A stretch of 62,416 nt of DNA, the filler included, from Circinaria calcarea (taxonomy: Eukaryota): NCBI GenBank assembly GCA_051942165.1. It is 3 parts of 3 records of this genome, joined end to end, with 100 filler letters (N's around TTAATTAATTAA, not from the genome) between each part and the next. Parts side by side here need not be neighbours in the genome. Positions count along the whole stretch, not along the records: positions 1 to 20,766 come from JAVECS010000164.1; 2 more parts are not named here. The stretch is one strand, 5' to 3'. Shown here one piece after another: positions 1 to 62,416 of the stretch. A program made the translations under genes and the position numbers. The stretch's first letter is position 1, and each line of letters begins with the position of its first letter. A model generated the notes under the pieces. The model saw only the letters and a program-made list of their open reading frames with translations. It had not been told where the DNA came from and did not search any database.

Positions 1-3000
1 TCCTCTCCATTGATAGCGTTCGTTTGAAAACAGCTTGGCCGAACTGTTTGAACCGTCCGACTTTCTCGGCAGTCGGATCTTCTCCCACAATGGTAATGGG
101 TTCCTCCTTCATAATCTTGCAGAAGAGGGTCGCGAAGATGAAGTGATTGCCGTTATGGTCGTACAAAGGCAAATGACGATAACCTTGCTGAAGACTCTCA
201 AGCTTCGCAGTAAAGGTTGCCACAGGGCTGCTGCTGGTACTGTTGTTGTAGTTGCGTCCATCTTGAGAATTCCATACCGTCCATCGGACAAACACCAAGC
301 TAGGATACTTGGTCTCGAGTGACAGCTTGAACTTTTCGTTGAAGATCGGGTTGAATCCGTTGCTCTGTACAACGGCGGTGCGACGTCGATGAGGCGAACC
401 TATGCCGGACATTCCATTACGCGCAGAAGCATCTTGTCCTCCTTCTCCCGAAGCAATACCTTTGCCTTTGTCTTCCGCACTAAACATCTCAATCTCAACG
501 TAGGGGTCGACGTATTCTTCGTTCCCCGGACCCCGAGGTCGTGGTATCTGCTGCGCCGATATCATGTCCACCGAGAAGCGAATTAGCCTTCTTGGTGTCT
601 TTGGCGTTTCAGGAGACATCGGATTTGATGGAGTTTCGTGTAGATGGTTTGGCTGTCGAAGTTCCCTTGGTTTGAGCACATATCCGGTGCGATCTGACCC
701 GTTCGCGAACATAGCTTCGTTCATTTGCATTCCCAAGTCGTACGTCTGCCAGTTCAAAGCAACCATCTGTGCTCCTCTTCGCCAGAACACGAGCGGATCC
801 GGGTTCGTAGATTGGATGCGAAAACCAGAAGGGTAAACTCGCATGAGGTATCTCATGTTATGCTTTTCGAGCTGCGCCTTCAGATCCTGATCGCGACATA
901 GTCCGTCGAACTGTCTCTCGGCTATGGAGAAGATGTGATTGTAAGCTTTGCTCTCCTTCTGGGTAAAACCCTCGAACTTTAGGCCACTGGTGTACACTCC
1001 GAGATTTCCAAGCGTCGTGATGATCTTACTGCGGTGCTTCTTTTTCTTTTGCCGAGGCTTCAGCGTCCCACCTTGTGCGGTATCGCTGTCATCTGTCGCG
1101 CTGCTTATACTTGTACCGGTAGCAGAACCTCGGCCGAGGTCCCACGCTGGTGAAGCAAATTCGGGCGGACTCGTAGACGACGGACTGGACAGAAGTGGCG
1201 CATTTGGTATAAATGTGTTGTCGAGTATCTGGGGCCGGGCGAACGGTGAACTTAAGCTTCGCTGTCGACGGCCGATGGGTATGTCAATGCCGGCGTCACG
1301 GGTCGGCGAAACCTCTCCAGCTTTGACCTTGACAAGTATTCGATTTCGGAGGTCTTCTGGGGAGGGGAGGACCAAAACATTGGTCATATACGGTTTCGTA
1401 ACGAGTCGATCTCCAAGCTCTTTGGTCATAATGTCGACCATGACTTGTTGCTGCACGGGATTGCAATGAACCTCCAGTGAAAGGATCAAGGGATACTGCG
1501 ACGACACAAAGGCATATTTCCCAATGACAGAGATGCAATCGGAGAACAACACGCTAGTTGTCATGGTGCGGCCATGAGACACAATCGGCCAGCCGTCCGG
1601 GCCGTCCCAGCAGTCAATCTCAACGCATCGACAAGCCCGTTGTAAGGCTCGTATGTAGGCTTCAGTGCTAGAACTGCCAGCAAACTGCCGCCCGAGAAGG
1701 TAAGTATTGTGTGAGCTTGAGATGAAGTACTCATTGAGTGGCCGGTCCAGCTTCACGTCCGAGGCATTCATTTCATGGATATTGTTGTACGTGGATGTGA
1801 GAAATGCAGCAAACGCCGCAGCACTCATGCGCAAACAGCTTTCGTCAGCTACATCTGATGCCAGGTTCAGTTTCGCTTGAGCCTTGCAGACGAACTTGAC
1901 AAATACTTTCTGCCAGTGAGCGCGGTTCGAGTGAACATCAATACCTTGAATGTCTCTTAAGAAGCTAAGGAAACTTTCCAAGGTCAACCCCTCTGGGCTA
2001 TCTTTGATAAGTGACCTATATACGTCTTTGATATCCGAACGTTCTTTTATCCTCCGTACAAAGTCTTTGAATTCTTGGAAGCTCAAGAACCCGGTCTGGT
2101 TGGTATCAGCCTTTGAGAACTGGGCACGTAGCACGTTTTTAGAGCAATTGATGTGTAAACTTCGGCAAAGCGACTCCACACCTTCAAGATCGAGATTTTC
2201 TGCCTCTTCTAAGCGTGACTCTGCACCGAAAAGCTTGGCCATTTCACGATTCCAATGCCCACGCAGCGTCTTTTCATCTTGGCCAGAACCGGCTAGGCCG
2301 AGCATGAGCTCACGTCTGTATTTCCGGAGATCGTCGAGCGTTGACGTCCATAGTTCAAAGATATGCTGGTCGGGTGCAATCAGATGCATGGTCTTTACGG
2401 CCCTTCCCTTGGCACGATCCTGATCGGCATAAATGATAGTGAACCAACAGCTTTCCGAATCAGCAGATACCTGGAACTCTTCACGATAGTTTCTTGCATC
2501 CCTCTGCAAGCGGACCTGCTGTATGTCATCGATGTAGAATCTCTTTGAAGGGTTGGTAGGATTCCAGGATACTTTAGCCGACTCGGTATCGAGGACAAAT
2601 GTCATGTTTTTCCTCTTTTTCTTCGTGACCTTGGTTAAGACCGTTCCCCGCCGTAACATCGAGGGCACAATGGGTGCAATACCACCTTCGGCCATTGGAG
2701 GGCTCCGCGTTGACGAATGGTTCCTCGAAGTTGTGCCATCACTCGATAGGCCGAGTCCATAAACTGACATGGATTCTTCGGATGTTTCTTCCCCGTCCCC
2801 TTCACGACCCAAGTCCAGAAGTCCCACATCTATATCGGTGCCATTTTTGCTTTCACTCCTGTGACGCATTATCACAGGTCCAGAGCTGTTGTCGCGATTC
2901 GAAACACGATTGACGACATTGGCGGAGGGCTGACGACGATTGATGAGTCTCTGGGTAGCTCTCTGAGACAGCTTTCGAATAATGCCGGGGTTTCTGGCCG

Positions 3001-3328
3001 AGGGGAATGCTTCACTCATGGCACCTTGGTTCGGTGACTTGGGCGTGTAAAAGGAAGACTCTGGCAGCTGGTATGAAGCTGGAGAAAATGACAGAGGAAG
3101 ATTGCGCCCACGCGGCCCTTCGGGAGACGATTGAATGGAGGTATTTGTGGGGCTTGTCGTCAGCGAAGGAGTGTTTGGGCTCGGGGCCGCAGAAGGTACG
3201 CTGGTTATGGGGATCGAAGTGATGATAATCTGCTTTGGAGACATGCGAGCAAACGGCGAGCCAGGCCGTGAGGTGGTCGGGGACTTGCCATTGGAGGCAG
3301 CCGGAGTGGTTGTGATGGACGATGTCAT
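1..3328 (-). CDS. PLC1: Phosphoinositide-specific phospholipase C (X, Y and C2 domains); 3' end lies outside the window
   Basis: Manual translation from ATG at 3328 (MTSSITTTPAAS). In the same frame: X-domain LDRPLNEYFISSSHNTYLLGRQ...CRCVEIDCWDG...HGRTMT (~1560-1756) and Y-domain HNMRYLMRVYPSGFRIQSTNPDPLVFWRRGAQMVALNWQTYDLGMQMN (~720-860). Absent from the ORF track because there is no stop inside the window. Confidence 0.95.
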   Translation of the reverse strand, partial: MTSSITTTPAASNGKSPTTSRPGSPFARMSPKQIIITSIPITSVPSAAPSPNTPSLTTSPTNTSIQSSPEGPRGRNLPLSFSPASYQLPESSFYTPKSPNQGAMSEAFPSARNPGIIRKLSQRATQRLINRRQPSANVVNRVSNRDNSSGPVIMRHRSESKNGTDIDVGLLDLGREGDGEETSEESMSVYGLGLSSDGTTSRNHSSTRSPPMAEGGIAPIVPSMLRRGTVLTKVTKKKRKNMTFVLDTESAKVSWNPTNPSKRFYIDDIQQVRLQRDARNYREEFQVSADSESCWFTIIYADQDRAKGRAVKTMHLIAPDQHIFELWTSTLDDLRKYRRELMLGLAGSGQDEKTLRGHWNREMAKLFGAESRLEEAENLDLEGVESLCRSLHINCSKNVLRAQFSKADTNQTGFLSFQEFKDFVRRIKERSDIKDVYRSLIKDSPEGLTLESFLSFLRDIQGIDVHSNRAHWQKVFVKFVCKAQAKLNLASDVADESCLRMSAAAFAAFLTSTYNNIHEMNASDVKLDRPLNEYFISSSHNTYLLGRQFAGSSSTEAYIRALQRACRCVEIDCWDGPDGWPIVSHGRTMTTSVLFSDCISVIGKYAFVSSQYPLILSLEVHCNPVQQQVMVDIMTKELGDRLVTKPYMTNVLVLPSPEDLRNRILVKVKAGEVSPTRDAGIDIPIGRRQRSLSSPFARPQILDNTFIPNAPLLSSPSSTSPPEFASPAWDLGRGSATGTSISSATDDSDTAQGGTLKPRQKKKKHRSKIITTLGNLGVYTSGLKFEGFTQKESKAYNHIFSIAERQFDGLCRDQDLKAQLEKHNMRYLMRVYPSGFRIQSTNPDPLVFWRRGAQMVALNWQTYDLGMQMNEAMFANGSDRTGYVLKPRELRQPNHLHETPSNPMSPETPKTPRRLIRFSVDMISAQQIPRPRGPGNEEYVDPYVEIEMFSAEDKGKGIASGEGGQDASARNGMSGIGSPHRRRTAVVQSNGFNPIFNEKFKLSLETKYPSLVFVRWTVWNSQDGRNYNNSTSSSPVATFTAKLESLQQGYRHLPLYDHNGNHFIFATLFCKIMKEEPITIVGEDPTAEKVGRFKQFGQAVFKRTLSMER

Positions 3329-6300
3329 GCTGGGCTGCGGAACAGCGAGCGACGGCGCTTTGCGAGCTGTTGGGGAAGGCAAGCAATGCGAACTGCGTCA
3401 CACAGCAGCTGTCTAGCAAGTTTGACGTATTTTGTCCTTGATCATTGTTGCTTCTGGCCCTTTAGCGGGCTGAACTGCTCATCTGCGCAGCGCGAGTCAG
3501 AGCTGCAGTGCTGGGGGGGGTTAAGCTTCGGGCTCGAGGGTTTGCTGAGAACGAAGGCTGGGGCGACCAGTGCTTGACTGTTCGCGATTGAGGATTCGAT
3601 TGCTGATCAATTCATTGTGTGAAATTGGACCAGACGGAATAGGGCGTGGCGGAATGATGGTAAATCCGGGGTAATGTGGAAACACAGATGACGCACAAGC
3701 GAAACTGGACCTGTTTTCGCTTCAGTACGGAATAAGGACAGTGCTTTGTGTCAAACCACGTGTTGACGACCAATGATCATGAAGGGATTGAGAAGGCGAA
3801 TGGCACAAGAAAGGAAGAGAAGGAAAATATGTGCAGTGGGAAGTAATACTAATAAAGTGTCAATTACTTCCCAGCCGGCGGATAGAAAAACCCAAGAGAT
3901 TACAGGAACAGCGACGGTGAGCGACGGCAGCTAATGATAGGGGGAACCAGCAGGCCGGCACCGTCGCAAGACCGGCTCTTTTGTCCAACCTTCAAGGAGA
4001 CGCCGGAGGGGCGTGAGGGGGTACCACTAAGCACTGACCTGGGCACTACCGTATTGAATCCAGGAACGGCCCTCCCGACTCTTGAAGTTGACCACACTAA
4101 GGTAACTTTTCTTTTCACTGGCGGAGCATTGGGATGCAGTCAATGATACGACGTCGGTTCAGCTGCAACGACAAGACAGGAGGGAAGATCGCCGGGAGCA
4201 CACCCTCATATAAAGATATAGATGGGATCGAGGATGCGATAGAATATGGGCAGCCAGCCATCGAGGTCTCGCTCTCGGTCCAAACCGATGGATTCTCAGC
4301 CTTGACGGGCGTCTGCTTGATAAAGGATCATAGGAGTGGCCCTGCTACACACGGCTGTTGGCTCTTTTTTATTCTTAGAGCGCATTCCCGAGGATCCATC
4401 GAGCCATGCAGGAGGATGATGGGCATTTACCGGGGGCTCGTATTCCTCTTCTATTGCCATGGGTAAGGGAGGTGAGGTAATCATGATAATGCTCGGATGG
4501 AGGATGGAGGATGGAGGAGTCCTGCAGGGCATCTATCGTCCACGGACTACTGCGCTCTACTGTAAGCAGATTCATGCCTTGCACTCTGCTCGCTTTATAG
4601 TATTGCTCCAGGCCATGTCACTGGCCAGGACGCGATGCCTCCCTGCCCTGTCCAGCTCTGGCGATCGTTCACCGGAACTTTCACCGCCCTCCACCAGCCA
4701 GGCAGATTGCGGAAGCACGATACATATCGCCCTCTTTTCCCTCGGGAAGCCATACGGGTACTTCCTACATACACGTATCATCTTTACTTAGCGCTGAGGA
4801 AATAGTCCACATGCTGAGGCATCCGAAGCCGGGTATCTATCTGATTGGGAATCATCTGGCGGGATGTTGACAACTGCTATCTTGGCGGTTGCGACGCATG
4901 CAGCTACGCCTCTAGGCAACCGTTTTTATTCGGCTAGTTTGGTCATTGATTATTCTTGAGAATGTTGATGCGCCTATGATCGTGTGTACGGAAACCAAAG
5001 GTAACTACGTATCGATGAAGAAATCTAATACCTAAGTCCCGGAAGCTTGGCTACGGCCAGGCTCTTCGGCAGGGCAACTCCTTGACACCCTTCTCGAAAC
5101 TTATAGAAAAGTTGGCCTCTGGCATGATCTGGGCCAAATCGGACACGACGACCATGACTATGCTGCTATCGCTCGGGGTCGTATCAAGGACTTGTGTGAC
5201 GAGATAACAATCTTGCTTCGATTGGTGATTGAGTCAGCCATGAAACCTCGCCCGGTATGCACATGTGTAGTAGTGCTCACGAGTCTCTCTAGCCTCGATT
5301 CAATTCCTCCCTCTCTCGCAAAGGGAATGCTCACGCAGAATATGATCTGTCGCAAAGACAGGGATGACCGAAAGACGCTACGCCTCCTAGTGACTGTTCG
5401 TTTGGGTAGCCGGTAACTGTCAGTGAGGCATCTTATGGAAATTGCTTGCCTCGCCATCGATGCGAGGTGGAATCCGACAAGACCGTCGCCGGCTGATTAC
5501 ATGGCTGCACCCTTTTCCACCGTCAGGTAGCTTAGCACAATAAGACTGCATTACTTGTGCGGCAGTGCGGCAGAGAAGCGGCCTCCTGCTCGCATCTGTC
5601 ATCCGGATCCTCAGCATCATTCTTTCGTAGCACCAACCAAAGTCGGGGGCCCGCCAGGTGACGTGGCCGAGGCCAAAGCCACCAGGACTTGAAAGGAGAG
5701 GGAAACGGCATGCAAAGTGGTTTGGAAAAATCCCCATTTCTCCGCTACACTCCGATTTGCTACCGTATCACTCACAACCCACTCGGCCTACATCCACGCC
5801 CGGCCACGTTCTGATGTCGGACAGTTTGCATATTGTGTAACCACCCCATTTCGCTGTCCCACTGCCTTCCACTGCCCCAGCAGTTCCCATGCTTGGTGCA
5901 ATCCCGGTTTACCCCACCCCTTCACCATCCGCGTAAGCTTGGATCAACCATGAAGGGGGAGGACAATCAGGGGCTTGCAACTTCAAGATTCTGCGCAATC
6001 CCGTGCAGGATGCAGAGATGACAGGCGTGCGGCATGACCTGCATTGAATGAAATGAATCGCACGCATACCTTTCCACTCTACCGGGCTCACCAACGGAAT
6101 TGGGTAGGGATAGGTAGATTCTTTTCTTTAGACGCCCCGACTCCGCTTCCTGGGAGTTGCTTGGATTTGCGACGCATTCCCGCACCACATCAGGTTATCT
6201 AAGGTACATGTAGCTTGCTGGAAAGGCCTCGGTGACCTTCCGAACGCACAATCGGTCAACACAGCATGCTAGCCTCCTCTTCGACAAAGATATCATCGAT

Positions 6301-7093
6301 GCGCGTTCGGCTGGGAAGTCAATACAACAGTAGCGTACACGGATGATATCGCCTCACATTGCTTTGTTCCGGATAGCTACCTTGCCCTTCTGACAATCGA
6401 GAGATTCACCCCTCCGATGCTCGGCTGGTTTGCTCCCCTGAGATAGAAGTCAACCAATGAATGCTGGGTTTCCCTTTCGACCCTGGCAGAGAAGCTATTT
6501 CAATCATGCGACTTGTCGGAGATCTCATCTTACCTTGGTTGAGTACCTTGACGGATTGCTTTCAGAGGTGTCCGACAACATCCTCTCGATGTCGAGGGCC
6601 TGAAAGAAGCCAAAAGGAAATGGTTTCTGCATGAATGTGCAGTTTCGCCAAAGCAAGAGGGCGGCAATGCCACTGCTGGCGATCACACGACGACACCCCT
6701 TGGAATACGGCACATGACACTCCCTTCCATCGAGCCGAGTCGCGCCCACTTTCCCTTCTCTGAGACTGAGGGGGTTCATTTGTAAATTAGGGCTTTGGCA
6801 ATACTGCGCCGGCAAAACCTTCCTCGCTGAAGGTGAGCCGAAGTTAGTCGTCCGTTTCATGTCGGCGTGAGCTTCAGTTGTGATATGTCTCATGTTCGGT
6901 CACTGCAATTTTTCTCGTAGTCGCAGTAAATAACGCATCAAGGAATCTATTGCCGGGAGGCGTGTTGCCAAGCTCCCCTTTCTTTTACTCTGATTCTTTC
7001 ACTTGCCCGTCTGATTTCACCTCTTCCAATACACTCCTTTGAGGTTGCCCCTTCAGTCCACAACGCGGTTTTGGCTATACGCTCGACTACAAG

Positions 7094-9001
7094 ATGAACT
7101 GGACTGGAGGCCGCCTGCAGCGTTCGAAACATGCTGCCAACGGACTGTCGGCCAAGCAAAAACAATATTTTGCAGCTGCCCGAGCAAGACTGCAAGGTGG
7201 TAGTAGAGTTCGTTCACCTTCATATGTGACCTTTTTTGAAGGTACGGATCAAGAAATTCGACTCCTGCGTCATGGCCGTCCTACAATCGCCAACGATCGA
7301 GAACATTATGGATCACAAGAAAGAGCGGTAGAGTCCGGCTTCGTGGCGGCACGAGATGATCGGAAAAGATGTCTTCCTTCAGATACCGCTGAACAACGGA
7401 CGTCAAAGCGGCAGAGCAGCAAGCGAGAGAACCCATCCGTCAAAGCCAATCGCAGGAAACCTGAAGCCTGTGACCACGATAGATATCAGCGTTTACCCGA
7501 AACCGAGGACGAGCTTCAGGCTGCGAGACTGGAGATACTGGAGATGATGAAGAGGGACGACTGGCTAAGACCTAAGGTTCCTAAACCTTTGAAGATGACC
7601 TTTCCCTCGTTTGAAGAGAAACAGAAGGTGGGCAGACGGCGGAAGCTCACAAAGGCGGATATAGCACGTCGTAATCAAGTCACACATCAGAGATCTCCTC
7701 CTGTTCAGAAGGAGCGAAGTGGTCTTTCAAGAGTACCGCGGCGCAAGGAACATGGACTAGACCACGATGAGGTGAGCGTTAGGGTTGGATCAGTGATCCA
7801 CGGAAGTCAGAGAACGGATAAGGGTGGTGTACTAGCTCCTGCGAACAGCTACCTACCAACGTCACATGAAATCCTCGACGACTCAACCTATTCTCCAGAA
7901 AAACCACATCTGCCACTCCGTCTCGACACTCAGCCTGTATTCTCCGCTGAAATGCCAATGTATTCAATGCAGTCTTCCAAAGGGCGCCTTACGGACTCGA
8001 TACACTCGCAAGAAATGCCCATAAACTCGACGTACTCAATTCAAGGAAAACTCCTGAGGCCGATGCACTCGGACAATCTCCATGGGGAATCGATGAACTC
8101 GGACGAAATGCTCCTACACTCGATACACTCGGACGAAGCGATCATAGAGTCACTATGTTCGAAGGAGATGCTGCCGAACCAGATATCCGTATCCGATGCA
8201 CCCCGTTCGGCAGAGCACACGTATGAGACCTGCAGTGCCATCCTGAATGCCGGTGAGTGTCATGCGCTGGGCCAAGATTTACTCGCCGAAACTAGCGAAG
8301 AAGTTGTGAGACAGTTCGAGAATCTAGGTACGACGGGATTGGCGTACAAAGCAGTGCAAGCAGACTCTGAGGGTGGCGGCGAGGAGATTGCTGACCACCT
8401 TCACCCTATGCCCAATGCCACCAATACAAACGACGAGTTGCAAGTGCCGAAGGATGAGAAACCTGACGACGAAGCAGTATGGTTTAAATGGGTCTTTGGC
8501 TATGATAAGACCAAGGACGAAGAAAACGATGTGCCAGAACTTTCTCCTCACGATCTTTTGGTAGAAACGGCCGCCGACACGCCCAAAGATGAGAAGGAAG
8601 ACGATGTATCCTCCATCATCGCGGAAGCCTCCCGAACCCCTCCAGAAGCCAGCACCCCTACTGTCTCCAAGAACAGCTCCATGTCCAACCAGGTAGATAC
8701 GAGCCCAGATCCCCTGTCCATTGACTCTACTTCCTCGTGCAGGAATCTCCCAAGTCCGCATCCCGGTCGCGGTCGTCTGCAACCCCGGGTCGTGTTCAAG
8801 AAACCAGCCCTCTTTGGCGGACAGGGGCCTCGGACAGCTACTGTACATATTGGCAAAAACGTTAGGAGTCGCCCCGTCGAGGATCCGAATGGGTCTGGCA
8901 GGCCAAAGTCAAGGCCAAGGGCGAAGAGGAGGAGCCGGTTGCAGACGGTGGGGCTGCAATGGAGTAGTGACGGCGAGGAGAAAGAGGAGATTGAGGATTA
9001 A
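7094..9001 (+). CDS. 635-aa largely disordered protein with an N-terminal MNWTGGR...KQKQYF motif; putative HEIP1/C12orf40(REDIC1)-like meiotic crossover factor
   Basis: Long intronless ORF. The N-terminus MNWTGGRLQRSKHAANGLSAKQKQYFAAARARL resembles, from memory, vertebrate C12orf40 MNWVGGSR...RKQKEYF. The CDS is well supported; the family call is inferred. Confidence 0.7.
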   Translation: MNWTGGRLQRSKHAANGLSAKQKQYFAAARARLQGGSRVRSPSYVTFFEGTDQEIRLLRHGRPTIANDREHYGSQERAVESGFVAARDDRKRCLPSDTAEQRTSKRQSSKRENPSVKANRRKPEACDHDRYQRLPETEDELQAARLEILEMMKRDDWLRPKVPKPLKMTFPSFEEKQKVGRRRKLTKADIARRNQVTHQRSPPVQKERSGLSRVPRRKEHGLDHDEVSVRVGSVIHGSQRTDKGGVLAPANSYLPTSHEILDDSTYSPEKPHLPLRLDTQPVFSAEMPMYSMQSSKGRLTDSIHSQEMPINSTYSIQGKLLRPMHSDNLHGESMNSDEMLLHSIHSDEAIIESLCSKEMLPNQISVSDAPRSAEHTYETCSAILNAGECHALGQDLLAETSEEVVRQFENLGTTGLAYKAVQADSEGGGEEIADHLHPMPNATNTNDELQVPKDEKPDDEAVWFKWVFGYDKTKDEENDVPELSPHDLLVETAADTPKDEKEDDVSSIIAEASRTPPEASTPTVSKNSSMSNQVDTSPDPLSIDSTSSCRNLPSPHPGRGRLQPRVVFKKPALFGGQGPRTATVHIGKNVRSRPVEDPNGSGRPKSRPRAKRRSRLQTVGLQWSSDGEEKEEIED

Positions 9002-9524
9002 ATGTGAGGTTTTGGGTGGGTGAGGGCGTGACTTGGAAAGGATGGGTGCATGCGGTGGTTTTTCCCGGGGATTGGCTCAGCCGGGGGCTGCATGTACATG
9101 TGCCCTTGCCATTGGCGCGGTTTGGCATAGGTTCCCTAAACATGGCGAGTATATAGCTATGCAAAAAGCATTTGAATACGTGTTATCGGTCATGTACCTA
9201 CTCATCATGAAGTATTTGCCAAAAAGGGGTCATCTACCCGAACGGAGAGATAGGACGGTCGTGCAAATTTCCCAAAGGTAATGCAGGTTACGCGAGTGCA
9301 CTGCTGAGAGACACACTCCCGGTTCGTAAACTGGGGTTATTCATACGGATATTGGGGGTATAGTTTCTACAACGCACTATCTAGGCTGCCTTCCCCCCTT
9401 CCTTTGTGGCAGCTATGAACAAACCCCGCCTTTCTGGAGAAAAACTCCACCCGCCCAAGGGAAATGCCGGAGGCACGAATTGTGCAGGCCCTTTTCACAA
9501 AGCAGAGTATGTGGTTGGAAGTGA

Positions 9525-9650
9525 TGGCCCTATCTTAGTTTAAATGCCACTCCACGCGTCCTGTTCTGTCCTTTCCACCGTGCCTCCTCTAACTTCGCAG
9601 AGGCGCATCGTCGTCCGCGGGCCTACTTCCGCCAACTCCATATTTTGGTA
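9525..9650 (-). pseudogene. Degenerate direct duplicate of the IMP4 3' coding end
   Basis: Aligns to ~9700-9825. Translates YQNMELAEVGPRTTMRLCEVRGGTVERTEQD versus IMP4 YQSVELAEVGPRMTMRLFEIRGGTVERKEGD, followed by a 2-nt insertion (frameshift). Confidence 0.85.
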
Positions 9651-9675
9651 TATACCCCTTTCTCTGCAGTCTCCG

Positions 9676-10581
9676 TCACAAATAGTCCTTCTTCCTACTC
9701 GTCCTTGTATACTGATTCAAGTGCCACTCCACATCCCCTTCTTTCCTTTCCACCGTGCCTCCCCTAATTTCAAAGAGCCGCATCGTCATCCGCGGGCCCA
9801 CCTCTGCCAACTCCACGCTTTGATAGCCCGTCTTTACGAAGACGTGATGTCGTACTTCGATACTATCGCCGATGTTCTTGAACGTCACGACTCGGTTTCC
9901 TAGTTTCTGCGAAGGAGTGGAAGCGGTGACGGCTTCCCGCGGAGGGAAAAGATGTTTCAGGATCTTAACCACGCGAGCCCCCAGCGGCGTGGTGAAATTG
10001 TCAAAGATAAGGTGGGGGTAGGATTCGGAGACTGTGCCGAGGGTAGAATTGGGGATGTCATGGCGGAGAACGACGTTGTGGAGAGAGAAACTGGCAGTGG
10101 GCCCGTGGGGGAAATGGGAGACTGTCAGGGCGGTGGGGGTCCCTCTATGCTCGTGTAGGAGGATGAGATCGGAAAGACCGGAGGAATTGGCGCTGGAGAC
10201 GAGATTAGGGAGGATGAGGTTGCCGCGGTTGAGCCGGATAGATGTGGGAAGGAGAAGGCGGATTTCTTTGGCGAAAGCGGAGAGGCGGGTGGAAGGGGAG
10301 CGGGAGGTTGTGATGAGAACACGGGGGTCGGTGATACCGCTGAGGTGGGCGTATTCGTCGTCGAGATCGAGCTCCTCTTGGGCGGAGAGATTCGGCTGTG
10401 ACTCGTCGTACTTGTAGTCTGCGCGGAGGGATTTGTCGTTGGCGATGGAGGGGTCGAGGGGCTTGCCCGTTGCGAGGGAAGCTTTAAGTTTGGCGCGCTT
10501 CGAGGCGATTTCAGCGTCGCGCAGAGTAAGAGCACGGCGGTAGAGGTAGTCACGGCGTTGGCGGGCTTGTCGGCGGATCAT
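9676..10581 (-). CDS. IMP4: U3 snoRNP protein Imp4 (Brix domain)
   Basis: MIRRQARQRRDYLYRR start, ITTSRSPS, HEHRG, HFPHGPT and ELAEVGPR motifs; intronless. Confidence 0.97.
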   Translation of the reverse strand: MIRRQARQRRDYLYRRALTLRDAEIASKRAKLKASLATGKPLDPSIANDKSLRADYKYDESQPNLSAQEELDLDDEYAHLSGITDPRVLITTSRSPSTRLSAFAKEIRLLLPTSIRLNRGNLILPNLVSSANSSGLSDLILLHEHRGTPTALTVSHFPHGPTASFSLHNVVLRHDIPNSTLGTVSESYPHLIFDNFTTPLGARVVKILKHLFPPREAVTASTPSQKLGNRVVTFKNIGDSIEVRHHVFVKTGYQSVELAEVGPRMTMRLFEIRGGTVERKEGDVEWHLNQYTRTSRKKDYL

Positions 10582-10939
10582 GGCGTACAGCTTGGTGGGA
10601 GTCGAGTGGGAGATCTCTGAGAGTTTCTGCTTTTCATAAAATATGAGAAGATGTTAGCGTGGTTTGGATTTGGTGACCATGTTTAAGCGGGGCCAACAGC
10701 CCTTCCGCCAAACCCCCCCTACATACCTTCCGCACTCTGTGGTTCACAGCCTTTCTTTACCCTGCAGTCTCCAGCAATCGGTGGTGACTTTGTTTAGGAA
10801 GATCACGGAGGGTCTGCTACTTTCATTAACGGTGATTCACGCGTTTCGCTATCCGTGTATTTTGCACTGTTCACCGCGGACCGAGCGATCTGCGTTTGAA
10901 CGTTTGATGAGCAAGGGTATCATCGCCCACTAAAATACC
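10582..10939. promoter_or_regulatory. Short divergent (probably bidirectional) promoter region between IMP4 and UPF1
   Basis: Head-to-head start codons separated by 358 nt. Confidence 0.55.
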
Positions 10940-13900
10940 ATGGAAGGCGCTTTTACACATCTGGGCAATCACCTAATCTCGGATTCGGCGTCCACGATCA
11001 ATGCCGGGGATGATCTATCTACCATAGATCCCGACGAGAGCATTTTGGACAGGGAATATGGAAAGGGCAACCTGACTGGAGGTCCCAGGAGGAGGAGACA
11101 CGATGACGAAGATGAAGGGACGGAGGCCTTTGACGACGATGATATGGAGAGTATGGTTAGCATGCCCGTGGACGGGGTGAACGGCAAGCCAGGAGCACGA
11201 GTTGAAGAGGAGAAAGAGTTGCCGCCACATGCCTGCGCGTGAGTCTCTACTGGCAACATGAGCCCCAGCCTAGGAGATTTGCGTGTCATTTTCAAAAGGC
11301 TAACCACTTCCACTATGTAGATATTGTGGGATTCATAACCCTAGCAGCGTGGTCCGCTGTTTGGCCTGTAGCAAATGGTTCTGTAGCGCTCGTGGGAACA
11401 CATCTTCCTCCCATATTATCAATCATTTAGTTCGCGCGCGGCACAAAGAGGTACAGCTTCACCCGGGTTCTTCATTGGGAGAGACGGTGTTGGAATGTTA
11501 CAATTGTGGCACGAAAAACGTGTTCCTCTTGGGCTTCATCCCTGCCAAGTCGGATACAGTGGTGGTTCTCCTTTGCCGTCAGCCATGTGCTGCGATGCCT
11601 TCATCAAAGGATATGAATTGGGATGTCTCACGCTGGCAGCCTTTGATCGAAGACCGGTCATTCCTACCTTGGCTGGTTTCGGCACCATCGGATCAGGAGC
11701 AACTACGCGCACGGCATCTCAGCCCCCAGATGATTGCAAAATTGGAGGAGATGTGGAAAGATAACTCAGCGGCTACAATCGCAGATCTTGAAAAAGGAGC
11801 GGGTGTCGATGACGAGCCCGCTCCGGTGCTTTTGCGCTACGATGATGCCTATCAATACCAAAATGTATTTGGTCCCTTGGTAAAGATCGAGGCGGACTAT
11901 GACAGAAAACTCAAGGAGTCCCAATCACAAGACGGTCTCGTTGTACGATGGGATTTTGGACTAAACAACAAGCACTTGGCAAGCTTCGTTCTACCAAAGC
12001 TTGAGTTAGGTGATGTCAAGCTCGCTGTTGGGGATGAGATGCGTATCAAATACACTGGAGAGCTGCGACCTCAATGGGAAGGGGTTGGATACGTTATCAA
12101 GATTCCCAATAACCAGTCAGACGAAGTGACCATAGAGCTTCGCGCCAAGGGAGACCACAAGTCGGTTCCAACAGAATGCACACACAATTTCAGCGCTGAC
12201 TACGTCTGGAAGGCCACGTCCTTTGATCGTATGCAGCTAGCTATGAAGACGTTTGCAGTGGATGAGATGAGCGTTTCGGGCTACATTTTCCATCGGCTTC
12301 TCGGGCACGAGGTTGCGGCAGCAGCAATGAAGACGCAGATGCCTAAGAAATACAGCGTGCCGGGCTTACCGGAGCTGAACGGAAGTCAGATCAACGCGGT
12401 CAAGAGCGTACTCCAAAAGCCATTGAGTTTAATTCAAGGGCCACCTGGCACGGGGAAAACGGTAACCTCAGCCACGATTATCTATCACCTCGCAAAAATC
12501 AATGGAGGTCAAGTGCTTGTTTGCGCTCCGTCGAACGTTGCCGTTGATCAACTTTGCGAACGAATCCACAAGACGGGTCTAAAGACAGTTCGTGTCACCG
12601 CGAAGTCTCGTGAGGACGTGGAATCCCCCGTCGGTTTTCTTTCATTGCATGAGCAAGTTCGCATGAATGACAGTAACATCGAACTTGTTAAACTCAATCA
12701 GTTAAAGAGTGAACTTGGAGAGCTGTCCAGCCAAGACGAGAAGAAGTTCAAGCAGCTAAACCGCAATGCCGAGCGCGAGATTCTGATGAATGCAGACGTA
12801 ATCTGCTGTACCTGCGTTGGGGCGGGCGACCCCCGAATCGGCAAGTTCAAATTTCGGACGGTCCTCATTGACGAGTCTACTCAGTCTGCTGAACCCGAGT
12901 GTATGATCCCACTTGTGCTTGGCTGTAAGCAGGTTGTCCTTGTGGGTGACCACCAGCAACTGGGCCCCGTCATCATGAACAAGAAGGCTGCCAAAGCTGG
13001 TCTAAACCAATCCCTGTTCGAACGGCTTGTGATCCTGGGTTGTGCGCCGATCCGATTAAACGTTCAATATCGTATGCATCCATGTTTATCTGAATTCCCG
13101 TCCAACATGTTCTACGAGGGATCTCTGCAGAACGGTGTGACTATGCAACAGCGCATTCGTCGAGATGTGGACTTCCCCTGGCCTGTTGTCGACTCGCCGA
13201 TGATGTTCTGGTCAAATCTGGGCAACGAGGAAATCTCTGCGTCTGGTACATCTTACCTTAATCGCACCGAGGCAACCAATGTTGAAAAGATCATCACACG
13301 CTTCTTCAAAGCGGGTGTGCAGCCGAGTGACATTGGGATCATTACACCCTACGAGGGTCAGAGGAGTTATGTCGTCAGCTCAATGCAGACCAATGGGACA
13401 TTTAAGAAGGAGAACTACAAGGAAATCGAGGTTGCATCCGTTGATGCTTTCCAAGGACGAGAAAAAGATTTTATTGTCTTGTCCTGTGTACGGTCCAACG
13501 ATCATCAGGGTATTGGGTTCTTAAGTGATCCTCGCCGTCTGAACGTTGCCCTCACTCGTGCCAAGTATGGCCTGGTCATTCTGGGTAATCCCAAAGTACT
13601 CTCTAAACACCCCCTGTGGCACTACCTACTTCTTCACTTCAAGGAGCGGAATTGCCTGGTCGAAGGACCCCTTTCCAACTTGCAAATATCTTTACTCCAA
13701 TTCAGTCGACCCAAGCAGTCATATCGCGGGCCTCAACGCTATCAGATGGCATACCAACATGCGTCAAACATGGCAGGTGGTATGACGAATGGGCGAAATG
13801 GCCATCGTCAAGAGTACAACGACTCTGGATCTATTGTTGGCTATATTCCCGACGATGTGTCGTCTGTGCACTCGTCCGCCATCGGTGGCGTCGGGGTACC

Positions 13901-14243
13901 TTCAACCTACCCGCAAATGTTCTCAGGCTTTCAAGATACCTGGCCCACACTCAACGGTGGGCGACGCACAAATGGCGCCAAGAGCCGTGCTGGTACCGAG
14001 AGCGTTGCGGGCGAGTCGGTAGCAGCTACAGAATCTGATATCAACGGGGCAAGTACCGTTGATGGCAAAGGAGGGGTTAGCCTTGCTGGGCTTAGCATCA
14101 ACGACGCCAAACAGACAAGTCTCAGTCAGTCTGATCGGTTGAAACGATACGTTGAGTCCGGTGGAAACTCATCGAGAGACGACGATGCTCGAAGTGTATC
14201 CACTGCGTTTGCCAGCCAAGTTGGTCTTGGTAATTACGACTGA
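10940..14243 (+). CDS. UPF1: Nonsense-mediated decay SF1 RNA helicase Upf1/Nam7; one intron 11239-11320
   Basis: Splicing GTGAGT...GCTAAC...TAG gives [20 protein letters not shown] (CH zinc domain). Helicase motifs [38 protein letters not shown]. Confidence 0.98.
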
Positions 14244-15747
14244 TCTGATCTCTAAAGCGTTGACCATCTTCAGCTATGAAGGAGAAAAGATGTGCATTGG
14301 GCGAGATTATCTGAACCGCAATTACCGAAGCGAAAACACTCGAACGTCAAACCATGCGCCTAGACCGGCCGGTGTAGGTCCTCCATCTTAACGGAGCGAT
14401 TCCGACGCCCCCAGATACTTCCAATACAAGGATATCTGCCGGGCCAATTAAATCGCACCGCTCAATCCAGCTTAACCGATACCACAGCAGCGGTCCAAGT
14501 GATGGTTGGGGGGAGATGGGAATCTTGCACGGAACACTCTCGTCGCCATCACACGACTTGGTCTCGTCGACGAGCCCTGCATGACGGAAATTCCCAGTGT
14601 GCGCTGGCCCTTTAGTGCCGGATGGCAGTCAAGTATCATCAATTTGCAAAAGTTGTCCTTTCGAAACCGCCTCTGCGGTAATGCCTTCTAGACCGCTTTT
14701 GCAGTCTCCACACTCATTTAGTACCGGCGAACCTGATTTGCATGCTCTTGCTTCAGATCAAATGCCACTCGCTGAATCGATCCATTAATTTTATATTCTT
14801 GGGAAATGTGAATGCACCACTGTATATGAAACGTGATATGTGTGGACCTGCAGTAGTGCCCAATTCACCAACACGTATTGAACTTGCTGTACTCGGCAAC
14901 TTCCGTTGCATGCATTCAAGCAGGCCCCAATCCACCAGAATGTCAGCGCTGGTCATCGTAGCTAGTTTCTAAGGAGAGGTGATTGGGTACAGGGGGGGCA
15001 CGCATACCTCTTTACATGCAGAGTAGTACTCCTGAGAAAATGCGGGTTGCCTAAAGTCTTGAGCATGATTACTTGACTACAATTATCTTGTAAATCCAGG
15101 AGCCATCCAATATCATGTATGACTAAATTCGGGGCAATCTCCTATCTTCTATCCTCCACGCCCGGCATTTTTCTCTCTCTCACGGCTAGGGCCGGTGTAT
15201 AACAAAAGGAGATTCCGAGCTAGAAGGGTTACTTTTGTGCTGGGGGCATGCACTTCGTATGGATTGGTAAGTGTCGATCTGAATGACAGCACCCTCGATC
15301 GATACTAGTTTCTCAGTCTGCCGCAGAAGGCTGGATGAATTAAGGACCATGAAACATATCCCGGCTGGTCTGAACCAATCATCCCGCAGGCCTCTTTTAA
15401 TGGTTATGTCGCATCCAACCATGCCATCCGTATCGGGCGCGCCCTCCAGCTGCATACAAGGGTTACAAAGGAAGCGTGGCGTACGGCTGGTGCTAGGTAG
15501 GAATAGCACGAGATTCCATAAACGAGGGTATCGAAAGGACTTACAGTGTACGCCATCCTTGGGCTAAACTCCATGTTTTGGCAATCTCGAGATTGTTCGA
15601 GACCGGTGATGGGTGTGTCGATCACCCCGCCGGAGGGCGTCCGAACCGACAAATCCAAGTCGCATGATTTGTGAACTCGGCGCTGAAACTCCCTTTGCAG
15701 CGGCAACGAAACCCTGCCGTCCTGAGTCCCAATCTAATCTTCGCCTC

Positions 15748-16966
15748 ATGACCCAAATGGCTACTAGTCGTAAGGAGATGGGAGTGCTGGCCTACAGGTA
15801 CTATCGTGACGGGTTCCAGACCGCCTGGCTTGCCATCATTTCATCTGCTCGAGATTTTGATTTCCGGGATTGGAACCGTCTCTGGCCCATCTTCATCGGT
15901 GCTCTACTACTACCACTCTCGTATTTATTCCTGAGACGCATAGCAGGCTTCTCGTCTTTGGCAGTATTGATGGGGGATTCAAATGGTACAGGCAGCACGT
16001 CGGCGGCTGCACCCGCCACCACCACCGACTCGTCGTCGCCGGAGGATATATGCACTGGAGATATCAAAGTATCAAAGAATCTACCTACCAAGACCGATTT
16101 GGAGAAATGTGCCGAGCTGCCTGTTCTAGATGTACACAGTAAAAAACATACATTCGAGTCTCTATACTCTGGCGAACGAGCAGCCCGTCATGTACTGGTC
16201 CTGTTCATCAGACATTTCTTCTGCGGAGTAAGCCATACAGGATTCGAGAAAATGGTTAGAGGCCTAGCTGACAAGATTTCAGAACTGCCAGGAGTACCTT
16301 CGCGAACTATGTTCATCCATAACGCCCGAGTCCCTCCTCTCCCTTCCGATCCCTACGGAAATCGTCATCGTCGGCTGCGGCAAGCCAGATCTGATATCCT
16401 TTTACGCAGCGGAAACGAAATGCCCCTTTCCTATCTATGCCGATCCTACCAAGGAGCTGTTTTCTCGCCTCGGTATGGCGCGCACTTTGGAACTCGGACC
16501 ACGCAGACCGGATTATATGCAATCCTCTCTACTCACATTGATACTCAAGTCCGGCCTCCAAATTTTCCGGAGTGGACGTAATGCCTTCTCCGGCGGGGAC
16601 TACTGGCAAGTGGGTGGCGAGTTCTTATTCGAGGATGGGCAAGTTAGATGGTGTCATCGGATGAAAAATACTCGAGATCATGTCGAGGTGATAGAGCTGA
16701 GGAAGCAGCTTGGGCTGGACGATGAGCGGCCGCCGGTGCGGAAGACATGGAGCATGAATCTGACGAATTCCAGCATGGCGAGGTCGTTGTCGACCAAGCG
16801 TCAAAGCTGGTCAAGAAATAGCAGCAGGAGGCGGGAAAGTAAGGATATCAGTAAAGAGGGAAGCTTGATGGATCGGAACAGCGTGATGGAGAAGGTGAGG
16901 GAGGAGAAGGAGGTTAATGTCAACGGGGATGGGGGGTCGACTGGTACGGCGAATGGACACGTGTAG
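15748..16966 (+). CDS. AhpC/TSA-type peroxiredoxin-like (PRXL2/FAM213-like) protein; intron 16228-16282; start uncertain (15748 or 15970)
   Basis: Splicing GTAAGC...CTGAC...CAG gives VLFIRHFFCG|NCQEYLREL, then IYADPTKELFSRLGM and GGDYWQVGGEFLFEDGQVRWCHRMKNTRDH. Confidence 0.85.
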
Positions 16967-17659
16967 ATCTACGCGATGAGGCTTTTGTTGAGGTGGCTCT
17001 TCTTCGGCTCTTCGGGTATTTTTGGGGTACTTTTGATTTGGCCTGGTCGATACCCGGAATTTCGTGGGGGAGTTTCTGTCTCTTTTGATATGTTGAACGT
17101 CGATGAATATAGCTTAGTGGCGCTTAGTTTGACAAGACTGGCATGTAGCCTTTCTCCCTGGCTACCAAACGATTTATTCTGCCACCGTATGAGGGTTATT
17201 TCGACGCGGTGAATAAAGCTCATGTTAGGCACCGACGGAGTTTCTGCACTTGTGCGAAGATTTGATTCTGCCTGGGGTCCACAAAAGGTTGCGGTCACGC
17301 TGAAAGTCCAGAACTCGAACTGCCTTAACTCAGCCGCGCCCGCTTGGCTTGCATAAGTATGGAAACACCGACTTTCTTCGACGTGTACACATGAGACATT
17401 TTTTCTGCGTTTGACTCGACAGTCGAAGCTCTTTGGAGGAAACTGCTACTTCGATCGAGGCTTAGATGCGAAGCAGACTGGGTACCACTCAAATTCGCAC
17501 CGGTAGGATCCAGCTGTGGCTTTCGAGTCCGGACAATTCCCATCTTCCCGAAGGCTGTGCAGTCTAGAGGGATTTGCACACATCCAAAGTAAATATGAAC
17601 CTTCTCCCTGAAGATCCAGCTGTAAGATCCTGAGAACCTTTACCTTACCCTCCTCCACC

Positions 17660-18838
17660 ATGATGCACTTCCTGGACTCGTTTGACCAGCTTCAGCTTGA
17701 CATCGTCGGCTTGCAAGTACCCTATCCTCCTTAAGAATCGAGAAACGCGGCTAACCGGCTATCCAGCCTCGCTATCCTCGGCGAAGCCTCCGTCCTCGCC
17801 AACGCCCAAGTTTCAACTCTTTCCAAGTTCACCTTCCTTCCACGTTTAGTACCAGCCCCGCAAGCCCTGATCAGGACGTCCCGGCCTGAACGTCTCGAGC
17901 CTTCGTCCGGTAAGGTGGTGGGATCGCATTCCGGCAACGTCAAGCAGCAGATCAACCATGTTGCTCATATCCTCCACAACGACAAGAGTTTGTCCGAATT
18001 TTCGGTACGGTGCGTCCAAGTCAAGAAGAATCTGGACATGCCACCTGTCAAAGCCTCCTCAAAGGGACCGTTGACCTGGCTCTCCATTCTCGGATTTCTA
18101 CTGTCCATTGCCCTCGTGATTCTCTCGGTGAAAGAGCAGGATCCCTTTGCACTGATCGCCACCGTTCTCCTATCGTTCCTCTCTACAATCATCGGTATTG
18201 GGTCGAAGTGGTCTCTGGAGCTTCCAAAGCGGAGGGCTACGCGTCCTGTTCCGGAAAGCGATGTGATCATCTGTTATCCTCATGGAGCATTTCTCATCGT
18301 GAAATGCGAGGAAGCCATTGCGAGAGAGCTCTATTGGGCACGGGAAAAGTGCAATTATATGGTGGGCGTCGAGGTGTACCGGTTCATTTCGCTGGTTGGA
18401 ACCCTGATGCTCATGTTTGGAGTTATCGCCCTTGCAAACGCCAAACTCACCCTACAAATAGCTTTTGCAGCCGCCTACATTATCCTTAATGCCGCCTATT
18501 GGGTGGTTGCCGCACTTCCCCAACGACTACACTGGGATCTTTCCTCTTATGAGACGCAAGAGGAAGACTTTGTCAAGCTAGATGGAGGGAACGAAAACTT
18601 TACAGCGGCATTGTGGGAAGCGATTGCGATTACTCGCTCCGTCGACTGGGTGAAAAACGCCGACATCGCACCATTGTCTAAAGAATGGAAGGAATGGCTG
18701 AACAAAGCTGAGGAAATGGCTGGTTTGCCACGCGGAAAGAAAGATCCGGAGACCAACGCCACCACTCTACCGTACTGGGACTGTCAAGCGGCCCTGACCG
18801 AGTTCCTCAAGCCGGACAATGCTGCGAAGAACGTTTAG
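17660..18838 (+). CDS. Fungal multi-pass membrane protein of unknown function; GC-AG intron 17713-17766
   Basis: Exon 1 MMHFLDSFDQLQLDIVG joins FLAILGEASV...LPRLVPAPQALIR and continues in the frame of ORF 17915-18838, which has about four hydrophobic helices. Confidence 0.85.
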
Positions 18839-19771
18839 GTGCTTCCGGGCTCTCATTTCTGAAGATATAACGAAACCTACGACATTTACTCTACAAGTAC
18901 ATAGTTATGAAGGCGGCGACCGCTGCTCCTGATACCCTGTTATATATTAACCAGTGAGCATTTATTCTTTTCGAGCGCAGCCATCGCTTGTACCTCGATG
19001 TGTGCACCGACAGGCGTCTCGAAGCATCATTAGCGTCTAAAACTGGAGACATGATGGATTCACGGCTTGGGTGTCCAGACCTCCATTTCACCAGATTCGG
19101 TACTAGTTCTATATCTACTGCTAGCCCTGTCTCATATGTTACTCATTTAATATGTATATCACGCTGCGTCTTTTCAATGTGACTACCAGAAGTCCCATTC
19201 ATTGGCTTGCGGAAAACGTCTTTTATCGCATAAACTAGCATACTGATTTTCAGGTTTTGCCTTTCTTAAGCAATTGAGCTGACTTGTATCGATCAAATCA
19301 ATGGCTTTCTCGATGTTGTCTTCACATTGATGTACCCAATGTCGTTGTCTCTCTCGCACATTTCAGCCAGCACCAGGCGGTTTTGCCGCCTATGTTCAAT
19401 CCACTGTGATTAAGTGTGCACTTCTGTCGGATCTAGATACCCAGGTGATACGTCTAAATGCCCCGAGTCCCTCCTTGGATGGAAGCATTAATGCCGCTGG
19501 ATGCTGTGGCAGGCCGCAGAAACTCTCCATCGCTAAGGTTGCTTATATTGAAACCGTTCCAAGGAATAGATGCTATATCAAAGGTTGGAATACCAAAGGC
19601 CTTGGGGTACCCTCTCATTGATTCGTTTCAGTTATTGCTTCCATCTCTATGGTCCTCTCTTGTATATCTTTTTATCCTAATATCAAGCTCTGGGTGAGTA
19701 ATACCCAGTCTTTTAAGCCAGGTTTTCAGTAAAAGCCTTGATTCATTTTAGCCTTATCACACAGCCTCAAC

Positions 19772-20766
19772 ATGCGAGATTTCATAGCCTTAGGCCTCTT
19801 GGCCTTGGCTCAGTCAGTCTCCTTTGGCTTGGCAACACCGATGCCATTTTCATCTGGGGGAGATGCGCCAAGTGCATCAAGCATGATCCTGCGCCGTTTG
19901 ATAGGTGGCGCACCAAGGTCTTTGCGAGTCCGACCTGTCTGACAATGCTTCCAATATCGTGGCCGGAACGTAGGTCGGATAGCTTTCATTCATCGACCCT
20001 TGTAGTCCACCAAGCAAGCATGGCTGAAACTTTGGTGACCTTCAGACTTATAACTCCAAGGCTAAACGCCACTCCTCTCGCCATCGTCCCGTGGATGGTA
20101 TCATGGGCCGGGCGGACGACAGCAGCACATGGTAACTTCTTCCTTTTCTTAGCAAACCAGACGCGGCCCAGCACAATCCCAACATCCCTTCACTCCACGA
20201 TGGTTATACTCCTCCCTCCCATGACCATCTCGTTCCTCGCCACGAGGTAGAAGCCGGCGACGCCTCCTTCTGGACCGGCGATCCATCCTCCGAAACCAGG
20301 CAACTGACTCCTCTTTCCCACCACGTTTGTCATCTCACTCCTGACACCAACCCCACTTCCACCTCCCAAGCCCTTGAATCCCGCGGCTACCGCTCCTCGG
20401 CCCGCTGGTGCGCCTTCACCACCAAAACTTACATCTACATCACGCCCTTTCACCCTCCCACGACCCCTCTCCCCGACCTCGCCGGGCTCCTCTAATCTTC
20501 CTACCAAGACATTATGGCGCACATCCGCAGCCTCCCGCCAAAGACGGCGTCATCGCCGGTGGCAAATTCGATACCGTCCGGCCCAAAAACGGCGCGAATG
20601 CCCAGTTGAGGTTTCATGCCGAGAGCGCGGGTAAGCAGAATCTCACGTGGGGGGTTTCTGAGGGCGGCGGTGACGGGACTGAATGATTGGATGGCGAGTT
20701 CGCAGGGAGGAAGAGGAGGAGGGGGGTATATAGGTGCGGGGTTTGGGATCTGGGACGGGGCGATGC
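19772..20766 (+). CDS. Putative secreted protein with broken reading frames (introns, sequencing errors or a pseudogene), truncated by the gap
   Basis: Signal-peptide-like MRDFIALGLLALAQSVSFGLATP at 19772. Near the contig end DGVIAGGKFD...NLTWG continues as FLRAAVTGLNDWM if one G is removed from the G6 run at ~20649-20654. No clean exon model could be built. Confidence 0.4.
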
Positions 20767-20866
20767 NNNNNNNNNNNNNNNNNNNNNNNNNNNNNNNNNN
20801 NNNNNNNNNNTTAATTAATTAANNNNNNNNNNNNNNNNNNNNNNNNNNNNNNNNNNNNNNNNNNNN
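20767..20866. other. Artificial contig linker (44 N + TTAATTAATTAA + 44 N)
   Basis: Exactly 100 nt with a six-frame stop cassette; identical to the linker at 41600-41699. Confidence 0.97.
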
Positions 20867-21648
20867 TCTGTAGCTTGCGGACATCCATCGTGGCGACAAA
20901 AGAAGCCTTTGCTATGCCGATTGAAGTGCTTGCGGAGATCGCAGGGCCGAGAGAAAACGGCTTTGGATGCACAGCTGGGATAGGCGCAGCGCCAAGTACG
21001 TTGGTCGTCGTTTAAAAATCCGTAATTATCAAGATCCGTAGGCTTAGGGGAGGACGATTCCGGGGTTGTCGAGGGCCGTGGAAACTGAATAAATGATCCT
21101 TGATCAACGCCCCAAGCGGAAAAGTCTGCTTGAGAAGGGTCGGGATGAAAGAACTCTCTGCCTTGCACTGACGTATGCGCAACGTCCCAGCGCGGATCTA
21201 TGGGTGGAGTTGTTGTCGTTCCTGACGATGATTGTGATGGGTAACTAGATTGCTCAAAGATGCGGCGAGCCCCTTCTTCTTCGCCTCTCAATGCTCTCTC
21301 AGCCTCCTCTGACAGGAACTCAGGTAGGTGAGACATCTTTTCCTGAGCGTGGATGGACTCAATCGTCAATGTCGAACGGGAGGGGTTAGGATATAGGCTC
21401 CTTGTTAGGTCGATCCGAGGTGACTGGATCCTATCGTAGTTGATAAGTTGAGTAGGTAGGTAGAAGCCGGATGAAGACGTCTCAAAGGTTGATAATTCAG
21501 ATGGCGTTTTATATGGGACATGACAGTCAAAGTCTCGTTCCGTCAACATATTATACACGGGGTAATCTACCAAAGCGGCACAATGTTTCAAGATGAGGCG
21601 TATGGTAGCGTTACCACAGCTGAAGAACAGCTCGGCCACCTCGGTCAT
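20867..21648 (-). CDS. C2H2 zinc-finger transcription factor, 3' truncated by the gap; true start may be MSHLPEF near 21336
   Basis: WRCAYPSCASKAVFSRPCDLRKHFNRHSKGFFCRHDGCPQAT at the end of the ORF. Confidence 0.8.
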
Positions 21649-23579
21649 ATAGTCCTGGGATAACCATCACTTTAAGGTCGGAACGTATATAGTAGATGCA
21701 GGAGCCGTGTGGTCGGCTTACGGGTCCTATCCTAAGAAGCTTGCAGCGGGCCCAGTTCACGCATTTGAATTATGCAAGTCAGATATCACCCCATCCAGAG
21801 CAGCGTGTAGAAAAAGGAGAAGCTTCGTTTACCATGAGATCGACGGTTACGGTGATAATAAAAGGTTCATTTCACTATCTTGATTGGTCGAATGTTCTAA
21901 GGATGGGTTCGAAAGGGAGGCCTGCGCCGCGCAGGAGTCAAGAAGGACAAGGGTGGAAGGCGCATGAAAGATCGCAAAACCATCCCCCAGATGACCTAGC
22001 CTGGAAGATTGGGTAAGCCGTACTATCTCGCACTATAAGGGGAGATTCCATGTGGCATGACCTATCAACAGGGTATTGGAGAGAGATGCTATTCGACAGC
22101 CTGGCAGAATGACCCTGGTCCGAACACCACCAGGCCGTGGCGAGCAGCAGGGTCGAGCTGGGGTCTGGGAGATCTGCCTGCAAGAGCCGCAAGATTTCAG
22201 GAGACCACCCGGGTTGTAGGTTACCAACGAACGACCCGGTGAAAGGACCAGACCAGACAATCAAAATACCACCTACCGTGGGGCATGCGTCGGAGCTTCG
22301 GAGTCAGTGAGCGTAGGAAAGGTAAGGTAGAAAAGAAAGATGCAACGAAATCAATTGATTGGTCAAGAGTCTTCTGTCAACTTCCGTCAGAGACTGGCCA
22401 GCTCAACCCATCTACAGGCCGCCTTATCTGGGTGGTTCTTGAATGGCTCCCGTTCCGTTGCTCGGGAAGATGACGGTTCGTCTTGGACGAAAGCGAGCTG
22501 ATTGGCAACGGTGGGGAGGAAAGTTGAGCGTGGGGAGTGTACGGACTCTGCCCGCGAATGCCGCTTGCTAGGCCCAGGAATCACAGAGCACATCAGCGTA
22601 AGCAGTGACATAGGGTCTACTCTGCATATTCCGAGGCATATCCTGACGTAAGGTTGGTCCAGAGGAAGAGTGGTGCTTTTTCAATGCCGCCATGAACGAG
22701 CGTACCTGCGTTGCTACTCCTGAAGGAAGTCGATACACCCACTTTCCCAAGTGGCTCCCCCAAATCAGCAAGGGAATAGAACAGGAACATGAACATGGGA
22801 TGTCGGCTTACTTCGACCAAACTCCGATGTGTGACAGCCGCAGCAGTTGAGATGCGAGAATGTCAGGCCTCCCACCCTCAGGGCTGCAACAACATTTATC
22901 CGGGCTCCCAGTACACCGCCACGAGCTTCGGTAACCCTTGCCACCCGTGCTCTCGGGTCGAGAGGGCATGTAGTCCGAGGGCCTGGGAGCACCGATGAGT
23001 CTGAATGGACTGCGCTCAAAACCCGAAAGGTCCTCCACTTCTTCTACTCCACATATTCTACGCTACGTGGTCGGCCGGCAACGGTAAACAGTGGCAAGGG
23101 AAGATGAAAAGGGGAGACAATGTTCGCTGCACAGGTCATCCGTCGGATGACTGCAATCACCCAGCGCGAGTCGGTGTGATACGACGAGCTACAGAGAGTG
23201 GCCTAAACATCTGGCATCATTCCGTCACGATGCGCTTGGTTGCAACCTTTACAATCAACCAGGAGTCTCCATCAGTCGCATCGTCTGGGCAGAGCTTGAA
23301 TAAAGGTCCCCCATCCTCGCTGAGAATAGCAAAGGAAGCCCAAATGAAGTCTATCGGGGGGCCCTTCCGTAAAGGGGTCACCAAAGCCAAGCCTGTGACA
23401 ACGATAGCTTCATTTTCAACGCCGTTACTCTGGATATTCCGGGAAGCAACCCTGCAACACCTTCGCATACGTAGAGCAAACCCTTGGCATCTTTCGTTCC
23501 GAGCATCAATTCGGTACATCGTGAACACATTGCACGTGAGAGTAAGGAGCTAATCCCACATCAGGATGGGTCTTGACAG

Positions 23580-25548
23580 TCAACTGCCCAGGCGTCTTCG
23601 TCGCCCTCGGCTACCACCTTCGGCACGTTGCGCGAGCACTTCTCGAAGCATGGGGTCGTCTTTGTCTTTATCGACGTGATGTACTCGAACATGCCTAAGC
23701 AAAACAGGCTTAGTATATGCTCATATTGGTATTGAAGGGAAGCAAGCGAACCTTTGGAGATTGTCTGGCCGAGGATACTTGTGCTCTCGTTCGGGACAGA
23801 ACGGACAGATATAGCCGGGCGATTGGTGGACTAGGCCATGTCTGATCATCTCATTCTTCCGTTTAAATCCTCTTCCCCCTTCAGCGCGACTGCATGTCTT
23901 GACAGGACAGTAGTGGGGACGACTTTGGGAGTGGACATTCGCGTGAGAACTAGTAAGGATAAGAATAATATCTCTAGCAGCATTCCTTACTTACTTAAGA
24001 AGATACTGGGTTTGGAAAGGGGGCGCGGTACAGCCGTCATGATCACACTTGAAATTCCCGTTGACTGACGACGCACTCCCCGGTGGAGGAGGTAAGACTG
24101 ACCGTCCCTCGTCGATATTCATTCGATCACCATTTGGGGAAGTGTCCGCGCTAAAGCTGCTAGTGCTTGGATAACCCCCAGCAGATATAGGTGTCGGAAG
24201 TTCGTTTTGCGGGATCATCCCATTACTGTAGTGTGCCCCAACCCGACCTGGTGGCGACATGTTTGTAAGATCTTGACCTTTTATAAAGGCATCACGCGAC
24301 GACGCTTCGCTTAAAGAACTGGCAGGTGACGGTTGAGTGGAAGGGTAAACCGGAGGGTAGCGCCCGCTGGCTCTGTTTTGGATGGTAGTGAATTGGGTTG
24401 CGTGTGAAAGGTTAAGATCATTGGGCGGAGAGTGTACCGAGCTATTAATGCTCGAGAATGGAGGTCGGCCCTGGTGCCCTATTCCATTCGATCGATTGCT
24501 ATTCTCTTGAAGCGTTGGAGCGTCGGCAAGCGAGCCCAATTGCGCATGCAACGACGGTAAGCTGTGCTGACCTTTGGGTGACTTCAAGGTTTGAGGCGGA
24601 CTGCTTTGCATAGCAGGAAGGGTCTCCATCGGAGAACCTTCTGAGATTGGTATAGCATACTGACGGAGATTTGGCGACTTTAGCTTTACATCGCTACTAC
24701 TACTGCCACCAGACCAAGCCTGGTGAGTGGAAGTTAGGCCGTTCAGTTTTGGTGAGCTAGCTCTCGAGGGCATGTTGCTTTCCACTGTATAGTTCGGCTC
24801 AGGCGAGATTGTAGTTTTATTCTCATTTGACTGACTGACTTCCGGCCCAAACCGGGATTTTTCACCAGCTAAAACTGCTATATCCTGACACCCTTGTTTA
24901 CCAAAGGAGCCAACAAGGACAGCTTCGCCGTGCGGAGGTAGGACAGTCGTTAATACCGTAGGACGAACACGGGTTTGGGTGTTAGACCCAGGTTGATCAT
25001 CAATTACATCTCCGAGCACATCCTGGCCATCCGCCAACAGCGATGCAGACCGTGCGATTTGAACCGCATCCTGGTCCCTCTGATCCTTCTCCACCATTTC
25101 GTCATCCGAACAGGAGTGATAGTCTGGGTCCAGGGGCTCCCGACCAGCTATCTCTGCTAGATCTGGGCGTTGTTGATTAGCGAGAATGTCAATGAGAACC
25201 TCGTCGCCTTGCGTTGGCCGCGTACGTCCGTGGCGTCGCCTTTTCCCGCTTGGATCGCTCTCAGGAGAAGGGGCACTGGCGGGCAAAGGTAGGAAAGATA
25301 AGCCTGGAGACGGCCGATTGTTGACGATCCTGGCCTTAAGAGGAGGGGTGTGGGAACAAGTTTCGTGAAACTCGTCGTAGTATTCGTCCGCCAGCTTCGA
25401 GACTGTGAGCGCAGAGAGGCTCTAGGTCCTCTCCGCATTGATATGCAAGGCAAACCCCAGGTCTCGTCTCAACACAGCAGCCTCATGTATGTTCGTGTGT
25501 TTGAGCTCTCGTGAATTATGATCAATAGCCTCGGACCCTTTCATCATC
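23580..25548 (-). CDS. C2H2 zinc-finger transcription factor; introns 23695-23751 and 23950-23994, plus a probable 5' intron (start uncertain)
   Basis: Spliced C-terminus FKCDHDGCTAPPFQTQYLL|NSHANVHSQSRPHYCPVKTC...GFKRKNEMIRHGLVHQSPGYICPFCPEREHKYPRPDNLQR|HVRVHH...RGRRRRLGS*, preceded by a Ser/Pro-rich region (ORF 23991-25286). Confidence 0.88.
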
Positions 25549-26580
25549 GAATATAGTCAGCTTTGCCGCAGCACATAATCGGCTGCAACCTAGGTAACAA
25601 CTGAGAGCATGGTCAGACAACATTACAAGGACAAGTTCAGCAGATAACGTATATGACGCCAAAAAGAACCGGATAGACCCCAGTATGCGCATGTATTTTG
25701 ACTTGGCTACTGGGCTTCAGAGAAGACTCGGGAACGTTGCCGGATCCGACTGAAGCATGCCAAGCACAACACCAATAGCAACGGCGAGTGGTGGTGACAT
25801 GATGACTAGGAAGCACGCTGGGACTCATAGCTGTGCTTCGCAGAAGTTTGGTAGGCATGCAAACGTAGCTTGTGAAGTGGATGGCAACAAAAAGCTTATG
25901 TCAAAATACTGCAGATTCGCAGAAGAAGTCTGCCCAGAGATAGATGGTCGGGTATGACCGACAGGTGAGGGTTGATGGAGATGGTCGTACCTGATAGATT
26001 CCCTCGATTCTACGGGGTGTTAAAGTCTTCCACAGAGCCTCAAAGCTTAAATGACTAAAGTAGAGCCTCTTCCGAGAGTGATCAGCACTTAGTCACTTTG
26101 CTGCTCTCCAGACTCGATGGTAACTTGGTTGCCTATCCTAGAGGTGATGAGGTTGTCCGATAATCGCAAGGAGAGAAAGGCCGTGATCCGTGAATCCGCT
26201 GCGGTCAACGCAGGCAAGGCTACGGATAATGCGTGACCTACGACGATACCGACGCTGGGTGCCTTCTGCGGATGGTTTGACGCGGCACGCGGCTGGGACG
26301 ATCTGTCTATGCTCGAGTCGTATGAGAGTAGGCCGAAGGCGCTGGTATCTAGAATGGCGGCGAGGGAAGAGCCGATGGGTAGGAATCGGCAGCGACGAGG
26401 TCGAGGTCGGCAGCTGCATGTCAAAAGGACGGACGATCCTATTGGCAGACCTTGGACGCTCTGCTGTTTGAAACATGATTGGGCGTGACGGGCCAACGGC
26501 CTGGAAGCCAGACGGTTGTGGTAGCCAGTAAGGCATAAGGCATTCGCCCCTACTGTAGGAAGCTCTCGTTACTGTCGCTG

Positions 26581-26645
26581 CCAGAGCCTGGAGCCTAGAG
26601 GCTAGAGGCTAGAGGCTAGAGGCTAGAAGCTAGAGGCTGGAGCCG
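26581..26645. repeat. 7-bp tandem repeat (GCTAGAG)n with degenerate flanking units
   Basis: cctagaggctagaggctagaggctagaggctagaagctagaggctgg. Confidence 0.9.
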
Positions 26646-26787
26646 AGAGGTGGCATGGGCGCCGACCCGACTAACTTCACAGCCATGTGCGGGGGAGTTG
26701 GTAAGCTTCGGCTGGCAGCTGCACGGGTTCGGGATCAGCAGCTGTCTGGAATCGAGGCTGTGTTCCTCCTCATCTGCATCGTCTTCT

Positions 26788-26819
26788 ATTCCATGATTCC
26801 ATGATTCCATGATTTCATG
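26788..26819. repeat. 8-bp tandem repeat (ATTCCATG) x4, last copy imperfect
   Basis: attccatgattccatgattccatgatttcatg. Confidence 0.9.
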
Positions 26820-27225
26820 CAGCGCTACGTCGACCGCGACGCAAAGAATCACCATGGGCAATCAAGCATCAGACCAGCCGTGTATCTACCGACTAAGGTA
26901 CCTACCTGCCTTATCACGACTGCCCTTTTCGATAATAGACCAGCAGTCGCCGTCCGGGACAAAGTCGAGGCTTCTACGATGATTGTCACTCTCGTTGATT
27001 ACTTTACCCCCGCCTCATCGTTCCCGCAAGGCAAGGCAAGGCTGGGCATCCTACTTCAGCTGCATATTACGAAGTGTTCAACGGCTGCTTACTGTTGCAG
27101 CAAGCGGCGTGTTCGCAAGACCACTGTGCCCCCTTCCTTTCCGAAGCCATCGGGGAGCTACGAAATGTAATGAGACAGCCGGCCCAAAGCGATGGGTCCC
27201 AACGTATTGTCTAGAGTTTACAGCA

Positions 27226-28289
27226 TCATTTGACTGCGGAATCCCTCCCATCAGCCGCTAATAAAGCTCGTGTTTCTCCATCCAGTCCTTCGTCGTCTTT
27301 TAGCTTCTCCACGCGCCGATAAAGCCAATAATGCTGGAAGATGAAGACGATATCGAAAACGATGCTGACATTTCCGAGTCCAAGCTTGACCGGATTTCCC
27401 GTGAGACCCGACCAGTCGTTTTGTAGGCTTGAGTCGATCACGAGTTGTGCGATTGATAAGACACCTCCTATAACATCCAGTAATATTTGCTCGATGCTCC
27501 AACCCAACGTCGATTTCCGCTTGTAGTTGGTCCATACCTGGGGCATATATTTAACGACCGTAATCAGCAACTTGGCATATCCCAATGCGTAAACCTAGCC
27601 CTAACCGTTAACTCCCTAATAAACTCCCAGCTCCCGGGCCCGTGGTAACTCAAGTCTTCGGGATGGGATATACTGACAACATCAATCCAAGCCCAATTGC
27701 TCGGGTCCCTTCCTCTATCAGCGCCTCTCACCAGGACCGTAGCAGCGACACATGCGACTCCCAGCATGCATCCGAATCCAATCCCTAAAACTCCTCTGCT
27801 TATCTTTTGCCCTCTCTTTTGCTTAAATCCCCACAACCTTCCCCAGAACATGCTCCAAGTAGCGACACTCAAGACCACAGCATGCGCGGCAAAGGCGACA
27901 TCGTTTACCCTGACTGTTGGCTCCGGGCTGACCGGGTTTCGTGCGGCATATTGGGCACGGATGAGAGGTGAGAAACGAAGGAAACTGTTGGAGAGGAAGT
28001 AACAGATAAACCCAATGACATTGATGGTAGGAAAGTCGATGGTAGAGCCGGTGGTAGATTGTCGTCGGAGGTTAAGGAGAGGTTGGGGATAGAAGGAGAG
28101 GGACCAGGCAAGGGTACTAGTATCCGTCAGGTCGGCCGAACGGGAGGAAGTGCGAAGGAAAAATACTATATCCATCCAAAAAGTCTAAAGTGGATGCCGA
28201 GTTAGTTAACAAACAATATATGATCCCGGAGCAGGGAATACTGACCGCGAGACTGCCTTTGCGAATTGGACAACTTCCGGGAGCGGCAT
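27226..28289 (-). CDS. Cystinosin/ERS1-like PQ-loop lysosomal/vacuolar cystine transporter; three introns, including an 18-nt exon at 28167-28184
   Basis: Spliced [32 protein letters not shown]...[12 protein letters not shown]...[23 protein letters not shown]...[17 protein letters not shown]...NPVKLGLG; two PQ loops. Confidence 0.92.
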
Positions 28290-28698
28290 ATTCGTAGGTA
28301 GTATCTAATCACAATTACAACATCATGGGAATACTGGACCTTATATTGCTGCTAAGAGGAGGCTATTGAGAGCCACACAGCCTTGGACTGCTGACCATAC
28401 ATGTCACGGCCCATGTTGATATCGGGTAGCGGGTATCGTATGCACGACATAGATTGGACCCCTGAATAGCTAAGCGCGTGCCGAGACCCCCAAGCACGCT
28501 GAGGCTATTCTTTATATAGTACCATTTTGAATGACACCCAATGTAAATGATGAATTATTGCTAGTACGACAATCATCTACATAGTAAGCGATAAACAGCC
28601 CGGGTCATTGTCACATATTCTCCAATCGCGTTGATGCAAAAGATTTAAATCCTGCCGAGCTGAGCCCTCCAATGCTGTCCTTAATTCGTCATGCTGCA

Positions 28699-31505
28699 TC
28701 ATCTCATTGGCTCGTACGATTCCTGTCCCCAAGCACCCACTTCGACTTCACTGTCACTCAAGAGTTCTATATCCACGACTTCACTTGCATCAAGGTATGT
28801 GCCTCCTAAACGTTCCAGCACAAGCCAGATTCGATGTCCTAGGCACATTTTGGGCGTAATATCAACTGCGTCGATTCGTAGTGCCATTAGATTATCGATA
28901 AACTCATCGTTTTCACTAACAGCGAGGACTTTCTTGTACGGTCCTTGTCCGTGTTCAAGTGACATCTTCAAAGGCGAGAGATTGGCCACCCTTGATGTCA
29001 GTGGTTGCCGAACCCTGGCACGTACTCGTGTGATGCGATGTACTTGCAGCGGAGCTAGGACCCGGTCTATACCCGATACAAACGTTGCTCTGGGAGCTTT
29101 GGTGACAAGACAACCGGCGTCTTCGAGAGGGACGGACTTGAAGGAGCATCTAACCATTGTCTGGACCCGAAGGGAGAATTTCCCACGCTGACCCTGCTCG
29201 AATGTTGAGCAGATTACAGTGTATGTACCAGGTTGAACATCTTGTATCTCAGCAAGGGCCGATCCTTTCCGGTAGTCACCGCTGTTGATAATGACATCCC
29301 GATTTGTAACGTGGGATATCCGCTTTCCATTGGTTCTCAACAGCTTGAGGTGAACAGCAAAATCCGGATTCTCAGCTACAACAAGGAGAGCTAGATCAGA
29401 TGATGAGGGTAATCCAATGCTGAACTGTGGATTCGTGTGGTAATAGGCGCTATTTGCGTTTCCTCCAGAGCTGGAGACGGTCCAGGCAGCGTGAGTGTTT
29501 ATTGAATACTTATATTTCTCAGCAGCCTCTTCAAGCGTAAGTGGCTTCAGCGAAAATGCAGACAGTGAAAAGGTATAGCTCGATAATGGTAGCTCTTGTT
29601 CCGAAATCACGATAGTGTAGACTGATCCAGCTGGAAATTCTAGCCTCAACAATATGTTCCAAGAGTCAACGTAAGGACTCCGAGTGAGAGCTCCATCGCT
29701 AAGAACAATTCTATGGCCATTACGATTGAATGCATATAAGCTCATAAAGCCCGCGCAGCTTCTCTCGGCCCTTGTGGTATTCTCAAGCTCATTTGGGAAG
29801 TGTCTGGTCAGAAGAAACCAAGCAGTCCCTCCACCTGTGCTTCGCACCGCATATTGAGGATTATTGTCGAACGAACCAAAGGCGCTTCTTGTGGTCGATA
29901 AATCCCACCTGAAGTGAACGTCCTGTCTATATGAGAATAAACCGGGGTTCCAGTTAAGATATATTGACTCAAAATTCTGAAAAACACCATCCATGTCCAC
30001 CCAGAAAGTTCCGGGGACAGGATCATTCGAGGAGACTGGTCCACCATTCTTTAGGTTGTCGAGATCTGAGAAACGTATATCTACTGGATGACGGTGGTTC
30101 TTCCATATGCTACCCTCGGACCAGGGATCTTTAACAAGAAACAGTCGATCACCACTTTCCGTTTCTTTCATATCAATGATTGCGTAGTCGTGCTCGCTTG
30201 CCAAACCCATACCTTCCTCTTCGCGTGGTGTCAATTTACCCGTACCCAGAGTAATGAGTACATCGCCGTAATTGAATGCATTGTATACTCGCCGCCAAAT
30301 AGCATGCGGTATGAGATCGTCGCTAACATCATCAGAACTACTAAGCCTAGCCAAAGAAAGGGATGAAACTGGTGGTAAGAGATCTAAGCAATCAGTACCT
30401 TTGTAGAAATAACTGCTCTGGAATCCAACCTGTTAATACTAATATATCTGTTCCTGAGTTGCTACCCGGGAAATCGTAACCACCTCTGACCTTAAGATAC
30501 GCTTTCTCAATGAGAGCTGGCCAGAGTAGTTTTTGATTGCTCCTATCTTGGACATGTAAGGTACGTGATGAGTTTGACGCCGGTAGACGACTGTCAATCA
30601 CTACCTTCCGGAAGCAGCCATTAAAATGCAACTTGAAAACATATTTGCCGTTGGGCGAATTGACAGGTTTCATACTTGTCTTGTCGAAAGGGTACATAAA
30701 TGAGGAGAGAAGCTGATGCTTTCAGTCTAGCTTGCGCAAAGAACCGGAGATGTATACTTACACCATCATAGCATCTCTCTGCCCTAGCTATGATTGCACA
30801 TAAGCTAGCGACGATAGAGCAGTCACTAGTCATATCTTGCACCAAATCAATCTTATTATGGGCAACCATAGGAAGCTCGGGTTCTTCAGACCGCTCGCCG
30901 GATGGCATATCGTCAAGCGGCATTGCTTCATCCTTGGGTCGTACCCACCCATTGAAGATTTCCATCTGGGCATTCGAAAACTTGAATACTGTAGGATCTC
31001 TAAGCATATCAGAGCCAAGTCCCAAGGATGTGTTGATCATGTCTGAATTACAACTCACGCAAAGCTCTGTTCTCCGTGCTCCAATCGAAACTCGTCAGCA
31101 GCAGGAGGACCTTTCCAAGGCGGAAACACACATCCGTGCAGCTTGGAAGCCTGCAGTAAGAGTATCTGTTCGCGAGTGGATAATTCCCGGGTTGAAGCAG
31201 GTTGCCTCAGGTTGGCTATAGTGGTGGTCATCGTTCGAGACTCACATATCTTATCAGAAGGACCCTTGTCAGAGATGAGTGGTTGTTGGCTCGCACGCTT
31301 GACGAGTTCTACCTACCTGCGTCAAGAATCCTCGGCATTTCTCATCCAAAGTAATTTTCTGCTCATGCTCCGACGAGACCTTCGGCGCCAGTATACACAG
31401 CTCTGTACCATCAAGAGCTGCTACGCCTACCTCGTCTCCTGAGGTTTCCGCAACGAGACGAGAGTCAACGTCCTGAGGCCCATCAGCTTCATTTAGATCA
31501 ACAAT
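28699..31505 (-). CDS. palB: Calpain-like protease PalB/Rim13 (ambient pH signalling); several introns, first exon not resolved (may lie slightly further upstream)
   Basis: LSTREQILLLQASKLHGCVFPPW, DLVQDMTSDCSIVASLCA (catalytic Cys), FNGCFRKVVIDSRLP, LWPALIEKAYLKVRGGYDFPGSNSGTD, GLASEHDYAI (His), LVKDPW, and C-terminal C2-like domains with NPQY/NPQF. Confidence 0.93.
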
Positions 31506-31974
31506 CTAGAAACCAACCGCAAGACGGATCACGAGGTCGATGGCTTTACCCCAATCCCCATGGCTGGGCTGGCAGACACGACATGACCATACGCCTTGTA
31601 GTCCCGAGTGGTTTGCGATGAAGTTGGGAAGGTAGGGTTTGATGCTAGGGCTTTGGGAAAACAGCCTAGTCTGGTTGATAGGGCTGAGAGAGCTTACCCT
31701 CCGTACCTCGGTTGCCCGTGACGAGCTGCAAAACGCGGGCAACTTTTTGACATGCCCCCAAAGGATCGCATTTACTTGACCCAACGCTCGACTAACAGTA
31801 ATATCTGTAGGAGTATTTGCTCCCAGCCTTCTTTGATTTATCTACTTGTCAGCCCTCTCGTTTTTGGCTTTTCAAAAGCTCATGCGAAGGATTCCGCTTC
31901 TTGCCCAGGACAGAAATATTCCCGGCTTGGAACATTCCAAGTGGTACATACACAGATAGGCTGGAGCTGCTACA

Positions 31975-33154
31975 ATGGCTAGCAAAGCTGGACAACCGCC
32001 CCTGCCTCCATGGGGTAACGCACTTGCTGGTGCAACAGGCGCCGTGCTTGCAAATGCTCTGGTTTATCCACTAGACATGTGAGATATGCTGGCGAACGCA
32101 TGCTCGCAAAAGGTACCTGCTGACTTCTTGGCTGTTTTCAAAGAGTTAAGACCAGATTGCAGGTACAGGTGAAGAGCAGATCGACGGATGCAAAACCTTT
32201 GACCGTAAACGATTCTCACTACACCTCCACAATAGATGCGTTAAAGAAGATAGTGGAGGATGAGGGCCTTCTAGGTCTCTACTCCGGGATCAACGGGTCA
32301 TTGATCGGTGTAGCCTCAACGAACTTTGCCTATTTCTATTGGTATTCTGTCATCCGCACCCTCTACGTATCGTCACAAAAATTACCATTACCTCCGAGCA
32401 CAGCAGTCGAGCTCTCACTCGGAGCATTAGCAGGGGCCGTAGCTCAGGTCTTCACGATACCGGTGTCTGTAGTGACTACTCGCCAGCAGACACAACCCAA
32501 GTGGGACAAGAAAGGCTTGTTTGATACCGGGCGAGAAGTGATCCACAGTGAAGATGGATGGACAGGTTTATGGCGAGGGCTGAAAGCCAGTCTTGTATTG
32601 GTGGTCAACCCAGCCATTACATACGGAGCATATCAAAGATTAAAGGAGCTCCTTTACCCCGGAAAGACCAATCTTAGGCCATGGGAGTCATTCTGTACGG
32701 CCGGGCCACCCTGTCACTTGTTCCTCCTGCTTATGGTGACTTAGTACTCGGTGCCATGTCCAAGGCTCTAGCAACAATCCTCACACAACCATTGATCGTA
32801 GCAAAAGTAGGGCTTCAATCCCGACCTCCACCGGCTCGGCAAGGGAAGCCTTTCAAGTCGTTCATTGAGGTGATGTCTTACATTGTCGAGCACGAAGGTC
32901 CACTGTCTTTATTTAAAGGGATTGGACCACAGATTACCAAAGGATTGCTGGTGCAAGGGCTTCTAATGATGACCAAGGAAAGGTAGGCGCCATAAGCTTC
33001 TACAAAATGGTCTCTCTAACCGAGTGACAGGATGGAGATCCTCTTCGTATTACTATTTGCCTACCTCCGCCGTCTTAGATCGGAGAAATTACAGAAAGTT
33101 GCCGAGGCCCTCGCAGCTAAGGCCAAACATACCATGCCAATTACTACGAAATAA
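31975..33154 (+). CDS. ANT1: Peroxisomal adenine nucleotide transporter (SLC25 carrier family); three introns (~32079-32143, 32695-32745, 32983-33030)
   Basis: PPWGNALAGATGAVLANALVYPLDI|VKTRLQVQ, STNFAYFYWY, LVLVVNPAITYGAY, TQPLIVAKVGLQS, GIGPQITKGLLVQGLLMMTKER. Confidence 0.92.
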
Positions 33155-33522
33155 AGCGTCATGTCATATATCGGCAATCCCTTCTGTACATATTTGAACC
33201 CGTCGGCAGATCTCTTGTACATAACGATTAGCACAATGTGAATCTTGGGAGCGGGATGAATTGTAGCGATTTGTCGTTATCGTGTACATATTCAGTTAGT
33301 TACTAGCTTCAGAAAATTGATGAATATACTCACTCATTTACTTATCATGTATTAGATAGTAAAAGTCAGTTTATTGTATTGATGTAGATTTTCCACGTCC
33401 CCAGTTTAGGGAATAGTCCACCCTAGCCGCACCAGAGTTAAGCGAGATGTTTGATATCTTCAAATTGCACGACAATCAAGCCTTTGCAGATCTGCACACT
33501 ACACGACCACATCACCATCACG

Positions 33523-34055
33523 ATGGCCAGTAAGTCGCATCCGTCTAGCTTACGCTATCTGCATTCGATCCTCTCTAACCCTTTCTTCCCCCACAGAATC
33601 CAAGAACTCGTCCCAGCACAACCAGAGCAAAAAAGCCCACCGCAACGGGTGAGTTCCTCCCTAGAGAAGATCAAAAACCCCCCCTTTTCCCTCTACATCA
33701 AATCGCCAAGATCTTCATCCCCTTTGCAAATTCAACCCCCCACCCACCCGCAAATTCCCATTTCCAACCTGAGCGGCATCGAACAACGCTAACACGGCCC
33801 CCAATCCTATGTTGGTAACAATTAGCATCAAAAAACCCAAAACGCACCGCTACCCTTCCCTCAAAGGCACAGATCCCAAGTTCCGGCGGAACCATCGGCA
33901 TGCGCTGCATGGGACTATGAAGGCTTTGGTACGTGAACCTTTCCCAAACCGCACAAATCTTGGGAGGCATGTGGACGGATAAAAGAAAGGGTGGTACTGA
34001 TTTATGGGGGTTTTTGCAGAAAGAGGTCAAGGAGGGGAAGAGGGATACAGCATAG
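33523..34055 (+). CDS. RPL29: 60S ribosomal protein L29 (eL29); three introns
   Basis: Spliced [65 protein letters not shown]. Confidence 0.96.
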
Positions 34056-34720
34056 CTGGAGAAGTGGACTTAAGTGACGGGGTGAGCAATGGGGCTGGAG
34101 GGGATCCGGATATTCATGCTGTCTGACCCCGGGCTATGCAGAGGGATGAGGGTGAGGTGAATTGATATCTCGAGAAAGGGTTCGTGGTGGAGAGAGCCAG
34201 GGCAGAGTTTCATCTGTGCGAGAATGACAATCTTTCCCATCATCACCCGTTTACCGCGAACCACGCCGGAAAGAATACCACTCCGCAGACGTTCGAATAT
34301 TCATGATACGCCAAACCTTCCATACTTTCTTTCCCCCTCCCTGCTATCCTGTTTTCTATCTTTCGCCTTGTGGCGCTTTCACACACAAAAAAAAAAAAAA
34401 AGGCATATGTGTGTACAGCTCCGCCTGCTCTTCCCATGCACGGCAGCTGAAGGATTAATCATCTTTGATCGTGCCAAGATACGACTCCCAGACCCTTTCA
34501 TTACCAAACACCCTCCTTTTTCTTTGCTTTCAGTGGGGAGAGGGTGCATGGAGATTGGGTTATATAAAATCTTGGTTGCTTGGGATAGAATTAATGAGAT
34601 TGTTTGATGCGGAAATTAATATTACGTACCCGATTAACTAGACGGCCAGTATCGTGGAGAGGTGAGTTTCAAAAATTCGAATTAGAATACGCTAGGCTAT
34701 ACACAATCACGGTGACATTT

Positions 34721-36370
34721 TTAATCGGTAACAACCGTCCAGACGATCAATCTCCTATCAAAGCCACCGCTAACGACCCATTCCTCCCGGTCCCTCTCAT
34801 TGCCTACCCATCCAGCCCAGATGCTCCTGATCTTGCTGCCCGGATCATGCCCACCCTTCAAAGATACGATAATCTTCCCCGTCTTTGCTTCTATACCTCT
34901 CAAAGCGCCGTCATCGCCATTGACCCACACTCCTGAGCCGTCGGGACGCCAGCAAACCTGGGGGGTCGAATATGGGGTCTGTGGCGCTAATGTGCTCGAG
35001 TGTACTAGGATCGCTGCGTCCTCTCTATCCTGCCGAGCGAGACTCATGCGTGTCTGCGCCGCTTGCGTGGTTGGTTCTGCGGCCGCGGATGCCCGGGAGG
35101 GGAAGAGAAGGCGGACGATGATTAGCTTCATGTGTGGGATCGCCGAGGTTGCGATAGCGAGGAGAGTCGGATCTGTAGGCGACAATGCTATGGAAGACGG
35201 GGAGAATGCAATCCAGGCGTTCGAGTGCGGTGCGAGGTTTTGAGAGCCAGCGAGCTGCAAGTCTAGAAGGCCTGATGAATTTCCGGTTTCTATTGGCAGG
35301 GAGGGTAGGCTATAGTAATAGAGCGAAGTGGAATCCCGTCGCGTTATGATAAGATACAGAGCGCTTGTATCCGGATCGGAGGCGAACAGTAGCGTTTCCG
35401 GATTGGTAGGTAGGGTTATTGATGCTACCGGGGAGCCTAATAACTCGTAACCCTCTCTGATGCTCTTTTCCAGACGATACAGCAGCACCTTCGCATCCCA
35501 GCCCGCCGTCGCCACCCACGCACCATGTGCATCCTCCCGCGCCGTGACTTTGACGACATACTTCTGATGGTCCCGGCGTTCCTCGAGGATTCGATCTTCG
35601 GAATGGTCATAGAGCACCACCTGCCCTGACATACCGGTCGTAATTGTCGTCAGCTTTGATGCATGCAACACGTGACAAGACAGGATCGGCGAATCGTGAA
35701 GGGAGGTATGCGATCTCATCAGGTCGAAGTCGGGGCTCGGGGATAGGAGATTCAAGCGCCGGTCTGCCGTCGTTGCGAGGAGGACCTGCGCGAGCCCGTT
35801 GGAAAGGTGGGGAGTTGGACATGGCTCGATGGAGACGTGGAGGAGGTTCGAGGATGCGGAGAGGGTTGATACGATCAGGGGCGTGGATGGAGCTAGAGGA
35901 TCGGGGTTAGTTGCTGGTTTCCGGATACGTCTGATTCTTCTCAATCGATCATCTCTTCCATTCAAGTAAACCCTACGCAGAACTCCCTCCTCTGAAGCCG
36001 AGAACATTTTCCCCCATGCTCATTCTCACAGTAAAAAATTACCCATTAAAACTTACCTGGTACCTTCCAACCCCTCACCCCATCCCCATCGCCAACCCTC
36101 TCAAACCGCACACTAGTATCGAAGATTTTCTTCTCCTCCAGGATCTTCTCAATTGTCAAGTCACCCTTTTCAATTGTACCCGAAGCAGGCGGGAGCCCGG
36201 CTTCCTGGAGGAATGCATCGAGAGTCTGTCCCCGTTCGCCTCTTAGCAAATCAGCATCGTCACAAAGCCGGACTTTTTGGGAAAATTTAGGATTTGGGGC
36301 GTACGGTGATGTAGTTGTTGGATTTAAGGAAGCGGGCGACGATTATGGCGGGGGAGTCCGTTGCTGGCAT
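34721..36370 (-). CDS. LisH + WD40-repeat protein; two introns near the 5' end
   Basis: Spliced N-terminus MPATDSPAIIVARFLKSNNYIT|TLDAFLQEAGL (LisH-like), then WD-type blades VATAGWDAKVLLY, WVNGDDGALRGI, VVSGGFDRRLIVW. Confidence 0.85.
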
Positions 36371-36809
36371 ACTTGTTAGCTGGGTAGTAGTGGTATTGGT
36401 TCAAGTGTAAGGTTGATATCTCCCCAAATGCAGTGAAGGTCTGACGCTTATCGCTTATCAAACCCTAGTGACATCACTTCTGGGAGAAAATGTTTACAAT
36501 CTTTACACGGCAGGAAGGTTTGATTGCCCATGATTCGAGGACACGCATGTATGAATTGCGATTCCTAAAGTATTATTGCGCAGCAAGATTGGTTTTATTG
36601 ATCCTGAGCTAAACACAAGTATTCAGAGTGGGGCAATTGTGCTCAGTGTTGGCAAAAATGCCGAGCCTTGGGTATCTAGCTTGAAAAGACACATAAAATG
36701 CTTGAAATGCTTAGAATGCGCAAAGTGCGTGAAATAGGTAGAATGCTAAAGTCAGCCTGGGTAAGGGAGTACTAAACAGCGCAAGACATGTGTTCTGGAT
36801 ACATGACTA

Positions 36810-38369
36810 TCAGTAAAACATGTCTGCAGCCTTGTTTCTCCTTCCGCCCCTGCCTTGAAGTTTCTCGGCGAATAACTCCTTGCCAGCGTTTCCTACGGTC
36901 TTTCCAGGAAATAATTCCTTGACAGCACCCGCAGTAGAAGCGTCAGCTCCAAGGCCGCGTATGGAGAATCCCGAGTCCTGCTGCTTTGAAACACCACGAA
37001 TGCTAAACCCTTCATCCTCGTCATCATTTGACGCGTCTATTGTGGTATCAGAAACGGTATTCTTCAGCCGACCCGATGTATTCTTTGGGCGAGTCGAAAT
37101 CCTATCCGCCAGACTGCGTTTAGGAGGATGGTCCGCGGCTCCATCGACAAATGGTACTGACATGCCGGTAGCAAAAAGATCCGCCGTCTCGTCTGCCGCG
37201 TCAAAGGCATCAGATCGACGATGGGCACTGGTGACAGTTTTCGTAGGGAAAAGTTCCTTTTGAAGGTTTTCTGCGGTTTTCTTATTTGGAAAGAGCTCTT
37301 TGCCTTGTACAGATGAGGATGCATCTCGCATGTTCATGTCTGAATCGAAATTCGATACGGAAGTTGATTTGGTAGGGAAAAGTTCCTTGCCGCTATTCTT
37401 ATCAAAAGCGGGATAAGGATCTCGTTCCTGGTACCGAGGGGGGGGCGTTCTGCGTTGCTTGCGGCGACGATTTTCGCCGTCACTATCCCTGTCTGGGGAT
37501 GCGCTTCTGTCTCGTGATCGCCTGCGATCTGAGCGATTCGGCCTATACGGGCCTCTTCGATGGCTACCCCGATCGCCATCGGATGAAAGAGTGGATTTGG
37601 AACCTCGTCTCTCTGCTGGTCCCTTTTGTCTTGATGCTAATGCATCTTCATCGTCATCATACATGCTTGCTGTGAAACCCTGGTCTTCGTCTTTCTGCTT
37701 CCTACGCCGATGCTCATCATCTCCGTAGCGACTGTTCCTACTTGTTCGATCTCTCTCATGTCTTCTACCTGATCGACGTCTCTCCCTAGGGTCGTGCTCA
37801 GGATGCATCATATAAAACCGGCTGGCCTCGTACGCGCGAGGTCGTTTCTGGTCCGTCAGAACCGCTATTCGTATTTGGAGATTGGATCCGGGGTGTTTGG
37901 AGAATGGTTTCGCCGTTCGAAGCTGAAGTCTCGAAACAGCATTGACATTGTCAAATGGACTTAGGCTCAAGTGATGTAGGGCTTTTATGGCCATGGCTGG
38001 ACAGTTGAAAACAATATTTGCTGATGTGTCATCGATCCACTCAATCCGTAGAGGAGGGCCCAATGCAAGGTGCTCGAGGTGTTCGTTGGAGTAAGCCTTG
38101 ATATCTTGTGTAGTGAGGTCGTCGACCCCACGGATGTGAATTTTGTGAAGCGCGATTTGCTCCGAGCCGACATCTGATGAATTTCCCACGTCTTGGTTGT
38201 GTTCAGTGAGGGCATTGAGCGCTTGAGCTTCAGAGACAGCCTGCAGCATGGTTAAAAATTTGATCCGAATACTATATCATGTGAATTAGAGCTGACTTAC
38301 AGCTTGAGCAGGCTCATCGACAACAACTGGACCAAGATCGATATCCATGTCAATATCCATGTCGTCCAT
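36810..38369 (-). CDS. NCBP3-domain (DUF2414) cap-binding-like protein; probable orthologue of Neurospora SAD-8; one 5' intron
   Basis: MDDMDIDMDIDLG first exon; KIHIRGVDDLTTQDIKAY...RIEWIDDTSANIVF RRM-like core; SRFYMMHPEHDPRE; Arg/Asp/Ser-rich middle; repeated KELFP motifs. Confidence 0.88.
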
Positions 38370-38646
38370 TGCAGACAAAGACACATCCGTCTGGTCGAAG
38401 GGACGCAGACCAACGGGATGAAAAGAGGAAACCTCCATGATGGATAATGAAGGTGAAGCTACGAAGTAAATGCAATCGAAAGTTGAGGTATCGAGTCTCG
38501 AATCATAAGAGGCCACCCCTGCCCATCCGAGTGAAAATCATCGGAAGTGAGTGGCCGAGATCCGATGACGCCCGGTAAAACTCCAGAACTCCATAACGCC
38601 AAAGAAACGCCAACAACGCCGGAAGTATTTTGGACAACGATGCACA

Positions 38647-41376
38647 TCAATCCTCCCTACGCCTCCTTTTCGGAGGACGCGGTAGACCCGGGTACATCCC
38701 ACCGTATTCGTCGTATTCGTCGTCGGACACCGGTCTCTTCTGCCTCGAAGGAGGAGGCAACGCAGGGCTATCATTGGTGTTGGTAGCTGAACTCAACTGC
38801 CTCCGCTGAGGAGGCACCTGAAGAGCATCGGTGTTATTGGTAGGTCGTGGCGACCACGGACTCTCATAAGGTGTCCTTCGTAGAGGAGAAGTAAATCCAG
38901 ACCTCCTAGTGTTGTTGGCAGTTGGTGACGTTGCCGGCGCCTCAAAAGCCATCGTCGTCCTCGCCAAAGGAGTCGCTCCTTGAGCCTCCTGATGCCTGAA
39001 AGTATTCTGAGTGTAGGAAGGGGCAGAACTGCTTCCCATGTTAAGACCGCCGATATCAAGATCGCTGCTTTCTGGTTTGATGGGTCGCTCTTGTTCCATC
39101 TCCCTCCTCTTGGCTTCGTTTGCTTCCTTGAGTAGTTTTCTCTTCTTGCTTCGGTCGTGTTCAATGCCCGTGGTCATCTTCTCTGGGTTTGGATTGCGGC
39201 GCTCGTCAATGCCGGTTTTCTCTCGTCCAGATCTATTCCACCGACTCTTGATAGAGCCCCACGTTCTCGGTGGACGCGAGGGATCATGCTCTGCCAGACG
39301 CCTCGCGACTTCTTCACATCTCTTTCTCTCGCTATGATTGACCTTTTTTTCTGCTACAACCTCCCCCATGAATCGACCTAGTAGAGTATCATCCTCTTCG
39401 GTCCATGGATTATCTTGTTTCTTCTTCTTATTTTCAGGTTCTTCGTTCGCAGTCTTGGTCTTGATCTTGGCCAAATTCTTGGGCTTCCTCGGTGCAGGTG
39501 CCGGGGGATATGTGTCTGGATTGGAGCCGGATGTAGCAGGGTTGAAATAAGATGCAGCAGGAGCTGGATTGGAGCCAGATGCGGCAGGGTTGAAGTAAGA
39601 TGTAGCAGGATTAGGGTTGAAGTAAGATGCAGCAGGAGCAGGATTGGAGCGAGATGCGACAGGGTTGAAGTAGGATGTAGCAGGATTAGGGTTGAAGTAA
39701 GATGCAGCAGGAGCTGGATTGGAGCGAGATGCGGCAGGGTTGAAGTAGGATGTAGCAGGATTAGGGTTGAAGTAAGATACAGCAGGAGCAGGATCGGAGT
39801 AAGATGTAGCAGGGTCTGAGCGAGGTGCAGCAGAATTGAAGTAAGATGCAGCAGGGTCAGAGAGAGATACAATAGGATCAGAGCGAGGTGCAGCATCACT
39901 GGAGCGAGATGCATTAAGAAGATTGGAGCGATATTCAGCAAGTCTCGCGCGAGCTGCGATAGGGTCGCGGGAACGTACAACACCTTGGTAATTCGCAGGA
40001 TCAAAAGCATATGGGTTCGGACGTGGAGGCAAACGTCCATCTGTGTGTATAGGTGCATTGTCAGAATCCAAGGCTGTAGTATTGGGCACTGCCCTGGCCG
40101 CTGAAGGTACCATCTTTCCGGCTTTGCGGCGGGGGATGCGTCGCATCTTGCGTGCCTTTGGCTTGAAGTCGTTGTTATCGTCATAGCTGTCGTCGTCGTC
40201 AGAATTGTCTGTTTCGTCCGAGCTCTCTATATGCTCATTTGAGCCCTTTTGGCCTTTCTTTGGCGTCTTATCCTCGTCAGAGCTCTCCCCATTATTGTTG
40301 AAGTTGGTCCCTTTGTTAGGTTTCTCCTCTTCCTTCTCCGAGTTGTTCTCCTGCTCATCAAAGCTCTCTTGGTTGTCTGCGATCGTCTCATTGTAGGAGT
40401 TATCTCGGTCGTTCAAGTCCGTGTCGTTGTTAGAGTTCTGCTGGTCTTTCGAGTTTGACATATTGGTGAAGTGCTCGTGGAAGGTCGAGGTTGTGTCGTA
40501 CAAGATAGGATTGTTTGAGATTGGCATGTTCAACGTCGACTTGTTCAAGTTTGTGTTTCTGACGGAGTTGTCGTGGTCATTCGGGATCATGTCATCATCA
40601 CTAATCTCTTGGTAGATAGGGTTCACAACTGGACGCCGTATAACCGGAGGCCACACAACTGAAAGCCGTACAACTAGAGACGGTACAGCTGGAGACGGTA
40701 CAGTTGGAGACGGTACAGCTGGAGACGGTACAACTGGACGCCACACAACTGGAAGCCGTACAATTAGAGACCGTGCAACTGGAGGCTGTGAAACTGAGGG
40801 TGGTGAAAATGGAGGCGGTGAATATCCAGGCGGCAGACCCGGGAAAGTAGAGTCATCATCTCGTGGAGATGAAATTTCAGGAGTAGGAGGCCAATCGCTG
40901 TCTGTAACTGTCACGACATCCCCATCATCGTCGCTCCACTCTTCGGGTCCAAACACCGTATGCCTCAAAGGTCCGCCGACAGCTCGTTGATTAGGCACAC
41001 ATTGACAGTAAGGAATTATAAAGGGACAGGGGTGTCTAAGTGAGTAGCTCAAAGTCGCTTCCAACTACACCGTACAGTCAGTATCCTTGTTTTCTTGCTT
41101 TTTGCTTTAAAAAGGGCAGAACCGGTTAGATAATCTTACTTCCATAATGCGGCGTCTGATCCTTTGACGCCTGATCGCCTCAGCTTGCTCCGTGGCAATT
41201 TCTTCTGGCCCTGGCTTTGGAAGCCGGTGGGACCTCTCCATTGGACCTATTCCGAGAACGTCTATAAACACGTCCACCATTTCAATCCATCTCGGCCGTG
41301 GCGTGACTGTCGGTCCTGACGTGACTATCGGCAGTGACCTGGCTGTCGGCATTGGTATTGCTGTTGGCAGTGACAT
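38647..41376 (-). CDS. Repeat-rich ~880-aa protein with a Myb/SANT-like domain; intron 41065-41139
   Basis: Exon 1 (79 codons, MSLPTAIPM...RRIME) splices GTAAGA...CTGAC...TAG in phase 0 onto ORF 38647-41064. Contains NPWTEEDDTLL...EVARRL...RTWGSIKSRWNRSGREKTGIDERR and a basic NLS-like end PPKRRRRED. Confidence 0.75.
39515..39915. repeat. Coding minisatellite with a 75-bp unit (SNPAPAASYFNPNPATSYFNPxASR), about three full copies plus partial ones
   Basis: GGATTGGAGC-type anchor recurs at 39518, 39566, 39641, 39716 and 39791 (spacings 48, 75, 75, 75). Confidence 0.92.
40620..40790. repeat. Coding 15-bp tandem repeat (GGAGACGGTACAGCT-like; VPSPA) within degenerate related units
   Basis: gagacggtacagct ggagacggtacagtt ggagacggtacagct ggagacggtacaact. 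Confidence 0.88.
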
Positions 41377-41599
41377 GACGAAACCAAGACAGCTCAGCTG
41401 TCCCGATAAGAATGGGAAAGGTTTAAAAATAAGTGTGGAAGATCGAAGCTCCAAGGGAAGAAAGTGTTCGATGCAAATGTCCAGATAGTTTGGAAGTCAG
41501 AGAAGTCCAGCTTCAACGTTGAAAAGAATCGCAGCTCGAATGAAGGTTGGCAAGCACAGCTTTACCTTTGCTATACAGAAGATACAAGAAGGAGTAGAT

Positions 41600-41699
41600 N
41601 NNNNNNNNNNNNNNNNNNNNNNNNNNNNNNNNNNNNNNNNNNNTTAATTAATTAANNNNNNNNNNNNNNNNNNNNNNNNNNNNNNNNNNNNNNNNNNNN
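41600..41699. other. Artificial contig linker (44 N + TTAATTAATTAA + 44 N)
   Basis: Same 100-nt cassette as 20767-20866. Confidence 0.97.
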
Positions 41700-43196
41700 T
41701 CAAAGCACATGGCTTCTCGGAGTGGTCATCAACTAATATTGACACCCTGCCCATTGCGGTCGCCTATCCCAAATCGACCGCCGAGGTCTCGGAGATTGCC
41801 AAGGTATGTCACAAGTATCGTATGCCAATGGTTCCCTATTCCGGCGGGTCATCCCTCGAGGCAAACTTCTCATGTCCGTATGGAGGCATGAGTATCGACT
41901 TCGCATACATGAACGAGATCGTTGCCTTCCACGAAGATGATATGGACGTGGTCGTTCAACCTGGGATCCAGTGGATGGCTCTCAACGATCAGATTAAAGA
42001 CTCGGGACTGTTCTTCCCTGTCGACCCTGGTCCAACCGCGCAGATTGGGGGCATGGTGGGCACATCCTGTTCTGGCACAGGCGCCGTCAGATGGGGGACG
42101 ATGAAGGACTGGGTAGTTAACCTGACCGTAGTACTTGCAGACGGGACAGTGATAAAGACAAGACAAAGACCCAGAAAGTCGAGTGCAGGTTACAATCTGA
42201 CGGGCATGTTCATTGGATCCGAGGGAACTTTGGGAATCGTCACAGAGATCACATTAAAGCTTGGTATGTGGTACCATCGTTGCCATATATGTGTTTAACC
42301 AATCTAACATCAACTCTAGCGGTGATACCGCAGGAGACTACAGTTGCAGTTGTCACGTTTCCCACAATCAGAGATGCCGCTGCGGCTGCTGCCAAGGTGA
42401 TGAGGAAGGGTGTTCCAGTCGGCGCAGTGGAGATTATGGATGAGGTGCAGATGAACGTCATCAACCGAGCTGGCCAGACGGGAAAATCGTGGAAGGAAGC
42501 ACCGACCTTGTTCTTCAAATTCTCGGGTACCTCAGCTGGGGTCAAAGAGAACGTCAGCCTTGTCAAGTCGATCACGAAGGCCCATAAAGGCGGCGAGTTT
42601 GAGTTTGCCAAAGATCCCGAAGCCGCGAGGACGCTGTGGTCAGCTCGCAAAGAGGCGTTGTGGAGTATGCTCTCCTTAAGGGAGAAGGGGAGCGAGGTGT
42701 GGTCGACCGACGTAGCGGTGCCCCTATCGCGCTTGGCGGACATTATCGAGATTTCCAAGAAAGAGATGGACGATTTAGGCCTCTTTGCAAGTATTCTTGG
42801 GCATGTCGGAGACGGGAATTTCCACGAGGCCATCATGTACGACAACACTAATCCGGATGAACGGAAGGCCGTCGAGCATTGTGTACACAACATGGTAGAC
42901 CGAGCGCTGGAAATGGAAGGCACATGCACAGTAGAAATCCCTACGTTCAAACCGTACCTTTGCAAGCTGATATGAAGCAGGGTGAACACGGAATCGGACT
43001 GGGCAAGAAAGAATCGTTGATGAAGGAACTCGGCGCTGATACTATTGACGTGATGCGCAGTGTCAAGAGAGCTCTGGATCCTTACTGGCTGATGAACCCG
43101 GGGAAGATTTTCGAAGCCGTACATGTTGATAGTCCTCACGACCTTCGGAAAGCCGCTGCGTCGCCCACTCTCGAGCACCCGGAGAAAAAGAAATGA
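41700..43196 (+). CDS. DLD1: D-lactate dehydrogenase (cytochrome), FAD-linked oxidase; 5' truncated by the gap; introns 42264-42319 and 42931-42980
   Basis: PYSGGSSLEANF, FFPVDPGPTAQIGGMVGTSCSG, RPRKSSAGYNL...GSEGTLGIVT, TDVAVPLSRL, GHVGDGNFH, MEGTCT|GEHGIGLGKK, LDPYWLMNPGK. Confidence 0.93.
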
Positions 43197-43721
43197 TCAT
43201 CTGCGTAATCTATGTGATAGGACATTCGTTTTAACGTTCATGCATGGTTCATGATTCACCGCTAGAAGTGTACTCGCATTCACTGTCTTGCCGGTAGGTC
43301 ATCCTAGCTTTGAAAAGGATGGGGAGTTGGTGGCCGCAGATAGTTTCTTAGTTTTTCCGGGGTACGCAGCGGCTGGGAACATACTTTTTCATGTAACATG
43401 GGGTAAATATATGATCAACTTCTTTATAGCTTTTCAAACTGAGCACTTCTTTCAAGGAAGGACTCTTGTAATGCCCCCTCCTTGGTGATCCATACTCGAC
43501 TTGATAATGCGCAATGCCAATGTGCTGATCACAACAGTCCTTATGGTCCGCATACGCCAATCGGCTGTGTAAGCTTGGCCCCCTTTTTTCTCTATTGTGC
43601 ATAACCATTGTCAACTTGAATATATGAGATTTATTGCCAATCTCCATCACAAGTACCATTCAGTTACATTCAAACAATGGCAATGCCTCCAATTCCCAAA
43701 TGTTCCTGAAATGTGGATCTC

Positions 43722-43835
43722 CTATTGACCCCTTATTGAACAATACTGGCGTTTCAGATCCTGAATGGTAACCACCATGGAACCCCTTATTGAACAATAC
43801 TTGCGTCTCAAGTCCTCAATAGCAATCCTCATTGA
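43722..43835. repeat. 54-bp direct tandem duplication
   Basis: Identical 20-mer ACCCCTTATTGAACAATACT at 43728-43747 and 43782-43801, with diverged flanks. Confidence 0.85.
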
Positions 43836-44098
43836 TGCCCCCATTCACAATGGCCTCTCTCTTCTCCCCAGCCTCCTTCCCTCATCGCCCACTAGCGTCC
43901 CCTCCGAAGCATAAAACGCAGCTTTTCCTCGCCCACCTTCCTCTCTTTCTTTCTTCACCTTCACCACCAACAGTACCATCTACCTTTCTCTTCTGACATA
44001 CATACTCCCCCATTTCCCCCTACCAAGACGCTGGTCGTCTTCTTCTTTTTCTTTTCCTTTTACCACCACCATCACCACTATCACCACCACCGCCCACC

Positions 44099-45097
44099 AT
44101 GTCTTCCAACGACCGCTCCGCCCCGGCCCGCCGCTCTGCTTTCCGCCCGCACCAGGTGAGTATCATGGCGCCGATGGACGGGCCCCTGGTGGGTCCTGAT
44201 TACGAGGACGACGACGAGAACGACGATGACGAGGAAGAAGGAGAGAACGGAGAGGAGAACGAGGCTGCCGAAGAGGCAGAAGACGAAGACGACGACGAAA
44301 ACGAAGAAGGCCTGGCTATCCTCCTGGGAACTGGCCCCTTCGTACCTCTCCCGGCTCTGCACGGCCCCACTCTCGACCCACGCGACCTCTCGGCAACCAC
44401 CCCGACCCCTCCCGGCACCATCTCGCCCATCTCCCCCGTCGCCACCAGGAGCAGAAACACTTCCGCCCCTTCCGGAGCCTCTCGCCCTCCCTCTCCCACC
44501 ACCTCTACCGCCTCCAACGCCTCTTTCGAGGTCCTCGACCCGGATATCCCCATCCCCAGCGTCGAGAGCGACGCCGTCGATTGCGAGACGAGGCTGCGTG
44601 CCGCGAGGAGAGATGCCAGACGAAGCATCAACAGAGCGGTGAGGGGAATACGAGCGAGCGACGAGGATGGGCGCTGGGTGCGCGGGTTGCTTGAGGTAGA
44701 GCGGAGGAGAGTCAGGGAGTGTAAGTTCCTCAGACCGGCATTCACCTCACCTCACCTAATCATTTCATTGGGTACAATCGACTAACCGTACATGCATACA
44801 GTGACGAGGCGCCTGCAAGAATGTGAGGAGCACGGACGAGAGCAGCAGCAGCAGCTTAACCGTCAGCAGGTGCTGATAAACAACCTGGCCCTCGAAGTCG
44901 CCGACTTCCGGGGTCTCGACCTCGCCGACGACCCTCGGCGGGTTCAGCAGCCCCAACCCCAGCACCAGCAGCAGGCCCAGCAAGCCCAAGCCCAACCCCA
45001 CCAGCATCAGCAGCAGCAACAAGCCCCCGTGGCGAGGAGGCAGCAGCCGGCGAGGAGGGCGAAGAGGCCTGTTAGCTACCGCCCGGGTCGAGGGTAG
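44099..45097 (+). CDS. Hypothetical protein: acidic tract, Pro/Ser/Thr region, coiled coil, Gln-rich tail; intron 44721-44801
   Basis: Splicing GTAAGT...ACTAAC...CAG joins ORFs 44099 and 44792 as ERRRVRE|LTRRLQEC; good ATG context (CCACCATG) after a pyrimidine-rich leader. Confidence 0.7.
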
Positions 45098-46012
45098 ATG
45101 GAGACGGTAACGGGGATGATGACGATGACGATGATGATAAATGACGATGACGATGATTGACGACGATGATGATAATGATTGACGAACAGCTTGTGTGTGC
45201 CCTCGGGCGTCTATGCAGATTGTGGACGGCTTTGTTTCTTTGTCTTTTTCTTGTTCTTCGGTGGATCTTGTTCGGCCCTGATGGCATCCTGCTCTTACTC
45301 TTGCTCTTGCTCTAGCTCTTGCTTCTCACCCAGCTACCACAGCTAGGAAAAACCGAAAAACAATTCGAAAGCTCTTGGAAACGATGATGACTTGTATACT
45401 GATGGATGACATGAATGGTAGAAGGATTGCATTGTGTTGTGAGGGTATCCCTTCGTAGCTGACTATGCCTTTGTATTATCGTAACAGTCCGTCTCGAGGA
45501 AGTAGATGTGGAGATGGGGAAGGGTCGAGCAAGTGAAAAGTGGAGATTGTCACGTCGTAGCATCGGGAGTTTCTCTGGCAGACTGAAATTTTGAGAGTTG
45601 GTGCAACAACGCTTCAATGTTAGCCATGATTCTGATGCATAGTGAGATGAACTACCCCGTCAGGAAAAAATCCTACTCTGCATACCGTAAAATCGTCGTT
45701 TATCGGCTATTGCGACGAACAGGTCAGGTGGAAGATCGAGGTACATCACGCGATACATTCAGTGCTATGTATCAGTCGGAGAATGGTCGATGGGAAGATG
45801 TCACATGATCTTGATGCTGTGATCGCGTTTAATCAAAGAGTCAAAGAACTGCACCAGGAGACTGCTATCTGATTGCATGTCAGGATATTCTGGTGTATAA
45901 ACGAGCTATGTACACTGTAGCAGACAGGCTAACATAGTTGAATGTACATTTGTAGGAAACAGCCGACTAACTGAGATCTGTAATGTCCCTACGTCCACAA
46001 ACTCCGTGGGCG

Positions 46013-47756
46013 TTACTCCAAGTCGAAGATGGGCCTTGTAGCCATCTCCTCCCATAGCAGTGGTGGCAATGTCAGGCTATCGCCTTCCCAATCATCGTAT
46101 GTGTACTTGAAACTAGGTAACTTGCTGACTTCCTCTTCTTCGTCGTTTAGGAGACGGAGAATACCCATATGTCTGGCTTCGGATTCATCGGCTGCGACGG
46201 AAGACTGCTGGCTTCGTTCATTACCTGAATTATCTGAAACATCGTCTTCGTAACTCGATTCCCTGGGATCCATGCCCTCGAAAGGTAGAGATAGTGGTGT
46301 GATTTGGGCAACATTGATTTTGTGAGATGGGTCGCTAATGCTCGTATCTTGATGAATCAAGTTAGCGGATGCCGGTGTGAGTCTTGTGTCCTCCGGTAGA
46401 GGTAGAGCAACGTCCGACAGGTACAAATCGCGGTACTTTAATCTGAATCGATCTCTAATCTGCGGCCCTGTACGGTGTGATAGAACCAGGTCAGGATCTT
46501 TCGCTATGAGAGTCCATTGAAATCCATGTTTCCGATATCCTTCAGCAAGATACTCATCTTCCGCTTCCGTCCAGTGGTTTTTGGGTTTTCTTTTGCGAAT
46601 ATTTATTGATTGGTTCGTTGAAGGGGACTTTTTGGTGTGTCGTGGTTTAGAGATTGAGCGTTGGATATTTACGGCTGCGAAGCCATTTACTGTAAGTTTT
46701 GTGGTACTGATCGTTGTTGTCGGTATCGGGGTAGAAGTCTTCAATGTTGAGACGGATCCTAGGTGAGATGAGTCTGTGGGTGCGGCGTTCGTCCCACTTC
46801 TGGCCTTTTCCTCGAATGAACCACTGATGTTAGGTCTTAGCCGGCTCTCTAAGGATTGCTCTATTTGGTTATATAGAGTTCTAGACAAATCCCCGTTATT
46901 ACCAAGCTTAATCCCTTCGGCGGCTTGATGATCGGCCGAAAATATCAGACCCGAGGATTCCAGACTTAATCCATTGGCCCGGCATGTACGGTAGCTGGGA
47001 ACATCTCAGCAAAGCCCTCAGCTTGAGTGGGCAACGAATGCTCGCTTACCGGTCCTTAAGATCGACTGCTGTTCGTTCCTGGGAAAATGTAAAGGCTTGG
47101 TGGCTCAAGATTTTTTTCCACTTGCCCATACCGAAAAGTTCGACCCCTCTGAGGAGATCCTTTGTTTCACGTTCAGTCCATTTGAGTCGCGGCCGTAGAT
47201 TCATTCTCTTTGTAACGCGATCGTTTGATTCACGTATTAAGGGGTAATTCTGGTTGTAATCCGAGTGCTCTTCATCATTACCAGCAGTGATGGGCGGGAA
47301 CAATGCTGCGCTTGGCGGCGGAGAATGTAATTCATTTAGAACGGAGACAGGCTGAAAGGGGGGCGGCTTATCCACTTTGGCCTTTGCTGATGGTTTAGGA
47401 AGTTGAACAAAGTCTCCGACCCGACCACGATTGCTCAACCTTTGTCTCTTCTGTTGACGCTCCATGTCCATGTTTGCCATATGCTGATCGTCGTCAAGAT
47501 TGTGCGTATTGTATGTATTATCTACCTCGGGTTCCCCAATTGGTAGTGCTTCTGCCAGCGCCTTGAGCCGCGTCTTCAAGTTCGCATTTGGGATCGGTGA
47601 GTTCAGGTTGACACGAGCATTTGGTTCAAGCGGGGGCGGCCTAGCTGCATTGTTGACTGGTATTGGGTCCTGTAGAGGAGCTATCCGCACATATTGGTCG
47701 AAAGTGAAGTCTTCAAGATCCTCCAGCAAGCCTGAGGGTCTTTGAGCTCTTGACAT
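46013..47756 (-). CDS. Double telobox-Myb protein, Tay1/Teb1/TRF-like telomere-repeat-binding factor; intron 46995-47049
   Basis: Myb1 RLKWTERETKDLLRGVELFGMGKWKKILSH...RTAVDLKDR|YR; Myb2 KNHWTEAEDEYLAEGYRKHGFQWTLIAKDPDLVLSHRTGPQIRDRFR. Confidence 0.85.
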
Positions 47757-48219
47757 CGTGGCAGTTATGCTCAGTAAGCAGCAAGATCCACTGCATTCGA
47801 GGCTGGACTTGTCAGACGGAAGGAGGAAATTAAATCAGATGTTATGTAGGTTGATCCTGTATCTTCCTTATCTGCCTGCGCATCAAGGCCATGCCGTTTC
47901 ATGGGAGTTGTCGGTCGTTCAATGCTGAAAGGAACGTTTCCATCTCTTGAATGATGCGTTTTGCCGTTGTTCTGTATCGGCAGAGACTGCTGTAGGTGGG
48001 TTTGAACAGATCAAGTACCTAGATGTAGACATTGTGACAGTATTATTTCATTCAAGTCCTCAATTTTACATACGAAGATGATAACACAACCGTACGTATG
48101 GTGAATGAAACATCTGCTGCTGTTGCGAGGGCAACGGGGAAGAGCCCGTGTTGGAGGGCATGCACTTCATGCGTTGTAGTTGAAGATGCTCGAATAACCT
48201 GCTACCTAATGCTATTGAT

Positions 48220-51200
48220 ATGACTATGGGCATAGTAGAAGAGTTGGCTGCGGAGATTCGCCGTGTGGTGACATCCCCGTACTCGGTATCTTTAAAGGTA
48301 TGTGTAATTTACCTTCCTCCCCGCGAACAGTTTACGCCCACTGCAATTGGATTTGGTAGTAACGTGTATACCCTTGACAGCCCCTTCATGATATCCTTCA
48401 CCATGCGAAAACTCATGATCTTCGAGACTGGGCAGATGGCAATGGCTGCCAACTTAATGGTCTGGCAGCCGCAGTGCTGGAAGAACTGCAGATATGGCCA
48501 TATACTCTAGACATTATACAAAAGCTCGGTGCGTGTGACAATCTACATGGCATGGGAAACTCTGCCCTACTAACTATATGGATCAGCTCCCGTCACTGCT
48601 TTTCGAGATGCCCTGTTACGCCAGAAACCGGCACTACTCATCGTACTGCTAGACAAAGCCGGGCAGTCTGACCCTGATGCTAATCCCGTAGGTCTTATTA
48701 TAGGAGCCAAGGGTGTAACTGATCTCTCAGCAGTACGAGAAGACGTGTATCTCGATGCTCCTAACTTGTCTCCCCGAGGGTTATGCTGTGCCAGCTGCTC
48801 TTCCAGCTTTCCTGCTACGGATATTGGATAAAGCGAGTGAATCACCGTCGGTGATAACCGTCAAGCCTCTTTACTCCCTTATCACAGGGGTTGGAACTGG
48901 CTTTCTTGATATTCTGCCTCCAAGGAGCATCATACGTCTGCAGGAACAGTTGACCGACATAATTAGCAGAAGCGTCCAGGATCCTTCAGTCAGTCTTCTA
49001 TGTCTAGCGGTTCTTGCGAAGATCGCTGCGGACGGCGACGAGGAAGTGGATCAAGAGGATTCTTACTATTTGGCGAAGCGATTTTTCAACAAACGAGCAT
49101 CCAAAACGCTGGATCTTGTTGTACTCTGGGCCGTTCAGATGTGCTCTAGGACTACTTCGGAGAATACGGATGGTTCTCAAGCTATGGAAAATCTGAAGCT
49201 TGCTGCAGAGATTATTCGCGCGGTGAATGCTCATGCTAGAAGTACCTGGATAGCCTTGCCCAAAAATTTGTTAATGACACGGAGGCTGCAGGGGAAGATC
49301 CTATGTAAAGAAGCCAATCATGATGTACGGATAGCTGTCCTTGCGATAATGTCTTCACTAGATGATATGGCGTCCTTGCCAGAGGAATTGGTGTCGGTAC
49401 TCGAAAGCACTCTGGAATGGTCGCCGTTGCCTCATGGCGCTGAAGCTGTCATCGAACAGTACGCAGGTCAATTTTCGGCAAAGGTCGTGCTCTCTCTGTT
49501 GACGAAACTTCTGACGACCTCAAAGCATTGCACTTATGATACGAACATTGTCGTCGATCTTAAGGCAGCAATGTCTATTAGTTTCAGCTTAGCCGGGGCC
49601 ATCAAAACTTCGTCGAATCTAAGGAAAAGATTAACGATAGCCTTAATGTCAAACGATCTCCAAGGCCCCCTCCAGAGATTCCTTGCTTATAAGCGCTGTC
49701 CTGAGAGAGTGGTCAAACACACCCAGCATGAATCTTGTCCTTGCATAATCGAAGACAACCAGCGGCGTTTGCATTATTCCATTTGTACGCTTTTACTGAA
49801 ATCTTCACTAAGTGCATCGGCTTCCGAGACACGAATAGATCCGTCTCTAGCAAGTTCTCTTTTGACGAAATTAGAGACTCTCTCCGTCCCTTCACCAGGG
49901 TGTCTAACTTTCATGGCTCATGAGTCATCCCGGGAAGGGTCATTATCTCCGGTTGAACTTGGCGGTACTCCCATAAACACTAAGAATGATAGGTCCTGGA
50001 GGGGCTGGCTGAAAGAACAGCTTCTGCAAGAATCAGCTCAACGGTATGAGACAGTCGTACAGACAATGGATCGTGTCTGCCGTGACCTTGAAACCAGATG
50101 TAATACTGTTGAACAGCCTCTTCGGGAGGAGCAAGCAAGATCAAACGAGCTTGCGAGTCAACTGGAAACCTTGAAAACCGAAAACAGCAAACTTGAAATT
50201 GAAGCGCAAGAATATCGGATGGTTCTAGACGGCCTCGAGTCCGAAAAGAAAGGTTTCACCGATCGAATTGAGGATGCTGAGATACGTCTAGAGAGATCCT
50301 TGGGAGAGCTGCAGAACTTACAACGGATGTTTGAGCATGAAAAGCAGCAAGCCGCAGCTGATGCGCGAAGATTTGAATTGGCTGCAAATCAACGTGAACT
50401 CGAATATCTTGCTACCAAAGCTGCAGATGACGAAACAATCGATGAACAGATTTCACGATTATTAACGCTTCAGGAAGAGTTAGAAGCTGCCGAAGCCAAG
50501 GTCGCAACCCTCGGCTCTGAAGCATCGACATCCAGGAGAAGAAAGATTGAGCTCGAGATGGTAATCCACGAGTATGATGTACGATCTACGGAGACAGATA
50601 TGCACATGCGCAAGACTGAGACAGAGATGGCCCGTCTTCTACAAGTTGAGCTCGATCAGTCACGCCTAGTAGAGTCCCTACGGTCTCAGGTCGGTCTACC
50701 ATGGTCTCTCATAATCCAAGCGCAATCTAATGGCTGAGTTGTATAGATTGAGGATTTGCTTACCGCGGCTAAGAAAGCTGAGGTCGAATTGACGGATAAT
50801 GTTGCCTGCTTAAGGCTAGAAATATCTGACATGCAACGAAAGCACGACAACGATCTTGCTCACAAAGATTCGCAAGTGAGAACCCCTTGAAGTTGTACAT
50901 TTTACCTCGCAATCACTGACATCAATAAAATATAGCTCGCCGAGCAGGAAGGCCGATTTAATCAAACTATAATGCAGCTACAAAGAGGAGTCGATGAAGG
51001 GAGAGAGGAGGCAACTGCGAAAGCCAAGCACCATCAACGGGTAGTTTCTGGTTTGGAAGAGAAGGTTAGGCAACTCCCAATAGGCTTGAGAACATCAAGG
51101 ATTGACAATACGCATCTTAGATTAGAAAATTGCGAAAGGAGTGCGACAAGCACGTAAGGGAATCTGCGGAGGCACAAATTGATATGAAGAATAGAATGAT

Positions 51201-51762
51201 GGCGGCTATAGGAGTTCAGCCTGGATTGTCTACAGCGGAGAGACCACAGGTTCAGGTGCCCTTAGTCAACGCATCTGAGAAATCCCCCTTTGTCGAAGAC
51301 CAAATCCAGCAGAGCCCCACTCAAGACCTTTTACGTTCCTTTGCGCCGAGTGTGTCTAGCAGGAGCGGATCAACCCCAAAGCGGTCCAAGCCAAGGCGAA
51401 GCATGAAAACCCCAATTATGCAACAGTCGAGGGTATCAATGGGCCACAATACGGTACGTGGTGCACGTGGTGATTGTCCTCGGTCACAAAGGCAGCCTCT
51501 CAAGGACCTTGGCTTCGACGGGCAGAACAAATCCATGCCTAGTCCAAACCAACTTGCAAGTAAATTTGGAGATGATAACGGGCCATCCACTCCTGGAGAG
51601 GTAGGAAGAGATGGTCACATATATGATGCCGATGGACTAGGAGATCTTTCCTTTGAAGATAGCAACGTCTTTGCTAGCACCGACCATCGACGGGAGGACA
51701 AAAACGGATGTTCTGCTGACCGAGACATATACGATGAAACGACAGCAGACTTTGGTTCTTGA
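48220..51762 (+). CDS. Large unknown protein (~1050 aa): helical N-terminal region, long coiled coil, disordered tail; six introns
   Basis: Canonical GT-AG introns join MTMGIVEELAAEIRRVVTSPYSVSLK|PLHDIL...|APVTAFRDALL...|YEKTCISML to ORFs 48755, 50972 and 51130; heptad-rich CRDLETRCNTVEQPLREEQARS region. Confidence 0.8.
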
Positions 51763-53242
51763 TACTTAACAACAAAGCTGTCAACCTAGAGTAATTGGAA
51801 AGTTTTGTTGCACGGCTCACGGCGGCGTTGGTAAGGTTTCAACGAGGCCTGTGGTTCTGGGATTAGGATACTTGCATCCAACAGCTGATCCATGATAAAT
51901 AGTCGTAAGCTATAATGCATGTTTACAGTTGGATACGCTGTCGCCCAGCAATATGCATGGTTGTATGGATGAACGATCCTTGACTTTTAGGCGCTCTAGA
52001 TGAGGTGAGATGAATACAGGTCTATACACCATCGTTTTCCGCTCCTACAATTTCCAGCCCATGCTTTCCTAGCGTGCATTTTGGGATTAATGATGTACAG
52101 GAGGGTGCAAGTTTCTTCCATTGGCTAGGGCCATGGAATTAACAGATGACAGGTATTAGGAGAACATAAACTCTACAAAGGTCCATTCGGACTTTTCTAC
52201 AGTCATATATATATATTATATATCACATGTCGCCCGAAGCTACCCGAAGCTACGGGAAGGCCGCATATCCAGTCTCTGCCAGATCAACCAACCGGTACAA
52301 CCGAGAGATGAAACTGCAATTACTGCGGGTAGTCTCTTTACATATCGTTTCATACACTTTGCTGATATTGTATCCTTGTCTGGTACTTAGGTATATTACC
52401 TTTTTTGGGACATCATCTTTATTCCGTCCATGAGAGTGGAATCACTGATTTTCGAGTGCACTGGCAATTAAGAGTTCTTTGTCGGTTGCTGTTAGATTTC
52501 ACCTACGGTACAAAGACAAACATAACAAAGTTTGCCCCTCGTTAGCCTCTGTCTCTCGCTGATTCGGGCTTATGAGATCCGCATCCTGAATCGGTTGACG
52601 AGATATCCTATTCCTCATTCCCTACCTGGCCATTCACATATCAGTGATAGCTATGGACCGTCAATTTCCATATTTAAACCAGGTCCGGTGTACATTATTG
52701 TACATCTAGGGGAGAGTGCATCGAAGGGGGCTCTATTCCGACCAACTAGGAACAGGATAAGCGAGCGGAATATTAAATTAGGGGCAAGGACACGGTTCAG
52801 CAGTAAGGGCCGGGAAATGGCAAAGGAGTGTAGTGAATACGTCCGCTTCCTTAGCGCACTTTATGGTCAACACACCAGAGCACCCATCACAGGGTATTCA
52901 CCACAGAACACTTTGATCCAATCCTCTTTCCTAGTCATCTTCCCCGAACACAATCATATGGAAGAGTCTCAACCGTCTTGACCTGTCATAATCATTCTTG
53001 CACACACCAGGTCTTTCGAAGACATATCTCAGCATTACTTCCGTTAAAACCGCTACTACAGATCTATATCTGTGATCCGATCGAGAGGGACAGTCTGTTT
53101 GGACAAGCATGGTACTGGCTTGAACAATTGGTTCCTAGAGCGGTCCCTACCACCAGACCAACAACTTCTAGATGGGTGTTAATCTCTGTTAAACACTACT
53201 ATCTAAAGAATAGAAAGAGCCTTGTGGAGTGTGTATGCTACG

Positions 53243-56200
53243 ATGCTCACGCCACGAAGGGCCAATTCCTCGGTCGATTTGACTGGTCCCAGAGACCTGT
53301 CGAGCTGTGTTTATGTTGCACTACCCATTCAAGATTACAGAAAACCCCAGTTGCAGGGATTGCGAAGCGAAGCCGGTGCCGTTCCTCCGGTGGTGGACAC
53401 CAAACCGGCCCTACCTTCTCTGGCATCTTCATCACCCACATCCACTCCACCGATTGTCAACTTGAGTTCCATCACATATCCAGTCCTAGAGCCATTAACT
53501 CACATTCAGAATCTTCTCCTTCATGGTGTAGGTGGGAAGCAGCAGTTGCACAAAGCAAATGTAAGTATGCTGCGGATGAGTTCACTGGAGCTGGACACAA
53601 CCCCATTAAGCACCCGGGGTGAGGCTGCAAAACTGACGCTAGCAGGTAAAGTCGTCCAAAGTGAGGAGTGAACACCAAGTGAATGGCCATGTGAACGGGG
53701 CAACTCCGAGTATGGCCGCCAAAGAGCAGTCCTTCTTGCTTCAAGCACGCGGTAAAGATGCACATGACTTGCAGCTGCATCAGACCACTTATGGGCAGCC
53801 TAATTACCCACTATCAAGTCCAAACAGCCACAGCATCAACCACACCGGGAATCCCAAAGGAAAGCAAGCATCGCCCCAGCGTGGCCAGCAAGTGGAGCTG
53901 CAACACAACCGACCCCACCATAGCTTCAGACGAACTCCAGTGGATGGCGACTCCATGATGATACAAGGTCCGCCATCATCTGCTGGGAGACAGAATAATA
54001 TCTTCTCGCGTCCATTACCTCAAAACTCCAATGGGACGACGCACCGTTCACTGGCTGGTAGGATGGGCGGACGTCAAGATAACTGGGCTGAGTGGCCTGA
54101 GCTGGGCGTCAGAATATCTGAACTACCTAAAGATGTCACCACGAGGGATATCTGGGCAGCACTGAAAGGGGAAGGTCAGATCGTTACCATTGAGATCTTC
54201 GAGGACCAAAACGGCAAACGGAATGGCAGAGCACGAGTTAGATTCAGGTAAGGCGCAGACAGCCTTGATGAGTGGGTTAGACTGACTACAGGGGCAGTCC
54301 TCCACCAGCAAAGGCGTTTTGGGAGGAACCTACCTATGCCATGGTAGTCGGTGGCAAGCCCATGCCTATCCAGGTCAAATTGGAGCTTGACACTTCAAAG
54401 CGGCTCTTCCTTACCTCGAGCCCTGTCAATCCAAAAGTCAAGTATCCCGAAATTATGGTGAGTCGCTGATATTGGCTGCTCCTGCGACCTCAAACTTAGA
54501 TTGACCCTTAATTTAGACCATGACGGCTGACATCCTTGACTTTGGCTTCATGTACGAACCAAGTGCGATGATGGGAATGCATCGGGTACATCCAAGACCA
54601 GGATCCGGAATTCAGTTTCGTCTCAACTTGCACCGTCGAGAGATTGATATCTTCTTCCAGCTAGTAATCGAGGATCCACGTTGGGAGAAATTCAGACGAG
54701 CCCAAAGAGACAGCACTAAAATAGTGATACAGCCAGCAAGCCTCGGAAAGTCGGATCGCGTTGAGTCGTTGCGCTTTTGTATTCCCTTCGCTCAACCTCT
54801 TGATGTTCACGAAATTGGAACTGCGGCACAAGTCATACTACTCATCTCGATGGAGACTCCCCCAAATTTCTATAGGAAATTCGATGAAGGGGCCACCCAC
54901 GAACCCAGCGCCAATTACTGGAACCATAGGGATGCATGGTTTCGCCAGACCGATATCCTATACAGTCGTAAAACACTGAAGGAAGCCTTCCTCAGTCTCA
55001 AGAAGTCAAAACCGATCATTGATATTGGTAAGTTAGGGTAGACGATGCTTCAAACCACTCTGACTAATATGGTACCCCTCAGGCCGGTGGATGACTTATC
55101 GCTTTGTTTTCAACATGCACAAGAATGATCGAGTAATATACGAGACCATGCGTAGCGCCTTGAAGGACTTCAATGTCGAGATCAGACCGCTGGCGGACTT
55201 CAAACTGCTGACGCATCGTGAGCCAGCCGTGTGGGAATACATTGATAAGCCCATCATGACAAAAAGGAGGAAGACATTCAATGCATTGGACGAGCTAATT
55301 GAGGATGTAGTACCATCTCTTTCCTTCTCAGTACGATATCAGCTGGAAGTTTGCATTTCCCAAGGTTATCTCAACGAGCATAACCTGACGCAAGAATTCG
55401 TTGATAAGCTCATAGGCATGAAGGATACCGAAGCTCAGGATCTCCTTGAGTACGTTGCGCACCAGAAGCGACGCTTCTACCGGCCAATGGAGATATTCGA
55501 CATTAAGATTATCAAAGGCTCTGCATCAAGACTGAAGATTCCCCACTACTGTGCCTACATTCGGTCAGCCACAGTGACACCAACTACAATCTATTACAAC
55601 ACTCCTACCGTGGACACTTCCAATCGGATTATTCGCCAATATGCCGAATATGCTGATCGGTTCTTGCGTGTTCGTTTCACTGATGAGAAGTTTCAGGTAT
55701 GAGAGTAGGCCTTACCCGTGCCGTGTGACTGTGCTGATTTGTTCAAGGGGAATATCTTTGCGAATGATGGCGAGACTATGAACGAGGTTTTCACTCGCAT
55801 CAAGCGTGCTATGAATAATGGAATCACTATTGGCGACCGTCATTATGAATTTCTCGCCTTCGGGAACTCGCAATTCCGTGACCATGGAGCCTACTTTTTC
55901 GCTCCGGTCGAACACCTTCGTCCGGAGGATATACGAAGATGGATGGGTGATTTCAAAGATATCAAGATTGTGGCAAAGCATGCTGCTCGCCTTGGTCAAT
56001 GCTTCTCGACGACACGTGCCATAAACGGGACCAAAGTAACTGTGAAGCCTACGAATGACATCAAGCGTGGGAAATACACCTTCACCGACGGTGTAGGTAA
56101 GATATCCAAGTTTCTAGCGCAACTGGCTGCCTCAGAATTGGGTCTTGCGATGCCATCTGGGGAGCCTCCGTCGGTCTATCAATTTCGTCTGGGCGGCTGT

Positions 56201-59200
56201 AAGGGCATTCTTACGCTCTGTCCGGACGTGAAGATGCGGGAACTTCATATCCGTCAAAGCCAGGAGAAGTTTGGAGCCTGCCATGAAGGCTTGGAAATCG
56301 TGCGCTGGTCACAATTCGCTTCAGCATATCTAAACCGACAGATTATCATCGTACTCTCGGCGCTCGGAGTACCAGATCATGTCTTTGTGGATAAACTGAA
56401 GCAACAGCTATCAAACCTTGAACAGGCCATGATAGATGAGACTATGTCGTTGAGCTTGCTGCAAAGGGAAATTGATCCGAATCAGATGACTCTTGCAATC
56501 GCGGGTATGGTACTGGACGGCTTTCAGAAGGTACGAGAACCGTTCCTGGTCTCTCTGCTGCAGCTTTGGAGGGCATGGTCAATAAAGTATCTCAAGGAGA
56601 AGGCTAAGATCCTAGTACACGAAGGGGCATTACTCCTTGGCTGCGTTGATGAAACAGGAACACTTAAAGGCCATTTTAACAATCAACAGCCTGGCCCTGC
56701 TGCTACGCTTGAAAAGAGACTAGCTGCTCTACCAGAGATCTTTGTACAGTTATCAAAGGGAGAAAATGACAAGCCTCAGGTCATCGAAGGCCCAATTACT
56801 CTGGCTCGAAACCCTTCACTTCATCCAGGTGACATTCGCATTGTTCGGGGCGTCAATGTACCTGCGCTTCACCATCTCAAGGACGTTGTTGTTCTACCAC
56901 AAACTGGCGATCGAGATGTCTCCAACATGTGCTCAGGCGGGGACCTTGATGGAGACGACTACATGGTCATATGGGATAAGAACCTTCTCCCTGTGGAGTG
57001 GAATCATCCACCGATGAATTATACCCCTCCCGCCCCTGTGCGAGTGGAGCGGGAAGTTAGTACCAATGACATTACTTCATTCTTTGTTACATACATGAAA
57101 AACGATACTTTGCCAAGGATAGCTCATGCACATCTGGCCACTGCGGACTACATGGCGGACGGCGTGAAAAACGAGAAGTGTAAACTTTTATATTTTCTCT
57201 GCTGGACTGAACTCAGCTAATGTCCTTACAGGTCTGAGGCTTGCTGATCTTCACTCCGTAGCCGTGGACTACGTCAAAACCGGCGTCCCAGCTGTAATGT
57301 CCTCTGACCTACGCCCGAAGAAGTGGCCGCATTTCATGGAAAAGGTCCATAAGCCAAAAGAGCAGATTTATATCTCACAAAAGGTGCTGGGCCAATTGTA
57401 TGACCAAGTCGAGCGGGTTGACTTCGTACCCGATTATGATGCCCCGTTCGATAAGCGTATTCTCACCGCCTATGACATGACAGAGCAAATAATGTCTGAC
57501 GCAGCGGAAATTAAAGAGCAGTATGATGCAGCTATGTATCGTATAATGGCCCAACATGACATACGTACTGAATTCGAGGTGTGGTCGACTTTTGTCATGC
57601 ACCATGCCAACCAAAGCAAAGATTTCAAATTTCACGAAGAAATGGGTGAGATCTCAGTTGCATTGAAAGACCGCTTCCGAGCTGCTTGTTATGATAAAGC
57701 TGGAGGTAAGGATTTCGACAAGATTGGTCCTTTCGTCGCCGCTATGTACACTGTGACCCATCGTGAAATGGTAAAAGCGCTTGCAGAATGTCGTGAGCTC
57801 AAGGTCGTTGATGGAAGGGATACGTATGCTAGGCAGAGGTCTGCGAAGACAATGCCTTTGATGAGCTTTCCCTGGCTCTTTCATAACCACCTAGGAAAAA
57901 TTGCTAATGGCGTACTACGCCCATCAGCTGCAGATAAAGCTGAGGCTTCTGATTTCATTCGGAGTGGTGGGTCGAGGAAGTTCGTTCCAAAGAAAAGCCG
58001 TGCTGGGGTGAATCCTTCGAACGAGGATACGCTCGAGACGGCCCAAGGTACGATACATCGTGGAGAGCTGCTTGAGCTATTTTCCCACGAGGATGACAAG
58101 ATAGCATCCATGAGTGATAACCCTGGCAGTTCGCACCCAGAAAGTTCCGAACAGGATTCGCCTATTTCACCGGAAGAAGATGCATACGCAGGCCTAGATG
58201 ACTTCGAGAAATTATCGGCTTATGGCACAAAACCGGATCTTCTCGACGATCTCATTGTTCCTTCCACTGATATGAAACCTGTTCTTGATACCGGGGCCAA
58301 GACCGCTAAAGCCGTGCCGAGTAAGGGGCTGGTCGACTTGTGTGCTGTTGGAGAAGCTGATACTCCTGATCAAAATACTTCCTCAGTCTCTGCCACAGAT
58401 ACAGATACAGATGCGTTTGCAGGCCTCGAACAATCCGATATTTGGCCTACTTTGACACCTACCAAGTCCAGCCGTCTCACCGGTGCCGAGGTAGAGGGAG
58501 ATCTCTTTGGTCTATCCAACGTCAGTAGCACAGTGCAGGATAAACAAGAATCCCCATCAAGCACCGTGATTGATGGGAACTTGGAAGATGAGGATAATGT
58601 AACAAACCGTGTAATTAGCCGGATACCAGCTCTGGAGGAACACACGTGTGCAGGACCTTCAAAGTCTTTAACGATGTCTCCACCTAGTAAAGGGTCTCCC
58701 GCTCCCGATTGTCATCCTCATTCACAAGTAGGCAGCAAAACCGGCCTTATATTCAGAGCCCCGGAGACCAAGCCTATGATGATGGTACCTAAATTAGGCA
58801 CTTTGGTTGACTTTGGGCCTGACGACAAAGAGACCCGCGCTGACGAGAAAGTTGTTGGATCGAGCAAAGACCAGGTTCCAGTAGCGAAGTCAGGTGCAGA
58901 CCCATTTTCCGGGCTGCATGGCTTGGAGAGCATATCTATACTTCACAAACCGCCCGCATCCTCTGACCGCCCAGTTGTCTCCCAAGCGGAAAGTATGCTC
59001 GACCTAGGAGGTAAAACGGACGAAAGCTCCGTCGTCGGCAATGCTCTAGGTGCTACAGGAGTTGGAACCTTGATTGATTTTGATTTCGACGAAGATGAGC
59101 CAACCGATCAAGCCTTCAGTACTATGTCAACTACGCCGAAACTAGCATCTTTTGCTCCTGAGTATGACCTGCTCATGGGTATAGACGAATTTGATGTGCT

Positions 59201-59519
59201 ATCACCTGGGCAGGAAATGGACTCTAGCTCAGCCACGACTTTAGGAGTCAAGATTGGGGGTGGTTTCGCGAAAGAGGAAGATCTTATGCAAGGAGATGCA
59301 TTTCCTCCGCATAGTCTCAACGGGATTGCAGATGGGGAAACCATGCACTGGACCCGAGGACCCAAGGTTAGCCAACCAGCAAACGGTGGTAGTAAGGATG
59401 ATTCGGAGGACAAGTATGAGATTGGTAGTGACGGTAATGATGGAGAGGAAGAGGTCATCCTCCCCATCAGCTTCGAACCGTCGCCGTTTGAACGTCTGGA
59501 AGCCTTACTAAATAGCTGA
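53243..59519 (+). CDS. sad-1: Cellular RNA-dependent RNA polymerase, SAD-1 (meiotic silencing) type; introns 53561-53645, 54248-54297, 54458-54516, 55028-55082, 55697-55747, 57180-57231; start uncertain
   Basis: N-terminal RRM-like WPELGVRISELP...ARVRFS|PPPAKAFW; DRFLRVRFTDE, YEFLAFGNSQFRDHGAYF, AARLGQCFSTT, FTDGVGKIS, QFRLGGCKG, LARNPSLHPGDIR, catalytic CSGGDLDGDDY, LHSVAVDYVKTG. The RdRP call is firm; the SAD-1 clade is inferred from the N-terminal architecture. Confidence 0.9.
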
Positions 59520-59839
59520 AGGGCGAGTAGTCTACTTTTGAAGGAGAAGTTGCATCCTTGTGGCATTAGGCAGACGGTTATATGAGCATAAACCGCAGTA
59601 GCAATTGCAAAAAGCATCAAGCATGTATTGCGTGAGCGTGACAGTTATTATGCACTTTACCACCAACTCCAGGACATGAACTCGTTTATTTTATCGTTTT
59701 ACGCTTCCTACAGCTCCTTGGAACCCTCCATATCTACTCAAACCTACGAGGTAAATAAGTCGACCACTTGATATGTCTTGATCATGTATCCAACAATAAT
59801 CCTCACCTGTTCCTTTCGACAGTTGCCTTTGGTCACCCG

Positions 59840-60842
59840 ATGACATCAAAGACCCGCATCCCTTCACTTCTCGCCCCATACCTCACAGCATCCCAAAGTG
59901 CAGGTCTCATCCTCGTCACATCGGTTCTTGGCGCCTCGGTCAACTGGCTTGTTCTACGGTTTTTACTTGTTGCACTGTTGCCTTTTATCGGCAGTGCAGA
60001 GTCTCGAGAAGCGGTAGTAGACTCCAAAGACGGCAATATCAATGTCCTACTTGTCAGTTTCCTTAGGGATTGGGAATTTTGGCGAGATGGTGGCAGGAGG
60101 ATGGTAGGTGCGCCAACGTGAATGCTTGGAAGCTCGCAGGAAGCTCGTGCTGACAGACGTAACCAGGGTCTTGATCTTACCAGGCTAGCCAAGGAGGGCA
60201 GCTTTGCGTTCGTGGATGGCTTGAGTAACCTATTTGGAGAGGATGGGTCAGACCGGAGGCGGGATCGCGAAAGGGGTCAGGGCCAGGCGCACGAGACGCT
60301 CTTGAAGGATGCAAAGCTTGCCGCTGTGGAGAAGAGCTTATTGGCAGCGATCGATGGTATCGCAGGAGGGAAGGCAGACAGTGGCCGTACGATGCTTGTC
60401 TTGGATGGGATAGACTTCCTCCTTGCGGCTGCCGATATAGACTCGCAATCTTTGACAGAAATGTTGGCACAGCTCTGCATGGTGAGATACCAGCTCCCCC
60501 TCTCGATATTGTGCACTCGAATCCTCCGTCGCCAAAGATGCTCACAGCTAGGTGTATTTCTAGCATGTCGATTCCACCGTCATTACCGCCTCGGCCGACT
60601 ATCCACTTACTCAGTCTCCCAGCACTTCACTCGAGACCAACCATACCGCCTTCGTGACGGGCTTAGCGCATCAAGCGACGTTTGTTATGGGGCTACGGCT
60701 CCTGGATACCGGCACGGCGAAGGATATCAGTGGAGTTTTGAGGATTACGAGGGGGCCGGAAGGAGATAGCGTGGAAGAGAAGGAAGTCCTATACTACGTC
60801 GGAGGAGATGGAGGCGTCAGGGTCTTTGAGAGAGGAAGCTAA
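59840..60842 (+). CDS. ELP6: Elongator complex subunit 6; introns ~60104-60166 and 60482-60563
   Basis: RIPSLLAPY, LILVTSVLGASVNWLVLRFL, VLLVSFLRDWEFW, FAFVDGLS, LVLDGIDFLLA, LAHQA...LRLLDTGTAKDISGVLRIT...EVLYYVGGDGGVRVFERG. Confidence 0.9.
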
Positions 60843-61272
60843 GGGCGCGAATAGGCAGAGAAGAACGTTTCTGACAGTCATGGAGACCTTTCCGGGGCGT
60901 ATGTAGCACGTTCTGTATCTTCTCAGTGCAAACGCAAGTAGAACGAGCTGCAGTCGAAAGCGATGGTATCAATTGTTCAAACTGTTGAGGCAGACTCGAG
61001 AGATTGAGGCTTAAAGTACTCGGAATCTTTTGATCTAATTGCTTTGAATTAAACTCGTTGGTGCTACTGGTAGAAATGCCCCGTGCACGATAGACCCAGC
61101 CCTATTACGCTAAATGGCCGCACAATTCACTAAGCGAATATCGGGACCGCGAACACCTCACGGGCAACGACACCATAAACCACCACAGCGTAAAGCGCAA
61201 GGGTAAGATTATTCTGTCTTATTGAAGACGCCCGCTGACAAGTCGTCTATCGTATAGAAACCTTCAATCACA

Positions 61273-61781
<509 letters not shown>

Positions 61782-62260
61782 TGGGGGCGATGGAAGGGAA
61801 ATGGGGTTAAAGTTTTTGCAGGATGGTTTAGCTACGATGTAGTTACAATTTGCCAGAGCTTGTACTCCGAAGAATTGAATACGGTTCAAGCATTGAAGCA
61901 GTCATATCAGGGAGTGGCTGCTGACGTGTGATGTACTCCTGTGCCTTCGTGGTATATCAATTGCGCCCCGAGAGGACCACACGACCTTGGGGGCTCCTCC
62001 ATTTCCTGACCCGTGGATACCTCCTACGATATAGACCTTCTCGCGATTCTCTCCCCTAATGTTCTTTCTATTCTCGGAACGCGCCTGCGTTACTTTCGTT
62101 GTTATTTCGCAGAAAGGTAATGGCGCACTTCTTCGTATATAATTCCCCGATTCCCTCTACGTTCACTATACCATTCACATTCGCATTCTCTCGGTATCCA
62201 CAGTACCATTCACCAAGCCTTCACATTATCATTCATCTCATCATTCACACCGCATTCACA

Positions 62261-62374
62261 ATGCATCTTACCGCGAAAGATTTCTTGTTGGTGTTTTTTG
62301 GCCTCCTGACGAGCCTGATGGCGACCGCCATCTGGAAATCTCCCGGGGCCCTGGCCAGGCTCTGGCAGCGGTAG
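62261..62374 (+). CDS. Possible small single-TM peptide, or first exon of a gene running off the window
   Basis: CACAATG context after a CA/CT-rich leader; MHLTAKDFLLVFFGLLTSLMATAIWKSPGALARLWQR*. Confidence 0.3.
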   Translation: MHLTAKDFLLVFFGLLTSLMATAIWKSPGALARLWQR

Positions 62375-62416
62375 CGGTAGCGGTCGGCGAAGATTGGGGG
62401 TGGGGCGGGCGTGGGT

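Follow-up and report, generated by a model that had tools for sequence, protein, structure and literature searches.

The open reading frame at 7094..9001 (+ strand) of the Circinaria calcarea window (the whole stretch of DNA analysed, 62,416 nucleotides) encodes a 635-residue protein. Judged by alignment and phylogeny, it is a member of a family in Pezizomycotina, and the branching of this family mirrors the fungal classes. The family is very probably homologous to HEIP1/REDIC1, which plants and mammals require for crossovers in meiosis, and we give a probability of roughly 70% to the reading that the fungal protein acts as a disordered scaffold for class-I crossover proteins, with the crossover role conserved. 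Positions 1-20,766 of the window are one contig of a 31.5-Mb assembly of 5512 contigs. The frame runs from an ATG at 7094 to a stop at 9001 (635 codons), with the same limits and N-terminal start as in the original prediction. Homologs align end to end, and since their alignments cover Met1 to the acidic C-terminal end, the start codon choice and the single-exon structure appear plausible.

The extreme N-terminus (aa 1-35, 7094..7198, + strand) carries the bipartite HEIP1/REDIC1 signature, in which a W-G-G turn is followed by a basic helix (aa 18-34) bearing Q-K-x-Y-F. It has a net charge of +7 with zero acidic residues, and 33/35 positions are identical to both nearest relatives. In an alignment of 98 family members (see below), M1, W3, G5, G6 and F26 are invariant in 98/98 rows, an invariance that is overstated because the rows were partly found via this motif; this bias weighs less on the motifs further downstream. 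Taken alone, the first half of the motif is found at seven places in the 31.5-Mb assembly, which is chance level (six for a reversed-pattern control), and the second half (Q-[KR]-x-aromatic-F) is present at only one of these, the gene at 7094-9001. The W-x-G-G...Q-K-x-Y-F signature proposed for the protein start is thus present, with both halves together at this one of the seven places. Among 313 fungal N-termini having both halves, 256 keep a W-to-Q spacing of 19-20.

Searching with residues 1-260 returned 27 proteins, and those bearing names belong to lichen-forming Lecanoromycetes; residues 1-55 (phmmer, 1.84 billion representatives) gave 148 unnamed matches at E <= 0.001. Among 166 proteins then checked, 163 have the fungal-type start; the other three are a decayed copy, a truncated member and an unrelated repeat protein. 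The protein had been described as orphan-looking, which holds for domain libraries (no Pfam family matches the 635 residues) but not for sequence searches. An N-terminal profile gave 182 matches, and every named one among the 120 listed is an ascomycete; a metagenome scan matched 63 stretches, 40 of them confirmed, giving 38 loci; and further searches named members in Leotiomycetes, Dothideomycetes, Eurotiomycetes and Candelariomycetes. The 98-row alignment consists of full-length members chosen from these searches. The ESM Atlas yielded one unnamed Ascomycota cluster at 0.76, which is a lead only, and nothing related among its named clusters. PDB sequence searches with three family alignments found nothing below E 0.7.

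In a tree built from residues 1-330 of 46 members, 43 of them named and 3 unnamed, the Dothideomycetes (97/99), Leotiomycetes (96/94) and Candelariomycetes (100/99) each form a group, while the Eurotiomycetes are unsupported (56/2) and the Lecanoromycetes need three changes. The Circinaria protein groups with Varicellaria, Lambiella and Xylographa (98/93). Class labels on this tree are those we presume for the species named, except for Varicellaria and Xylographa, which were confirmed as Ostropomycetidae. The class-level grouping is as expected for vertical descent.

One intact copy of the gene and two broken partial copies were found in this fragmented assembly. The broken copies (C595:1270-2200 and C3867:1-650; loci L029 and L013) contain stops and frameshifts and correspond to about aa 120-510. 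They share 91% identity with each other across 633 bases and 69-80% with the gene, and neither contig stretch showed the N-terminal motif. Such debris is what one would point to in arguing that 7094-9001 is itself an artefact or a dead frame, a reading that is hardly credible and is refuted by the conservation pattern: three diverged relatives keep the frame open (635, 648 and 606 codons), identity to the second-nearest relative is 33/35 in the motif and 54/65 in module 2 (described below) vs 66/205 in the middle, and 98 full-length homologs align. Repeat-induced point mutation (RIP) as the cause of the broken copies is unsupported (81 transitions and 65 transversions vs the gene; TpA/ApT 0.75-0.77). 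A dispersed repeat of about 290 bases (L029:2600-2900) follows the broken copies; of 40 candidates scored, about 35 other contigs carry it at 74-88% identity. An 83-residue protein (P0028) from another ENA contig, in a related sequence set, is a decayed N-terminus of the same gene, so dead duplicates recur in the lineage.

Downstream of the signature we describe a fungal architecture that is new, consisting of a second basic helical module and four further motifs. Module 2 (aa 138-198, 7505..7687, + strand) is basic and reads helix, D-W, P-L..F, G-R-R-R-K, helix. R182 is invariant in the 98 rows, and L149, D156, W157, P165, G180 and R183 are kept in at least 90% of them. The helix-D-W pattern occurs in 83/98 rows (shuffled mean 2.6) and G-R-R-R in 87/98 (shuffled mean 6.5). 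Neither a Pfam nor a PDB sequence match was found for this module. Motif 3 (S-V/I-R-V/I-G; aa 226-241, 7769..7816, +) is present in 75/98 rows (shuffled mean 4.2). A degenerate 10-residue repeat follows at aa 283-362 (7940..8179, +), identified by self-similarity peaks at lags 10, 20 and 21 (p about 0.0005) and not detected by TRF; it resembles a multiplied version of the family motif S-D/E-x-M-L-L, and its copy number varies among the three closest proteins. The family motif M-L-[LF]-D was counted in 77/98 rows (shuffled mean 0.5). The Circinaria protein misses the strict helix-D-W and M-L-L-D patterns (3-residue insertion; variant) yet aligns there. Motif 5 (W-x-x-W/F-V-F-G; aa 459-475, 8468..8518, +) is an aromatic, predicted helix (pLDDT 76-90) inside an acidic region and occurs in 69/98 rows (shuffled mean 0.6). 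Motif 6 (V-V-F-x-K-P-x-x-F; aa 565-590, 8786..8863, +; 35/98 rows, shuffled mean 0.6) precedes a basic tail and the acidic end. No counterpart of module 2 or motifs 3-6 was detected outside fungi.

The protein is predicted to be largely disordered outside short helices. With the 98-row alignment, AlphaFold2 gave pLDDT below 50 at 364/635 residues and a pTM of 0.27, with helices only at aa 18-34, 138-153, 173-176, 187-198, 459-468 and 472-475; S, P, Q, E, K, R, G, D and T make up 63% of the residues. The original prediction of a low-complexity, probably disordered protein therefore agrees with the model as regards disorder, while "low-complexity" overlooked five further conserved motifs. Module 2 reaches pLDDT 78-94 within the full-length model and, modelled alone, gives three separate helices with no compact fold (pTM 0.26), the behaviour one would predict if folding depends on a binding partner. 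Conservation and positive charge are both concentrated in the first 245 residues (net charge +7, +7 and +9 in three segments), after which comes an acidic disordered body with short motifs. Pfam searches of 23 aligned family members gave only four single-member chance matches, Foldseek found no fold match at E <= 0.001, and the best Z in a VIA fold search was 2.5.

Fungal HHblits matches to HEIP1/REDIC1 were already reported by Singh et al. (2023), and the part of their Dataset S3 used here includes Mollisia A0A194XEJ0 and a Paracoccidioides lutzii protein. The former is a family member in our fungal searches (UniRef100_A0A194XEJ0) and matches the Circinaria protein by BLASTP at 1e-15, in an alignment of 260 columns that takes in both motif 1 and module 2; in Dataset S3 it stands against human C12orf40 at rank 137 (probability 97.4, E 5.7e-6). 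By this route the proposed membership of a filamentous-ascomycete branch of HEIP1/REDIC1 is supported. PAAG_12105 of P. lutzii Pb01 likewise matches the Circinaria protein (BLASTP 1e-9), and the P. lutzii Pb01 protein of Dataset S3, which we equate with it by the same strain and a near-identical start, not by accession, matches Arabidopsis HEIP1 at E 7.2e-7. In the rows covered, fungal proteins interleave with plant and animal ones from rank 105, and unrelated proteins begin near rank 294. Other rows are those for Didymella (E 2.3e-7), Rhizophagus (2.6e-7), Sclerotinia (7.1e-6), Spizellomyces (9e-6), Sordaria (0.00089 and 0.11), Neurospora (0.0042 and 0.58) and Lasallia, the closest lichen row (only 0.029 and 0.47). 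All E-values of Dataset S3 stem from a search iterated seven times with HHblits, and fungal rows taken into the profile may have inflated them. The opening six letters of the Circinaria protein occur 468 times in Dataset S3, repeated alignment lines included.

By eye, the Circinaria N-terminus is identical to the human one at 12/31 positions with one 2-residue gap and to that of Arabidopsis at 9/33 with no gap and the same W-to-Q spacing of 19; the human query line used for this comparison, like that for plant HEIP1, agrees with the C12orf40 and HEIP1 motifs given in the original prediction. Plant or animal members were absent among the matches listed for residues 1-55, the N-terminal profile (120 of 182) and the named ESM Atlas clusters; because our own searches reached none, the cross-kingdom step rests on Dataset S3 and about 33 residues. 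The Circinaria protein is not above the gathering cut-off of PF15089 (Redic1-like), which probably omits the N-terminus and covers the vertebrate C-terminal part, since it has 425 positions vs a 652-residue protein. A proline-led hydrophobic patch at aa 41-48 (7214..7237, +), found in 151/318 distinct fungal N-termini (shuffled mean 43), sits roughly where plants and animals have their S-L-D-hydrophobic-L patch, for which the Circinaria protein has no match. An L-D-type patch occurs in 13/318 (shuffled mean 2.4), several of them from one clade, and most fungal rows of Dataset S3 examined also align without the S-L-D-hydrophobic-L patch.

The short common stretch, the lack of a direct plant or animal match among those listed and the unmatched PF15089 could also describe an unrelated fungal disordered protein that shares, by convergence, a similar N-terminal docking motif. 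We regard this as quite improbable: the motif is bipartite with its spacing kept, lies at residue 1 in all three kingdoms and occurs once in the assembly, glomeromycete, chytrid and invertebrate rows in the part of Dataset S3 covered bridge the kingdoms, and PF15089 would not be expected to match if it omits the N-terminus.

Taking the fungal family as homologous, its members can be set beside those of other lineages. Plant HEIP1 (rice; Arabidopsis At2g30480, F4INT5; PMC10265981) has a W-x-G-G...Q-K-Q-Y-F N-terminus with the same spacing as the fungal protein, and both have a short structured start, a disordered remainder and one copy per genome. Unlike plant HEIP1, the Circinaria protein lacks the S-L-D-I-L patch, shows no further plant motifs by eye, is shorter, and carries the fungal module 2 and motifs 3-6. 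With human and mouse C12orf40/REDIC1/HEIP1, as described in the parts consulted of PMC10447524 and 10.1101/2025.08.25.672081, it shares M-N-W-x-G-G...K-Q-K-x-Y-F, a similar length (635 vs 652 residues in human), predicted N-terminal helices followed by disorder, and a basic N-terminal third; the spacer is two residues longer in this comparison and the Circinaria protein is without a PF15089 match. Binding to D-loops and to HEI10, MSH5 and TEX11 is a feature of the mammalian protein, whereas the Circinaria protein is known here from sequence. Within Dataset S3, Mollisia A0A194XEJ0 belongs to the same family, as does Lasallia A0A5M8PFJ3, judged by first 35 residues near-identical to two members that we found. 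This dataset aligns only the first 30-45 residues, and the parts examined do not describe the downstream motifs. Its Sordaria (F7W729) and Neurospora rows show a W-x-E-G variant; neither genus was among the named matches listed in our searches, so that Dataset S3 provides their only tie to the Circinaria protein. C. elegans COSA-2 and mouse PRR19 (PMC13192651, in the part seen) organise crossover sites and are also mostly disordered, with short helices, a comparison of working only: their partner is the COSA-1/CNTD1 cyclin and no sequence relation to the fungal protein is claimed.

We found genes for the expected partners in the same assembly. HEI10 lies on contig C693 (L100:780-1807, minus strand) in at least four exons, and its exon 2 has human CCNB1IP1 (9ges) as its only match (E 1.8e-15). 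It was found by a short degenerate pattern (one exact match among 24 places; a first pattern had found nothing), the contig being absent among the 42 candidates of a six-frame PF14634 search because an intron splits the RING. ZIP4/SPO22 (E 2.8e-45) and a SPO11-type domain are present, together with nine MutS_V matches. Of these, contigs C1677 and C4108 hold what we take to be the MSH4-like and MSH5-like genes, from the P-loop motifs as we know them; the reference sequences listed were only MutS, MSH2, MSH3 and MSH6, none confirming MSH4 or MSH5. Near-identical gene stretches (an MSH1-like gene, an MSH6-like gene and a RING gene) occur on pairs of contigs (C312/C1264, C433/C387 and C1669/C2221; loci L021/L022, L025/L027 and L004/L084), which suggests duplicated haplotigs or a mixed-genotype assembly. 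Co-presence of the partners is weak, permissive evidence, because most sexual ascomycetes have these genes; according to the part seen of PMC11515122, lichen fungi generally keep their meiosis genes.

Patterns of absence were also considered. Coprinopsis, Cryptococcus and Ustilago use the ZMM pathway. Nothing in the part of Dataset S3 covered carries the name of Saccharomyces, pombe, Yarrowia, Drosophila or Caenorhabditis, which we count in favour of the class-I reading. These three ZMM genera are not named there either, so its absence patterns are weak. A search with a Paecilomyces query named only two Aspergillus among 97 rows. Aspergillus ruber may, we assume, be the 'Eurotium herbariorum' of a report of dead Msh4/Msh5, and if so, the HEIP1-like gene outlasts MutS-gamma. 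That report (10.1101/750497, seen in part) describes A. nidulans and A. rugulosus as having dead Msh4, Msh5 and Zip3 genes, and T. stipitatus and 'E. herbariorum' as having dead Msh4/Msh5. The rows of Dataset S3 covered include an A. ruber match and name none of nidulans, stipitatus, versicolor, sydowii and marneffei; with the ZMM-retaining versicolor and sydowii missing as well, the absence of A. nidulans is uninformative.

The open frame, family, motif, disorder prediction, single intact copy and partner genes come from this analysis, and the plant/animal profile link and everything on function from published work, of which we draw on parts. Mouse HEIP1 residues 1-226 bind HEI10 residues 81-276, the non-RING part, its loss lowers the loading of MSH4, TEX11 and HEI10, and it has an early, recombination-independent axis phase (10.1101/2025.08.25.672081). 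REDIC1 residues 1-228 bind D-loops and a 78-residue mutant form barely does so, consistent with a contribution from residues past the motif; the protein co-precipitates MSH5 and TEX11 (PMC10447524). Rice HEIP1 binds HEI10 without its RING (PMC10769960). For fungi, we infer meiotic expression, the partners and the crossover role, and likewise a scaffold from the N-terminal conservation and charge, the acidic body with its motifs and the module 2 helices. The Pezizomycotina HEIP1/REDIC1 member would be a nuclear, mostly disordered scaffold of meiotic prophase. Residues 1-245, which comprise the N-terminal motif and the basic module 2, may become folded when they bind and so anchor the protein at recombination sites via HEI10 and branched DNA, a part played in mouse by the first 226-228 residues. 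Short motifs of the long disordered remainder would gather HEI10, MutS-gamma (MSH4-MSH5) and ZIP4, and the gathered proteins would stabilise intermediates, some of which mature into interference-sensitive (class I) crossovers. When aa 1-245 were modelled together with a pair of HEI10 exon 2 chains (lacking the coiled-coil exons), the score was 0.00, with the alignment not used and an uncertain partner fold, which speaks neither for nor against binding. More tentatively, and at somewhat less than even odds, the N-terminal motif may be an ancient HEI10-pathway docking peptide shared from plants to fungi, to which filamentous ascomycetes added a basic helical module of their own (aa 138-241) for binding branched DNA or HEI10.

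A true homolog could also have shifted its role in fungi and serve as an axis, synaptonemal-complex, HEI10-turnover or general recombination/repair factor that class-I crossovers do not require. Five conserved motifs are fungal-only, the S-L-D-hydrophobic-L patch is unmatched, the mouse protein has its early axis phase, the second half of the motif is degenerate in some Aspergillus rows in the part of Dataset S3 covered, and the gene may be retained where Msh4/Msh5 are dead, should the presumed identity of A. ruber hold. We nevertheless consider such a shift unlikely, as the published parts report a crossover role conserved among rice, Arabidopsis and mouse despite equally divergent bodies, and HEI10, ZIP4 and MSH4/MSH5-like partners are present in the same genome. 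The preferred reading remains a conserved scaffold for class-I crossover proteins.

Neighbours of the gene are phospholipase C (2-3397, - strand), Brix/IMP4 (9676-10581, -) and UPF1 (about 10940-14243, +). These neighbours recur in 3/38 loci (3/14 long ones), in changed order (L065 with phospholipase C and UPF1, L071 and L072), and two of the three encode the same protein. Elsewhere in the window, two open frames at 55709-59519 (+) read by eye like a fungal RNA-dependent RNA polymerase gene, and an 805-codon open frame at 38647-41064 (-) shows by eye a proline/alanine-rich tandem repeat and a Myb-like stretch.

The gene is a new member of a fungal branch that was already in the 2023 dataset and is neither described nor tested in the literature searched; the two broken partial copies elsewhere in the genome are also new. 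Surprise is limited because fungal homologs had been flagged in 2023. The search found no functional study of a fungal member, as the original prediction had held, and no paper by locus tag, with subscription journals, the 2018 rice paper and bioRxiv supplements outside its scope. In the parts seen, PMC9957857 still called HEIP1 plant-specific and PMC13192651 names rice, Arabidopsis and mice only. The conserved fungal motifs point to residues worth mutating, where the very divergent plant and animal bodies offer none. If the docking-peptide reading is true, one would expect decay of the gene in A. nidulans alongside Msh4/Msh5/Zip3, and the Sordaria ortholog would be an overlooked pro-crossover factor in a main crossover-interference model. 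If the role is conserved, the family would add to the fungal meiosis toolkit a factor that Pfam misses, and workers on Sordaria and Neurospora would gain a gene with which to probe the seeding and selection of HEI10 foci.
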